Source: Pecten maximus (lineage: Eukaryota). Taken from it: 64,000 bases of DNA. The position numbers were made by a program, and so were the translations under genes. How positions within the stretch are numbered: position 1 is the stretch's first letter; each line of letters opens with the position of its first letter. The notes below the pieces were generated by a model that saw only the letters and a list, made by a program, of their open reading frames with translations, was not told the origin of the DNA and did no database searches. Shown piece by piece: positions 1-64,000 of the stretch. Location of the stretch: the NCBI RefSeq assembly GCF_902652985.1, contig NC_047015.1, forward strand, positions 41,416,001-41,480,000, in the 5' to 3' direction.

Positions 1-2115
1 CAGATATAGGTTGTCTGTATATTCCCAAACCAAGTATACAGTCTTACACCCGAGTCCAGCTATAGGTTGTCTGTATATTCCCAAACCAGGTATACAGTCT
101 TACACCCGAGTCCAGTTATAGGTTGTCTGTATATTCCCAAACCAAGTATACAGTCCAACACCCGAGTCCAGATATAGGTTGTCTGTATATTCCCAAACCA
201 AGTATACAGTCTAACACCCGAGTCCAGTTACAGGTTGTCTGTATATTCCCAAACCAAGTCTACAGTCTTACACCCGAGTCCAGTTATAGGTTGTCTGTAT
301 ATTCCCAAACCAAGTATACAGTCCAACACCCGAGTCCAGCTATAGGTTGTCTGTATATTCCCAAACCAAGTATACAGTCTAACACCCGAGTCCAGATATA
401 GGTTGTCTGTATATTCCCAAACCAAGTATACAGTCTTACACCCGAGTCCAGCTATAGGTTGTCTGTATATTCCCAAACCAAGTATACAGTCCAACACCCG
501 AGTCCAGTTATAGGTTGTCTGTATATTCCCAAACCAAGTATACAGTCCAACACCCGAGTCCAGATATAGGTTGTCTGTATATTCCCAAACCAAGTATACA
601 GTCTTACACCCGAGTCCAGCTATAGGTTGTCTGTATATTCCCAAACCAAGTATACAGTCTTACACCCGAGTCCAGCTATAGGTTGTCATTCCCAAACCAA
701 GTATACAGTATTACACCCGAGTCCAGCTATAGGTTGTCTGTATATTCCCAAACCAAGTATACAGTCTTACACCCGAGTCCAGCTATAGGTGGTCTGTATA
801 TTCCCAAACCAAGTATACAGTCTAACACCCGAGTCCAGTTACAGGTTGTCTGTATATTCCCAAACCAAGTATACAGTCTTACACCCGAGTCCAGCTATAG
901 GTTGTCTGTATATTCCCAAACCAAGTATACAGTCCAACACCCAAGTCCAGCTATAGGGTGTCTGTATATTCCCAAACCAAGTATACAGTCCAACACCCGA
1001 GTCCAGTTATAGGTTGTCTGTATATTCCCAAACCAAGTATACAGTCCAACACCTGAGTCCAGCTATAGGTTGTCTGTATATTCCCAAACCAAGTATACAG
1101 TCTTACACCCGAGTCCAGTTACAGGTTGTCTGTATATTCCCAAACCAAGTATACAGTCCAACACCCGAGTCCAGTTATAAAACCAAGTATACAGTCTTAC
1201 ACCCGAGTCCAGTTACAGGTTGTCTGTATATTCCCAAACCAAGTATACAGTCCAACACCCGAGTCCAGTTATAAAACCAAGTATACAGTCTAACACCCGA
1301 GTCCAGCTATAGGTTGTCTGTATATTCCCAAACCAAGTATACAGTCTTACACCCGAGTCCAGTTACAGGTTGTCTGTATATTCCCAAACCAAGTATACAG
1401 TCCAACACCCGAGTCCAGTTATAAAACCAAGTATACAGTCTAACACCCGAGTCCAGATATAGGTTGTCTGTATATATTCCCAAACCAAGTATACAGTCCA
1501 ACACCCGAGTCCAGCTATAGGTTGTCTGTATATTCCCAAACCAAGTATACAGTCCAACACCCAAGTCCAGATATAGGTTGTCTGTATATTCCCAAACCAA
1601 GTATACAGTCTTACACCCGAGTCCAGTTACAGGTTGTCTGTATATTCCCAAACCAAGTATACAGTCCAACACCCGAGTCCAGCTATAGGGTGTCTGTATA
1701 TTCCCAAACCAAGTATACAGTCTTACACCCGAGTCCAGATATAGGTTGTCTGTATATACCCAAACCAAGTATACAGTCCAACACCAAAGTCCAGATATAG
1801 GTTGTCTGTATATTCCCAAACCAAGTATACAGTCCAACACCCGAGTCCAGTTATAAAACCAAGTATACAGTCTTACACCCGAGTCCAGTTATAGGTTTCC
1901 TGTATATTCCCAAACCAAGTATACAGTCTTACACCCAAGTCCAGTTACAGGTTGTCGGTATATTCCCAAACCAAGTATACAGTCCAACACCCGAGTCCAG
2001 TTACAGGTTGTCGGTATATTCCCAAACCAAGTATACAGTCCAACACCCGAGTCCAGTTATAGGTTGTCTGTATAACCCGAGTCCATGCAGCTATAGGTTG
2101 TCTAACACCTGAGTA
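1..2115. repeat. 56-bp minisatellite (about 37 copies, runs off the left edge)
   Basis: Unit CAGCTATAGGTTGTCTGTATATTCCCAAACCAAGTATACAGTCTTACACCCGAGTC recurs every 56 bp (positions 1, 57, 113...); a few shortened units. Confidence 0.97.
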
Positions 2116-2649
2116 GCTTCAGTAAAACAAGTTATTTTGGTTGGTACCCTCAAGACCAATGGCACCATATACATAGACATACATTCCTGATGAAGGTCAC
2201 TGATTTTTTGATGCATGTACATACCAATATACATGCAACAAATCCATTTTCTGCTTTATTACACTTTCATGGAGTTTCAAAGGCCATTATGGGAACTTGA
2301 GCATAAAAGCTACTTAGTGAAAAGAAAGTGCTGTCTGTAAGTAACATATAGCTACTGACCAACTTCTCAAGTCAGTTATTGGTTGCTTCAAATAGTAGGT
2401 GTCCAGAAGAGAAGACCACAATGTTTGAAGTCTTTGCCAAGTAAAATTCTGATTGGCTCATTCAAACATTTTCACTTCAAACACTCCTGTTTCTGATCGA
2501 GCAATTAATTGACATTGGCTTCAAGTGCGTGAAAGCTTGTCTAGGGCAGGCTGTACATCAGAAAAAAATATGTGTGTCACTGCAGAAGTACACATTATAA
2601 CCACAGCTTTAACTGGTAATGAAAGGGATGACAGTCATCTGGCACAGTT

Positions 2650-3190
2650 ACTAATTACATGAATGTAATTATAACTATGTTTAGCACATATAATTACATC
2701 AATGTTTGGTACATGTAATTACATCAATGTTTGGCACATGTAATTACATCAATGTTTGGTACATGTAATTACATCAATGTTTAGCACATGTAATTGCATC
2801 AATGTTTGGTACATGTAATTACATCAATGTTTGGTATCTGTAATTACATCAATGTTTGGTACATGTAATTACATCAATGTTATGTAATTACATCAATGCT
2901 TGGTACATGTAATTACATCAATGTTATGTAATTACATCAATGCTTGGTGCAATCTATATCAATGTTGGTTAGTAATTACATCAATGCTTTCATAACTGGT
3001 TGGTACTTACAACATTTTTTTACCAATGGTTGTAAATTATATCAATGTTTGTCTTTAGTATTGGTTTGTAAATTATATCAATGTTTGTCTTTTGTATTGG
3101 TTTGTAATTACATCATTGTCTTCAGTATTTGTTCCTAATTTACTACATTAATGCTTGTCTTCAGTATAATGTTGTAATTACAACGTTTGT
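2650..3190. repeat. 25-bp minisatellite, degenerate at both ends
   Basis: Unit CATGTAATTACATCAATGTTTGGTA (e.g. 2712, 2737). Confidence 0.9.
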
Positions 3191-3499
3191 CAATTGTTGG
3201 TAATGACAAGCCATTAAAGCTTTTTATCTATAAAATATACCATAAAACATTTAATTTCAATTGGATTCTAAGCAGAATTACCCAACTGCACTTGTAAGGT
3301 AATAATAATTCTACCCACACGCTATTAACTATTCTAATTCAGGAGTTTATTGGAACTTCACTTTGTAGTGATGGTGATGCTGTTCCTGCCTATACAGACT
3401 CCAATAAATTTGACTGTAACAATTGTTCTCATCAATTGCAATGGGCATTAAAGGTACACTAGTTCACTTGAAGTAAAGTACATATCCACCATTTTAAAA

Positions 3500-5263
3500 C
3501 TTAGCCAGGATACGTTAGGGATTACATCAAAGTAAGCCAGGACACATCACAGATTACATCAAAGTTAGCCAGCCCAGGACACATCACAGATTACATCAAA
3601 GTTAGCCAGGGCACATCACAGATTACATTAAAGTTAGTCAGGACACATTACAGATTACATCAAAGTTAGCCAGGGCAGATCACAGATTACATCAAAGTTA
3701 GCCAGGACACATTACAGATTACATCAAAGTTAGCCAGGACACATCACAGATTACATCGAAGTTAGCCAGGACACATCACAGATTACATCAAAGTTAGCCA
3801 GGATACATCACAGATTACATCAAAGTTAGCCAGGACACATCACAGATTACATCAAAGTTAGCCAGGACACATCACAGATTACATCAAAGTAAGCCAGGAC
3901 ACATCACTGATTCCATCAAAGTTAGCCAGGACACATCACAGATTACATTAAAGTAAGCCAGGACACATCACAGATTACATCAAAGTTAGCCAGGACACAT
4001 CACAGATTACATCAAAGTTAGCCAGGACACATCACAGATTACATCAAAGTTAGCCAGGACACATCACAGATTACATCAAAGTTAGCCAGGACACATAACA
4101 GATTACATCAAAGTTAGCCATGATATGTCAGGGATTACATCAAAGTAAGCCAGGACACAACACAGATTACATCAAAGTTAGCCATGATATGTCAGGGATT
4201 ACATCAAAGTTAGCCAGGACACATCACAGATTGCATCAAATTTAGCCAGGATATGTCAGGGATTACATCAAAGTTAGCCAGGACACATCACAGATTACAT
4301 TAAAGTTAGCTAGGACACATCACAGATTACATCAAAGTTAGCCAGGGCACATCACAGATTACATCAAAGTTAGCCAGGACACATCACAGATTACATCAAA
4401 GTTAGCCAGGATATGTCAGGGATTACATCAAAGTTAGCCAGGACACATCACAGATTACATCAAAGTTAGCCAGGACACATCACAGATTACATTAAAGTTA
4501 GCTAGGACACATCACAGATTACATCAAAGTTAGCCAGGGCACATCACAGATTACATCAAAGTTAGCCAGGACACATCACAGATTACATCAAAGTTAGCCA
4601 GGATATGTCAGGGATTACATCAAAGTTAGCCAGGACACATCACAGATTACATCAAAGTTAGCCAGGATACGTCAGGGATTACATCAAAGTAAGCCAGGAC
4701 ACATCACAGATTACATCAAAGTAAGCCAGGACACATCACAGATTACATCAAAGTTAGCCAGGAAACATCACAGATTACATTAAAGTTAGCCAGGACACAT
4801 CACAGATTACACCAAAGTTAGCCAGGACACATCACAGATTACATCAAAGTTAGTCAGGACACATCACAGATTACATCAAAGTTAGCCAGGACACATCACA
4901 GATTACATCAAAGTTAGCCAGGACACATCACAGATTACATCAAAGTTAGCCAGGACACATCACAGATTACATCAAAGTTAGCCAGGATATGTCAGGGATT
5001 ACATCAAAGTTAGCCAGGATGCATCACAGGTTACATCAAAGTTAGCCAGGACACATCACAGATTACATCAAAGTTAGCCAGGATATGTCAGGGATTACAT
5101 CAAAGTTAGCCAGGATGCATCACAGATTACATTAAAGTTAGCCAGGACACATCACAGATTACATCAAAGTTAGCCAGGACACATAACAGATTACATCAAA
5201 GTTAGCCAGGACACATCACAGATTACATCAAAGTTAACAAGAATACATCACAGATTACATCAA
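3500..5263. repeat. 32-bp minisatellite (about 55 copies)
   Basis: Unit GCCAGGACACATCACAGATTACATCAAAGTTA with a recurring variant GGATATGTCAGGGATT. Confidence 0.97.
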
Positions 5264-6727
5264 TCATGCTCACAAACAAATGCACTTCAACATATACCAT
5301 TCTGGCTACAACTATACTCAAATATATCTCTCAGATGTGAAAATCTACTTCTGAAATATTCCTGATAGTCTAAATATTTACCAATGAAAAATAGCTGAGA
5401 AATAGCTCTAGATGTACCAGAATCCTGTTATTATGATTCCCAACCTTGAAGTGTCAATGACACCATTTGTGTTACTAGGATAAACATTTACTGCCTTAAA
5501 TTGTCTCATTTCTGCTATCCCCTTCCTTCACGATCAGCATCCAGCATTCATTCAGACTTTAAAATGGTGTGAATACATTGATATGTAAGCAGGCAGAGCC
5601 ACCTGCAGGAACAGACCCCTGGTGTATATACACATGCAGTGTTTATTCAGGAGCTGTTGAAAGCGAGATGTAAACTAACAAGGAGAATGGGGTTCCATAT
5701 ATAAACAGGAGTATATCTTAATTACCCACTAGTGATGATACAAGTCTTGGTAATGCCTTGAGGGATATCACTGTTACATTGACACTCAACAACATCTACA
5801 TGTGATTGAACCGATAAAAACAATAATGTAGGACACCCACTCTCTGTCCAGAAAAACAAAACCCTACATCAACATTGTGTGTAGATCTAACAGCGAAATA
5901 TCTGTATAAACAATAGGGAGGATTCCTCTCCTTCATGTGGTGCCAAACTATGCTGGAGAAGGAAAAAACGTATAAAAGACAATATCAATTGTTTTACAGC
6001 ACCCACTAAGTTCATTAAGATAGGCTATGTTAGGATGACGTAGACTGATACTGGACCCAACATTCCACCAGTGGTTCAGTGCTTTCTACATTGGCTGTCA
6101 ACTTTACCATTGAATCTCTAATTGATTACCTCACAGGACAATAAACACATATTACCTGACTTAGGTAAATTCTTTGGATAAGTACTTTGTACTTGCACTT
6201 TCGCATGTAGTTTATATATACATACCTAGAATAACTACATCTATCAAGATATAATGAACAGAATGATTTGAATATTATTACTGACGTCGATTTATAGACT
6301 CACTTAAACAAAACTGCATTTTTACAATTATAGCATGTATGATTGTCAATTAAGAATTCAATTACCTAACAAATATCATATACTAATTAAATTAAGTAAC
6401 AGAAACCACATTTTTTTTCAAATCCTGCTTCTGGAAACTGTCGTCATGTTTGCATCAACTTATTTAATGATAAAAAACCAATATTATATATAGTTCAATT
6501 TTCCTCAATTCTCATTGGCTAAAACATGATCATGTAGAGGTTAGCATTTTGAGGTATCAACATGATATTTCTAATTTTAGAAAAACATAGTCAATATTGT
6601 GTTTATGACATCATAATCACATTAACCCTACATTTTTATGCCCCAATGTAAATTTCCTGTTATTAAGATGGTAACTATAAGGCAATTCTACCCTTTTGTA
6701 AACAAGTTTCATTTCAAAGATAAACTA

Positions 6728-7210
6728 AACAAGAAATATCTTTAAAAAATATAAACAGCATAGTTTTAATGCTGGTGGTTATAATGTAAAACTGCTGGTG
6801 AAATAAATTAACGAAGTAATACTATGTTTCAGCACGGATAACAAAATTATATCAGTTTGAATCATTTTTGGTGATAATAAGACTGCATTTGAATCAGGAA
6901 TATGATTTTATTAATGTGTCATTTGAATAGATACATCCACTTATTCATCTTGCATTCAATCTTAATTTTGTTTCGTCTTTAACTGCATGTCTGCATTTTG
7001 CATTTACTGCTACATTGACCAATCACATACTTCATCTTGACCAGTAACGCCACCTGTCGCGTCATTTCCGGGGCCAAAAGAATATTAAACGGCTATGCCG
7101 AAAAATGTCTGTAAGACACAAATACCCCTGTGTCAATTGACACCCCAAACTGGACGAGAAGGACATGGGTAACATTATCTGCCCCCCATTTCCAGGCGGA
7201 GGCATAAAAA
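6728..7210 (-). mobile_element. Short Helentron-associated non-autonomous element (HINE/DINE-like), degenerate
   Basis: Minus strand begins TTTTTATGCCTCCGCC...GGGGGGCAGATAATGTTACCCATGTCC and ends with an imperfect hairpin plus CTTGTT; same architecture as the element at 41816. Confidence 0.55.
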
Positions 7211-8173
7211 TAAAGAACTTTGATTTGGTCAATAAGGTGTTATACGGACCTGGTAGAATCACATTATTGTCCGAGAGTGCACCAAAGGTTAATTAATTGA
7301 ATAATATTCAAATGTATAGTGACTTGACTGACTTCACTGTAAAACTTACCTCTGTTTTAGGTTCATCATGCAAATATAATGAGCCGTAAAGTCCTTTATT
7401 TGAAAAGAGATAATTTAAAACAGCTCTTCTTTTTATAGTCTGGACAGATAATCATATCTCATGATAAGACTGGTAAATGTTTACTAGAGGATTTCCTGTT
7501 TGACATTTATAAACATTTGACATTTCAAACAAAAGTTTAAGATTTTTTGTCTCATTGCCAAAGCAGTAAATTATTTCACTTTATCCATCCTTAAAAACGA
7601 TAACTTCAATCTATTTTCTGTATGTCCTGATACCATCTAGAATATGACAACTTCAATTTTTTTTTCAATTACAATGACATCACAAGAACAACTTTTTTGA
7701 AGCCTTGCTATCTAAATTCTTTATTTGGAGAAATATCACAAAAGAGTGGGCATTAATAACATGTCAACAGAGAAATCTCCAATCTCTGAATGGTTTGGAA
7801 TCACTTGCTAAATTCAGATCTGTTGATATAACGTAGATACATATTCGGTTATAGTGTACGTCACACTATACTAGCTTAGAAACAGGAGAATTTTGAAGTG
7901 CAAACAAAATCATATTTGAAAACTTGAACTTACTGAAATTATATAAATAAAGGTTAAGGAAGTGTTTTCTGCTACATTGATGATACCAACCATATAAATC
8001 TTATCTAATTCTATTAATGTCATATCCTCAAAGTGAGAATCAGGGTAATGATACCAAACAATACAGCACAACAATTATTATGAGCATCATTTGACCTTCT
8101 CATTTAAGAAGATGATAGAGTAATTCGAAAGAGATCACAAAGGTTACTATATAACTTGTCTCTCAAAACTATA

Positions 8174-9367
8174 CAGTGGAACTTCGTTAACTCGAAGTCG
8201 ACGGGACCACGAAAAAACTTCGAGTTATCCGAGTGTTCGAATTAAGCGAGTTATCGTTTTTGGTGAAAAGTTTGGTCAATATTTGTCAACATTATATAAT
8301 CATTATAACTTCGCTCTGTCGCTCATCAGTTTAGTGTGAAGACTGGTCAATACATGTAAATATATATGTAATGTTTCGTTATGTCACTTGTAATTTGGTG
8401 TAGTTTTGCCGATATAAAGTCACGATAAAGTGTCTTTCACTTAGTCACTTCAATAACGATCTGATGTGCAAGTCATGTTTGCAAAAGGTAAACGATAAAA
8501 CGGAATTCGACAAAATAACAAGTTATTAATGTCAAAACAAATAACCGTTTAAGTTTAACACAGATTGCATACAAAACGTAACAGAACCATTACCTTTTAT
8601 TGGACATATATAAAATACTGTTTGATCGGCCTACTTACTTTTTATTGATAACCTCGCCATTTCCATGTGTATTAGCACCGGAAGTTGGGCTGCGCATGTG
8701 CGTATAAAATGTTACTGTAACTGAGTTGGCGTTTTATCCGATTTAATAGACAGCACTGACCGTTACAGTTGTACTCTGAACACCTCAGCAGTAATTACGC
8801 TATTGTTTCAGCAGTTTAAAGATTTAATAGGCGCCGGTGACTGTGTCATTTCTACACCTGTAAAAACATCAGCCGGGTAGATCTACCGGTGTGTCAGAGA
8901 TTAGTTCCGCTTGAGCGAACGGGTAGATGAGTTGTTGACTATCGTGTGTACTGATATCTGCGACCGCCTTGGGAAATTACCTGATGTAAGTAAAGCAGTA
9001 CTTTTTATCACCAAGACTTGTTGTTATAAGATTCAACCGACAATTTCTTTTTTTGAATTTATGAAACACTTATAATAGCATGTAGGTTAGTAGTGCCGAT
9101 ATGTTCAGTATTACAAACGGAATTTAGCTCTTAAAAAATGTCGGCGTTTGCCACCGACCGACGAAAATTATACTTCGAGTTATTCGAACATTTCAAGTAG
9201 GATTTTTATTGTTGGGACCAAATTTTTACTTCGTATTATCCGAGTTTTTCGAGTTATCCGAGTTTTTTTTACTAAGATAAAGAGAGAATTCGGCCGGGAC
9301 CGGCGAGGTACTTCGAGTTAAGCGGGGTATTCGAGTTATCCGAGTTCGAGTTAACGAAGTTCCACTG
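8174..9367. mobile_element. Non-autonomous Tc1/mariner (pogo/Tigger-like) DNA transposon, 1194 bp
   Basis: Perfect 23-bp TIRs CAGTGGAACTTCGTTAACTCGAA, TA on both flanks (TSD), subterminal TTCGAGTTATCCGAG repeats, no transposase ORF. Confidence 0.9.
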
Positions 9368-10544
9368 TATATGTAAAGTCTTATAAACAGTGTATTTTAT
9401 ACTCTATGTAGAGTAAGGACTTAAATAACCACCAAGAAAAGAAAAGTTCCCCATTTGGAAAATCAAGTCTTGTAAGTTAGTGTAGTGGTAAGGTATATTT
9501 TGGTATATTATATTTCATTGGATCCTATTTAACAAATCAAACAGAAATTAAAAGTATAAAGACAGCATAAAGTCAAAGTGCCACTCATACTGGTGTGGTG
9601 GACAAGGTATGAAAATAAAGGAAAAAAGCAAGTTTTCAATACATATAAAATGGCAGAAAATAAGAAGAGAGTTTTGGGTTTTTTTTTCAAGTAATTGTAC
9701 ATCCCATGTCAATGAGGAATTTTATTGAATCATATTACTAAATCACTAACAAATACTATGAAGAAGGATATAGTGTGCTGTTCGGTTTTTTTTTGGTAGA
9801 AATTATTCGGTCCAATCCTGAACTCATTTGGATTTATTTTAGAAATAAACACCAGTTGATTCCCCCCCAAGAGGTCCCAATGAATTTGTCCTTGTCAAAG
9901 TCAGCGAGGATAGCAATAGGTGACTGTTTCACAGCACTTGAATACTGAACATCATATTATAGCCTGGAACACTACCACTAGTCTAACTCTGAGTAGCCCT
10001 GGTACAACAAAGTTACAAGCTGTCATGGGGTTTCTACGCACTGGTAAAAGCTGGGGGTTTTTGGTATAATTACTATCATAGATCCCTTCAGTGTACATAT
10101 GTACTCTAGATCTCCAGACTGATGAAGAGATGTATTAATTACCATCATAATAAACCTCCCTCTCTTGGTAATTACCAGTTGATAATTACCTGTATCCAAA
10201 CAGTGGCCAGAGTTGTAAGTGGCCTGTTGGGAAAGCAGTTCATCAATACAGACAAAGTCTCTCAATAAACAACCTGTTTAATGAGAATAAATACTGCATT
10301 ACCAATAAGTGTAACACTTAGATCAAAGCAGGATTTAGGTCAGTGGGTTAGTAATTATACACTGTAAAGATGCAGGTAACTGCAGCTGTAATATATTACA
10401 GGTAAGGAGATAAACTGTTTTTATAGGAGAAACTAGACAGCTTATACTCTACGTATTTTAAAGGAGATATCACGTACTGTTTATACTCCACATATTTTTA
10501 AGGAGATCATAGACTGTTTATACTCTAGATATTTTAAAGAAGAT

Positions 10545-13500
10545 CACTTATGAATTTGCAGCATGATCACAGCATAGATGCAGTATGAATGCAGCATGGA
10601 ATTGCAGCATGAATGAAGCATGACTGCAGCATGGTGCCTAATTTACCTCACTATATATTCTTACTAGTTAAAGCATGATTGCAGCATGTTTCAATTATGC
10701 AAATTATGCTGGGATCATGCTGCATTTATGCTTTAAGGAAGCATGGCCGCAGCATGATCCCAGCATGGTCTGTGAAGCATGATCCCAGCATGGTCTGCAG
10801 CATGATCCCAGCATGGTCTGCAGCATGATGCCAGCATGGTTTGCAGCATGATGCCAGCATGGTCTGCAGCATGATCCCAGCATGGTCTGCAGCATGATCC
10901 CAGCATGTTTCAATTATGCAAATTATGCTGGGATCATGCTTCAATCATGCTTCATGGCAGCATGGTTTACAAAATCAATGAAAATCATGCAATAAAAACT
11001 TGAAGAATACTTTTGTATTACATTTTATTTGGTAATTAACATGGTATAAAACTTTTCATACAGGCTGTTTTTTCTAGTTCAAACATTTAAAACTTATCAA
11101 TGAAATGAGAATGTGACAAAATAAATTTTAATTCTAATTTACCCATGGTACTTATTTTATTTGCCTCTTATATTCTTTTTCTCAAAACTTCCATCACATA
11201 CACAACACAGCTATCTTTTTCTAGTACAATTTTCAAATACAACTAATATCAATTCATCCTAGCTAGAAGTGGTTTGTTTCAACAAAAATAGTCAACAAGA
11301 TATACAAGTTCAATGTCAGTACATACTACAGTATGTATTTATAATTCTGTGTTTTTTTTCTAAAATAGTAGGAAAATAGTACAAAATAATATTTTCCAGC
11401 AGAGTTATAGTAGGATATGTATACATTTTGTCACCGAAGCACAAGACTGATTTCAGACAGTATACGTAGTTTCCTCGAAGTAGCCCAGATGTACTGGAAA
11501 CTGTTTTCATGTGTGTCCGTAAACTTAAAATAAACAAAAACAAGCAACAGTCAATGACTTCTTCTATCGAATTTAACCCTATTTCTAATAAACTGTGAAA
11601 AGATTATCGTAATTTTGGAATCAATTCTAAATACTGACTAAATGAAATGTTGATTGACAATTTGAACAATGGTGTGTTGTTTGATGTAGCACGTACTGTA
11701 GTGATATATCTCTGTCACTGTCCCCGGGGATTTCAATACAACCAAGCTTGAGACGACTATATTATATTTTTTGCTAGTACAACAAATAACTAACAAGGAT
11801 TTTTAGATTATATACATAATTTTTTTGGGTATATATATTAATGTTTACACTTTTATTATGAAAGGAAATGTTGTATACCTCGACAGATAACATATCTCGA
11901 ATAATCTTAATTAATGTGAAACATAAACTTCTTCATTTCTCTTCATTCCTTTCTGCTTTGTGTTAAGTCAATGCCATCAATTTGGACCACAATTAATGCA
12001 TGCGGTGTTCCTCATTCCAGAATGTACTGCATGAAGACTCAGTCTCTGTTGGAAGAAAGAAAGACTTTTAGAATATTCTTTTATTTCAAAATTAGAATAA
12101 TTGTCAAGTTTTTGAAGATAATGTATGTATTTAACTTATGTACTTTTCATGATCACTTTGCTATCATTTTCATTATGTTTGCTTTGGAAGCCTTTTTATC
12201 AAGAAAATTTAAGCCAGCCACACAAAGCTACAAAATAAAACTTGCCAGGATGACTTAATTATTAATTAAATCAAGCTACTCCCGAATTCTCCATCAGTTC
12301 ATATCAATGTGAAACTGCAATATACTATACATAAAACAATGTTACTTACTTATAATTCATCTTAATTCACCTATTTCATTTAATCGTTTCAATTTGATGC
12401 AATAATCTGCAAACATCGATCCTCAAAAGAATGTGGAGGTAAAGATCTTTCACGAAAGGTTTCATTATCCAAAACACAATTTTTCCTCACCATTGTTTGT
12501 GAATACGTATGTACGTCATAATCATAACAAGGGTTGTGTGAGTGGGGGAAAGATGCAATTTAAGTCGGGCCGAAGATCGTTAATAATAAATAAATAAAAT
12601 TGAAAACTTACGATTGTAACACATGGATCGGTACTGCGTTTCCTTCGGCCGTGTAATCTGTGATAAATTAATCATCAAAACCCTGAAATAATAAATTATT
12701 AGGTATTATTGATATGAATAGATCTATATCAAATTCATCGTCGTATAATGTGAAACGATGTCAGAACGTGAAGAAGATTATATAATTAAAACTTACCCTG
12801 TCTCGTAACGATGTTTGTCGGTAAAAATATGCATCGGTCGTCAAAAACAACGAGAAAGCTGATATTCATTCGTCGGTAACTTGAAGTAAGTCGATCTTCT
12901 TCAGTAAGACTGGAAACAAACTTCGTTTTTAGGCTATCGTCGTGTTTGTTTATACTTTTCTTCTGGAAATAAACATCCGGTGAATTCAAACATGGCTATC
13001 AGACTTCCCGCTAAACTCGTGTGTGTTGCATCATGGGATAAATATTTTACTGCCAGAGATTAACACGATTCATTTTTACTTGTGCGTGTTTTTTATTCTA
13101 AATCATAAACTTCTATTGTGTCATACTTTTAAGATAAATATTACAGTATTTAATACTTGCATCGTGCACATTTAGATCGCACGAGCTCGAGGAGCACTCT
13201 CGTCACATCTCGGGAGCAAGGTAAACAAACGAGGTCATAGGTGAACCGAACGATAAACATGTAATCTGACCAGAGGTTTTGGCCTCGTCTGTCATACGCC
13301 TATTGTTTAATATGGATGTATTTTCAGACGAGGAACCGACCAATGCACGTTTTCTTTTTATGTTCACGATTTCAAATAATTCAGATTAAAGTACGGGAAT
13401 ATCGTCTGTTGTTAGTAAACTCATGTCGAGGTCGAGATCATCACAGCGCTTAACTTCAATATACGTTTTACAAGGAAGCGTCCGAGTGACAACATAAGTT

Positions 13501-15137
13501 CGACACATGTTTATTGGAGTTTATAGCGATGAATGTTGTGTCAAACACGACGTGATTTCGTATGCTATTATCAGATGTAATCTTAACACCGCATATATCC
13601 AGAAAGTATGCGATACAAAGACAAAGAGCAGGTGATTTTAATCTTATTTGATTGAATTAAAAGCGATATTCCAAGCACATGTGTAACTGTTGGTAGAGTG
13701 ATCCCGATTTTGTTTTGGCGAACATGTTACATGTGTGGCTACCTGGTAGTAAGCTGGTGCATGGTAAATGGCAACGTCTTGGTTTATGTCAGTGTTTGGA
13801 TAAAGTGACTGATTCTATCTCCGATAAAAAGTGTATAATCGAAGCAAAAGTCAATATACTGGTTCTTCAAAAAACGATCTAAACTCTGAAAATTTGAATG
13901 AAATTTTTATAGGGATGAGTTTTAAGTCGTCACACGAATGTACTAACTTGCAACATTCATCAATGTTTAAGTTAATTCCTTCTGAGATAGAACTACAAGT
14001 GAAAGCTGACAAAATATCACATTTAAAAGCTGTGAACCGTTATACTAACAAAGAACATACTTATAAACGAAATACTTAATTTTAATAATTGTTATTGAAT
14101 TTTAAATAAATATGTGTGGTACTGATCAAGTATAAAAAGGAAATGCTGCAACACAAACATGTTATTAAAAATTATTTTGTTATCACCATTGATACCTGGA
14201 AATTTTCTATATTTTATTTAAAATTAAAAAAAAAGATACTAAAATATCTAATACCAACTTTTGTTAATTTTCTGTATCTTATTTTATTAATTAATAATTG
14301 TTTAGGTTAATCTTGGTACCTGGGAAATTTGGTCCTAGATTTTGGATCCTCGCTTGGACCTACATTTCACCCACAGAAATTTTGTGATGTCCGAACAAAG
14401 GAATGCCCTTTTAAGCTAATGCAGAATGGCCAAGCATATACACATTTCAACTTAAACAATTCATGTTAATACATGAAAGAATGGTGCAGTTCATTAAATT
14501 AACTAAGTTAATACAGCATAATTGCAGCATGGTACAGTTTGTATCTAAAATGGCAAAGTTAATACAGCATGGTTGCAGCATGGTACAGATCCTATCTAAA
14601 ATGCCAAAGTTATTGCAGCATGGTTGCAGCATGATGCATTTCATATGATAAATTTACTAAGTCCACACAGCATGATTGCAGCATGATATAATTCGATATC
14701 CAAACTGGCAAAGTTATTGCAGCATGGTTGCAGCATGGTACATATCCTGTCTAAAATGACAAAGTTATTGCAGCATGGTTGCAGCATGATACAATTCATA
14801 TGATAAATTTACTAAGTCCACACAGCATGATTGCAGCATGATATGATTTGATATCCAAACTGGCAAAGTTATTGCAGCATGGTTGCAGCATGATACAGTG
14901 CATATGATAAATTAACTAAGTCGACAAAGCATGATTGCAGCATGATAGAGTTCAGATATTCAATTACCTCAATTTTTAAAGCATGGTTGCAGTACATGCT
15001 GTACAGAAGCATGGTACCATGCTGCTATGCAGCACATGCTGCAATCATGCTGTGAAACTAGCAGCATGATGCCAGCATAAAAGCAGCATGATTGCAGCAT
15101 ATGCTGCATTGCAGTCCATGCTGCAAATTGATAAGGG
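10545..15137. mobile_element. Non-autonomous CACTA/EnSpm (CMC)-like DNA transposon, 4.6 kb
   Basis: TIRs CACTTATGAATTTGCAGCATG / CATGCTGCAAATTGATAAGGG (19/21 match); 2-bp TSD AT (10543-44, 15138-39); dense GCAGCATG subterminal repeats at both ends; interrupts a degenerate ~37-bp host repeat that resumes after 15140. Confidence 0.8.
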
Positions 15138-16875
15138 ATAACAGACTACTTATACTGGACATTATACTCCAAATATTCTAAAGGAGCTAGATCATAGACA
15201 GTTTATACTCTACATATTGTAAAGATGGTTACAGACTGTTTGTATGTATTTGATATATATGTTCATGTCAATATTGTATTAACATGTTGAATAAAATGTT
15301 TCTCAGACACGGTTTGGTAGATTGAATCATAATCAATATTGAACGCTGTTATTTTTTTGAAATTAGAAACATAATTAATGAAGGCCAAGAGTGTATCCAT
15401 CACAGTATTATACTTTATAGGATAAAACACATCTAAGAAAATGGTCAATGACTTCATCAGGGGATTTGTATTTACGCATGATGATATACATGTACATTCA
15501 TTGATAAATGAATCATGAAAGTACATTGTAGCAGTTGTGATGTAACTTTCCTTACAAGACTATCAGATATTGATCACAAACACCAGCATTGTATCTCCAA
15601 ACCATTCCTAGGATGAATTAGTCATCAATTCTTCTTGCAAAGCAACAACTATGAAATGCATCGTTCCCCAAAACGGTGATGTCATGATCGAGTTAAAGAA
15701 GAAGCTGACCAATGTGAAAATCAACATTATAAAGATAAAATGTTCAGAACCATCAATAGCCATATATAATGTTATTTTATTTTCTTCACCATACGCTGGT
15801 AAATCTTGTTGATGAGTCGTAACATGTACACATGCAGCATGCAATTATTTCAGTTTTAAATTCACCACGGAATGGCTGTCCATGTTGATGTTAACAAAAA
15901 CATAATATCTAATTAAATCTACTCAAGAATTAAGCAAAAGGTTTAAGGAAATGTAAATATAAACATTGAACTGCCCTTCTCTGTTATGGTATTTATAGTC
16001 AATATAAAAGACAGCACTCTGTAGGCAAATACAACATCATGTGTTATAAATATGATGTATGCATGCAAAGCTGTCATTTATGATGGCTTTAAAAACTAAA
16101 GCAAGGCACTTCAATGCTTAATGTAAATATGAAATATGTATATTTTAAATCAAATCTAAATAGATATAAATTAATCATAACATTAAGCCATCCTACACAT
16201 TTATGAATACTAAAGCCCTTGATTATCAGGAGATGTATATATATGTGTGTGTTGTTTGATAATGTTATTTGATGTAGCTTGGCTAGTAGGCCCTGATAAG
16301 GAGATATGTCCATGTACCATCTGCTCTGATTAAATCAATTCTAATCTTAAAACATCAAATCATACAGCGGGATGATGCACAAAATCTCTTTTAACATCCG
16401 AGTGCATGTTTCTTATTGAGCAGATATGTTATTTCGAAACATGTTTTGCGATATTCTGATTTTAGTTGTGACATGTAAAGTTTTGTGGGGGTGGATAGAG
16501 ATACGGTCAATTCAATAGGAGGATAGTTTGAAAATGTATTATTTTCAATAAAAACAATAATTTTCTAGCCAGTGTTAGGATGAATTCTGGTGGTTTATAA
16601 CCGACACTATATCAGATAGTCCAAACTTGTCAAATAAAGAACTTAAACTAGTACATTTTCAGCAAACACCACTGAAAGCTTGCAACAATTGGCCGCAAAA
16701 ATACCAAGACTGTGCCCTTACGCTAGGAAGGCAGGCCTCTCGTTGTAAAGTTAAAAGCATTGGTTGTCATGTCCAGTCAAAACAATCCATAGGTGTCCCA
16801 ATTAGCAATGGGTAATTTTGCAAGTATCAAATAATTAAAGTTTGGTAGATATTACAACTGGGCAATATAAAAGCA

Positions 16876-18412
16876 ACTCCCTTCCCCTTCCCTACATCTC
16901 CAACTCCCTCCAGTTCTCTTCCCCTCCCCTACATCTCCAATCTCTCCAACTCTCTTCCCCTTCCCTACATCTCCAACTCTCTCCATCTCTCTTCCCCTCC
17001 CCTACATCTCCAATCTCTCCATCTCTCTTCCCCTCCCCTACATCTCCAATCTCTCCATCTCTCCAACTCCCCTCCCCTATAACTCCAATCTCTCTTCCCC
17101 TTCCCTACATCTCCAATCTCTCCATCTCTCCAACTCTCTTCCCCTCCCCTACATCTCCAATCTCTCCAACTCTCTTCCCCTCCCCTACATCTCCAATCTC
17201 TCAATCTCTCTTCCCCTCCCCTACATCTCCAATCTCTCCATCTCTCCAACTCCCCTCCCCTCCCCTCCCCTATAACTCCAATCTCTCTTCCCCTTCCCTA
17301 CATCTCCAATCTCTCCATCTCTCCAACTCTCTTCCCCTCCCCTACATCTCCAATCTCTCCAACTCGCTTCCCCTTCCCTTCATCTCCAATCTCTCCATCT
17401 CTCTTCCCCTCCCCTACAACAACAATCTCTTCCCCTCCCCTACATTGCCCATCTCCCAATATTCCTTCCCTCTGATACATCTCCAATCTCTCCATCTCTC
17501 TTCCCCTCCCCTACATCTCTCCATCTCTCTTCCTCTCCCCTACATCTCTCCATCTCTTCCCCTTCCCTACATCTCTCCATCTCTCAATCTCTCTTCCCCT
17601 CCCCTACATCTCTCCATCTCTTCCCCTTCCCTACATCTCTCCATCTCCAATCTCTCCATCTCTCTTCCCTCCCCTACATCTCTCCATATCTTCCCCTCCC
17701 CTACATCTCTCCATCTCTCTTCCCCTCCCCTACATCTCTCCATCTCTCCATCTCTCTTCCCCTCCCTACATCTCTCCATCTCCCTTCCCCTCCCCTACAT
17801 CTCCAATCTCTCCATCTCTCTTCCCCTCCCCTACATCTCTCCATCTCTCTTCCCCTCCCTACATCTCTCCATCTCCCTTCTCCTCTCCTACATCTCTCCA
17901 TCTCCCTTCCTCTCCCCTACATCTCTCCATCTCTCTTCCCCTCCCCTACATCTCTCCATCTCTCTTCTCCTCTCCTACATCTCTCCACCTCCCTTCCCTC
18001 CCCTACATCTCTCATCTCTCTTCCCCTCCCCTACATCTCTCCATCTCTCTTCTCCTCTCCTACATCTCTCCATCTCCCTTCCCCTCCCCTACATCTCTCA
18101 TCTCTCTTCCCCTCCCCTACATCTCTCCATCTCTCTTCCCCTCCCCTACATCTCTCCATCTCTCTTCCCCTCCCCTACATCTCTCCATCTCCCTTCCTCT
18201 CCCCTACATCTCTCTTCCCCTCCCCTACATCTCCAATCTCTCCATCTCTCTTCCCCTCCCCTACATCTCTCCATCTCCCTTCCTCTCCCCTACATCTCTC
18301 CATCTCCCTTCCCCTCCCCTACATCTCTCCATCTCTCTTCTCCTCTCCTACATCTCTCCATCTCTCTTCCCCTCCCCTACATCTCTCATCTCTCCAACTC
18401 TCTTCCCCTCTC
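16876..18412. repeat. C/T-rich low-complexity tandem repeat (plus strand almost G-free)
   Basis: Shuffled modules CTCTTCCCCTCCCCTACATCTC / CTCCAATCTCTCCAT over 1.5 kb. Confidence 0.95.
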
Positions 18413-18939
18413 TTAGCACTGACATCAGTTATAGCAACTATTACAGGACTAACAAACTGATATAAACCTTTTTAATTATTTTTTTTCTTTCTTCAAAATA
18501 TTTATAGCTTCGTAATTAATTTTAGATGTCATGTTGTATATAGAGTTAATAATAGCTTGATGTCAGCCTGAAGTATTTCATCTGAAGGTCTGGGGTCAGG
18601 AGAGGTCAATCTCATACTGCTGATGAGAAGCTAAAAATGATGCTGAGGTACTGTTAGGGCAGTTAATCTGCTGGGAAAGACTGATGATTTGATGAACAAT
18701 AAATCAGGCAGATGAGGTACAGACAAGAGAAGGTATATTATACCTCTGGTTAACCAGTGTTGGACTGGAACACATGGGCTGATTATCTCTAACTATAGGA
18801 GGGAGCAGAGCAAGCAGCCACACCAGGGGATATGAACTGTCAATATAGGTACCGCAGTATAACAACCACACTAGAGGATAGCTATTGTCAAAAGGTCACC
18901 ACATCACAACAGGTAGGACAACCACACAAGGGGTTAACT

Positions 18940-20390
18940 GCTACTGTTAATAGGTAGGGGATAGCTACTGTCAAAAGGAGGGGGATAGCTACTGTCAATA
19001 GGTAGGGGATAGCTACTGTCAATAGGTAGGGGATAGCTACTGTCAATAGGTAGGGGACAGCTTAACTGTCAATAGATAGGGGAATAGCTACTGTCAATAG
19101 ATAAGGGATAGTTACTGTCAATAGATAGGGGATAGTTACTGTCAATAGATAGGGGAAAGCTACTGTCAAAAGGTTGGGGATAGCTACTGTCAAAAGGTTG
19201 GGGATAGCTACTGTCAATAGGTAGGGGAATAGCTACTGTCAATAGGTAGGGGATAGCTACTGTCAAAGGTAGGGGATAGCTACTGTCAATAGGTAGGAGA
19301 TAGCTACTGTCAATAGGAAGGGGAATAGCTACTGTCAATAGGTAGGGGATAGCTACTGTCAATAGGTAGGAGATAGCTACTGTCAAAAGGAAGGGGATAG
19401 CTACTGTCAATAGGTAGGGGATAGCTACTGTCAATAGATAGGGAAATAGCTACTGTCAAAAGGTAGGGGATAGCTACTGTCAATAGATAGGGGATAGCTA
19501 CTGTCAATAGGTAGGGGAATAGCTACTGTCAAAAGGTAGGGGATAGCTACTGTCAATAGGTAGGGGAATAGCTACTGTCAATAGGTAGGGGATAGCTACT
19601 GTCAATAGGTAGGGGACAGCTTAACTGTTAAAAAATAAGGGATAGCTACTGTCAATAGGTAGGGGATAGCTACTGTCAAAAGGTAGGGGATAGCTACTGT
19701 CAAAAGGTAGGGGATAGCTACTGTCAATAGGTAGGGGATAGCTACTGTCAATAGGTAGGAGATAGCTACTGTCAAAAGATAGGGGATAGTTACTGTCAAT
19801 AGGTAGGGGATAGCTACTGTCAATAGGTAGGGGATAGCTACTGTCAAAAGATAGGGGATAGCTACTGTCAATAGGTAGGGGAATAGCTACTGTCAATAGG
19901 TAGGGGAATAGCTTAGATGTCAATAGGTAGGGGATAGCTTAACTGTCAATAGATAGGGGAATAGCTACTGTCAATAGGTAGGGGATAGCTACTGTCAATA
20001 GGTAGGGAATAGCTACTGTCAAAAGGTAGGGGAATAGCTACTGTCAATAGATAGGGGAATAGCTACTGTCAAAAGGTTGGGGATAGCTACTGTCAAAAGG
20101 TTGGGGATAGCTACTGTCAATAGGTAGGGGATAGCTACTGTCAAAAGGTTGGGGATAGCTACTGTCAAAAGGTAGGGGAATAGCTACTGTCAATAGATAG
20201 GGGAATAGCTACTGTCAATAGGTAGGGGAATAGCTACTGTCAATAGGTAGGGGATAGCTACTGTCAAAAGGTTGGGGATAGCTCCTCTCAAAAGGTAGGG
20301 AATAGCTACTGTTAATAGGTAGGGGATAGCTACTGTCAATAGGTAGGGGATAGCTACTGTCAATAGGTAGGAGATAACTACTGCCAAAAG
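18940..20390. repeat. 24/25-bp minisatellite
   Basis: Unit GATAGCTACTGTCAATAGGTAGGG. Confidence 0.96.
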
Positions 20391-20395
20391 GTATA

Positions 20396-21990
20396 TAACA
20401 ATCACACCTGGGGATAGGTACCAGTGTAATGATGTGACAATCACACCTGGGGATAGGTACCAGTGTGATGATGTGACAATCACACCTGGGGATAGGTACC
20501 AGTATAATGATGTGACAATCACACCTGGGGATAGGCATCAGTGTGATGATGTGAAAATCACACCTGGGGATAGGTACCAGTGTAATGATGTGACAATCAC
20601 ACCTGGGGATAGCCACCAGTGTAATGATGTGACAATCACACCTGGGGATAGGTACCAGTGTGATGATGTGACAATCACACCTGGGGATAGGTACCAGTGT
20701 GATGATGTGACAATCACACCTGGGGTAAGGTACCAGTGTGATGTGACAATCACAACTGGGGATAGGCACCAGTGTAATGATGTGACAATCACACCTGGGG
20801 ATAGGTACAAGTGTAATGATGTGACAATCACACCTGGGGATAGCCACCAGTGTGATGATGTGACAATCACACCTGGGGATAGGTACCAGTGTGATGTGAC
20901 AATCACACCTGGGGATAGGCACCAGTGCAATGATGTGACAATCACACCTGGGGATAGGTACCAGTGTGATGATGTGACAATCACACCTGGGGATAGGCAC
21001 CAGTGTGATGATGTGACAATCACACCTGGGGATAGGCACCAGTGTGATGTGACAATCACACCTCGGGATAGGTACCAGTGTGATGATGTGACAATCACAC
21101 CTGGGGATAGGTACCAGTATAATGATGTGACAATCACACCTGGGGATAGGTACCAGTGTGATGATGTGACAATCACACCTGGGGATAGGTACCAGTGTGA
21201 TGTGACAATCACACCTGGGGATAGGCACCAGTGTAATGATGTGACAATCACACCTGGGGATAGGTACCAGTGTGATGATGTGACAATCACACCTGGGGAT
21301 AGGTACCAGTGTGATGATGTGACAATCACACCTGGGGATAGGTACCAGTGTAATGATGTGACAATCACACCTGGGGATAGGTACCAGTGTAATGATGTGA
21401 CAATCACACCTGGGGATAGGTACCAGTGTGATGATGTGACAATCACACCTGGGGATAGCCACCAGTGTGATGATGTGACAATCACACTTGGGGATAGGCA
21501 CCAGTGTGATGTGACAACCACACCTTGGGACAGGTACAAGTGTGATGATGTGACAATCACACCTGGGGATAGGTACCAGTGTGATGATGTGACAATCACA
21601 CCTGGGGATAGCCACCAGTGTGATGATGTGATAATCACACTTGGGGATAGGCACCAGTGTGATGTGACAACCACACCTTGGGACAGGTACAAGTGTGATG
21701 ATGTGACAATCACACCTGGGGAAAGGTACCAGTGTAATGATGTGACAATCACACCTGGGGATAGGTACCAGTGTGATGATGTGACAATCACACCTGGGGA
21801 TAGGCACCAGTGTGATGTGACAATCACACCTTGGGATAAGTACAAGTGTGATGATGTGACAATCACACCTGGGGATAGCCACCAGTGTGATGATGTGACA
21901 ATCACACCTGGGGATAGGTACCAGTGTAATGATGTGACAATCACACCTGGGGATAGGCATCAGTGTGATGATGTAACAATCACACCTGGG
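20396..21990. repeat. 39/36-bp minisatellite
   Basis: Unit ACAATCACACCTGGGGATAGGTACCAGTGTGATGATGTG, with 36-bp variants lacking one GAT. Confidence 0.96.
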
Positions 21991-24902
21991 AACTGTTTGT
22001 TTTAGTCTCACTCTGATGGTAGTGCAATTCAGACTTCCACAGGACTAACAGTGGCTGATGATATGCTTACCAAGTTGATATCATCATGTGACATTATCTT
22101 TGACCAAGATAACATATCATGAAGAAAAATATTCTTCAGTTTTATTTTTAATACCCTTTTCATTCTGATTTACTCAACAGCTATCAAATGAATTAACTTA
22201 ACATGTAGCAATGGACACTGTTAAAATTGACCTTGAAACATCATCATGATGACCTTAGTAATTAACCTTGATCTTCAGCAAATAGTGATATGAGGTAAGT
22301 GAACCTGAATTACCCGCTGTCTGTTGATTTTTTTTATATAATATAACCTATATCCATATACTTCTATCTCCAACAAATCCATTACGTAATTGTGTTTTGT
22401 AATTAAATTTATCTACATTGAATTTTATGAAAATTGGAATTATCAGTGCCAGGAAAGTAAAGAAAACGTCTCCTTGGTTCAAGTTAATACATTTAACATA
22501 ATTTTGTGTATGATTCTCTTTTCATGCAGATAATCTTCCATGTATTTAAGTTTTATAGGACAATAACAACCTAGTAATCAAGGACTAGGATATGGAGGAA
22601 CTACTATTCGATAACAGAAATAGGCTTCCTGCAGCTCTCAGTCAGAAAACTCCAACATTTTACATGTCTGAAGATCTTAACTCTGGGGGGATAATCACAA
22701 TAAAGCACCAAAAACAAAGATAAAAACAATGCAATTTTAGCAAATAGTATGCAAAACACAACATGATTTAAAAAAAAAAAATTTGTATTAATTTGTTTTA
22801 ATGTAGTAATGATACTGGGGAGATAGTTTGATGAACATGTAATAAATTAGCTCAGCCAGCAGTAGTTCTAGCCTTATCAGTCCCAGCCAAGTCTCTCACT
22901 GGGCTTCCCATGTTTAAGATTAGTTATTACATCAATGTACAGGCTCCCTATCACTGATCTAACACTTGGTTTGCACCTGATGACCTCTTTGAGGACTGGC
23001 ATCGCAGGTTGTTGGCTACATACTCTTAAAGTATTTCCTGCCAATAGTAACACGCTTTTCATAGTTGAATTTACATCAGGTGTGAGCTTGGAACAACATG
23101 AACTCTCTTCCTGGAAAAGTACAATATTGCATCATCCTATTCCTCCTGATTTGCATCGACTTGTAAATTTCCATAAAACATCTATTGATTCTGAGGATTG
23201 ACTTTGCGGATTCCAAATAAACACTTCAAGATAGCTGGATTAATGCCTGCATAGAGCAATTTCGATCTGCAATATGTGCACTGAAACACTAGTAGGCTAA
23301 ATTAACCTTGAATCATCAACCACAAATGTCCAGATTACAAATGTCCTTCAAACATAAATGTACATGTCTATTTCAAGGTCACCATGCAATGATAGATGTT
23401 TACTTCCCTAATAGCCAACATGTAATTATTAGTTCTCATATTTTACCTTAATTGACACTCGTCATGTGCTGATTAATTTTTTTCTCTTTTATATCATAAA
23501 TGCTGATTGTTCAAGGTTAGAAGCTACAGGTAGAAGCAAGGCTATACAACCATTATGTCCATAAATGACAATCAATACATGATTGTGATACTGTTCTAAA
23601 ATGTCATAATCTTGACAAAGAATGGTCTTCATAAAATGTAGTTTTTATTTATCTTTAGATGGTATTCAATTTGGACAGCATCATCAGTAAACCTATGGCA
23701 AGTGACTGTACAATCGAACGCGGATGTTTGAACAGATCACCTACTAAAAACTTATAATGATCAACAAATCCATCCTTGTTTTTTCAGCATTTTATGAGGC
23801 TAATTGACTAATTACATGTAGTTTTTATAGAACAGGTCCCTCCATATCATTTGTGTAAAGGAGGTGCAGCACTATCAGGGCTTTTGACGTTAATTGTCGA
23901 CAAATTATTACACAACAGATGCAGTCAGAAAAACAACAGCTGTATGCAAAGTTTAAAACTAGTCCATTGTATAAACTGTACTAAAGTTTTGACGTCATAC
24001 CATAACCATGTGACGTTATCCATTTTTTTTCTATAAACAACAGAGACCTTTTACTATGTACATGAAGTGTGTATCTGTTTTAACAAAAGTAGCCTCTCCT
24101 GTGATCTTCTGCCAACACTACCAGACATGCACCCTGGCCAGCTACTTAAGAAACCATCAACAGTTAATATATATACTTCCATTAGACAGAAGATTTAAGT
24201 CAAGTCATAAAAAAGTAAAAAAAAAAACATCCCCATCAACTATAAAAAAATGTCCACAATTCAAATCTACCATGTACCTTAAATAAAATATTGTTATTGA
24301 TTTTCTTGATTGTGGCTTAACAATATATTGGCTTGTAATGTCCACAAATGTTTTGAATTTTTTAATGATCAACAATAATCCCTAAACATTACTATAAAAT
24401 ATTGTAATCCCTAAACATTATTATGAAGTATTGTATCAATATTGTTTATGTTTCTTACGTAATAGGAAGAAATAACAAAAATACCCGGACTGCTCTGGAC
24501 CTCACATCGACCTGAGTTGCTCGGCTATAACGGTGACCTACGTTTTCGACTTTTCCACCTATTTATATGTACTTGAATTAATATTAAAGTTAAATTTTAT
24601 TTCACAATAGTCATTTTCCTCCCTATATCTAATAGGAAAATGTACAGCAAATGGAATTTTGTGTTTCATATTCAGAAAGTGTATAACTGAATAATTATTT
24701 TGAATTTCTTATAATTATACAGCTGAAATTTCATAACAAAAGGAAATCATCATTCTATGAAAGTAATGAGCAGAACTCCACAGCAATCTTCAGAGCTGTT
24801 GGTGAGACTGGACATAAAGGAAATGTATACTAGTGCAAGTTTCCAGGAGTGTCACTCAAACCATACTACAGCTGGTACTCTAAGTATAGTGCTAAATCTT
24901 AC

Positions 24903-24956
24903 CTTGCTCACCAGTCAATCTTTTCATAGCCCTTTAGCCAATGCCTGGTGTATCTT
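24903..24956 (-). other. Candidate 54-nt non-coding (5'UTR) exon of a leftward host gene
   Basis: Minus strand ttcattacAG|AAGATAC...GAGCAAG|GTAAGA; stops in all three frames. Confidence 0.3.
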
Positions 24957-27196
24957 CTGTAATGAACAAATTGTAAAAAGGGCTGTAAAAAATGAAAACC
25001 TGAGATAGAGAGGGGTGAATGATCTTTAAGTGAAATATATGAAGGAAAGATCTGTCCATCCTGAAAAAATCACCATAAAGAACACAGCCATTCCCCACAG
25101 CTTATAGTCAGAGCAGAAGTAACCAATATGGAACCCATTACAATGCCTTTGACCTCACTGCCCCTTTATCTACCCCCTACCAGCTGTGGGGTACAGTCTC
25201 ATGTAGCAATCTAAAACATCTGGGCAGCAAGCAAGCAATTCTTCAGACAGTGCTACAAATAGTTACAGTCACCTTTCTTTAGGTAGTGACCTTTCTTACA
25301 GACAATACTAACACTATGCTCACCTTTTTTACAGACAGATCTGATACTATAAATATTTGAAGTCTCATTTAATGTAATACATGTATGTTAGGAATGACAA
25401 AAAAGTCAGACAGAGCGGAGTTATACTTCAGTTATACTTCAGCCAAACTGCAATAATCAACAAATGGCCAAGATATTGTACAGTATACTTACAAAGGTAT
25501 ACTTACAAACTACATGTATATGCGATATACAGTTTTATATGCTTTGGCCAAATTTACAGGTGATCGTGGGAAACAAGGCCAGATTTTTAGTATGTGACAC
25601 TGTCTTACCATCCAGTCTAGGTAAATGTACTTGAAAGCAAAATTTACAAGTCCTAAATGTTATTTTTCTGCCCCATACAAGGTGATGCACAGCCGGACAC
25701 ACAAATGAACAGAGAACTGGACACTACAGCACATCCTGCAATAACGCTACCATATGTAGTTTTATATGGCCTCATTTTTCTTCCTCCATTTATATATATA
25801 TTTTTAACCTGTTACCAGACAATGTAATCAGCTGAGTGAAAAGAAATGAAATTATCTATTTTGCAGTTGCACTTTTAGATGATTTACAGGTATACTATAT
25901 ATAAGTCTCCTTGCTGTGAATAGTTAAATAGATATAGAATATGGGAGATGAGAGAAAGAATACCTTCAAAGAATTTGAGTTACTAATCAAAACTGACATC
26001 TAGACAATTAAACTGGTGTGTGCCCCTTCCCCTACTAAAGTGTACTGCTGAACTCCGAGCCTCCCCCTTCCTCCTCCAGCCCCCCCCCCCCTCCCTCTCC
26101 CCCCTCCAGCTTTCCTTTCCCTCCTTTGTCTACTCATCCTTTAAGTTCTACTCCCTGTGAATGGCTGTCAAAACCTATTTCCTGGCCCATTGTATCAAGT
26201 GCCAGTCTGCACAAAAATAGCTGGTCAGTCCATTATTGTGGCTATTTATGGCTGTTAAGATATTCCATGTGAAGTGATTATATCTTCACTAAAGACCTTG
26301 TGTATTTCCTGACCTTGTGTTACTGTAAGGTTATTTTCTTTTTTGATGGTGACTTTATCATGGTTTTAACCAAAATTTATTATCGAAGAATCTAATCTCT
26401 CACTAAAACTGAAAAAAAACACCAAAAAAACAGACACTCAGATTTACTTACAAATGTACGAAACTATATTAAAAACATTAAGCAGACCTTAGCATGTCTT
26501 ATTATATAAAGAATTTAAGGATTATTATTCACAAAGTTATGGTTTATCTTATTGTCAAACAAATATTCAATATTAAGTGAAAAGTGACTTAAGACATAAT
26601 TATTTCCCGACTGACATTTTTTTTTCATGTCTAAACCCCGATTCCGATTCTTTATATCAATATTATTTAAAAAAGATATTTTGTCACAGATTCCACTTGT
26701 TTAAATATGCATCAAATTTGATGAATCCCTGTTTGATCAAACAACTTAATTATCCATTCCAACATGGCGATATATCTACTAGTAATTAATGATTTGTGAT
26801 TTGATAACGATGATCTGAAATTTGTATTGCAGTTTGTTAATCTCCTTTCAAAGTAAAGTAGAAATTGAACCAAACGAATGCACCGTGACCGATACGGATT
26901 TATGAATATAGACTCTACTGTAAAGGATACTACTTATATACTCATATGTTTGCAATAATTTTCTTCTGGTATTCTGTTGCTCAAAGCAGAGACGTGTGAT
27001 ACCATGGGGATTCATTGTTTTGTTTTCAGACTTGGATGAAAAATGGTTTATCACACAATTGTCTAGAACTGAATATCAAATATGGTTTTAAATAAGGGTG
27101 GACTAGACAGACTGTACTTCAAAGTACTCCGAAAATCGAGGTTGGGGGTGGAAACAGAAGCTGAATTTTGCACAATAAGGTAGTAAAATCTCTCAC

Positions 27197-27540
27197 CCAA
27201 AACCAGAGACGTAAAGGTAACCTCGCCTCTGATCTTACATCCAGCGCTAAGAGATCCACAGAGGAAGGTAGACAACTCGTACAATATTGCGGAGTTATCT
27301 CAGAAAATGTCGACGCCGAATTAATTTTGATAAATAACTTTCGTTCTCGTGTACTATATCACTCTCGCACATTTTACCACAACATAACTGGTCATCATTT
27401 TCATGCCGACAGGCCTATAGAGACAAACATTTTCGTCAGTCAGTCCGGCCTCAAGTTACTCCTGTCATCCAGCTAGGAAATCCTACTGCGCACACGACAC
27501 GCACGTGCGCATGGTTTGCGTTTCCCGCCTTTACTTTGAA
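27197..27540 (-). promoter_or_regulatory. CpG-rich promoter and possible first exon of a leftward gene
   Basis: Local CpG enrichment; GCACGTGCGCAT (NRF1/E-box-like) and TTTCCCGCC (E2F-like) at about 27500-27530; minus-strand donor TGG|GTGAGA at 27197; host DNA to the left is visibly CpG-poor. Confidence 0.4.
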
Positions 27541-27732
27541 TCAGGATCAAATGTAGTCCAAAGGGACTAAATCAGACCGTGATTTACGATGTTTATTGTT
27601 GGTGTCTCTCGTGGTCTCCCCGCCGTCAAACCATTTCAGGTTTTCGTCTGCAGGCGATAGAGTGTCTGGGTGGGATTTCAGACTTTTACGCGGCTAGAAT
27701 AACATCGGTACCTTATATTAGTGTAATCAAAT

Positions 27733-27932
27733 GGGGTAGGCGCGGACCAAGGTCACAAAAAAAAGACAATTGTCAGATAAAAAAATTAGCCTGTCCCGAG
27801 TAGGCCTATGGCCCGTCCCACGACTACATATCGTCTCTCCCGATAATGACCTGTCCCACGGATCATACTCTGGAGAGGCTATTTTTTTTATGTGACAATT
27901 ATTTTTTTGTGACGTAGGTCCGCGCCTACCCC
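27733..27932. mobile_element. 200-bp MITE-like foldback element
   Basis: About 60-bp imperfect terminal inverted repeats GGGGTAGGCGCGGACC...AAATTAGCCT / AGGCTATTTT...GGTCCGCGCCTACCCC; no clear TSD. Confidence 0.7.
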
Positions 27933-28658
27933 CTCTGCAAATAATAATAGTTATATATAGGTCTGTGGTAAAAGTGACACCCCTCGTTGTTCATTATCTA
28001 TATAATATATTTAAACAAATATTTTCAATTGTGACAGAACAGGAAATACGGTACACATTAGTGACATTACTACCGAGTGCCCGATGGGATTCGAACCCGG
28101 GTTTCCAGCGTGATTGTTCCGTACAAACCACATTGATCAGAACGTTCAAATTAACAAAAGGATGAAGTTACAAATGTAGAATGTGATTCAGCTTAGAGTA
28201 CAAATTATATCAAATTCAACATTTCTGTTTCTTTAAAACGCTTTGAAAAATATGTTAGCATACCAAATTACCATTAAAGGTTAAACTGATATTTTATTTA
28301 GGTTGTCGGTTCGATTTATTTCGGGTTACAAAAGAAATACTACTCTATTTAAATTCATCGTTATTATCACAGATAATATTAACGGGACTGATATAGGTTA
28401 GTCCTTGTACAATCTGTGCTTTTCTTTGTCAAATCAATTTCGTGTTCATCCACTTCAAAAATTCAGGGCAAGGCAATAACACAAATTTTATGATTAAAAT
28501 AATACAAATAGAATACAAAAAAACCCCAAAACTTTCTGGATTTCCACCTTTCTGCTAGACATGCTATAGTAAGTTCACATATGATAATTAGTTCAATTGA
28601 CTTTTCCAGGCAACTCCATATATAACCAAATGTAATGCGAGATACACAAATGTTTGAT

Positions 28659-29192
28659 TGGTTTGGTTTAGTTTATTTTGTTTAACGTCCTATTAACAGC
28701 TAAAGTCATTAAGGACGGCCTCCCGTGCGTGCGACATGCATGCGTGTGGTGAGTGCGTATGTGTGCTTTTGGAGGCTGCGGTATGTTCGTGTTAAGTCTC
28801 CTTGTGATTGGCCGGAACTTTTGCCAATTTATAGTGCTACCTCACTGAAGCATACTGCCGAAGACACCCAGCAGCACACACCACCCGGTCACATCATACT
28901 GACAACGGGCGAACCAGTCGTCCCACTCCAAATATGCTGAGCGCTAAGCAGGAGTAGCAACTACCATTTTTAAAGACTCTGGCATGTCTCGGCTAGGGGA
29001 CAGAACCCAAAGCCTTCCTCATAGCGGCGAACGCTCAACTAAAGGCCAAAAGTGAGGCATTGTCAAGGGAGACATTAGGAAGAAGAAAGTTGTTCAGAAA
29101 GAAGAGAAAAGATAAAATCCCAAATTTAGTCGCCTCTTACGATCATGCATGGGGGCAGCAGGTACAATTCTTACGCCTTACCATCAGGGCTA
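28659..29192 (-). mobile_element. Full-length tRNA-derived SINE (Nin/Deu-domain-like)
   Basis: 13-bp TSD ACAAATGTTTGAT (28646-58, 29193-205); minus strand has tRNA-like head (AGTTGAGCGTTCGCC...GGGTTCTGTCCCC), central AAAATGGTAGTTGCTACTCCTGCTTAGCGCTCAGCAT and an (AAACC)n-like tail. Confidence 0.85.
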
Positions 29193-32100
29193 ACAAATGT
29201 TTGATATTTATTACATTGATATTAGATTAGGTTATACCCAAAAATCAATAAAATATTCTTTCAGACATATGTTTGGCTGACTAAAAAATACATTATTTCA
29301 TTTGAAACTCTATACATAACATATGTTGCTTTAAATTGATTTTAAAATAAGTTTCTGAGTTGCTCCTGATTTATCTTACAGTTACCTCCCCTTAACCATA
29401 ATTTAAAGAACTCAAAATGCAAAATGTGTAACAAAACCTTTAAAATGTGGTTGAGTGCTACAAAATAGGGATTCAAATAGTGTATTTGCTCTATCGGACC
29501 ATACATCATCTAGGCTAACTATACAAATACTCAAACATCGCTATAGAACTATTGCAATGCCTTGATAGGGGCAGCAATATTTGTTTATAGGAGAGGGAAT
29601 ATTAATTTCGCACACTTTCGGTGTGTATTAAATACATTTCTATCAAATTCATCATGAGAAAGAATGCTCTCTTACCAGAGACATATATACAGATATATGT
29701 ATATATGTCTCTGCTCTTACATACAAGTGTGTATGGGCGGCCATTTAAGGATAAAATGCATACACTACTTAAGTAAGTCCAAAAGATTTGCACTTAAGTG
29801 CAAAAAAAGTTAACATAATTGCACAAGTTTTTTATCACAGAGCTTGGAAGCTGTAAGGTCATTTGTAGACAAACATTCTAAACAGAATCACAATCTGTTG
29901 ATGTCTTTGAATGCTTGGGTTGAGCTTATTGCACGAAGATTAAGCCAAATGGCACGATAAAAATAATCTTTAAAAAATATACACTGTATATGTGAAATTG
30001 AAAACTGTTGTTCAATATACTACCATTTCTGCTTTCAACAATGACCGACTCTACGGAGGTAATGTAAACAAGGCGACGAAAGTGACGGGGTGTCTGCAGA
30101 TCAACGCTGTTATTAGTTATTGGTGGATTCGTATTCAATTTTCATTATATTCTGATCAAATGATATTTTGCTTCAATAATTACAAATACACATGCAAATC
30201 AACAGCTTGGATTATTTTGAATAAAATAGTTAATCACTCGGAATCCATTTTCTCCGAAGAGAGCCGTGTCAGTAAGATTTTGATTTTATTTTCAAAACGA
30301 ACTTAATTGGAAGTGATATATTTCAAATGGCAAACATACGACGAAAGTCTGGCATTCGTCAACATATAAACAAAAAAAAACCGCACACTATTTTCAGCGG
30401 GGACCGGTAGGTAGGGAACATGTAGTTGCTTTTAGCAATATCCAACATTCTTTTGTTTCAGTTGTTTTAAATCCAATGCACAGGTCGATCCTATTAAGCA
30501 ATAATGTCGGGGAAGAGTGTACAAGAGGTTATAAAGAGACACATATGGTGAGTTTGTTGCTCTAAACGACTTCAATATTAAAGGGTAAGGGATAACTTTA
30601 ATTTCTCTGTACGGCCCAGGACAAGTATTGAATCATTTGTTACACTTTAACACCAATACACAGGTAAAATGTCTTCATGTCAATTCAGGTCAATTTCAGG
30701 TCATGTTCAGGTTAATATTTTTGACCTCGAGACTTTTGCCTGTGTAACACTAATACTTCTGTAGCTAGAGATAAGAATATCAGAAATGATTGAATATGAT
30801 GTTTTTCTTGATAGATAAGATGAAGACCCTACTGGTATTTACACGCAATCTATGGCGACGTGTAATATTGGTAAACGGTCTACATTGTCCATCCTTCTTG
30901 CCTCTGAATCTCTCCTACTTAATGTTAGCAAATCCACAATCGAGAAGAAAAGGAAAGCTTCAGTTGTTGAGATGAAAATGTTCCTTTTTTCAAATGATAT
31001 TTTACCATCGAGCGTAACAATCCTTATCTACTAAAATACAAATTATACACTTTCCGGTACAGTTTCTTCCTTTTCAGTCGGGACGCTATCCTACTAAAGC
31101 CGTGGAGAAAGAAAAGTCAACATTTTACATGCAAAGCTGGGGTATAATACAATTATATTGTCATCCTTTACATTATGATATTTGTATAACATATCTCGAT
31201 AGACATTCTCATTGTAGTATAGTGTTTATGTGACCATCACTTCTGTTTTGTATGCCCCGTATTTGATCCAAATACGAAATATTCCTCTATTATAATTTAT
31301 CTACACCTGTATGTTAATTGTCTCTGACACAAAATTACACGGGGAATGAAAATCTGTCCTTAGATAGGAATACCATAATTTTAGAACCGTCAAAAACTAC
31401 AGAACATTGGGCGAAACGTTCAGCAAATGTGTTGTATACAAAGCGACCTACCGTCAGGTAAATATGCTGTTGTAGATTTTTTTTCTCTTCCCATAGTGTA
31501 CAAAACATATAATGTATAGCACGGTTGTGTCTATAACGTCTTAATCATTACATTGTCATGACAACTATTTACAGAAAAAAATAATCTGATACCTTGATGG
31601 AGCTGGAACAGAGAAGGTTAGTATGTCCCATGGATATTGATAAGATGATCTGACTGACCTTTGACGTAGGAAGTCATCTCTATTGTTCACATATGTCATG
31701 TATATAAAGTATATAAAGATGTATTGAGTCGGTCACATTATTGTTAGGTATTTATTGAGAAGAGGGATTTATTATAACATGAAATAACGTGTCACCAACC
31801 GTCTTGCTTGAACTTTTGGAAGCATCTTTATTTAATGAAATGTGTTAAAAACAAAACCATATCAGCACAGTTCAATGCTAAGTAAAGATGGATGATTATA
31901 TTTTACATCCGTAAAGGAATTTATGAAATAATAACTCAAAACGAATTATTATTTTCGTATGCATTATGTGCAAAGGAATGTATTGTTTTGACATTAGTAT
32001 AACAATATAATGGCTGCTATATGTAGATATGCTTTAATACATCTGCTTTAGATATAAGATGAAACGAGGTAAATTGTTAGCAAGTTAAGATTTCATTGTT

Positions 32101-32844
32101 GAGCCATGTATGTAAACGATCGCGTAAACACAGGTCATCATACACTATTGTGTATGTTCTAACTGTTGATTCTTCTGACCACCAGCCTCTCATTTGTTTT
32201 TCAGTGAAGTAGCCACCAGCTACTACAAGGTACCCCGTCTCAAAATGAGATCATCTCATCTATCATTATCATCTTTTTTGTGAGATTTGCCTCCTGATCA
32301 ACATGTACTTGCTTATTTCCCTTCTGTTCTAATACTTGTAAAAGGTTTATAATGCGTTACTGAAGTCATTACACATAATTTTTTAATGTACATGTATATT
32401 TGAATTATAGAGGGGCATCGATAAGCTGTGATAACTATCGTCCTGCTCCTTTTTTTTTTATATTAATCATTAAATAAATTAATGTTTAGATTCAAACGAA
32501 TGTCTAAGTATGTCGTACTTGAGTACTGGTCTATAATGTATGTACTTGTTTGAAATAAAATGTCTATCATTTAAACATGTATGTTTTGTTTAATGCTAAA
32601 ATATAACCCTGATAAGCGACAGGAGACACTGATATATGTACTTAACGAACTCTCTGTAAATAATAATTTGATAATTTCAGTCAATATCGATAAGCACATC
32701 CTTGCGTCTAGACTTCAGTGTAACTGTATAATGTACAACACGTCGGCATCAGCTGCCTCTGTACTTTGTCCTTCAATATACATATGTGTATATATAGTTC
32801 GAATATAACTACACATTTCCTGTTTCAATCAAGAAATGTATTTC

Positions 32845-33087
32845 TTATCTGAAGAAAGAATGGCTAAGTGACATTGAAATAAATACAATAGTAGACAGTT
32901 GCACATTGGATAAAGAGTTCGGGAATGAAGCCGAGCCTCTTTCTGAGTTACACAGCGAGTTGGAACAGCACGAGAAACACTGCATCCTCTCGTAGCTCTC
33001 GTTGATACGGCGACAGTTGGGGCGACAGTGTTTCTGGCACCCGCGAGCATACGTGACGTCACCGGACACTGTTTCATACTTAATTAC
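32845..33087 (-). CDS. Ly6/uPAR three-finger protein A (LYPD6-like), last coding exon
   Basis: Acceptor tttacAG|GTA; encodes RGC-x3-C-x3-C-x10-C-x2-CC-x4-CN then a hydrophobic GPI-signal-like tail; stop at 32845-47. Confidence 0.88.
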   Translation of the reverse strand, partial: VIKYETVSGDVTYARGCQKHCRPNCRRINESYERMQCFSCCSNSLCNSERGSASFPNSLSNVQLSTIVFISMSLSHSFFR

Positions 33088-33795
33088 CTGTAAACACAAC
33101 AGTGAAATACTAGAAAAAAAGTCAAAGGATTAGTATCTGCGTCATCATAAAGTATTTATTAAATCGCCAACGTAAACTGATATCTGCCGGTAGATGTAAA
33201 CACAAGCATTTTTAGAAGTGTGCAAAATGATATAAAATCCAGCCAATGGTTTCGGTTATATGATATTATATACATCGCTTTTTTAATTATTTGCTTAAAA
33301 CTGGTATTCATTGTGATCATATCAATCTTTTTTAGTTTTTTTAAAAAATTATTGATCGACAGGAAATATCTATAAATACATGTCTTTAAATATGATCATT
33401 TACACAATTTAGAAATTAACAATACCGATATTGAAGGAGCTAAAGACTTCAGACTTTAGCTTAAAACTAGTGTTCCTATTGTGTGATATAGACACACATA
33501 ACGGCGTGGTTATTTTGTGAGATATTTATTATGTATGTGATCCACATGAACTAATTGTATTCTCCTGAAACATGCATTCTTTTGTATTATTTTGTATTAT
33601 TTTGCCAAGATTAACAAACAGCTAAACAAATATTACATGTCAACAGCAATGTCCATGGTTAGCCATGACACATCCTATAATACATCTGTTAAACTGGCAA
33701 GGGAAGTGATGATAGACTTGTAAAACATCACTAAGGTGAAATGTGAAAAAAGTAAGGATGACTACCGTTAAATAAAGACTGAAGCTGACACTCAC

Positions 33796-33971
33796 GGCAC
33801 AGAAGGCTTGATCCAGACGACAGACAGTGGTGGTTACTCCGGAGAGGTCGTACATGTCGCGACAGTTAGCAGTTTGGTTACATGTCCAACAGCGTAGGAG
33901 TTCCGCACTTACTTTAACTGCAGGGTCGATGGAAAGTTCATCCGACACATCCATTCCCGTCGTCAGCACAC
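33796..33971 (-). CDS. Ly6/uPAR three-finger protein A, middle exon
   Basis: Acceptor ttcacAG, donor GCC|GTGAGT; encodes LRCWTC...C...C...FCA; phase 1 in, phase 0 out, joins the last exon in frame. Confidence 0.88.
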
Positions 33972-34784
33972 CTGTGAAATACGTCAATGCTACTTTTAAA
34001 ATTTGTAATGATCATTTCCTGGTTGAACACGGATTCATTGCATCAGAGCGAGGACAGTTTGGATCGGTAAGAATGTTTTAGTTGCAAGTATTATTTGGCT
34101 CAATAATATACAGTTCAGAGTGGAGAAAATAATTCCGATTAGGATGATCTATGGCTTGCTAAAATCACCGCATGAAACATAAATGAGATTTTCGTTTTTA
34201 CTTAAGAATAATGAAAATAAAAATAAAATGGTTTGAATGTACTGAGAGTTCGGTATTTCAGTGTCTGAGCGAACAATCAAACTGTGTTTTCATCAGATGT
34301 ACTAAAAAGAAAGAACGAAAACAAAATACAATACAGTCATAATTAAGGTTACCAAGAAAAAAAACAGTGTCATCGAGTATGATAATTCCCGAGGAGTTTT
34401 CTATCATTTCTATTTCTTTTTGACATGTGGCTCTGAATAAACGGGATATTTTGATTGAACATAACTTAGACCATCATTGTTGCCGAGGGCTTCCCATTTA
34501 GTGACTTTGAATGCTACCACCCCTTAACAACAAACGGGTAATCTAAACTATCATAGTCTATTGCACCCTATTACGGGCGTATTATCATGATTTGGTAACA
34601 CATGATTTACTCACGCTCCGATTGTGACAAAGGTATCCACATATCTCTATACACAAAACAATAACAAACAAAATGCTGATGAGTGACTATTTGGCTAATT
34701 TGTGTCCTCCTACATGTTTTACATGATCTGGTATGCTTCTCTTGTCCCCTATGTTTATAGGGTAATGGATGAGTCAATCATACT

Positions 34785-36917
34785 ATCTGCTGTGTCTCGC
34801 TGAATGTTGAAATCTGTTGTGTCTCACTGAATGTTAAAATCTGTGGTGTATCACTGAATGTTAAAATCTGTTGTGTCTCACTGAATGTTACAATCTGTGG
34901 TGTATCACTGAATGATAAAATTTGTTGTGTCTCACTGAATGTTAAAATCTGTGGTGTATCACTGAATGTTAAAATCTGTGGTGTATAACTGAATGTTAAA
35001 ATCTGTTGTGTCTCATTGAATGTTAAAATCTGTGGTGTATAACTGAATGTTAAAATCTGTTGTGTCTCACTGAATGTTAAAATCTGTGGTGTATCACTGA
35101 ATGTTAAAATCTGTGGTGTATAACTGAATGTTAAAATCTGTGGTGTATCACTGAACGTTAAAACCTGTTGTGTCTCATTTTATGTTAAAATCTGTTGTGT
35201 CTCATTGAACGTTAAAATCTGTTGTGTCTCACGGAATGTTAAACTATGTTGTGTCTCACTGAATGTTAAAATATGTTGTGTCTCACTGAATGTTAAAATA
35301 TGTTGTCTCACTGAATGTTAAAATCTGTTGTGTCTCACTGAACGTTAAAATCTGTTGTGTCTCAATGAATGTTAAAATCTGTGGTTTATCACTGAACATT
35401 AAAATCTTTTGTGTCTCATCGAATGTTAAGATATATTTTGTCTCACTGAATGTTAAAATCTGTTGTGTCTCACTGAACGTTAAAATCTGTTGTGTCTCAC
35501 TGAAGGTAAAAATCTGTGGTGTATCACTGAACGTTAAATATGTTGTGTCTCACTTAATGTTAAAATATGTTGTGTCTCACTGAATGCTAAAATATGTTGT
35601 GTCTCACTGAATGTTAAAATCTGTGGTGTATCACTGAATGTTAAAATCTGTGGTGTCTCATCGAATGTTAAAATATGTTGTGTCTCACTGAATGTTAAAA
35701 TATGTTGTGTCTCACTAAATGTTAAAATCTGCCGTGTCTCACTGAATGTTAAAATATGTTGTTTCTCACTGAATGTTAAAAAATCTGTTGTGTCTCACTG
35801 AATGTTAAAATCTGTTGTGTCTCACGTAATGTTAAAATCTGTTGTGTCTCGCTGAATGTTATAATATGTTGTGTCTCAATGAACGTTAAAATCTGTGGTG
35901 TATCACAGAATGTTAAAATCTGTTTTGTATCACTGAATATTAAAATCTGTTGTGTCTCATCGAATGTTAAAATATATTGTGTCTCACTGAATGTTAAAAA
36001 ATCTGTTGCGTCTCACTGAATGTTAAAATATGTTGTGTCTCACTGAATGTAAAAAAATCTGTTGTGTCTCACTGAATGTTAAAATCTGTTGTGTCTCACT
36101 GAATGTTAAAATATGTTGTGTCTCACTGAATGTTAAGATCTGTGGTGTATCACTGAATGTTAAAATCTGTTGTGTCTCACTGAATGTTAAAATTTGCTGT
36201 GTCTCACTGAATGTTGAAATCTGATGTGTCTCAATGAATATTAAAATCTGTTGTGTCTCACTGAATGTTAAGATCTGTGGTGTATCACTGAATGTTAAAA
36301 TCTGTTGTGTCTCACTGAATGTTAAAAAATCTGTTGTGTCTCACTGAATGTTGAAATCTGATGTGTCTCAATGAATATTAAAATCTGTTGTGTCTCAATG
36401 AATGTTAAAATCTGTGGTGTCTCACTGAATGTTAAAATCTGTTGTGTCTCGCTGAATGTTAAAATCTGTTGTGTCTCACTGAATGTTAAAATCTGTGGTG
36501 TATCACTGAACGTTAAGATCTGTGGTGCATGACTGAATGTTAAAATCTGTTGTGTCTCACTGAATGTTAAAATCTGTTGTGTCTCACTGAATGTTAAAAT
36601 CTGTGGTGTATCACTGAACGTTAAAATCTGTTGTGTCTCACTGAATGTTAAGATCTGTTGTGTATCACTGAATGTTAAAATCTGTTGTGTCTCACTGAAT
36701 GTTAAAATCTGTTGTGTCTCACTGAATGTTAAGATCTGTGGTGTATCACTGAATGTTAAAATATGTTGTGTCTCACTGAATGTTAAAATATGTTGTGTCT
36801 CACCGAATGTTAAAATCTGTGGTGTATCACTGAATGTTAAAATATGTTGTGTCTCGCTGAATGTTAAGATATGTGGTGTATCACTGAATGTTAAAATCTG
36901 TGGTGTCTCACTGAATG
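34785..36917. repeat. 27-bp minisatellite (intronic to gene A)
   Basis: Unit CTGAATGTTAAAATCTGTTGTGTCTCA, about 78 copies. Confidence 0.96.
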
Positions 36918-37989
36918 GGGTTATATGGCCGAACAAATTACAGACATTATATCGAGACTGGCGTCACAGTAACACGCCAGGAAATACGTCAAGGACTTCA
37001 CAGCTTGTAATGTCATTATTACTACATTAGCAGTATTGTCATCAACGACTACATATACCCTCATATCGATTTCATTGAACCCTTTATTAATACAATAAAT
37101 TAATTTAGAAATAAATATAGAAATACCAGCAATGACGATGTTATTACTGAATGAATCTGTTTACCAACATAAAAAAGACACAGTGTACGGTCTATGTTGT
37201 GAAGGTCATTCCTGCGACAGTAGAACAACTACATCATTATGATCTAGGGCAATCAGAAAGCCATAGTTCATATCAGCAATGCGATATCATTAGAATCGCT
37301 AGTTTGCTTGGTTTTATCCGTTTTACAATCCTGATGTGAATTTGACCACAACATGAGTTTCTAGTTTCTCTTGCAATTTTGAGTAAATATAATTGATTGT
37401 TCAGGAATGTGAAGATGTGATTTACTTCCATAGCACATTTGTTTTATTTGAGTCTGCATGTTTCTTCTTCTTATGGTAACTCCCTTCCGTCAATAATGAC
37501 GATTTCATGTATATATATTTCATCAATACATATTTATCTTAATGTTGATGTTCAGTGCAACATATGAAAACGATACTGTTATATTATAAATGTCTCTTTA
37601 ATACTGGCTTCTGTCTTTGATATCTACACTCGCTAATGTTGATATTACCGATTTGTTGGTCTTTTAACACCCACACAACTCACTGTTTTAGAGAAAGCAC
37701 AGATTTTCGTCCTATTGAATTTGGCTTTGTATTGATGTTGTGAAGATCGCCAGACAACAAAGAAACGACAGCATCAATTATTCATAAAAAAACACACTAG
37801 CTTGTAGACTTAAGCCGGAGTCACGTGATGGCAAAACACGAACGGTTTTAGTTCTCCAGTATAACAGGATGTCACAAAATGGCAAATGTTACAAAGACTG
37901 GGCATTAATATTTGATAAAAACAATTATTCAGAACAAACAAATATTACTTAACCTTCGACTGATGTTTTGCATAAATTTTTCATTAAAA

Positions 37990-38750
37990 ACTTCACACCT
38001 ACTGATGTCACGGATGACTACATACCTACTGATGTCACGGATGACTACACACCTACTGATGTCACGGATGACTACACACCAACTGAAGTCACGGATGACT
38101 ACACACCAACTGAAGTCACGGATGACTACACACCTACTGATGTCACGGATGACTACACACCAACTGAAGTCACGGATGACTACACACCTACTGATGTCAC
38201 GGATGACTACACACCTACTGATGTCACGAATGACTACACACCAACTGAAGTCACGGATGACTACACACAAACTGGTGTCACGAATGACTACACACCAACT
38301 GATGTCACGAATGACTACACACCAACTGATGTCACGGATGACTACATACCTACTGATGTCACGGATGACTACATACCTACTGATGTCACGGATGACTACA
38401 CACCAACTGATGTCACGGATGACTACATACCTACTGATGTCACAGATGACTACATACCTACTGATGTCACGGATGACTACATACCTACTGATGTCACGGA
38501 TGACTACACACCTACTGATGTCACGGATGACTACATACCTACTGATGTCACGGATGACTACATACCTACTGATGTCACGGATGACTACACACCTACTGAT
38601 GTCAGGAATTACTACACACCAACTGATGCACGAATGAGTACACACCTACTGATGTCACGAATGACTTCACACCAAATGATGTCACGAATGACTTCACACC
38701 AACTGATGTCACGAATGACTACACACCTACTGATGTCACGGTTGACCACC
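37990..38750. repeat. 27-bp minisatellite (intronic to gene A)
   Basis: Unit ACACCTACTGATGTCACGGATGACTAC, about 28 copies. Confidence 0.95.
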
Positions 38751-38823
38751 TGATTTGATAAATTACTACAGAAATATTGAGATTAATTCAGTTGAATATT
38801 ACGTCAGTAAGAGTCATACATAC

Positions 38824-38908
38824 CTGACATCCCGAGGAACAGATACATGACATTACACACATCAATGGCTGTAGGCGTTGGCCCTCCGTGTACGACAAAC
38901 CTCCTCAT
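38824..38908 (-). CDS. Ly6/uPAR three-finger protein A, probable first coding exon (signal peptide)
   Basis: aagATG MRRFVVHGGPTPTAIDVCNVMYLFLGMS then CAG|GTATGT, phase 1; spliced product has VMYLFLGMSGVLT hydrophobic core; total CDS 504 nt = 167 aa. Confidence 0.6.
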
Positions 38909-39349
38909 CTTTATCTAATTATATTTGTAAAAGTCCACACAACTTCTACATGCTGATCATATAGCTACGATCATTAATGATGTTGAAGTATAAATAAAAA
39001 TGAAGTATGTTTTTGTCGTTATAAAGTTGTCAAACGATCCACTTCAGTAGAATGTCTTCTGAAGAGAACATTCATCAATTGCAAACAAAAACACAAGTTC
39101 CTCCGTGGGGAAAGTGACGATTGCTGGTTCTGATGATGTATTGGTCGACCGTTAGTCGACACGGCTAGCTCTAGTATGGCTAACGAGAGCACATCGTATC
39201 CATTCTCACGAACACCTTTGTGTGACTGAAATAGTCATAGCAACGAGTAATTCTATACAACAAAGCGTGTAATCCTTCTATTATCATGGAAAAGTAAATC
39301 CTACATTGGAGTTAATTATTACCCTGTATACAAAGGAGATTCTTAGCCA

Positions 39350-41044
39350 CAAATGCTGTACGCTTATAACCCTGTAACAAAGGAGAATCGTAGTTACCAT
39401 ACACAATACTGTACGCTTATTACCGTGTTACAAATGAGAATCGTAGTTACCATACACAATACTGTACGCTTATTACCGTGTTACAAAGGAGAAATGTAGT
39501 TACCATACACAATACTGTACGCTTATAACCCTGTAATAGAGGAGAATCGTAGTTACCATACACAATACTGTACGCTTATTACCCTGTAACAAAGGAGAAT
39601 CGTAGTTACCATACACAATACTGTACGCTTATAACCCTGTAATAGAGGAGAATCGTAGTTACCATACACAATACTGTACGCTTATTACTGTGTAGCAAAG
39701 GAGAATCGTAGTTACCATACACAATACTGTACGCTTATAACCCTGTAACAAAGGAGAATCGTAGTTACCATACACAATACTGTACGCTTATTACCGTGTT
39801 ACAAAGGAGAATCGTAGTTACCATACACAATACTGTACGCTTATTACCGTGTTACAAAGGAGAATCGTAGTTACCATACACAATACTGTACGTTTATAAC
39901 CCTGTATCAAAGGAGAATCGTAGTTACCATACACAATACTGTACGCTTATAACCCTGTAACAAAGGAGAATCGTAGTAACCAAACACAATACTGTACGCT
40001 TATAACCATGTAACAAAGGAGAATCGTAGTTACCATACACAATACTGTACGCTTATTACCCTGTAACAAAGGAGAATCGTAGTTACCATACACATAACTG
40101 TACGCTTATTACCGTGTTATAAAGGAGAATCGTAGTTACCATACACAATACTGTACGCTTATAACCCTGTAACAAAGGAGAATCGTAGTTACCATACACA
40201 ATACTGCACGCTTATTACCGTGTTATAAAGGAGAATCGTAGTTACCATACACAATACTTTACGCTTATTACCGTGTTACAAAGGAGAATCGTAATTACCA
40301 TACACAATACTGTACGCTTATAACCCTGTAAAAAAGGAGAATCGTAGTTACCATACACAATACTGTACGCTTATTACCGTGTTACAAAGGAGAATCGTAG
40401 TTACCATACACAATACTGTACGCCTATAACCCTGTAACAAAGGAGAATCGTAGTTACCATACACAATACTGTACGCTTATTACCGTGTTACAAAGGAGAA
40501 TCGTAGTTACCATACACAATACTGTACGCCTATAACCCTGTAACAAAGGAGAATCGTAGTTACCATACACAATACTGTACGCTTATTACCCTGTAACAAA
40601 GGAGAATCGTAGTTACCACACACAATACTGTACGCTTATTACCGTGTTATAAAGGAGAATCGTAGTTACCATACACAATACTGTACGCTTATTACCGTGT
40701 TATAAAGGAGAATCGTAGTTACCATACACAATACTGTACGCTTATTACCGTTTTATAAAGGAGAATCGTAGTTACCATACACAATACTGTACGCTTATTA
40801 CCGTGTTATAAAGGAGAATCGTAGTTACCATACACAATACTGTACGCTTATTACCGTGTAACAAAGGAGAATCGTAGTTACCATACACAATACTGTACGC
40901 TTATAACCCTGTAACAAAGGAGAATCGTAGTTACCATACACAATACTGTACGCTTATTACCCTGTAACAAAGGAGAATCGTAGTTACCATACACAATACT
41001 GTACGCTTATAACCCTGTAACAAAGGAGAATCGTAGTTACCATA
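39350..41044. repeat. 53-bp minisatellite, left arm (split by the Gypsy insertion)
   Basis: Unit CATACACAATACTGTACGCTTATTACCGTGTTACAAAGGAGAATCGTAGTTAC. Confidence 0.97.
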
Positions 41045-43973
41045 TGTGGTGAACCACTGTTTTGTGTTATGTTACCTGTCGTTCCGGACTGTCCGTCTTC
41101 TACTTTGTTTATTAGTCTCGACGTCAGGTAGACGTTTGTAAGTAATATACACCTAGGAGGTTTAGAAGCGTTCTAAAGATCCTGATTTTATAATAGGTGG
41201 CGCTAGTTTCCCTTTCGCGAGAGTATAAAAGGCGGCGGTCGAAACTAGACAGCGTTCACTTCTTCGTCTGACACGAACGAGATAAGGCCGGACATTAAGG
41301 TAATAGTAAAGATATAGACGTGCCTGAACAAGGCTTCCCTATATCAAAGTACTGTATTGTGTATTTAATAACTTACGGTAGAGTACGGAGGCAGATGTGC
41401 CTGAGTAAGGCTTCCCTTCTCCGTGGGGACTCTAGTTAGTCTATGTGATCGGTACATCACATACGTTGTAAGTGTATTAATATCAATAGTCTTGGGTCTG
41501 CTCGTGGTTTATAAGAAAGTGTCTGAAAGCCCCGAGTGTTGTACTGTACGTACATGCCTAACGTTAAATATATGCTAGGGAGTGCTCAGTAAGAAGTGAG
41601 TACTCAGTGAGTGCTCGGTAGAAGTGAGTGCTCGGTAGCAGTGAGTACTCAGTGAAGTGAGCGCTCGGTAAAAGTGAGCACTCAGTCAAAGTGAGTGCTC
41701 ACTCGGTCAATGAGTGTTGAAACTCTCTTACCCTCATAGTAATTATAGTTGTATAATGTGATATTGCCCTGAATAAACCCCAGATAGGGAAGGTTCATTT
41801 AGGGAGCACTCATTATTAGCTCACCTGGTCCGAAGGACCAAGGTGAGCTTATGCCATACCGTTGCGTCCGTCGTCCGTCGTCCGTCCGTCCGTCGTCCGT
41901 CGTCCGTCCGTCCGTCAACAATTGACTTCTTCTTCATAACCACACATCAGAATTTGACCAAATTTGGTCAGAAGCATCCCTATGGGTAGGGGACTCAGAA
42001 TTGTACAAATGATGGGGCTGACCCCCTGGGGGCCTCTGGGGCGGGGCCAAAAGTGGTCATTTTTGCGCTATTGATATAAACGACTTCTTCTCTGAAACCA
42101 AGCAAAGGCTATCACTCATATTTGCCTGGTAGCATCACTATGGGGTGGGGATTCAAAATTGTACAAATGATGGGACTGACCCCCCGGGGGCCTGAGGGGC
42201 GGGGCCAAATGTGGTCAATCTGGCTATATTGATATAAATGACTTCTTCTCTGAAACCAAGCAATGGCTATCGCTCATATTTGCATGGTAGCATCATTATG
42301 GGGTGGGGATTCAAAATTGTACAAATGAGGGGGCTGACCCCCCAGGGGCCTGAGGGGCGGGGCCAAATGTGGTCAATCTGGCTATATTGATATAAACGAC
42401 TTCTTCTCTGAAACCAAGCAATGGCTATCGCTCATATTTGCCTGGTAGCATCATTATGGGGTGGGGATTCAAAATTGTACAAATGATGGGGCTGACCCCC
42501 CAGGGACCTGAGGGGTGGGGCCGAATGTGATCAATTTGGCTATATTGATATAAACGACTTCTTCTCTGAAACCGAGCAATGCCTGTCACTCATATTTGCC
42601 TGGTAGCATCACTATGGGGTTGGGATTTAAAATTGTACAAATGATGGGACTGACCCCCCCAGGGGCCTGAGGGGCGAGGCCAAATGTGGTCAATTTGGCT
42701 ATATTCATATAATTGACTTCTTCTCTGGAACCAAACAATGGATATCTGTCATATTTTACTGGTAGCATCACCTTGGGGTAGGAATTTGAAATTGTACAAA
42801 TGACGGGGCTGACCCCCTGGGGTCTGAGGGGCGGGGCCAAAAGGGGTCAGTTTTACAGAATTGATATAAACGACTTCTGCTCTGAAACTAAGCAATGGAT
42901 ATCACTCATATTTACCTGGTAGCATCCCTATGGAGTGGGGATTCAAAATTGTACAAATGGTGGGACTGACCCCCAAGGGGTCTGAGGGGCGGGGCCAAAT
43001 GTGGTCAATCTGGCTATATTGATATAAACGACTTCTTCTCTGAAACAAAGCGATGGATATCGCTCATATTTGCCTGGTAGCATCACTATGGGTTGGGGAT
43101 TCAAAATTGTACAAATGATGGGGCTGACCCCCCAGGGACCTGAGGGGCGGGGCCAAATGTGGTCAATTGGGCTATATTGATATTAGCGACTTCTTCTCTG
43201 AAACCAAGCAATGGATATTGCTCTTATTTGCCTGGTAGCATCACTATTGGGTGGGTATTCAAAATTGTACAAATGGTGAGGCTGACCCCCCGGGGGCCTG
43301 AGGGGCGGGGCCAAGAGAGGTCAATTTGGCTGAATTGATATGAACAACTTCTCTGAAACCAATTAAGCAAGGGATATCGCTCATATTTGCCTGGTAGCAT
43401 CCTTTTGGGTAGCGATTCAAAATTTTATAAAGGAAGGAACTGACCCCCACTCCCCCCGGGGTGCAGAAGGTGGGGTCAAAAGGGGTCAATTGGTTTAACA
43501 ACTTCTTTTCTGAAACTAAGCAATGGATATCACTCACATTTGTGTGGTAGCATCCCTATGGGGTTGTTCCAAAAGTTGATTTTATTTCATGGATTAATGC
43601 ATTTTTTGACATCAAATCCTCACGTAGCCATATAAAATGCCTATGATATATTGACATACATGTAGCAATACCAGTGACAAATATACTTAATCATCATTCT
43701 TGTTTCATATCTCATAAAGTCCAGGTGAGCGATACAGGCCCTCTTGGGCCTCTTGTTTCATGTAGAATATCATTCTGTTCAGAGGAACTGAGCAATCATT
43801 GTGTTATATTTCAACTGTATAGCTAGTTGGCACTTGATGTATATTACATAAACACAGCCAGGTCAGCTGTATATTTCTGTATATTTTTGCACTGAGGACT
43901 CGAGTAAAACTAATTATATGTTAGACAATATGGATCATCAGTAGTGACTGATACGAACCCTGTAAACGTCACA
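41045..43973 (+). repeat. 5' LTR (interrupted by a 1.94-kb Helentron-type insertion)
   Basis: TGTGGTGAACC...AAACGTCACA; TATAAAA at 41224, AATAAA at 41772; matches the 3' LTR apart from about 5 substitutions, 5-bp and 58-bp deletions and the insertion. Confidence 0.95.
41816..43756 (+). mobile_element. Non-autonomous Helentron (HINE) with an internal ~158-bp satellite array
   Basis: Absent from the 3' LTR; inserted in a T run without TSD; 5' TTAGCTCACCTG subTIR with stem-loop, (GTCC/GTC)n microsatellite, about 10 tandem 158-bp units, 3' CAGGTGAGCGA subTIR and AGGCCC-TCTT-GGGCCT hairpin then CTTGTT. Confidence 0.92.
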
Positions 43974-43978
43974 TAATT

Positions 43979-43993
43979 TGGTGGCAGCGGTGG
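43979..43993 (+). promoter_or_regulatory. Primer binding site complementary to tRNA-Leu(AAG/UAG) 3' end
   Basis: TGGTGGCAGCGGTGG 5 nt after the LTR; complement of ...CCACCGCTGCCACCA (metazoan tRNA-Leu, from memory). Confidence 0.85.
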
Positions 43994-44081
43994 TGATCTT
44001 GTTGTCTATATTTCTGGTGTGCTCGAATACTCAGGTTTAAATAAAATTTGATATCAGAATTAAACTGTTATTTTTGTATTG

Positions 44082-45914
44082 ATGAAAATGGCCGATGGAA
44101 CTCCTCGCATTGATTTGATGGACTCTGAAAAGCGGTTTGGTGAGCGAAGTGACCAAAGTTATCATTCAACACCAAAACAACCCATGTCAAAAGGGAGCAG
44201 TCATTATAGAGACTCTGGATTTATGTCTATGCATGCAGCTGATAAAACTCGTGCAGAAAAGAGGGACTTGTCTGTGCTCTATAGCAGTATGATGGACAAT
44301 CACGAAGATCTTTCATCTCCAGATGAGATAGATAAGGAGATCGAACAAATGCAGGAGCAGTTACGCCGGCTTGATATTGAAAATCAGAGCCTGCGAGAGA
44401 CTTCGAGTAGACATGGACTGAAGGATTCATCGACATATAAAGGGAATCATGGTGTCCGAAGTAAAACAGAGAGCAGTGCTAAAGTAAGGTTCTCTGAGAG
44501 CACATATTCGCCTCATTTTAATGAAGGGAATAAGGAGGACAATATTACCTGTCGTGACAGCAATCTGAGGAGATCAGCTCGATTAAAGGAGAAGGAACAT
44601 ACATCAAGCCATGACTCTGCTCGGGTGAAGAGAATGAATCCAAGGACAATGTTGGATATGGATGATAGTGATTACGAGGATCAATCTCCAGTAAGAAAAC
44701 ACAAAACAAAATTTGTGTCTGTTAAAGCTTCTACTTATGATGGCACAACACCCTGGAGGGATTACCTGTCTCATTTTGAGGCATGCGCTCGAATCAATAG
44801 ATGGACAGAGCAGGAGATGGGTCTGTACCTAGCTGTGAGTTTGAGGGGACAAGCTCAAGGTATACTTGGGGATTTGCCTGCCCGGAAACAGGAGCATTAT
44901 TTCTCACTGATAACGGCTCTTGAACAACGGTTTGCCCCACCCAATCAAACAGAGCTTTATCGAGTACAATTGCTGGAGAGGAGGCAGCGAGCCAATGAGA
45001 CCCTTCCAGAACTTGGTCAAGCTATTCGAAGATTAGTCAACTTGACTTATCCCACTGTTGAAGTTGGGGTGAGAGAAACATTGGCCAAACAACAGTTTCT
45101 AGAATCCCTAGCTGACTCAGATATGCGAATTCGTATAAAACAAGCCAGACCTGATAATCTGACGGATGCAATTCATCTTGCAGTGGAGCTGGAAGCTTAC
45201 AAGAAAGCAGAAAAACATGGAAGTGAAGGTCGCTCATATCTCAGAGCAGCAAGTACTGAGAGTACTGAATCGACACATTCAGCAGAATCTGAGAAATCTG
45301 CGATGGAATCTATGTTGAGTAGTATCCAGCAAAAGTTGGAGAAGATGCAAACTGATATTAGTCAGCTCCAAGCTGTAAGGAAAAAGCAGAACCGACCTGT
45401 TCAGCAAAGACAGGATGCAAAGAATAGCACTGATCGACGTTGTTATAAGTGTCAAGAAATAGGACATTTACGCCGAGACTGTCCTCAGCTTAAGAAAGAG
45501 TTAAAGAAAGCATCAACAGGAGTAGCTAATCCGGTAAGGACAAGGAAGAGGAAGCGAAGTTGTAAACCATCCGCTGGGATTGGAATTTCCTCGGCTGCTC
45601 AAGAGGCAGGGCTATACATCAATGCTGAGGTACAGCATACCAAAGTGAAACTTTTGGTTGATACTGGAGCCACAGTGACCATTCTGTCACAGGAGGCATA
45701 TGAGAAAATTCCAGAGGAGAGAAGACCCAAATTGAAAGAGGTTAAAAAGAATATCATGGCTGCTAATGGCAGTGAGTTGAAAGTCCTTGGTCAGGGAGGA
45801 TTTATGATCAAGCCAGATGGTTGCCGGGACGTGTACTTTGAGGCTGTGGTAGCCAAAATAAGCACAGAAGGAATTCTTGGTCTTGGTCTTGAAATCAAGA
45901 AATGGCATAATTGA
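44082..45914 (+). CDS. gag: Gag (capsid plus CCHC knuckle) fused in frame to aspartic protease; truncated by a frameshift near 45888
   Basis: YDGTTPWRDYLSHFE capsid-like motif, CYKCQEIGHLRRDC zinc knuckle, LVDTGAT protease active site, GILGL motif at the frameshift. Confidence 0.92.
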   Translation: MKMADGTPRIDLMDSEKRFGERSDQSYHSTPKQPMSKGSSHYRDSGFMSMHAADKTRAEKRDLSVLYSSMMDNHEDLSSPDEIDKEIEQMQEQLRRLDIENQSLRETSSRHGLKDSSTYKGNHGVRSKTESSAKVRFSESTYSPHFNEGNKEDNITCRDSNLRRSARLKEKEHTSSHDSARVKRMNPRTMLDMDDSDYEDQSPVRKHKTKFVSVKASTYDGTTPWRDYLSHFEACARINRWTEQEMGLYLAVSLRGQAQGILGDLPARKQEHYFSLITALEQRFAPPNQTELYRVQLLERRQRANETLPELGQAIRRLVNLTYPTVEVGVRETLAKQQFLESLADSDMRIRIKQARPDNLTDAIHLAVELEAYKKAEKHGSEGRSYLRAASTESTESTHSAESEKSAMESMLSSIQQKLEKMQTDISQLQAVRKKQNRPVQQRQDAKNSTDRRCYKCQEIGHLRRDCPQLKKELKKASTGVANPVRTRKRKRSCKPSAGIGISSAAQEAGLYINAEVQHTKVKLLVDTGATVTILSQEAYEKIPEERRPKLKEVKKNIMAANGSELKVLGQGGFMIKPDGCRDVYFEAVVAKISTEGILGLGLEIKKWHN

Positions 45915-47454
45915 TTTAAAACGAGGATCTTTAGTGTTGGACGACGTGCCAGTGGACACTAAGTACGAGGGTACACTTGGATGCTTTCGAGTTGTTGCCT
46001 CCGAAAAGATAACCATTCCTGGTAAGAGTGAGATGGTTATTGCTGGGGAATTACGTTCTCCATCAGGTGAACATATAAATAGCGAGTCACATCTTATTGA
46101 AGGAGCTGACTCCTTCCTGAAAAATGACAAGGCTCTCGTTGCCCGATCATTGGTTTGTTATGAGACTACAGTTCCTGTGAGACTCATGAATCTTCAGGAA
46201 GATCCGCAAACGGTCTACCCAGGTACAAATATTGCTCGTGCTAGTCCTGTAACAAGTGTCATTGAGACAACATCCTCGTCTAGTTGTGCACCCTCTGGAG
46301 AGCTCAGAGAGGATTTACATCAACTACTACTGAGGTCAAAAGAACACCTGACTCCGGAACAGAGCAATAAAGTCAAATCTTTGTTATTGGCATACAAGAA
46401 TCTGTTCGCAGCCACTGACAGTGATCTTGGACGAACAACAGTGGTGAAACACAAAATAGAAACTGGTGATGCCCGACCCATCAAACAACCACTTGAGGCA
46501 CAAGTGAACCACACAAGAGTGCCAGCACATTTGAGCCCTGAGGTGGATAGACAAGTCAATGATATGCTGGACCGTGGAGTAATTCAGAAGTCTACCAGCC
46601 CCTGGTCATCGGGTATTGTTTTAGTACAAAAGAAAGACGGTAGTCTCCGATTCTGTGTTGACTATAGGCGTCTCAATGCTGTGAGCATTCATGATGCCTA
46701 TCCATTGCCACGCATTGATGAGGCATTGGACCACTTGTCGGGGTGTACTTGGTTTTCTACACTCGACCTGAATGCAGGGTACTGGCAAGTTGAACTAGAG
46801 AGGGAGGACCGTCCTAAAACTGCCTTTTCAACTAGGACTGGATTATTTGAATTCCAGGTGATGCCTTTTGGGTTGACTTCTGCTCCAGCCACATTTGAGC
46901 GGCTTATGGAGACGGTGTTAGCCGGACTTCAGTGGCAAATTTGTCTCATTTATTTAGATGATGTGATCGTGGTTGGAAAGGATTTTGAGGACATGTTACA
47001 AAATCTGCAAACTGTGTTTGAAAGACTCCTTACTGCAGGATTGAAACTTAAAACCAAGAAATGCCAACTGTTTGGAAAAGAGGTGATCTATCTCGGACAT
47101 GTGATATCAGAGGAAGGAATAGCTACTGATAATGAAAAAGTGAAAGTTGTTGAACAGTGGCCTGTGCCGAAGAACATTAAAGAGGTGAGATCATTTCTTG
47201 GATTCTGTGGATATTACAGGAGGTTTGTAAGAAACTTTTCACATATTGCTAGCTGTCTACACCGACTGACTGAGAAAGACAGAACTTTTGAGTGGACCAA
47301 TGCCTGCCAGGAGGCATTCACCACACTAAAGCATCAGCTAATCAATGCCCCTATACTGGCCCATCCAGATTTCACACAACCGTTTATTCTGGACACTGAT
47401 GCAAGTGACAAAGCTATTGGTGCAGTTCTTTCTCAAAACATTGATGGGAACTAG
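45877..47454 (+). CDS. pol: Pol, reverse transcriptase and start of RNase H (ends at premature TAG)
   Basis: RFCVDYRRLN, LDLNAGYWQ, MPFGL, YLDD, FILDTDASD motifs. Confidence 0.93.
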   Translation: MVLVLKSRNGIIDLKRGSLVLDDVPVDTKYEGTLGCFRVVASEKITIPGKSEMVIAGELRSPSGEHINSESHLIEGADSFLKNDKALVARSLVCYETTVPVRLMNLQEDPQTVYPGTNIARASPVTSVIETTSSSSCAPSGELREDLHQLLLRSKEHLTPEQSNKVKSLLLAYKNLFAATDSDLGRTTVVKHKIETGDARPIKQPLEAQVNHTRVPAHLSPEVDRQVNDMLDRGVIQKSTSPWSSGIVLVQKKDGSLRFCVDYRRLNAVSIHDAYPLPRIDEALDHLSGCTWFSTLDLNAGYWQVELEREDRPKTAFSTRTGLFEFQVMPFGLTSAPATFERLMETVLAGLQWQICLIYLDDVIVVGKDFEDMLQNLQTVFERLLTAGLKLKTKKCQLFGKEVIYLGHVISEEGIATDNEKVKVVEQWPVPKNIKEVRSFLGFCGYYRRFVRNFSHIASCLHRLTEKDRTFEWTNACQEAFTTLKHQLINAPILAHPDFTQPFILDTDASDKAIGAVLSQNIDGN

Positions 47455-49389
47455 AGACCTATCGCATATGCAGGCCGGATGCTGACGAAATCTGAAAGGA
47501 GTTACTGTGTAACAAGAAAAGAGTTGTTAGCGGTTGTGCACTTTGTGAAACATTTCAAACACTACCTGTATGGTAGGAGGTTTACGGTGAGAACGGATCA
47601 CAGTTCTCTACGCTGGCTACTTAACTTTAAGGCGCCAGAAGGTCAAATGGCCAGATGGCTACAGGTTTTGAGTTCCTATAACATGGACATCAAACACAGA
47701 CCAGGAAGTCAGCATCGCAATGCGGATGCCTTAAGTCGGATACCATGCCGACAATGTGGGTTCGATCCCATGTGGGAGAAACGTACCGAGACGGAGACTG
47801 AAAATACTGCCATGGCATGCAGCCCCAAAACGAAGGAGGACTCGGAAGACCAAAAGTCAAAATTTGAGTCGTCAATACTTCAACAAAAGCAGGAAGATGA
47901 TGCTGATATTGCAGTAGTGTTTAAATGGGTGAGGGAAGGAGAGAAACCTCCATACAAGGAAATTGGTGACCGGAGCATAATCCTGAAAACATTATGGGCC
48001 CAATTTGAATCCCTGGTGATACATGGTGACATGTTGTATCGGAAAAACCCCAATTCAACAACAAGTCTACAAGCAATTGTTCCTGCAGCAGAAAAACGAA
48101 CAGTGTTGACCCACAGTCATGACAATCGGAGTTCTGGACACTTGGGTATAAAGAAGACTTTGGCCAAAATTCGACAAAGTTTCTATTGGCCAGGAATTCA
48201 AAACGATGTGAAACAATATGTGATCGGATGTCCTCAGTGTAGCAAACGAAAGAGTTCAAGTAAAACCAAGCGAGCCCCTATGCAGATGGTTGAGTCCGGT
48301 TTTCCAATGGAGAGGATAGCCATAGATATTATCTGTGAACTCCCAAGTACACAGCAGGGTAACCGACACATATTGGTAGTTGCGGACTACTATACCAAGT
48401 GGTTGGAGAGTTTTGCCATGCCAAACATGGAAGCACAGACTGTGGCCAAGATTCTCGTAGAGGAGGGGATAGCTAGGTTTGGTGTACCTTACAGCCTCCA
48501 TTCCGATCAGGGATCCCAATTTGAAAGTTCTCTCTTTCGGGAGATGTGCTTATTACTACAAATCAACAAAACACATACCACTCCCTATCATCCCAAATCA
48601 GATGGAATGGTAGAACGGTTCAACAAGACGCTTGTGACCATGCTGAGTGCCTTTGTAAATAACCATCAGACTGATTGGGACGAACACTTGCCATATGTAA
48701 TGATGGCGTACTGCTCAACAGAACACGAGACCACTGGAAATTCGCCTAATGCTATGATGCTAGGAAGGGAAACGAGTACTCCCCTAGACATTCAGTATGA
48801 AATGCCAAGGAATATCAAGACCATTCCTCAAAACCAATGGGCTTGGCAGTTAAAAAGTAAGATGGAAAATGCACAAGAACTGGTTAGGAAACACTCAAAA
48901 GGTGCGATGCTCCGACAAAAGCGTTATCATGACCAGAAGTTGTCTTGGACTAAGTTTGAGCCAGGTGATTCTGTCTATGTCTTCTTCCCAAATATTCCGG
49001 CTGGGACCACCCACAAGTTAGCAAGCCGATGGCGGGGACCTTTTAAGATACTCACTAGATTGACAGAGGTGACCTATAGGGTTCCGTGTGGTTATAGGGG
49101 AAAGACTCAAGTGATCCATGCTGACCGCATGAGACCGAGACACCCTCAAGTATTGCGTGGTGAAAGTAGAGCGGAAGCATTCGGACGAAAAGATGTGCAA
49201 GTTCAGGTGGATGAAACGTGTTTTGAGCAAAGTCAGAATGAGAGTGTAGAGAAAACTGAGAAAAACTTGGTGCTTGAGGAATTCGGTGAGAAATTCAGTA
49301 GTGAGAATGAGTGTGAACCTAATGGAGCAAACCCAAGGCGTACGCGACGTAATCCTCAATGGCATTCTGATTATACTTCATTCTACTAG
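47455..49389 (+). CDS. pol: Pol continuation, RNase H and integrase (same frame after the TAG)
   Basis: RPIAYAGR, ELLAVV, TDH, NADALSR; HHCC (H..GHLG..CPQC); DDE (IAID, HSDQG, MVERFN); GPF motif. Confidence 0.93.
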   Translation, partial: RPIAYAGRMLTKSERSYCVTRKELLAVVHFVKHFKHYLYGRRFTVRTDHSSLRWLLNFKAPEGQMARWLQVLSSYNMDIKHRPGSQHRNADALSRIPCRQCGFDPMWEKRTETETENTAMACSPKTKEDSEDQKSKFESSILQQKQEDDADIAVVFKWVREGEKPPYKEIGDRSIILKTLWAQFESLVIHGDMLYRKNPNSTTSLQAIVPAAEKRTVLTHSHDNRSSGHLGIKKTLAKIRQSFYWPGIQNDVKQYVIGCPQCSKRKSSSKTKRAPMQMVESGFPMERIAIDIICELPSTQQGNRHILVVADYYTKWLESFAMPNMEAQTVAKILVEEGIARFGVPYSLHSDQGSQFESSLFREMCLLLQINKTHTTPYHPKSDGMVERFNKTLVTMLSAFVNNHQTDWDEHLPYVMMAYCSTEHETTGNSPNAMMLGRETSTPLDIQYEMPRNIKTIPQNQWAWQLKSKMENAQELVRKHSKGAMLRQKRYHDQKLSWTKFEPGDSVYVFFPNIPAGTTHKLASRWRGPFKILTRLTEVTYRVPCGYRGKTQVIHADRMRPRHPQVLRGESRAEAFGRKDVQVQVDETCFEQSQNESVEKTEKNLVLEEFGEKFSSENECEPNGANPRRTRRNPQWHSDYTSFY

Positions 49390-49445
49390 AATGGTCACTA
49401 CTGTTTAGTGAACTACCTCTCTTTGTCATTGCAGACATCCCCAGA

Positions 49446-50153
49446 ATGGTTAAGACTAAGACAACTCCCGTCAAACAGTGCCCTATGTGTTCCTTCCGTG
49501 CCAACAACATGGATGACATGAGGAAGCATATCCTGGAGTGTGGCCTAGAGACAATGGAAAGGAAGACTCTCACGTGCCCTGATTGCAGCTACAAAACTTT
49601 CCGTGCTGCTAATATGAATCGGCACCGTAAACGTCATACTGACAACGACAGGAGTGCTCCCAAGGCTGTGGAACAGAGTTTGGAGGAAAACCGGCCTTCA
49701 ACGTCATCCCAAGCTCCCGCTGTACAAACTGATGTAGAGAGCTGGAAGGCGCAGGATCCTGGTGACCTCCTGGGGGAGATATCGGAATCTTCTGAGGGTA
49801 ATGGCTTGTCTTCTGAAGATGAGGGAGACAGTCTTCTGGTCGGGCGTACTATCAGAAGACCAACGCGACCAGAACCAGTTCGAGCCCCAAAGAGGAAGTC
49901 AGAAACTGCAACTTTAGTCAAGCCCCATCCGAAGGATCCTATCAACATGGTTCCAATGCCAGTGGTAAGCACTGCCCCAAGTGCAAAGAAAACATGCAAC
50001 TACGTTAATGTTGCCACTCAGACAGAGCAAGAGCCGCCTGCTAGCCGAAGGACTGTAACGAAGACTACCCGGTATTCAGAGGGAGGACGGGACATCCAGA
50101 TAGTCGAGTTTTTCGAGTTCTTTGAGCAGGAGAACCTCAATCGCTTTTCCTAA
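49446..50153 (+). CDS. Gypsy ORF3: 235-aa protein with tandem C2HC and C2H2 zinc fingers, basic patch and TQT motif
   Basis: CPMC-x12-H-x3-C and CPDC-x12-H-x3-H; agaATGG Kozak; acceptor ctctctttgtcattgcAG at 49434; AATAAA at 50177; intact ORF between pol and the 3' LTR. Confidence 0.85.
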   Translation: MVKTKTTPVKQCPMCSFRANNMDDMRKHILECGLETMERKTLTCPDCSYKTFRAANMNRHRKRHTDNDRSAPKAVEQSLEENRPSTSSQAPAVQTDVESWKAQDPGDLLGEISESSEGNGLSSEDEGDSLLVGRTIRRPTRPEPVRAPKRKSETATLVKPHPKDPINMVPMPVVSTAPSAKKTCNYVNVATQTEQEPPASRRTVTKTTRYSEGGRDIQIVEFFEFFEQENLNRFS

Positions 50154-50245
50154 ATCGATTTTCATGTAACTTCCTGAATAAACCTTTGAGTGTTAGTTAT
50201 TGTTTTAGCTTTACTTATGTTAGGACGTGAGGACACGTGTTGCTC

Positions 50246-50259
50246 GGAGGCGTGGGTAG
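50246..50259 (+). promoter_or_regulatory. Polypurine-tract position (imperfect PPT)
   Basis: GGAGGCGTGGGTAG directly before the 3' LTR. Confidence 0.7.
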
Positions 50260-51311
50260 TGTGGTGAACCACTGTTGTGTGTTATGTTACCTGTCGTTCC
50301 GGACTGTCCGTCTTCTACTTTGTTTATTAGTCTCGACGTCAGGTAGACGTTTGTAAGTAATATACACCTAGGAGGTTTAGAAGCGTTCTAAAGATCCTGA
50401 TTTTATAATAGGTGGCGCTAGTTTCCCTTTCGCGAGAGTATAAAAGGCGGCGGTCGAAACTAGACAGCGTTCACTTCTTCGTCTGACACGAACGAGATAA
50501 GGCCGGACATTAAGGTAATAGTAAAGATATAGACGTGCCTGAACAAGGCTTCCCTATATCAAAGTACTGTATTGTGTATTTAATAACTTACGGTAGAGTA
50601 CGGAGGCAGATGTGCCTGAGTAAGGCTTACCTTCTCCGTGGGGACTCTAGTTAGTCTATGTGATCGGTACATCACATACGTTGTAAGTGTATTAATATCA
50701 ATAGTCTTGGGTCTGCTCGTGGTTTATAAGAAAGTGTCTGAAAGCCCCGAGTGTTGTACTGTACGTACATGCCTAACGTTAAATATATGCTAGGGAGTGC
50801 TCAGTAAGAAGTGAGTACTCAGTGAGTGCTCGGTAGAAGTGAGTGCTCGGTAGCAGTGAGTACTCAGTGAAGTGAGCGCTCGGTAAAAGTGAGCACTCAG
50901 TCAAAGTGAGTGCTCATTCGGTCAATGAGTGTTGAAACTCTCTTACCCTCATAGTAATTATAGTTGTATAATGTGATATTGCCCTGAATAAACCCCAGAT
51001 AGGGAAGGTTCATTTTGGTCAGGGAGCACTCATTATTTCATGTAGAATATCATTCTGTTCTGTTAATATAAATAACTCTCTGTTTAGGTATATTTGTATT
51101 TATACTGTAGGATTACTCAGAGGAACTGAGCAATCATTGTGTTATATTTCAATTGTATAGCTAGTTGGCACTTGATGTATATTACATAAACACAGCCAGG
51201 TCAACTGTATATTTCTGTATATTTTTGCACTGAGGACTCGAGTAAAACTAATTATATGTTAGACAATATGGATCATCAGTAGTGACTGATACGAACCCTG
51301 TAAACGTCACA
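50260..51311 (+). repeat. 3' LTR, 1052 bp, uninterrupted
   Basis: TGTGGTGAACC...AAACGTCACA; AATAAA at 50987. Confidence 0.96.
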
Positions 51312-52180
51312 CATACACAATACTGTACGCTTATTACCGTGTTATAAAGGAGAATCGTAGTTACCATACACAATACTGTACGCTTATTACCGTGTTATAA
51401 AGGAGAATCGTAGTTACCATACACAATACTGTACGCTTATTACCGTGTTACAAAGGAGAATCGTAGTCACAATACACAATACTGTACGCTTATTACCGTG
51501 TTACAAAGGAGAATCGTAGTTACCATACACAATACTGTACGCTTATAACCCTGTAACAAAGGAGAATCGTAGTTACCATACACAATACTGTACGCTTATT
51601 ACCCTGTAACAAAGGAGAATCGTAGTTACCATACACAATACTGTACGCTTATTACTGTGTAACAAAGGAGAATCGTAGTTACCATACACAATACTGTACG
51701 CTTATTACCCTGTAACAAAGGAGAATCGTAGTTACCATACACAATACTGTACGCTTATTACCGTGTTACAAAGGAGAATCGTAGTTACCATACACAATAT
51801 TGTACGCTTATAACCCTGTAACAAAGGAGAATCGTAGTTACCATACACAATACTGTACGCTTATTACCGTGTAACAAAGGAGAATCGTAGTTACCAAACA
51901 CAATACTGTACGCTTATCACCGTGTTACAAAGGAGAATCGTAGTTACCATACACAATACTGTACGCTTATAACCTTGTAAAAAAGGAGAATCGTAGTTAC
52001 CATACACAATAGTGTACGCTTATAACCCTGTAACAAAGGAGAATCGTAGTTACCATACACAATACTGTACGCTTATAACCCTGTAACAAAGGAGAATCGT
52101 AGTTACCATACACAATACTGTACGCTTATTACCGTGTAACAAAGGAGAATCGTACTTATCATACACAATGCTGGACGCTA
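51312..52180. repeat. 53-bp minisatellite, right arm
   Basis: Same unit resumes in register after the duplicated CATA. Confidence 0.97.
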
Positions 52181-54277
52181 ACGGGTTCCCATGCCATTTG
52201 CTCACCATACATCTTGCTGTCATATCGACTATAACAACATTAAAACCACTGTTCAATACTTATATTTACATTACATTGTTGCATTTTTGTCAACTTTGAA
52301 AAAAAAAATAAACCAACACAAATAATCCCGCCTTTTTAAATATAACATGACCGACTAGGTGTTATAGCCTGGGGGACTGGGTGTTATAGGCATATGGTGA
52401 CAACTGTCTCTTAGCATTGTGTCAATGGGGAAAATGCGGAGCAAATGTAAATATTACCGTGTTAACGAAAGAAAATCGTAGTTACATTACAATTCGGTAG
52501 GTCCTACAGGAATGCATGAGTTACCGCTCGTCCGACTCACACCCATCTGACTGATCAATCCAGGAAAACAGTGCTTTAAAACCCGAAAACAGATATCTAC
52601 ATAACATATTTACGGTACAATGTTGTGTATCGCTATGTCCTAGACCTATAACACTATTTATAGGAAGAAATAATTATTTAATGAATATGCAATCTACATT
52701 TATTGTCGCTTTATGTGCAACTTATATCTTGGAAAAACGACAACAGTTATAGAAGTCGTAGGTGTTTCAGTATATTTAGTTGAATGATACTACTCTTACG
52801 TGTTAATGATTAGAAAATACTACGATTATTTATGTTCTCCAATTATTACGGTCTAGATTCTAAATTAATTGATATCACCACAACCTGACATGTGTAATAA
52901 CACAAATGGGCTCCTCCTTAATTCAGTATTCGTTAACGAGCAAACCTAGACATGCGCTGTTACATTCCTTCTCTTACCAATGGTGGTAACCTGTTTTAAC
53001 CGACACTGTACTATAGTAAGTAGTTATTGATTTTAAATAAATGTTTCCAATGCAATTCCATTACATTTATTCCAGAAAATGTTTTCAAATTAGGATCGAC
53101 GACTAAACTTTCCGACCTGTCCGATATGAGTGCCACCAGACACAACCTAGCAGAGAGAATGTTCTCTATGATTAACGGTGGCGAAACTGTTTGTTTTCCT
53201 TGCTGGCCTCCTCTCGCGTTGTTACCGTCCAAGTTTCTCTGTTTTAGGTACTGTCGTATTTCAAAGCTGTTTTGTTGTTTTTGCTAAAAACGGCAAGATG
53301 AGAATAAGTGTGTAATGATGTTCCTGGTATAAATCGATAATCAAATATATTTTTCTTTGAGAATAAAAAATAACATTATATTAACCTTATTTTGTCACTT
53401 TATATTTTTGCATTCTTTAGTGGTAAAACGACTGATTACAAATATTTGATATCGTTGCAAAAAATATTGACTGTAAGGAATCCATTGGGAGATACTAAGT
53501 AGCACTAACTGAACACAATACAAGCTTGATTTTTTTCTTGATAGTAACTCATTCATAGCATGTTTAAACATATGTATGCCATATATATCACAATATTTGT
53601 CTACTGTAGGACTCGAACTAGTGACTGTTTGCTCCCTTAATAGACACCCTAGAACTAAGTCAAATATACCAGTAAGCTATTATGCGATATTTTACCCTAC
53701 ATACAACAGAACCGTTTCTAGATTCTAATTCGTGTCGTAACCATGGACATGATCAGTTTTCATCATTAAATCTTAGATAAACTGACTGCACAGTAGTAGA
53801 TAGAACACAACAAACATTTGCCGAGGTGTAATTTGATTTTATTCCACGCGCTATTTCATTGAATGATTGTTGTCATGGTAACTGATCATGCCTACCGAAA
53901 TTAACAAGTGAATTAGGTTGCCATGGTTATTGGTCGATCAGGTTATCATAAAAATGTATTCAAATTCATTAGAGCGGGTTGTGTTATCATTTTTGTAGTC
54001 TACCATACGTGCTTTTTTACACTAAATTACACTGTCATTAAACGACTGCATTATTAATTATGTACCTGGGTATATCAGATTGTTAATATTTTTGTGTTCA
54101 GGAATATAGATTCAAGATAGTATTTCATTAAAACGTTTTCTGAGAACAACAAGCTATTTAATATCCATTACAGAAAAAAGATACGTATGGTACCAAGGGG
54201 CTTAGGAGTCATTGTTTGATATCATTACTCGGTGGTTAAAAACTCAACAGAAAGATTCAAAGTTGTATCTAATTGTA

Positions 54278-56557
54278 TTTGCCGCCTATATAACGAACAT
54301 TTAAGTGTATCTGTCGCCTATATAACCAACATTTAAGTGTATCTGTCACCTATATAACCAACATTTAAGTGTATCTGTCACCTATATAACCAACATCTAA
54401 GTGTATCTGTCACCTATATAACCAACATTTAAGTGTATCTGTCGCCTATGTAACCAACATCTAAGTGTATCTGTCGCCTATATAACCAACATTTAAGTGT
54501 ATTTGTCGCCTATATAACCAACATTTAAGTGTATCTGTCGCCTATATAACTAACATTTAAGTGTATCTGTCGCCTATATAACCAACATTTAAGTGTATCT
54601 GTCGCCTATGTGAGGTTCCATTTTTCTTGTGTTATAATCTTGTATTATTTGTTTCCTAATAGTCAGGTGAGTTTATTGATTTATTGTGTCTGGTCGGTTT
54701 GGTCAGGTTCTCTGTAGTCTCTATAGTCTCTATAATGATAATAATATGGAGTATAGGTTCTAATTGACAGTGGAGAGATAAGGGTCCAGTTAATTAGTTG
54801 GATGAGTCTTATCAGTAGTAGGATTATTTAGACTGGTGTAATAGTCTTAAGGTCCATAGAGTGAATAGGTAGTTATTTCTATAGGTTATACATGTAGTTA
54901 AGGATAGTCATAATAAAGTAGAAGCTAGAGTACACTGTAGTTACTTAGTGCCTAGTGTTTATATATAGATATGAGGTCATTAGTGTAGATTTAGTAGGTC
55001 TTGTTATATATATAGCTATGAGGTCATTGGTGTTGACTGAATAGGTCTTGTTATATATATAGCTATGAGGTCATTGGTGCGGACAGAGTAGGTCCAGATA
55101 TATTTAGTATGAGGTCATCTAGGAAGGGGGATGGATGATGTCATTCTAAGAATAGAGAGATAGCAGGAGTAATTATAAGGGGTTGAGACAAAAACAGAGG
55201 GGAGTTGAGAGTAGGGAGTTCTTAGAGTAAAGAGATAGAGAGAGGTAGTGTTATAGTGGAGAGTAGGGAGTTCTTAGAGTAAAGAGATAGAGAGAGGTAG
55301 TGTTATAGCGGAGAGTAGATTTGGACTTGGGGAAAACTGGAGAAGTTTGGATTCACTTTCCAGGATTCAGTGTAGTTTATAGTTGAATTGTAGCTTAGTT
55401 TAGTGCTTTAGTTTTATGTAGTTATTTAGTGACAACTTGAGATGACTTTACTTTACTTTTGGATTACTTTACTTTACTTTTGGGATTACTTTACTTTACT
55501 TTTGGGATTACTTTACTTTACTTTTGGATTACTTTACTCGTGAGATTTATTTATCTTTATATTGGGATTTATCGGAAAAGCCTGGAAGACACATTGGAAG
55601 TTATTAAATTGATTGGCAAGTAATTTTAATAAACCTTGTTGTTCTGAAATAAACGTATACTTAAATAAAACTGAAGGAATTTTATATACCGGAGTATGTT
55701 GTGTTTAATTTCCTCAATTCTTATGAGGTGGTGTCAGAAGAAATAAAGGGCTTATAGAAACCTAACACCTATATAACCAACATTTAAGTGTATCTGTCGC
55801 CTATATAACCAATATTTAAGTGTATCTGTCGCCTATATGACCAACAATTAAGTGTACCTGTTGCCTATATAACCAACATGTAAGTGTACCTGTCGCCTAT
55901 ATAACTAACATTTAAGTGTATCTGTCGCCTGTGTGACCAATATTTAAGTGTATCTGTCGCCTATATAACCAACATTTAAGTGTATCTGTCGCCTATATAA
56001 CCAACATTTAAGTGTACCTGTCGCCTATATAACCAATATTTAAGTGTATCTGTCGCCTATATAACCAATATTTAAGTGTATCTGTCGCCTATATAACCAA
56101 CATTTAAGTGTATCTGTCGCCTATATAACTAACATTTAAGTGTATCTGTCGCCTATGTGACCAACATTTAAGTGTATCTGTCGCCTATGTGACCAACATT
56201 TAAGTGTATCTGTCGCCTATATAACCAACATTTAAGTGTATCTGTCGCCTATATATAACCAACATTTAAGTGTATCTGTCGCCTATATAACCAACATTTA
56301 AGTGTATCTGTCGCCTATATAACCAACATTTAAGTGTATTTGTCGCCTGCGTGACCAACATTTAAGTGTATTTGTCACCTATATAACCAACATTTAAGTG
56401 TATTTGTCACCTATATAACCAACATTTAAGTGTATCTGTCGCCTGCGTGACCAACATCTAAGTGTATCTGTCGCCTGCGTGACCAACATCTAAGTGTATC
56501 TGTCGCCTATATAACCAACATTTAAGTGTATTTGTCGCCTGCGTGATCAACATTTAA
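54278..56557. repeat. 32-bp minisatellite split by a solo LTR
   Basis: Unit TGTATCTGTCGCCTATATAACCAACATTTAAG on both sides of 54609-55767. Confidence 0.95.
54609..55767 (+). mobile_element. Solo LTR (1159 bp) of a second, probably Gypsy, family
   Basis: TGTGAGGTT...AACCTAACA terminal inverted ends, 4-bp TSD CCTA (54605-08, 55768-71), internal direct repeats, AATAAA motifs near the 3' end, no coding sequence. Confidence 0.88.
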
Positions 56558-57445
56558 GAGAAGGCACCACACTCCAATAAAGAGACTATATCGTATCAAA
56601 ACTCGATATTCTATTTTTAGTAATGGTGACCCTGACCTTTAGACCCATAAAACATTCGACAACAAACGTTCACAGTATGAAGATGGAACCTTCTAAACGA
56701 TGCACTATGTAGGACAAGAGTCGTATTTGCCGATGGCCATGTTTGCCAAAAAACCAAATGACCTTAATTAACTTGACACAAAGCAAAAAGACTTCTGACA
56801 TTTTCAATGGATCAGCGATCAATTAAAGAACTGCTAAGTTGCAGAAATACCCACATGCATCGTGAATATTTTTAGTTAGAGTATTACATGTATATGTGTG
56901 TCACATGATGGCTAACATACAGTTGTAACGAGAAAAGCATACTAATGTTAACTTTACTGAAACTATCATGTTTAGGTAGCGGGGATAAAACTTTGTAGAT
57001 ACAATGTACCAGAAAATATTGTGTTCTACTTTCTGTACTGTCATTTTGTTACTGTACGTAATAAAAACACCTAAATAAGGTATATTTTCTAGTACTAATA
57101 CTGTAGACCATATGACTACAGGTTAAGATTTTACAACATACATGTACATGGAAGACAAAAACAAAGCATTGCGAGGTCTATGCTCACCATCATTGGATTG
57201 GTCGGATGTGTCCAATTTTTGTGTGTATGCCTAGTTGTTCCGTTGTGATCACCGTAGTTCTGTTTGTTAGATTATCACTTAGCCTGGATTATTTGACCTA
57301 GATTTCTACGGCGGGTGTCGCCTTGACCTAGATTTCTATGGCAATGTCGTTAATGAAGCAAAAGACGCTTATACTTCAGAAACACCTGGTTACATTCTCC
57401 TTACACTTTTTCCTGAGTCTGCATGTAAATTTGTAAATTTGTTCG

Positions 57446-57612
57446 TATGGTGGTCGAGTGGTGCATTGGTAACACACTTGCCTTTCACCTAGGCGTGGGT
57501 TTTCCCTGGATGCTCCGGTTTCCACCCAGAGTCAGGTGCTTCAATCCCGGCCAACAAGTGTGATTAATGTAAATTGATATGAATTGTTTCGCAATTTTTG
57601 TAAAATAAATAT
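57446..57612 (+). mobile_element. Degenerate tRNA-derived SINE (V-SINE-like)
   Basis: TGGTCGAGTGGT A-box-like head, GTGGGTTTTCCCTGGATGCTCCGGTTTCC core, AAATAAATA tail. Confidence 0.55.
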
Positions 57613-59016
57613 AGTTATGATTTAATTTTGTTCGCATTTTGCCCTTATTCTGTTGATTTTAAGTTTGAACTGGTGTTTCAATTTGATGAGGAATTTCCCT
57701 GTTGTTTGTTTTACAGTAAGATGATAATTCGGGTTGTAGGTAAGGAATGTTATACAAAACAACCTTGTGCTGTAACAAAGTATTACATTAATAATATCGG
57801 ACATACATTTACACCTAAAGTTGGTGATAATAGAGGGTCGATGTGTGATCAATAACAATGTACACCAATGAGTACATCAAACTACGTACACAACATGTGT
57901 ACATCTATTACATTAGGTCGGTACTCATAGTGACGTCATCGGGGAATACCACGAATTCAGTGTTAATATCAACGGATTGTTTTGTGACAGATACTTATCT
58001 CCTTTTGTCCACGTGATTCGACGTTAATAAAATTAGGCTATCAGTTCCATTGGGATATGAAATTTATATTATTGCTGAATTGTAAAAATGGCAAGATGCC
58101 ATCATCGTATTTTGCGTCATATTGTAAAATGATAAAACAACCCATAGATTTCGGTTAGTGATTTAGTCATATTACCGATATGTTTGAAAACAAAAATGGA
58201 TGAATATCATATAAGGCAAGCGTTTCAAAAACAAGGTTTTGTTTAATAAAGGAAAACGAGGCCATTGTTTTAGTCATTTAGGCATTGGTGTCATTTTTTT
58301 TTCGTTTCATCGGGGTATGAAACAAATTTTGTTTGCGAACTGTATGAATCCGCGTAAAATAATATTGGCATCAACGCTTATAATTAATTTTTGAAATTGA
58401 TTTTCTAATTTAAAAAAATGTTTTATGTACAAGTTTACTGGTTTTAAATGGGATTCTTTTTCTCAAATCAATACGCAACGTCAATTGTCGTATTGTGATG
58501 TCACATTTTTCGCGCCATTCTCGGAATTTCTTTCATAGAAGAATGAAAAGAATTTTTCGACCAATCACATTTGAGTATTTACAATGAAAACAAAGAAAAA
58601 TTAATTATTGTTAGTTATATAATTATCTATCTTATTATCGATAGTCCTTCTTGACTTCTATGTTCACAGGCTTTAATTAAAAGGAATGGCATCAGCCATT
58701 CATTACACAGAAGAAGGATTGCTGAGAGTTTTAACAGCTGAACGGTTTAAACATTGACGTAACTCATGTAGATCTAAAACTATGTGTGTGTTTCTCCTCT
58801 GATCACAGTAAGTACATTATAGTGAAATATATCATAATCCATACATAAACGGTTTAAAACACAAATGCATACATTATGTAACAAACATTTAGTCGCCATC
58901 TGGATACTGCTATATCACTTGACAGTGTGTACTACTAGTCATGCCAGTTAACAGTGCCTCTTGTCCATAGACTCCATTGTTCAATGTAGATTATAGTCAA
59001 TGATACTTTTAGGAGA

Positions 59017-59274
59017 TCAGTAGACATTTAGTATTGTCCGTAAACTCCACTGTACAATGTAGACTATAGACAATGATACTGCCAGTAGATTACTAGACAG
59101 TTTATAATGTCCCTCACATCCGTTGCCTATATTACACAGTTTGGTACGACAACACGAGTGACACCTTTCCTCGTCCACATCCTCTCCCCAGATACCACAG
59201 TGGTTCTTACACACGGACGTACAGCCCCTAGTTAGGCTCATCAGGTCACCATACTGGGAGTCTACTCGTAACAC
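59017..59274 (-). CDS. Ly6/uPAR three-finger protein B (LYPD6-like), last coding exon
   Basis: Acceptor ttacAG|GTG; RGC-x3-C-x3-C-x11-C-x2-CC-x4-CN then hydrophobic tail LLAVSLSIVYIV; same intron position and phase as gene A. Confidence 0.88.
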   Translation of the reverse strand: MLRVDSQYGDLMSLTRGCTSVCKNHCGIWGEDVDEERCHSCCRTKLCNIGNGCEGHYKLSSNLLAVSLSIVYIVQWSLRTILNVY

Positions 59275-59369
59275 CTGTAATACACAAAATTCACATCTTA
59301 CATGTGACATTTCACCAGCGAAATAAAATCACGAAACAAGTTATATCAGCTTTTGTTAATCATTTTTCT

Positions 59370-59500
59370 GTCCCCGGATTTAAGCGTGCAAGGGATCTTA
59401 TCGTGGAAGGAAACCGGAGTTCACGGAGAAAACCCATGTGATCAGGCAGGTGATCAGGGAATCGAACCCCATTGGCTTAAGTAAAAAAGCGAGTGCTTAT
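59370..59500 (-). mobile_element. SINE fragment (V-SINE-like)
   Basis: Minus-strand GGGTTCGATTCCC B-box and GGGTTTTCTCCGTGAACTCCGGTTTCC core. Confidence 0.55.
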
Positions 59501-59866
59501 TTCCAGAATGTATCGACCAATCCGAGAACAGAATTAAATTATTAAAAATAGTAAATAATGGACATTGTCAATTATGATATGACCTTGGCACAGACATGTT
59601 TTGATGTCGGAATGTGACATTCATTATCCCACAATTTCTGACATAAGATATCTGTTGATAAGATAGTGTATCAGTTTAAAGGAAAGCCTAATTAAAAATG
59701 CAATATTAACACTTGCCTGTAGATGAAGCTAGCAAAACTCAATGTATGTAGTCATCGATATTTAGGTGTAGTGAGGCTTTCGCAAAAATATCAGATATTA
59801 ATGTATACAGAACAAATTATCTAAAAATCACTACAAAGTAGCGCTTGAAAAAACAAATTATTTATA

Positions 59867-60308
59867 AGGGAACAACCAACCAATTGAAAAAATTAATTTT
59901 TGAAACATCCCCTGTGTATAGAAAGTTGAGCCAAGGATAAAATGTCTGGCAGCCACTGATTGGCCAGTATGTTATGAAGTAAGAAAATAGATATGTAGCC
60001 TGATAGGTAACTATCCATAAGAAATGTTGATATAAACGTAAGTCCGATTGAATTGTTTCCCAAAAGTTCAGGTAATAATAATTAACTGGTAAACATTTCA
60101 AATTTTTGAAAAGTTTTACTGCGAAATTCACCCATTTTCAAAATGGCTACCATGGAGAAAATTTGAGCTGAAGGACTCCACTTTGTTTTGATTATGTGTT
60201 ATATGAGACCCTAAACTTTTGTTATAAACCATAATTGTCATATTGAATTCAAGAATACAAAACGTTAACACCAAAGTCTATGGAAAAATAATTGGTTGGT
60301 TGGTCCCT
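59867..60308. mobile_element. MITE, about 440 bp
   Basis: TIRs AGGGAACAACCAACCAATT / AATTGGTTGGTTGGTCCCT (18/19), ATA on both flanks. Confidence 0.7.
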
Positions 60309-61306
60309 ATAAGATACCTCATTTCAAATTTGTAAAAGGGTAAACAATTCAGTTATGAAAATAATAATAAAAAAAAGCAAAAAAAAAAAAAAAAAAAAAC
60401 CCAACTTATTCCAGGCAGACTGGAAATATGAATTTTGTCGTCTGCATTATATATTGACTTCTCATGACTGCAGCTGAGGCCGATTCATTCGGGTTTTCTT
60501 TGTTAGTCGGGCTGAACCAAGGCTTCCACGAAATTGAGTTCGGGAGAGTGGAAGAATAATTGAAAGGGCACTATACGAGTCTAATGACTTGGACATGCTA
60601 CCGCTCGGTCTCCTCACCACTTTGTCATTCGTTACCTGAGAGTGTAGCTACGTGATTCTCCCGCAGTATAACCGTAGAACAAACCGTTATGATACACTTC
60701 GATACATATACTAACACATATCAAGAAAACAAAATCTTGATTAGGTTTTTCTTTGACCTGTTTTGTTTACTCTTGTCGTTATTGACACACCAAGCAGCAC
60801 CGACTGGTGGATGATTCGGCTATTCTATTAAACTCAATGCTGTTAAACCATGTGTGTATGTAGACATTTATTTTAGATGTTTTATGGAATGTCATACAGA
60901 AAAAATCCTTAAATAACAGTATTACGTTTGTGATTAGAATATGTTTCTTATTTTATTCGTGTTAATTTAATATCACCATATCAAAATATTTATCTCAAAA
61001 CTTAATTCGATTATCGTGTCGTTGGCGTGATATGACACCACCTTCATTCACATCTGAAACGATTAACATGGTAAAAAACAATAAAGACAATACGACGAAT
61101 AATGATATAGGTAATAATAAAGAAACCATAATAAGATATTCTATTTTAAGTGCGGTAATGAGAAACCACATCTTTAGCAATACTCCATCAAAATGTGCGT
61201 AATCAATACATTGTACATTGCCAAGTAGAATGATACATAATGGGGTATTTGGACGACAGTAAAACCGATAGGATGAGTGCACTGGTTCATTAAAAAACCT
61301 TCTTAC

Positions 61307-61431
61307 CCGACAGAAAGGTTCATCTGGAGCACACGTGACCACTTCTGTTTCATTAGGTGAATTGACACAGGGGTCACTTGACACTGTAGTCGTGCATGTG
61401 TAACATGTCAGGTTATAAGCATAGACTCGGT
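61307..61431 (-). CDS. Ly6/uPAR three-finger protein B, middle exon (first exon not located in window)
   Basis: Acceptor attacAG, donor CGG|GTAAGA; encodes RVYAYNLTCYTC...DPC...TCAPDEPFCR; phase 1/0 as in gene A. Confidence 0.85.
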
Positions 61432-61539
61432 CTGTAATTGAACAATATATGGGGATTAGGCTCGGTCTGTAGAGGAACAAAAATATATATTGTAGAGTAA
61501 TTTATACCAACTTTGTTGAAATATACAACACAACAACAA

Positions 61540-63219
61540 AACTGTTTTCAAACAGTATTTACGCATACAGACGATCGATAATTGCCGGAGATTTAAATGA
61601 TAGAAGTAGAACCAATTACTATACCTAATATTTCCCCAGAAGCGGCAAAGAAGAAACTGATAAAATCAAACATTTCGAAATCCTCACGACCGGACATGAT
61701 TCATCCTAGGGTTCTCAAAGAGGCTGGTAATGTCATAAGTCATCCATTATCGTTAATATCTAAAACATCCATAGAGACAGGGAAACTGAGGATTGGAAAT
61801 GTGTTAATATAACGGCAATATTTAAGAAAGGAGTTCGTAAGGAAGCTTCAAACTACAGACCAGTGAGCTTGACTAGTGTTGTTTGCAAGATACTTGAGTC
61901 ATTAATCAGAGAATAAATTATGATCCAAAAGCACAATTCAGCTTCATAAATGGTAGATCTACTGTTCCACAACTTCTTAATGTCATGGGGAGATGGATAG
62001 ATATTTTGGATAATGGAGGATGCGTGGATGTTATATACTGTGATTTAAGAAAGCCTTTGATAAAGTCCCTCATCAGCAACTCGTACATAAACTCTCAAAA
62101 TATGGAATTGCTGGCCAATTTTCCTCTTGGATTACAACCTTTTTACTTGGAAGAAAATAACGAGTCTCAGTGAACGGTGAAACATCACAATGGAATCCAG
62201 TAATAAGCGGTATACCACAAGGATCTGTGTTGGGACCACTTCTCTTTGTATTATATATAAATGATACGCTGACGTAATGAGCAATGAAACCGGAACTTAT
62301 CTTTTTGCCGACGACACGAAAGCATTTAGAACAATTAATAATGAACAGGATTGTAAAATTCTTCAGCAAGATATATTTTCGTAAAACAAATGGTCAGAAA
62401 CCTGGAAACTAAAATTCCATCCAGAAAAATGCAAAATGATGCGTGTCGGATATACAAATATGGATCCCTATAACTACAAACTGAAAGAAAGTGCTCAACC
62501 ATTTGTTGACTCAGAAAAAGATATCGGTGTCACCATAGATAATAACTTTACATTTGATAAACAGATCTGCGACAATGGAGTACATAAACCCCATACAGCT
62601 TTAAAATGTTATACACGGTTTTAGTAAGACCTCATATCGAGTATGCGGTCCAAGTCTGGTGTCTTCATCTGGTGAAATATATAGAAACAATAGAGAATGT
62701 TCAACGTCGAGCAACAAAACAAGTTCCTGGTCTGTCTAATCTGTCATACTCTGAACGTCTGCAAAAACTGTCACTACCAATGTTAGCATATAGACGGTCT
62801 CGTGGAGACATGATTGAGGTCTATAAAATCATCTCCGGAAAATATGACAAGGAAGTCGCAAAATTGTTTTCCGTAAATGTAGGGCAAATCACTCGCGGAC
62901 TTAACTTAAAAATACATAAAGGATTCTCAAGATTAGATGTCAGAAAATATTCTTTCACGCAGAGAATTGTGGATATGTGGAATAGTCTCCCATTTGATGT
63001 TGTAAATGCCATAATTAAACAATTCGAATAAAAACTTGATGAACATTTGAAAAATCAGCCACAAAAGTACTGTTTCAAAGAGAAAATCAAGCTGTGAACT
63101 AAACAATTATCTACTACTAAAAAGTATTTCAATAACTTTATTACGAGCTGACAATCAAAGGATGTAAATCCTGTACATATTTCATGAATGCTGTCAGAAT
63201 AAATCTATGTATCTATGTA
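61540..63219 (+). mobile_element. 5'-truncated, decayed CR1-clade LINE (RT and 3' end), antisense in an intron of gene B
   Basis: Frameshifted RT motifs [35 protein letters not shown]-terminal LVRPHIEYA and RRSRGDMIEVYK; tail AATAAA(TCTATGTA)2. Confidence 0.92.
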
Positions 63220-64000
63220 AAACAATTTGCTCTGTAAAATACATTTATTAATAATGCCAGCCCGTGTATAAAGCATATTGGAATCATATTAAAACAAATG
63301 TTCTGCGACAAGTTCAAATCATTTCGATACTGCTTAGATTAATAAAATTGTTACGAAGTTTGCTGTAGTAAATATAAGTTTTCAATTAAGTGTATTTTTT
63401 CAAGAGAAAATATATAACTTAATGCAATTTGTTAATATATATAAACATATCTAAACAATAATTATTATTTTCCTATGCTTCGGTAGAAACATGGATTTAT
63501 GAAAAAAGTGTATTGATTTCAAACTGTGGGCAAAATTAATATTCCACTCTCATGGGTTGATAAATCGACTTCAGCTTAAGGGGGATATGCTTGCATAATG
63601 CATTATCAACACTAAATACTAATCAATGTAACATGGAATAAGATATTAAAGGATTGTACTAAAGACATAAGACATTAACACCTTCAATACACCTTTCGTC
63701 ATTCTAGGACATACCAGTGATACTACGGGCACAAAGCGTCTATGACAAGTTTTAATTTGATTACTCCCTTAGGCCTGTTGGTGGTTTCCATTCATAACCA
63801 GTACAAGCAAATAATTTCATTTGAACAAAAAATTGATAGCTTTTGTTTAAAACTATGAATACGATTTCGGAGTAAGTTTCCAGAATGTTTAATCTAACCA
63901 AACTATCGATTAACCAATTTATGACACTACCTTAAATTAGCCCAAGGACTAAACAGCTGTATGATACTGTATTTTATTTTGGCTCTACTGTATCTATCTC

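What the first reader, a model, noticed from the sequence alone, without database searches (positions are those of the whole stretch)
41578..41720. Array of eight phased GAGYRCTC palindromes in the LTR: candidate target of the ORF3 zinc fingers
Seen: GAG(T/C)(G/A)CTC at 41580, 41598, 41609, 41626, 41643, 41659, 41676, 41693 (mostly 16-18 bp apart; consensus AGTGAGYRCTCRGT), a ninth at 41804, and the same array in the 3' LTR (about 50795-50930). The central two bases vary while the GAG/CTC arms are invariant, as expected for sites of a dimeric binder. Inference: with ORF3 this could be a self-regulating operator/enhancer. Alternative: the embedded GTGAGT hexamers are U1 snRNP sites that act as donors or modulate use of the AATAAA 70 nt downstream.
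Basis: partly seen in the sequence, partly recalled or inferred. Interest (0 to 1): 0.75.

Follow-up and report, generated by a model that had tools for sequence, protein, structure and literature searches.

The report
Retrotransposon's own zinc-finger binding array
A jumping gene in a scallop genome carries a row of repeated palindromic DNA sites and also encodes a small zinc-finger protein that looks built to bind them as a pair, and two related elements carry differently shaped sites, which suggests that each family regulates itself with a private switch; binding has not been tested.

Summary
The array is real: eight GAGYRCTC cores 11-18 bp apart plus a ninth, in both LTRs of a young Gypsy element, probably in Pecten maximus. 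Each LTR has 9 sites against 0.05 expected.

(1) ORF3 finger 2 has the helix R-x-x-N-x-x-R, the engineered GAG-reading pattern, and is conserved in a large ORF3 family; finger 1 is acidic and variable.
(2) A predicted homodimer forms through finger 1 and the linker (0.58 against best control 0.03), leaving finger 2 free.
(3) The only two relatives with both ORF3 and LTR in hand carry their own dyads. L012 has GAGY-N-RCTC x3 with a similar helix; L050 has GARGC-NNN-GCYTC x5 with a changed helix. No LTR holds another's motif.
(4) Half-site spacing (0, 1, 3 bp) runs with linker length (11, 10, 6 aa).

RNA folding is no better than permuted arrays, and U1-like hexamers are not conserved. Binding, expression and the sign of regulation are untested, n is 3, and CpG decay can explain the variable centre. 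My literature searches found no report of this.

The parts
41045..43973 (+). 5' LTR (TG...CA), interrupted by an insertion and lacking 5 bp and 58 bp relative to the 3' LTR
   Evidence: 5 mismatches in 991 aligned columns against the 3' LTR; 4-bp target duplication CATA at 41041-41044 and 51312-51315
41224..41230 (+). Candidate TATA box of the 5' LTR (3' copy at 50439)
   Evidence: relatives have a TATA-like box 75-80 nt before a donor-like site; function inferred
41300..41305 (+). Candidate splice donor after a short first exon
   Evidence: the matching site is the top-scoring donor in the L012, L050 and L085 LTRs but only joint second here; no spliced contig seen
41580..41700 (.). Array of eight GAGYRCTC palindromes in a roughly 17-bp unit (5' LTR)
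41712..41719 (.). Degenerate in-register unit GAGTGTTG
41772..41777 (+). AATAAA, candidate poly(A) signal (3' copy at 50987)
   Evidence: the L012 LTR has no AATAAA or ATTAAA
41804..41811 (.). Ninth, isolated GAGCACTC site; its flanks (GTCAGGGAGC and CTCATT in the 3' LTR copy) recur in the L012 LTR
41818..43755 (+). Later insertion into the 5' LTR: GTCC microsatellite plus ten 158-bp repeats (resembles bivalve Helitron-derived non-autonomous elements; label recalled)
43979..43993 (+). Primer-binding site (tRNA-Leu type; label recalled)
   Evidence: the same or a near-identical site follows the LTR in L012, L050 and L085
44064..49389 (+). gag-protease, RT-RNase H and integrase; this copy is broken by a frame change near 45,880 and a stop at 47,452-47,454
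49414..49434 (+). Pyrimidine tract plus CAG just before the ORF3 start: candidate splice acceptor
   Evidence: the same arrangement in L012 and L050
49446..50153 (+). ORF3, 235 aa, open: finger 1 (C2HC, 49479-49541), linker helix, finger 2 (C2H2, 49575-49637, helix RAANMNR), acidic Ser-rich middle, TQT motif, C-terminal beta hairpin
   Evidence: 99% identical to Pecten maximus proteins
50247..50259 (+). Polypurine tract, near-identical in L012, L050 and L085
50260..51311 (+). 3' LTR, 1052 bp
50795..50915 (.). Same eight-site array in the 3' LTR; ninth site at 51024-51031

Best explanation
The array is an operator or enhancer for the element's own ORF3 protein. SHOWN: the array, its place in both LTRs about 350-590 nt downstream of a TATA-like box, the ORF3 family and its conservation pattern, and family-specific dyads in two relatives. 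PREDICTED: ORF3 dimerises through finger 1 and the linker helix. INFERRED: each finger 2 reads one GAG(Y) half-site. A finger's N-terminus points to the 3' end of its triplet (recalled), so the two finger-1 modules meet over the centre of GAG-YR-CTC, as a head-to-head palindrome requires. The linker sets the half-site spacing. Several dimers load on the array, which was amplified by tandem duplication, and this gives an element-specific switch that ignores isolated host sites. ORF3 is probably made from a spliced message (LTR donor to the acceptor before its ATG). Given binding, my odds on the outcome are: activation or positive feedback through the acidic middle region about 45%, autorepression about 30%, protection from host silencing about 25%.
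For: Finger-2 helix RAANMNR has R-1, N3 and R6, as in the GAG module RSDNLAR (PMC3607563 Table 2). Among 65 finger-2 helices read from the 67-row family alignment, position 6 is R in 62, position -1 is K/R in 61 and position 3 is N in 37. Finger 1 (53 read) has E or D at position 2 in 35 and no conserved basic contact position. Homodimer of residues 1-72: score 0.58 against best control 0.03, runs share at least 93% of contacts, pLDDT at least 80; interface residues 8-14, 25-41, 48, 50 and 52, none in the helix 53-59. The mark was reached by 21 of 30 microbial pairs and 0 of 23 single chains; in eukaryotes by 17 of 29 pairs (animals 7 of 16), only 1 of 7 with no older solved relative, and 0 of 30 single chains. 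Window, L012 and L050 form one clade (SH 100). Counts of GAGYRCTC / GAGY-N-RCTC / GARGC-NNN-GCYTC are 9/0/0, 0/3/0 and 0/0/5 in their LTRs. An unbiased dyad scan ranks each motif first in its own segment, scoring 18.3, 5.2 and 14.5 against shuffle maxima of 4.0, 4.1 and 4.3. L012's three sites are dispersed, not tandem (shuffle mean 0.03, 0 of 1000), and are the best three of eight short local matches between the two LTRs. L012 keeps K-1/N3/R6; L050 has T-1/Y3/Q6. Linkers of 11, 10 and 6 aa go with spacers of 0, 1 and 3 bp.
Against: No binding or expression data. Only three ORF3-plus-LTR pairs could be obtained, so the covariation is not statistical. The dimer pass may come from memory of solved zinc-finger pairs; the alignment was not used and zinc lay outside the calibration. 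The L050 helix cannot be decoded reliably. L085, a clade LTR whose ORF3 was not seen, has none of the three dyads. L029, a distant Gypsy with no ORF3 seen and a truncated integrase, has GAGY-NN-RCTC in a near-perfect 28-bp tandem at both LTR-like ends, so such dyads can occur without a visible ORF3. Of 16 segments from zinc-finger-ORF elements, only 3 pass a post-hoc array criterion. No spliced joint was listed, and one contig of unknown run type runs unspliced across the acceptor.
Confidence: 0.65

Rival explanations
1. Enhancer array for host transcription factors. Each unit holds TGAGTG/AAGTG-type words (NK-homeodomain-like or zeste-like; recalled), and ORF3 does something else, such as protein or ubiquitin binding.
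For: LTRs commonly collect host factor sites, and the gypsy insulator is a bound array just inside the element (recalled, not looked up). The best fold matches to ORF3 were the TAX1BP1 UBZ tandem, though weak (E 0.06).
Against: Relatives change the spacer and the half-site, which one host dimer would not be expected to follow; the hosts of L012 and L050 were not established, so this is not decisive. The GAG arms match the element's own conserved finger.
Confidence: 0.13
2. Neutral minisatellite. A 17-bp unit was duplicated by slippage, and the YR centre is CpG decay (CG to TG, CA or TA).
For: TRF finds a 17-bp period with 5.6 copies. All four centres are the outcomes CpG decay would give. Tandem arrays with chance dyads are common in other segments (L029, L088, L127, L146, L147).
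Against: The ninth site and L012's three sites are not tandem. Arms are more conserved than flanks (2 of 54 against 13 of 63). At the second CpG (last C of the core plus the next base) the eight cores show CA x5, CG x3 and no TG. The LTR is not CpG-depleted (observed/expected 0.87 against 0.56 inside). Decay may still explain the centre even if the arms are selected.
Confidence: 0.1
3. RNA structure. The palindromes pair with each other in the transcript, forming hairpins or a dimerisation signal, perhaps bound by ORF3 as RNA.
For: The array folds at -65.1 kcal/mol, z=-7.4 against dinucleotide shuffles. It probably lies in the transcribed part of the LTR. L012 sites 2 and 3 are exact reverse complements.
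Against: Folding is no better than arrays with permuted centres (255 of 300 as stable or more) or permuted cores and spacers (174 of 300). In L050 the degenerate pair is A.C in 5 units and G.U in 0 of 11, the opposite of what a hairpin favours. No Rfam match.
Confidence: 0.07
4. U1 snRNP sites (GTGAGT) that modulate use of the AATAAA downstream, as the major donor does in foamy viruses.
For: Five GTGAGT hexamers lie in the array upstream of an AATAAA. A precedent exists for a donor upstream of the poly(A) signal in both LTRs (PMC3694450, abstract).
Against: None has G at -1, and the best scores 7.5 of 11, like four unrelated GT sites. The L012 and L050 dyads carry no GTGAGT. The idea does not explain the CTC arm. 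L012's LTR has no AATAAA or ATTAAA.
Confidence: 0.05

Closest known systems
VANC proteins of Arabidopsis VANDAL transposons (PMC5735166; abstract and passages read)
   Same: An element-encoded protein binds a short motif that is dense in non-coding tandem repeats of its own family; protein and motif diverge together between families.
   Different: DNA transposon in plants; non-palindromic 9-mer in direct arrays; VANC causes demethylation.
Accessory regulators of complex retroviruses (Tat, Tax, foamy-virus Tas; Tat as accessory factor from a PMC7264820 passage; mechanisms recalled)
   Same: An extra ORF between pol and the 3' LTR, probably spliced, proposed to act on the element's own LTR.
   Different: Tat binds RNA and Tax works through host CREB; Tas binds DNA but is not a C2H2 finger (all recalled). 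No family-level sequence match was found.
Additional ORFs between pol and the 3' LTR in plant Gypsy elements (PMC7264820, passages)
   Same: Same position; a regulatory role is suspected.
   Different: Functions unknown; 'zinc finger' and 'DNA-binding' occur 0 times in that review, and no target site appeared in the passages shown.
Drosophila gypsy insulator bound by Su(Hw), and GAGA factor (both recalled; not looked up)
   Same: An array of zinc-finger sites downstream of the promoter in a Gypsy element; a single GAG-reading finger plus an oligomerisation module binding clustered sites.
   Different: Those proteins are host-encoded and bind non-palindromic sites; here the candidate reader is carried by the element.

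Membership tests
Ty3/Gypsy LTR retrotransposon | gag, then protease-RT-RNase H-integrase order | tested here: met
Ty3/Gypsy LTR retrotransposon | TG...CA LTRs, PBS, PPT, target-site duplication | tested here: met
Named mollusc Gypsy clade (MolGy, Mag lineage) | RT/RNase H placement among reference elements | not testable with these tools
   No reference elements were at hand; the tree holds only fetched loci; supplements of PMC6238403 were listed but not opened
DNA-binding classical C2H2 finger (finger 2) | C-x2-C-x12-H-x3-H with conserved base-contacting residues at -1, 3 and 6 | tested here: met
   Pfam zf-H2C2_5 above its cut-off; helix census
DNA-binding classical C2H2 finger (finger 2) | Measured sequence-specific DNA binding | not testable with these tools
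   needs EMSA or SELEX
Canonical tandem C2H2 array (both fingers reading adjacent triplets) | Short TGEKP-type linker and base-reading helix in each finger | tested here: not met
   11-residue helical linker; acidic, variable finger-1 helix; C2HC ligands
UBZ ubiquitin-binding finger (finger 1) | Significant sequence or fold match | tested here: inconclusive
   best Foldseek rank but E 0.06; no UBZ family listed in the Pfam scan
VANC-type anti-silencing system | Family-specific short motif dense in the element's non-coding repeats | tested here: met
   (three elements)
VANC-type anti-silencing system | VANC protein homology | tested here: not met
   ORF3 hits only zinc-finger families at or near cut-off
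VANC-type anti-silencing system | Loss of silencing marks caused by the protein | not testable with these tools
   needs expression in cells
Known structured RNA family | Rfam match | tested here: not met
   0 matches to E 1 over 50200-51400

The most novel reading that the evidence does not exclude
A large lineage of bivalve Gypsy elements are 'complex' retrotransposons that encode their own dimeric zinc-finger transcription factor. Each family has evolved a private operator: the finger-2 helix sets the half-site and the finger-1 linker sets the spacing. The family's linkers fall mainly into classes of 6, 10 and 11 aa (16, 13 and 17 of 51 read), predicting spacers of 3, 1 and 0 bp. Other zinc-finger ORFs sit after pol in the wider lineage (all 19 such rows lie in one 50-row fork), some with their own LTR arrays (L111, L089, L090). 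This would make self-encoded transcription control a lineage-wide trait and a source of new zinc-finger genes and ready-made site arrays for the host.
Probability: 0.45. Interest if true: 0.85.

Novelty: new variant of a known kind. Interest (0 to 1): 0.74.

Why it matters
LTR retrotransposons are generally taken to depend on host factors for transcription, and the extra ORFs some carry have no known function (PMC7264820 passages). A Gypsy lineage with its own sequence-specific factor and co-evolving LTR operators would be a retrotransposon counterpart of complex retroviruses and an animal parallel to plant VANC. It would reverse the usual picture of zinc fingers as host weapons against transposons. 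It also supplies natural matched pairs of one finger and one site, with spacing set by a dimer linker, which can be tested directly. These ORFs are now annotated as uncharacterised or REST-like host genes in scallop and oyster.

Tried and rejected
No host genome is held, so copy-to-copy conservation of the array could not be measured.

Searches for relatives that gave nothing usable:
- Viral contigs: ORF3 and integrase queries found no true relative; one search gave one locus matching only the finger (L011). The 10 loci from the palindrome pattern are simple tandem repeats with no Gypsy protein match. The 4 PPT-pattern loci have none either.
- No new ORF3-family locus in 251, 122, 45 and 3 further genomes.
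- L036 is a deletion join holding only an ORF3 fragment; L062 is a bacterial chance match.

Read data, contigs only: contigs from one RNA run, one guessed-RNA run and one run of unknown type cover ORF3 through the LTR. They cannot show transcription, ends or levels. 190 differences and 7 joints were not displayed, so nothing is concluded on variation within the array or on splicing.

Control panel (72 segments, most not verified as whole LTRs). With a criterion chosen after seeing the data (score 8 or more, flank identity 0.5 or less), 3 of 16 zinc-finger segments pass, against 1 of 43 segments with no ORF3 or a TatD ORF. L012 itself falls below that threshold. 13 segments (9 short contigs, 3 scored by eye, 1 unlabelled) were left out of that count. 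This is a weak control. L020, which has zinc-finger ORF and gag on one contig, showed no clear array.

Rejected by eye against recalled consensus sequences: p53, HSE, MRE, AP-1 and Su(H) sites, because the cores do not fit. Helical phasing was rejected. The IQ-TREE run did not finish; FastTree was used on 92 of 93 rows. Foldseek gave no match at E 0.001 or better. The protein atlas gave unnamed or generic zinc-finger clusters. Three look-ups of earlier findings were empty.

Full report
OBSERVATION. GAGYRCTC occurs 21 times in the window against 1.70 expected, and 18 of the 21 are in the two LTRs. Each LTR has 9 against a shuffle mean of 0.05; spacer variants of 1, 2 and 3 bp occur 0 times. The unit is about 17 bp. 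Spacing does not place the sites on one face of the helix. A degenerate unit follows in register. Counting it, arms deviate at 2 of 54 positions, centres at 5 of 18 and flanks at 13 of 63.

THE ELEMENT. It is a Gypsy LTR retrotransposon from 41045 to 51311 with a CATA target duplication. The 5' copy is split by a 1.9-kb insertion and differs from the 3' copy by 5 mismatches in 991 columns and two deletions, so the insertion event is young. Gag, protease, RT, RNase H and integrase are present, but the frame is broken in two places. ORF3 is open and 99% identical to Pecten maximus proteins. Close relatives occur as multi-copy annotated proteins in Mizuhopecten and Argopecten, and more distant ones in Pinctada, Ostrea and Mytilus. 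In LTR coordinates the order is TATA-like box 180, donor-like site 256, array 536-656, AATAAA 728, ninth site 765. The array therefore probably lies downstream of the start site; this is inferred, and a second TATA-like word at 808 is missing from the 5' LTR copy.

THE PROTEIN. A profile search gave 332 hits at E 0.001 or better. Of the 150 listed, I chose 67 rows by length and finger layout, including the seed proteins, as the ORF3 family. Finger 2 is a C2H2 finger with R at position 6 in 62 of 65 helices read, K/R at -1 in 61, and N, D or Y at 3 in 37, 14 and 11. Finger 1 is C2HC with an acidic, variable helix. The window's helix RAANMNR shares -1, 3 and 6 with the engineered GAG module RSDNLAR (PMC3607563, Table 2 row seen; passages of PMC5260015 agree). 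AlphaFold continues the finger-1 helix through the linker (22-39) and adds a C-terminal hairpin (200-227) after a low-confidence acidic middle. Two copies of residues 1-72 are predicted to pair: score 0.58, best of 3 controls 0.03, contact agreement at least 93%, pLDDT at least 80. The interface is finger 1 plus linker and leaves the finger-2 helix out. The mark was reached by 21 of 30 microbial pairs and 0 of 23 single chains, and by 17 of 29 eukaryotic pairs but only 1 of 7 with no older solved relative, so a pass from memory is possible. By the usual antiparallel finger orientation (recalled), N-terminal dimerisation suits two GAG triplets facing each other across a short centre.

RELATIVES WITH DNA. 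Two were obtained. They form a three-member clade with the window's element (SH 100) and share its PPT, PBS and acceptor-like tract before ORF3. L012 (pol 52-54% identical, ORF3 31%, helix KSSNLTR, linker 10) has three GAGY-N-RCTC sites, against a shuffle mean of 0.03. They are dispersed, and the best three of eight short local matches between the two LTRs are at these sites. L050 (integrase 52%, ORF3 homologous at HHalign probability 98.9; helix TRKYYMQ, linker 6) has 5 exact GARGC-NNN-GCYTC sites, and 12 in all with up to 2 mismatches, many at a 15-16-bp period, again downstream of a TATA-like box and donor. The cross-table is diagonal: 9/0/0, 0/3/0 and 0/0/5. A scan told nothing about the motifs ranks each first in its own segment. 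So where the finger keeps N3/R6 the half-site stays GAGY and only the spacing shifts; where the finger changes, the half-site changes. This is three points, not a statistic.

RESULTS AGAINST. L085, a clade LTR with no ORF3 in view, has none of the three dyads. L029, distant and with no ORF3 in view, has a GAGY-NN-RCTC dyad inside a near-perfect 28-bp tandem. In the wider panel most zinc-finger-ORF segments show no palindromic array: 3 of 16 pass a post-hoc criterion, against 1 of 43 others, and most segments are partial. Read data showed no spliced joint. CpG decay reproduces all four centre types and cannot be excluded for the centre.

RIVALS. The strong RNA fold (z -7.4) follows from any string of palindromes: permuted arrays fold as well or better in 255 of 300 and 174 of 300 trials. 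L050's degenerate pair is A.C 5 times and G.U never in 11 units. U1 control of polyadenylation has a precedent in foamy viruses (PMC3694450, abstract only), but the hexamers are unremarkable here and absent from the relatives' dyads. A host factor remains possible. A neutral minisatellite does not explain the dispersed conserved sites.

MECHANISM. Most likely (0.65), ORF3 dimers bind the array through finger 2 and control the element's own promoter. The sign is open; activation is slightly favoured by the acidic middle region (15 D/E in residues 67-130) and its conserved W-x-DPG motif (48 of 67 rows).

COMPARISON AND NOVELTY. It works most like the VANC/VANDAL pairs (PMC5735166, abstract and passages) and sits where retroviral accessory genes sit (PMC7264820, passages). 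It is a member of neither. Five searches for a zinc-finger accessory ORF or self-binding factor in LTR retrotransposons (listings only) showed no such report. The mollusc LTR survey PMC6238403 has 0 occurrences of 'zinc finger', 'ORF3' or 'additional ORF' in its main text; its supplements were listed but not opened and may name the clade. In the annelid survey PMC8220671 'zinc' occurs 0 times (passages). Subscription journals and Repbase entries are not in the library and may already note the ORF. Verdict: real feature, interpretation supported by inference, new variant of a known kind, interest 0.74.

Noticed in passing
L028, L032, L125-L128, L130-L132, L137: A subclade of Gypsy elements carries a large post-pol ORF with a TatD DNase domain (10 of the 36 ORFs scanned). 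A paper search for TatD, LTR retrotransposon and Gypsy together returned 0 papers.
   Followed up: partly
L020, L021, L052, L089, L090, L094, L098, L102, L108-L111, L114, L115, L117, L119: Other Gypsy families have different C2H2-finger ORFs after pol. All lie with the window's element in one 50-row fork (SH 92); none of the other 42 rows has one, though many of those contigs are short.
   Followed up: partly
L111, 5397-5560 in the element's orientation: LTR array of GGAG-N7-CTCC dyads (mostly GAGC-N5-RCTC) upstream of a TATA-like box, in an element with an unrelated zinc-finger ORF (helix TRFSLKR).
   Followed up: partly
L089 1-130 and L090 1990-2190, element orientation: The ORF fingers have RQDNYQR and RADNYQR (GAG-type code), and the LTR parts hold direct repeats rich in GAG/CTC.
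   Followed up: no
L105:7326-9089: Post-pol ORF with a finger-like N-terminus and a BTB/POZ domain.
   Followed up: no
window 50010-50030 (ORF3 residues about 189-194): A VATQTE motif; a QT-type motif occurs in 51 of 67 family rows by a loose pattern. It resembles the dynein light chain LC8-binding motif (recalled), which would favour dimer formation.
   Followed up: no
L012 3308-3328 and 4901-4921: A 21-nt inverted repeat (95%) between the end of pol and the LTR; no counterpart longer than 11 nt in the window's element.
   Followed up: partly
window 46255-49548: A natural internal-deletion form joining pol to the ORF3 linker, and so lacking finger 1, appears in three of the four runs, including the DNA run.
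   Followed up: no
window 50177-50182: A second AATAAA right after the ORF3 stop; all four runs read ATTAAA there. ORF3 may have its own poly(A) signal.
   Followed up: no
L050 (G004:C1091): ORF3 is in frame with pol with no stop between them, yet keeps an acceptor-like tract before its ATG.
   Followed up: no
L085 (G001:C158): A clade LTR with repeated GAWTCC-like words (seen by eye, not counted against shuffles) in a deletion derivative; its ORF3 was not seen.
   Followed up: no
G001, G004 and other genome contigs records: Bacterial species-representative genomes hold many animal Gypsy contigs (176 integrase matches in G004), which points to host contamination.
   Followed up: partly
window 39316-41044 and 51312-52179: The element sits in a 53-bp tandem array; 27-bp and 32-bp arrays lie elsewhere in the window.
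   Followed up: no

Follow-up and report, generated by a model that had tools for sequence, protein, structure and literature searches.

On the evidence of its sequence, ORF3, a zinc-finger gene lying between pol and the 3′ LTR of a retrotransposon of the scallop Pecten maximus, is a third gene that a bivalve Gypsy clade has conserved under selection. It belongs to a family of real and apparently undescribed accessory genes within this broad clade. The window, i.e., the whole stretch of DNA that was analysed, comprises 64,000 nt. The element spans positions 41045 to 51311 and has the following features, with coordinates counted from the first letter of the window:

41041..41044, + strand: left target-site duplication CATA, with its copy at 51312-51315
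41045..43973, + strand: 5′ LTR with TG...CA ends, split by a foreign repeat
41224..41232, + strand: putative TATA box of the LTR promoter; a comparably placed TATA occurs in 8 family representatives
41297..41305, + strand: candidate splice donor AAG/GTAATA, cut between 41299 and 41300, which would end an ATG-free non-coding first exon of ~40 nt
43979..43993, + strand: primer-binding site, pairing with the 3′ end of host tRNA-Leu(TAG)
44082..49389, + strand: gag-protease-RT-RNase H-integrase, broken in the window copy
49411..49434, + strand: pyrimidine tract and splice acceptor TTGCAG
49446..50153, + strand: ORF3, 235 aa, intact, no transmembrane segment
49446..49475, + strand: conserved N-terminal motif T-K-x-T-x-R/K-K of ORF3, which partly lines up with residues 3-9 of histone H3
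49479..49637, + strand: C2HC finger (C12-C32, acidic helix) and C2H2 finger (C44-H64; helix R-1, N3, R6)
49743..49763, + strand: conserved W-x3-D-P-G motif (W100-G106), present as the strict pattern in 39 of 51 relatives
49854..49898, + strand: basic patch with conserved R137, T140 and P142 (R-x-x-T-x-P), a candidate nuclear localisation signal
50007..50027, + strand: LC8/DYNLL-type TQT motif (N188-E194); the C-terminal stretch behind it likely forms a beta-hairpin
50177..50182, + strand: AATAAA between ORF3 and the 3′ LTR, of putative poly(A) use
50246..50259, + strand: polypurine tract
50260..51311, + strand: 3′ LTR, with AATAAA at 50987

The LTR pair with TG...CA ends, the target duplication of 4 bp, the primer-binding site and the polypurine tract are those of a Ty3/Gypsy element, and the Pfam domains follow the Gypsy order of gag and then protease, RT, RNase H and integrase (Retrotrans_gag, weak; zf-CCHC; aspartyl protease; RVT_1; RT_RNaseH; Integrase_H2C2; rve). 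A tRNA-Leu was called at two of the three fetched host loci matching the primer-binding site, and an initiator-like TCACTT lies near 41257, 3′ of the LTR TATA box. With 5 mismatches in 977 aligned columns between its two LTRs, the window copy is young, yet it is non-autonomous: pol is damaged by a frameshift near 45880, in the protease region, and by an in-frame stop at 47452-47454. Several sister copies have gag-pol as a single open frame of 1769 aa. The repeat that splits the 5′ LTR (41816-43755) is an unrelated interspersed sequence of ~1.9 kb with internal subrepeats of ~180 bp and entered after integration. The element is surrounded by a satellite array with a unit of 53 bp (39250-41044, and onward from 51312), and the locus L044 likewise lies within a tandem array, there with a 42-bp unit. 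Upstream, a 224-aa open frame at 37963-38637 is built of a 30-bp tandem repeat and is probably no gene.

The two-finger frame of 235 aa, its acceptor and Kozak-type start, the AATAAA behind it and the donor in the LTR had all been reported in an initial annotation of this DNA, and each was recovered in its place. For comparison, a profile search of 1.84 billion protein representatives was used; among its best 150 matches, 51 span the whole profile and were kept as relatives, and the remaining 99, multi-finger or partial, were dropped. The early view that ORF3 is not an env gene held: the best 19-residue Kyte-Doolittle mean in ORF3 is 0.42, none of the 51 relatives exceeds 1.6, and the hallmarks of env (signal peptide, transmembrane anchor) were not found in ORF3, nor any env family match in Pfam. 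The fingers read C12-x2-C15-x12-H28-x3-C32 and C44-x2-C47-x12-H60-x3-H64. The second belongs to the C2H2 class, scoring above the Pfam cut-off for zf-H2C2_5 (E 3.4e-7), and the first is a C2HC variant. The helix of finger 2 has R at +6 in 39/39 relatives and K/R at -1 in 37/39, contact residues which, by the recognition code, we take to be of the DNA-contact type; the helix of finger 1 is acidic across relatives. A PDB sequence search gave matches over the finger region (CTCF and others), while matches to T-cell-receptor chains (E 0.03-0.05) were weak and judged to be chance. In the ESM Atlas, ORF3 matched unnamed clusters at 0.93-0.95 plus generic finger clusters.

Searching the scallop genome for ORF3 gave 60 matches from 101 candidates. 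The initial annotation had raised the question of linkage to Gypsy pol, and this linkage is consistent: integrase lies immediately 5′ of ORF3 in 10/10 full-length sister copies, one of them with a stop codon in ORF3, and post-pol homologues occur in 10 related LTR families of the same genome (F1-F4, F6-F11). It had also proposed a dN/dS comparison among copies, with values near 1 counting against a functional gene. Among 14 ORF3 copies, the variants common to at least two copies are 14 synonymous and 5 nonsynonymous, corresponding to a dN/dS of 0.10-0.15 (ts/tv 1-8, p <= 1e-4); singleton variants give 0.31-0.44, and 12/12 pairs from six other families give 0.22-0.62. These ratios indicate that ORF3 is under purifying selection in seven families. 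The ORF3 tree is broadly congruent with an RT tree of elements of the scallop genome alone (no GyDB or Repbase reference elements), and F1-F4 stand apart from the other families in both.

A gene at the same place reaches much further. Twenty further integrase matches were fetched and comprised 14 distinct distant families, two F11/F12-like elements, two duplicates and two ORF3-less copies of F7 and F10. In 13/14 of the distant Gypsy families (L114-L131), whose integrase is mostly 36-42% identical to that of the window, a two-finger ORF occupies the post-pol place. These ORFs differ in their C-termini, which include BTB/POZ (L125), an unnamed domain common to L118/L127/L128, another domain with a TQT-like end (L117/L123/L124) and a likely coiled coil (L131); the ESM Atlas held no match for the C-terminal domain of one distant family. 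Outside Pecten, eight of the 20 clusters looked up were named (Argopecten, Mizuhopecten, two of Pinctada, Ostrea, Saccostrea, Magallana and one symbiont bin), and relatives in the named genomes mostly occur as several near-identical copies each. Linkage to pol beyond the Pecten genome comes from one Argopecten model (P0014), which starts with an integrase-like tail, because no Pol-ORF3 fusions were matched: 8000 scored candidates from other species yielded two unrelated multi-finger proteins, which is weak evidence. A scan of metagenomes gave one locus of the ORF3 family.

One member of the family differs in its setting. The gene P0015 (L037:7597-8274; G000:C10:29841196-29841870) is single-copy, the next best match being 45-46%, and its surroundings of 30 kb contain no gag/pol match and no flanking direct repeat that would mark LTR remnants. 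It has an acceptor 4 nt 5′ of its ATG and is preceded, at a distance of about 630 nt, by a CAG/GTATGT donor. P0015 clusters with Mizuhopecten and Ylistrum proteins (100/99) and adjoins F7 (99/97) in a tree whose root lies on a long branch. Because it nests beside F7 and not outside all element copies, transfer from element to host is the likelier direction, and P0015 is likely a domesticated retrotransposon gene, to which proteins of two other scallop genera are likely orthologous. This gene could also be read the other way round, as the source from which a host exon was captured, ORF3 then being that exon or a neutral passenger and its splice signals leftovers of the capture. Such an origin had been named in the initial annotation, in the form of a recent one-off event, as the outcome that would undo its reading, and what speaks for it is precisely the existence of an LTR-less, single-copy relative with likely orthologues. 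Purifying selection in seven families, the congruence of the ORF3 and RT trees, the two-finger ORF at the same place in nearly all distant families and a host gene nested beside one element family argue against it, so that capture appears extremely unlikely and, by these sequence comparisons, already largely refuted.

The signals around ORF3 point to a separate transcript. The acceptor AG at 49433-49434 lies 11 nt upstream of the ORF3 ATG, which has A at -3 and G at +4, and by a simple pyrimidine-tract rule it is joint best among six sites scoring at least 11/14 between 41400 and 49500. YAG with a pyrimidine tract occurs 1-11 nt 5′ of the ORF3 ATG in 10/10 close families; the shuffle p is 0.03-0.14 per family, with a product of ~1e-10.6 if the families are counted as independent. 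Even among the distant ORFs, 11/13 have an acceptor within 12 nt of an ATG preceding finger 1, several ATGs having been tried per ORF. The donor lies about 75 nt past the TATA box at 41224, and AAG/GTA is found in 17/17 LTR matches (GTATTA in 12, GTAATA in 4, GTAGTA in 1). A donor of the form [AC]AG/GT[AG] 72-91 nt past the TATA is found in 6/8 families (shuffle ~0.04 each), with this interval set after inspection of the data and relatives not independent of one another. In F2, the best donor is at +131, and no consistent donor position emerges from F12 and representatives of 11 distant families, 12 elements in all. Thus, of the spliced-mRNA set-up put forward in the initial annotation, the conserved positions of acceptor and donor stand, and splicing itself is a prediction from them. 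We consider it highly probable that ORF3 is expressed from a spliced RNA, in which the non-coding LTR exon of ~40 nt would be joined to 49435 to give a monocistronic ORF3 message. By appearance, the 30 best loci include no spliced retrocopies; the gag-protease/ORF3 joins at seven loci were considered as splice products and rejected, the join being a microhomology of ~13 nt and not GT/AG.

The claim of a dedicated poly(A) signal at 50177 is not supported. This AATAAA reads ATTAAA in six sister copies, and a hexamer between the ORF3 stop and the LTR is found in 4/8 families vs ~2 expected from shuffles, i.e., its conservation is not beyond chance. The default poly(A) signal is the LTR hexamer at 50987.

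Towards its C terminus, ORF3 resembles ligands of the dynein light chain LC8. A [TIV]Q[TCV] motif is present within the last 80 aa of 46/51 relatives, vs 19% in shuffles. In 48 relatives, the flanks of the QT motif show D at -4 in 23, T at +1 in 44 and D/E at +2 in 33, so that the anchors of LC8 partners (TQT, polar -4, D/E/P at +2) are all represented; position -3 is mostly V/A/I, and K/R, frequent there in LC8 partners, is not usual. The TQT-flank preferences described for LC8 agree with the ORF3 motif (PMC6607443; PMC3078936). A modelled complex of the host LC8 dimer and ORF3 residues 170-235 scored 0.84, the best of three controls reaching 0.01, with a partner pLDDT of 55-56, contact agreement of at least 85% and an interface at residues 184-196. 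The mark applied to such models was reached by 51/78 solved and 2/108 mismatched pairs in a microbial calibration and by 39/65 and 2/126 in a eukaryotic one, both of which cover neither peptides nor disordered chains; since LC8-TQT complexes have already been solved, the pass may reflect memory or likeness. On the motif and the model together, LC8 probably binds ORF3. In the host genome, LC8/dynein light chain genes that lack introns and are nearly identical to one another lie clustered on G000:C8 (L051-L056), and there are 12 matches genome-wide.

The N terminus suggests a second contact. Aligned with host H3, 48 relatives carry T3 in 32, K4 in 39, T6 in 38, R8 in 23 and K9 in 27, the H3 residue being the commonest one at each of these positions; A1 (10), R2 (1), Q5 (0) and A7 (0) are seldom or never matched. 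At least 4/9 identities to the H3 N terminus are found in 29/48 relatives vs 0/85 control finger proteins, for a comparison picked after inspection of the data and relatives not independent of one another. Many H3-tail readers require A1 and R2. The likeness is a lead, for which a Thr-Pro kinase site or an import signal may account in part. We tentatively consider, with the balance leaning against it, that the free N terminus engages readers or enzymes of H3K4/K9; this would explain why ORF3 retains its own ATG even when fused to Pol.

From these elements we propose that the ORF3 protein is likely nuclear and dimerised by host LC8, that finger 2 may bind DNA, with two weak fingers gaining avidity from LC8 dimerisation, and that the protein would act in trans on chromatin, keeping the promoter of its own element (the presumed target) active. 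The BTB or TQT-like motifs beside the same finger pair in distant families fit such a design of fingers plus a dimeriser. The whole model of a spliced, LC8-dimerised protein acting in trans on its own promoter chromatin seems to us evenly poised between right and wrong. Its extension, a widespread animal Gypsy clade with a spliced, LC8-dimerised finger protein as an H3-tail-mimic counter-silencing factor, annotated as “REST-like” in bivalves and domesticated once in scallop, appears rather unlikely in full. Against action on the promoter stand the multiplying ORF3-less lineages described below and the lack of enrichment of sites: the GAG triplet, the target of finger 2 predicted by the recognition code, is not enriched in U3 in any of eight families (0/8). 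The latter would suit a host-directed decoy, in which ORF3 sequesters LC8, or enzymes of chromatin, and loosens host silencing at large rather than acting at its own LTR; in Drosophila, the piRNA co-transcriptional silencing complex is reported to need LC8 to dimerise (PMC7861614). Action in trans would also permit free-riding by ORF3-less copies. Nevertheless, with 12 LC8 matches in the host genome, a single motif would hardly titrate LC8, the conserved finger of DNA type points to targeted action, and the Panoramix complex belongs to a fly system, all of which makes the decoy very unlikely.

The initial annotation had asked whether ORF3 is absent or disrupted in sister copies. In the family of the window, it follows pol in 10/10 full-length copies, whereas sublineages of F7, F10 and F4 lack it. 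ORF3 is missing at 9/30 of the best integrase loci (F7, 5/6; F10, 3/4; F4, 1/10), and the ORF3-less loci include L097-L099, L104, L107 and L121 of F7, L087, L100, L103 and L130 of F10, and L095 of F4. Several of these copies have open gag-pol frames, and most of those in F7 and F10 have an altered LTR donor. These sequences indicate that ORF3 is dispensable in cis and that ORF3-less lineages multiply. In F10, the donor is absent from 3/4 ORF3-less copies, one of which retains it, and present in both ORF3-bearing copies; in F7, the donor-like site (+77 to +79 in ORF3-bearing LTRs, read by eye) is weaker in 6/6 ORF3-less copies than in ORF3-bearing 3′ LTRs. Loss or weakening of the donor together with ORF3 amounts to two events, with one exception. 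L046 carries one LTR of each donor type, suggesting recombination.

Multiplication of ORF3-less copies is compatible with supply in trans, and also with a Rev- or CERV-like RNA regulator, a spliced product acting on the genomic RNA that still carries the intron, which it would bind or license so that this RNA is exported from the nucleus or stabilised. Without a donor there would be no intron and an export factor would be unneeded, and such a factor predicts that donor and ORF3 disappear together, as in two sublineages that still multiply. CERV of the Ty3/Gypsy element Cer1 of C. elegans offers the precedent, being an extra Gypsy protein with a cysteine cluster or loop, made from a spliced mRNA, nuclear, predicted to oligomerise and needed for export of genomic RNA (PMC10309623). 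CERV differs in having 517 aa, exons shared with gag and three folded domains (PMC10309623), whereas ORF3 would be a one-exon frame behind a non-coding leader, with C2HC and C2H2 fingers and predicted dimerisation by LC8. No CERV or Rev match was obtained in Pfam, PDB or protein searches, the DNA-type contact residues of finger 2 are invariant, and the H3-like N terminus would have no role, so that we regard an RNA regulator as unlikely.

In other families ORF3 is joined to the preceding gene. The gag-pol frame runs into ORF3 without a stop in F2 (L031, L042; 1968 aa) and F3 (L032-L034, L039; 1937 and 1365 aa). In addition, a non-autonomous deletion lineage of seven loci (L011-L014, L016, L018/L019, L024/L030) has gag-protease in frame with ORF3 from about codon 33-36, retains finger 2 and TQT, and has open frames of up to 935 aa. 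Such fusions are what one would expect of an integration or transport helper that works with integrase, or as its tail, and ties the integration complex to LC8/dynein or to chromatin, comparable to the chromodomains of chromoviruses. The fused F2 and F3 copies, however, keep the acceptor, the own ATG and the N-terminal motif of ORF3, stops or frame changes separate pol from ORF3 in the other close families, and ORF3-less lineages do integrate. We judge this helper role decidedly unlikely.

Among known systems, the env gene of errantiviruses such as Drosophila gypsy likewise lies between pol and the 3′ LTR, and is expressed from a spliced subgenomic RNA; ORF3 is unlike it in having neither signal peptide, transmembrane segment nor env family match. 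The sORF1 and sORF2 of the MDG1 group are also accessory ORFs of env-less Gypsy elements, sORF1 being nuclear and some lepidopteran sORF2 genes lying 3′ of pol; sORF2, however, is a membrane fusogen of 63-107 aa, and the accessible text leaves zinc fingers and an LC8 motif unmentioned (PMC11952523). Lineage-specific 3′ genes of Gypsy elements are further described as extra ORFs in Tat elements of plants and in chromoviruses of fungi, whose hosts and proteins differ from those of ORF3 (PMC2774666; PMC8220671; PMC9289625). The host protein ASCIZ/ATMIN resembles ORF3 in combining zinc fingers with a disordered tail bound by LC8 at TQT motifs (PMC5963919), but it is a transcription factor of the host and offers LC8 many sites, whereas ORF3 is element-borne with two fingers and usually 1-2 sites; the two share no evident homology beyond the generic finger. 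The novelty that the initial annotation had attached to a complex-retrovirus-like organisation was overstated, as comparable organisation is described for Ty3/Gypsy (PMC10309623; PMC11952523). A search of open-access full text gave no description of the gene family itself, while Repbase/Dfam and subscription journals, outside that search, may already mark the ORF. In the main text of a survey of mollusc LTR elements “ORF” and “zinc” have 0 occurrences (PMC6238403), and the accessible part of a 2026 review mentions no such factor (PMC13269885).

Among the accessory proteins of animal Gypsy elements, few regulatory ones have so far been characterised (CERV, sORF1/2), and ORF3 is carried clade-wide. 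Its motifs name host partners to test, namely LC8 and the H3K4/K9 machinery, and the ORF3-bearing and ORF3-less sublineages of one genome form a natural comparison for counter-silencing or Rev-like factors. The family would also call for a correction of annotation. RefSeq presents its proteins as host genes, labelled uncharacterised, REST-like or HIVEP3-like, and the Pecten maximus annotation includes proteins of the same 90%-identity cluster as ORF3; the REST-like and HIVEP3-like “host genes” would be element proteins, and one copy is apparently now a true host zinc-finger gene. A further relative, P0038, is filed under a bacterial symbiont MAG on a contig of 1.9 kb and is probably host DNA in the bin.
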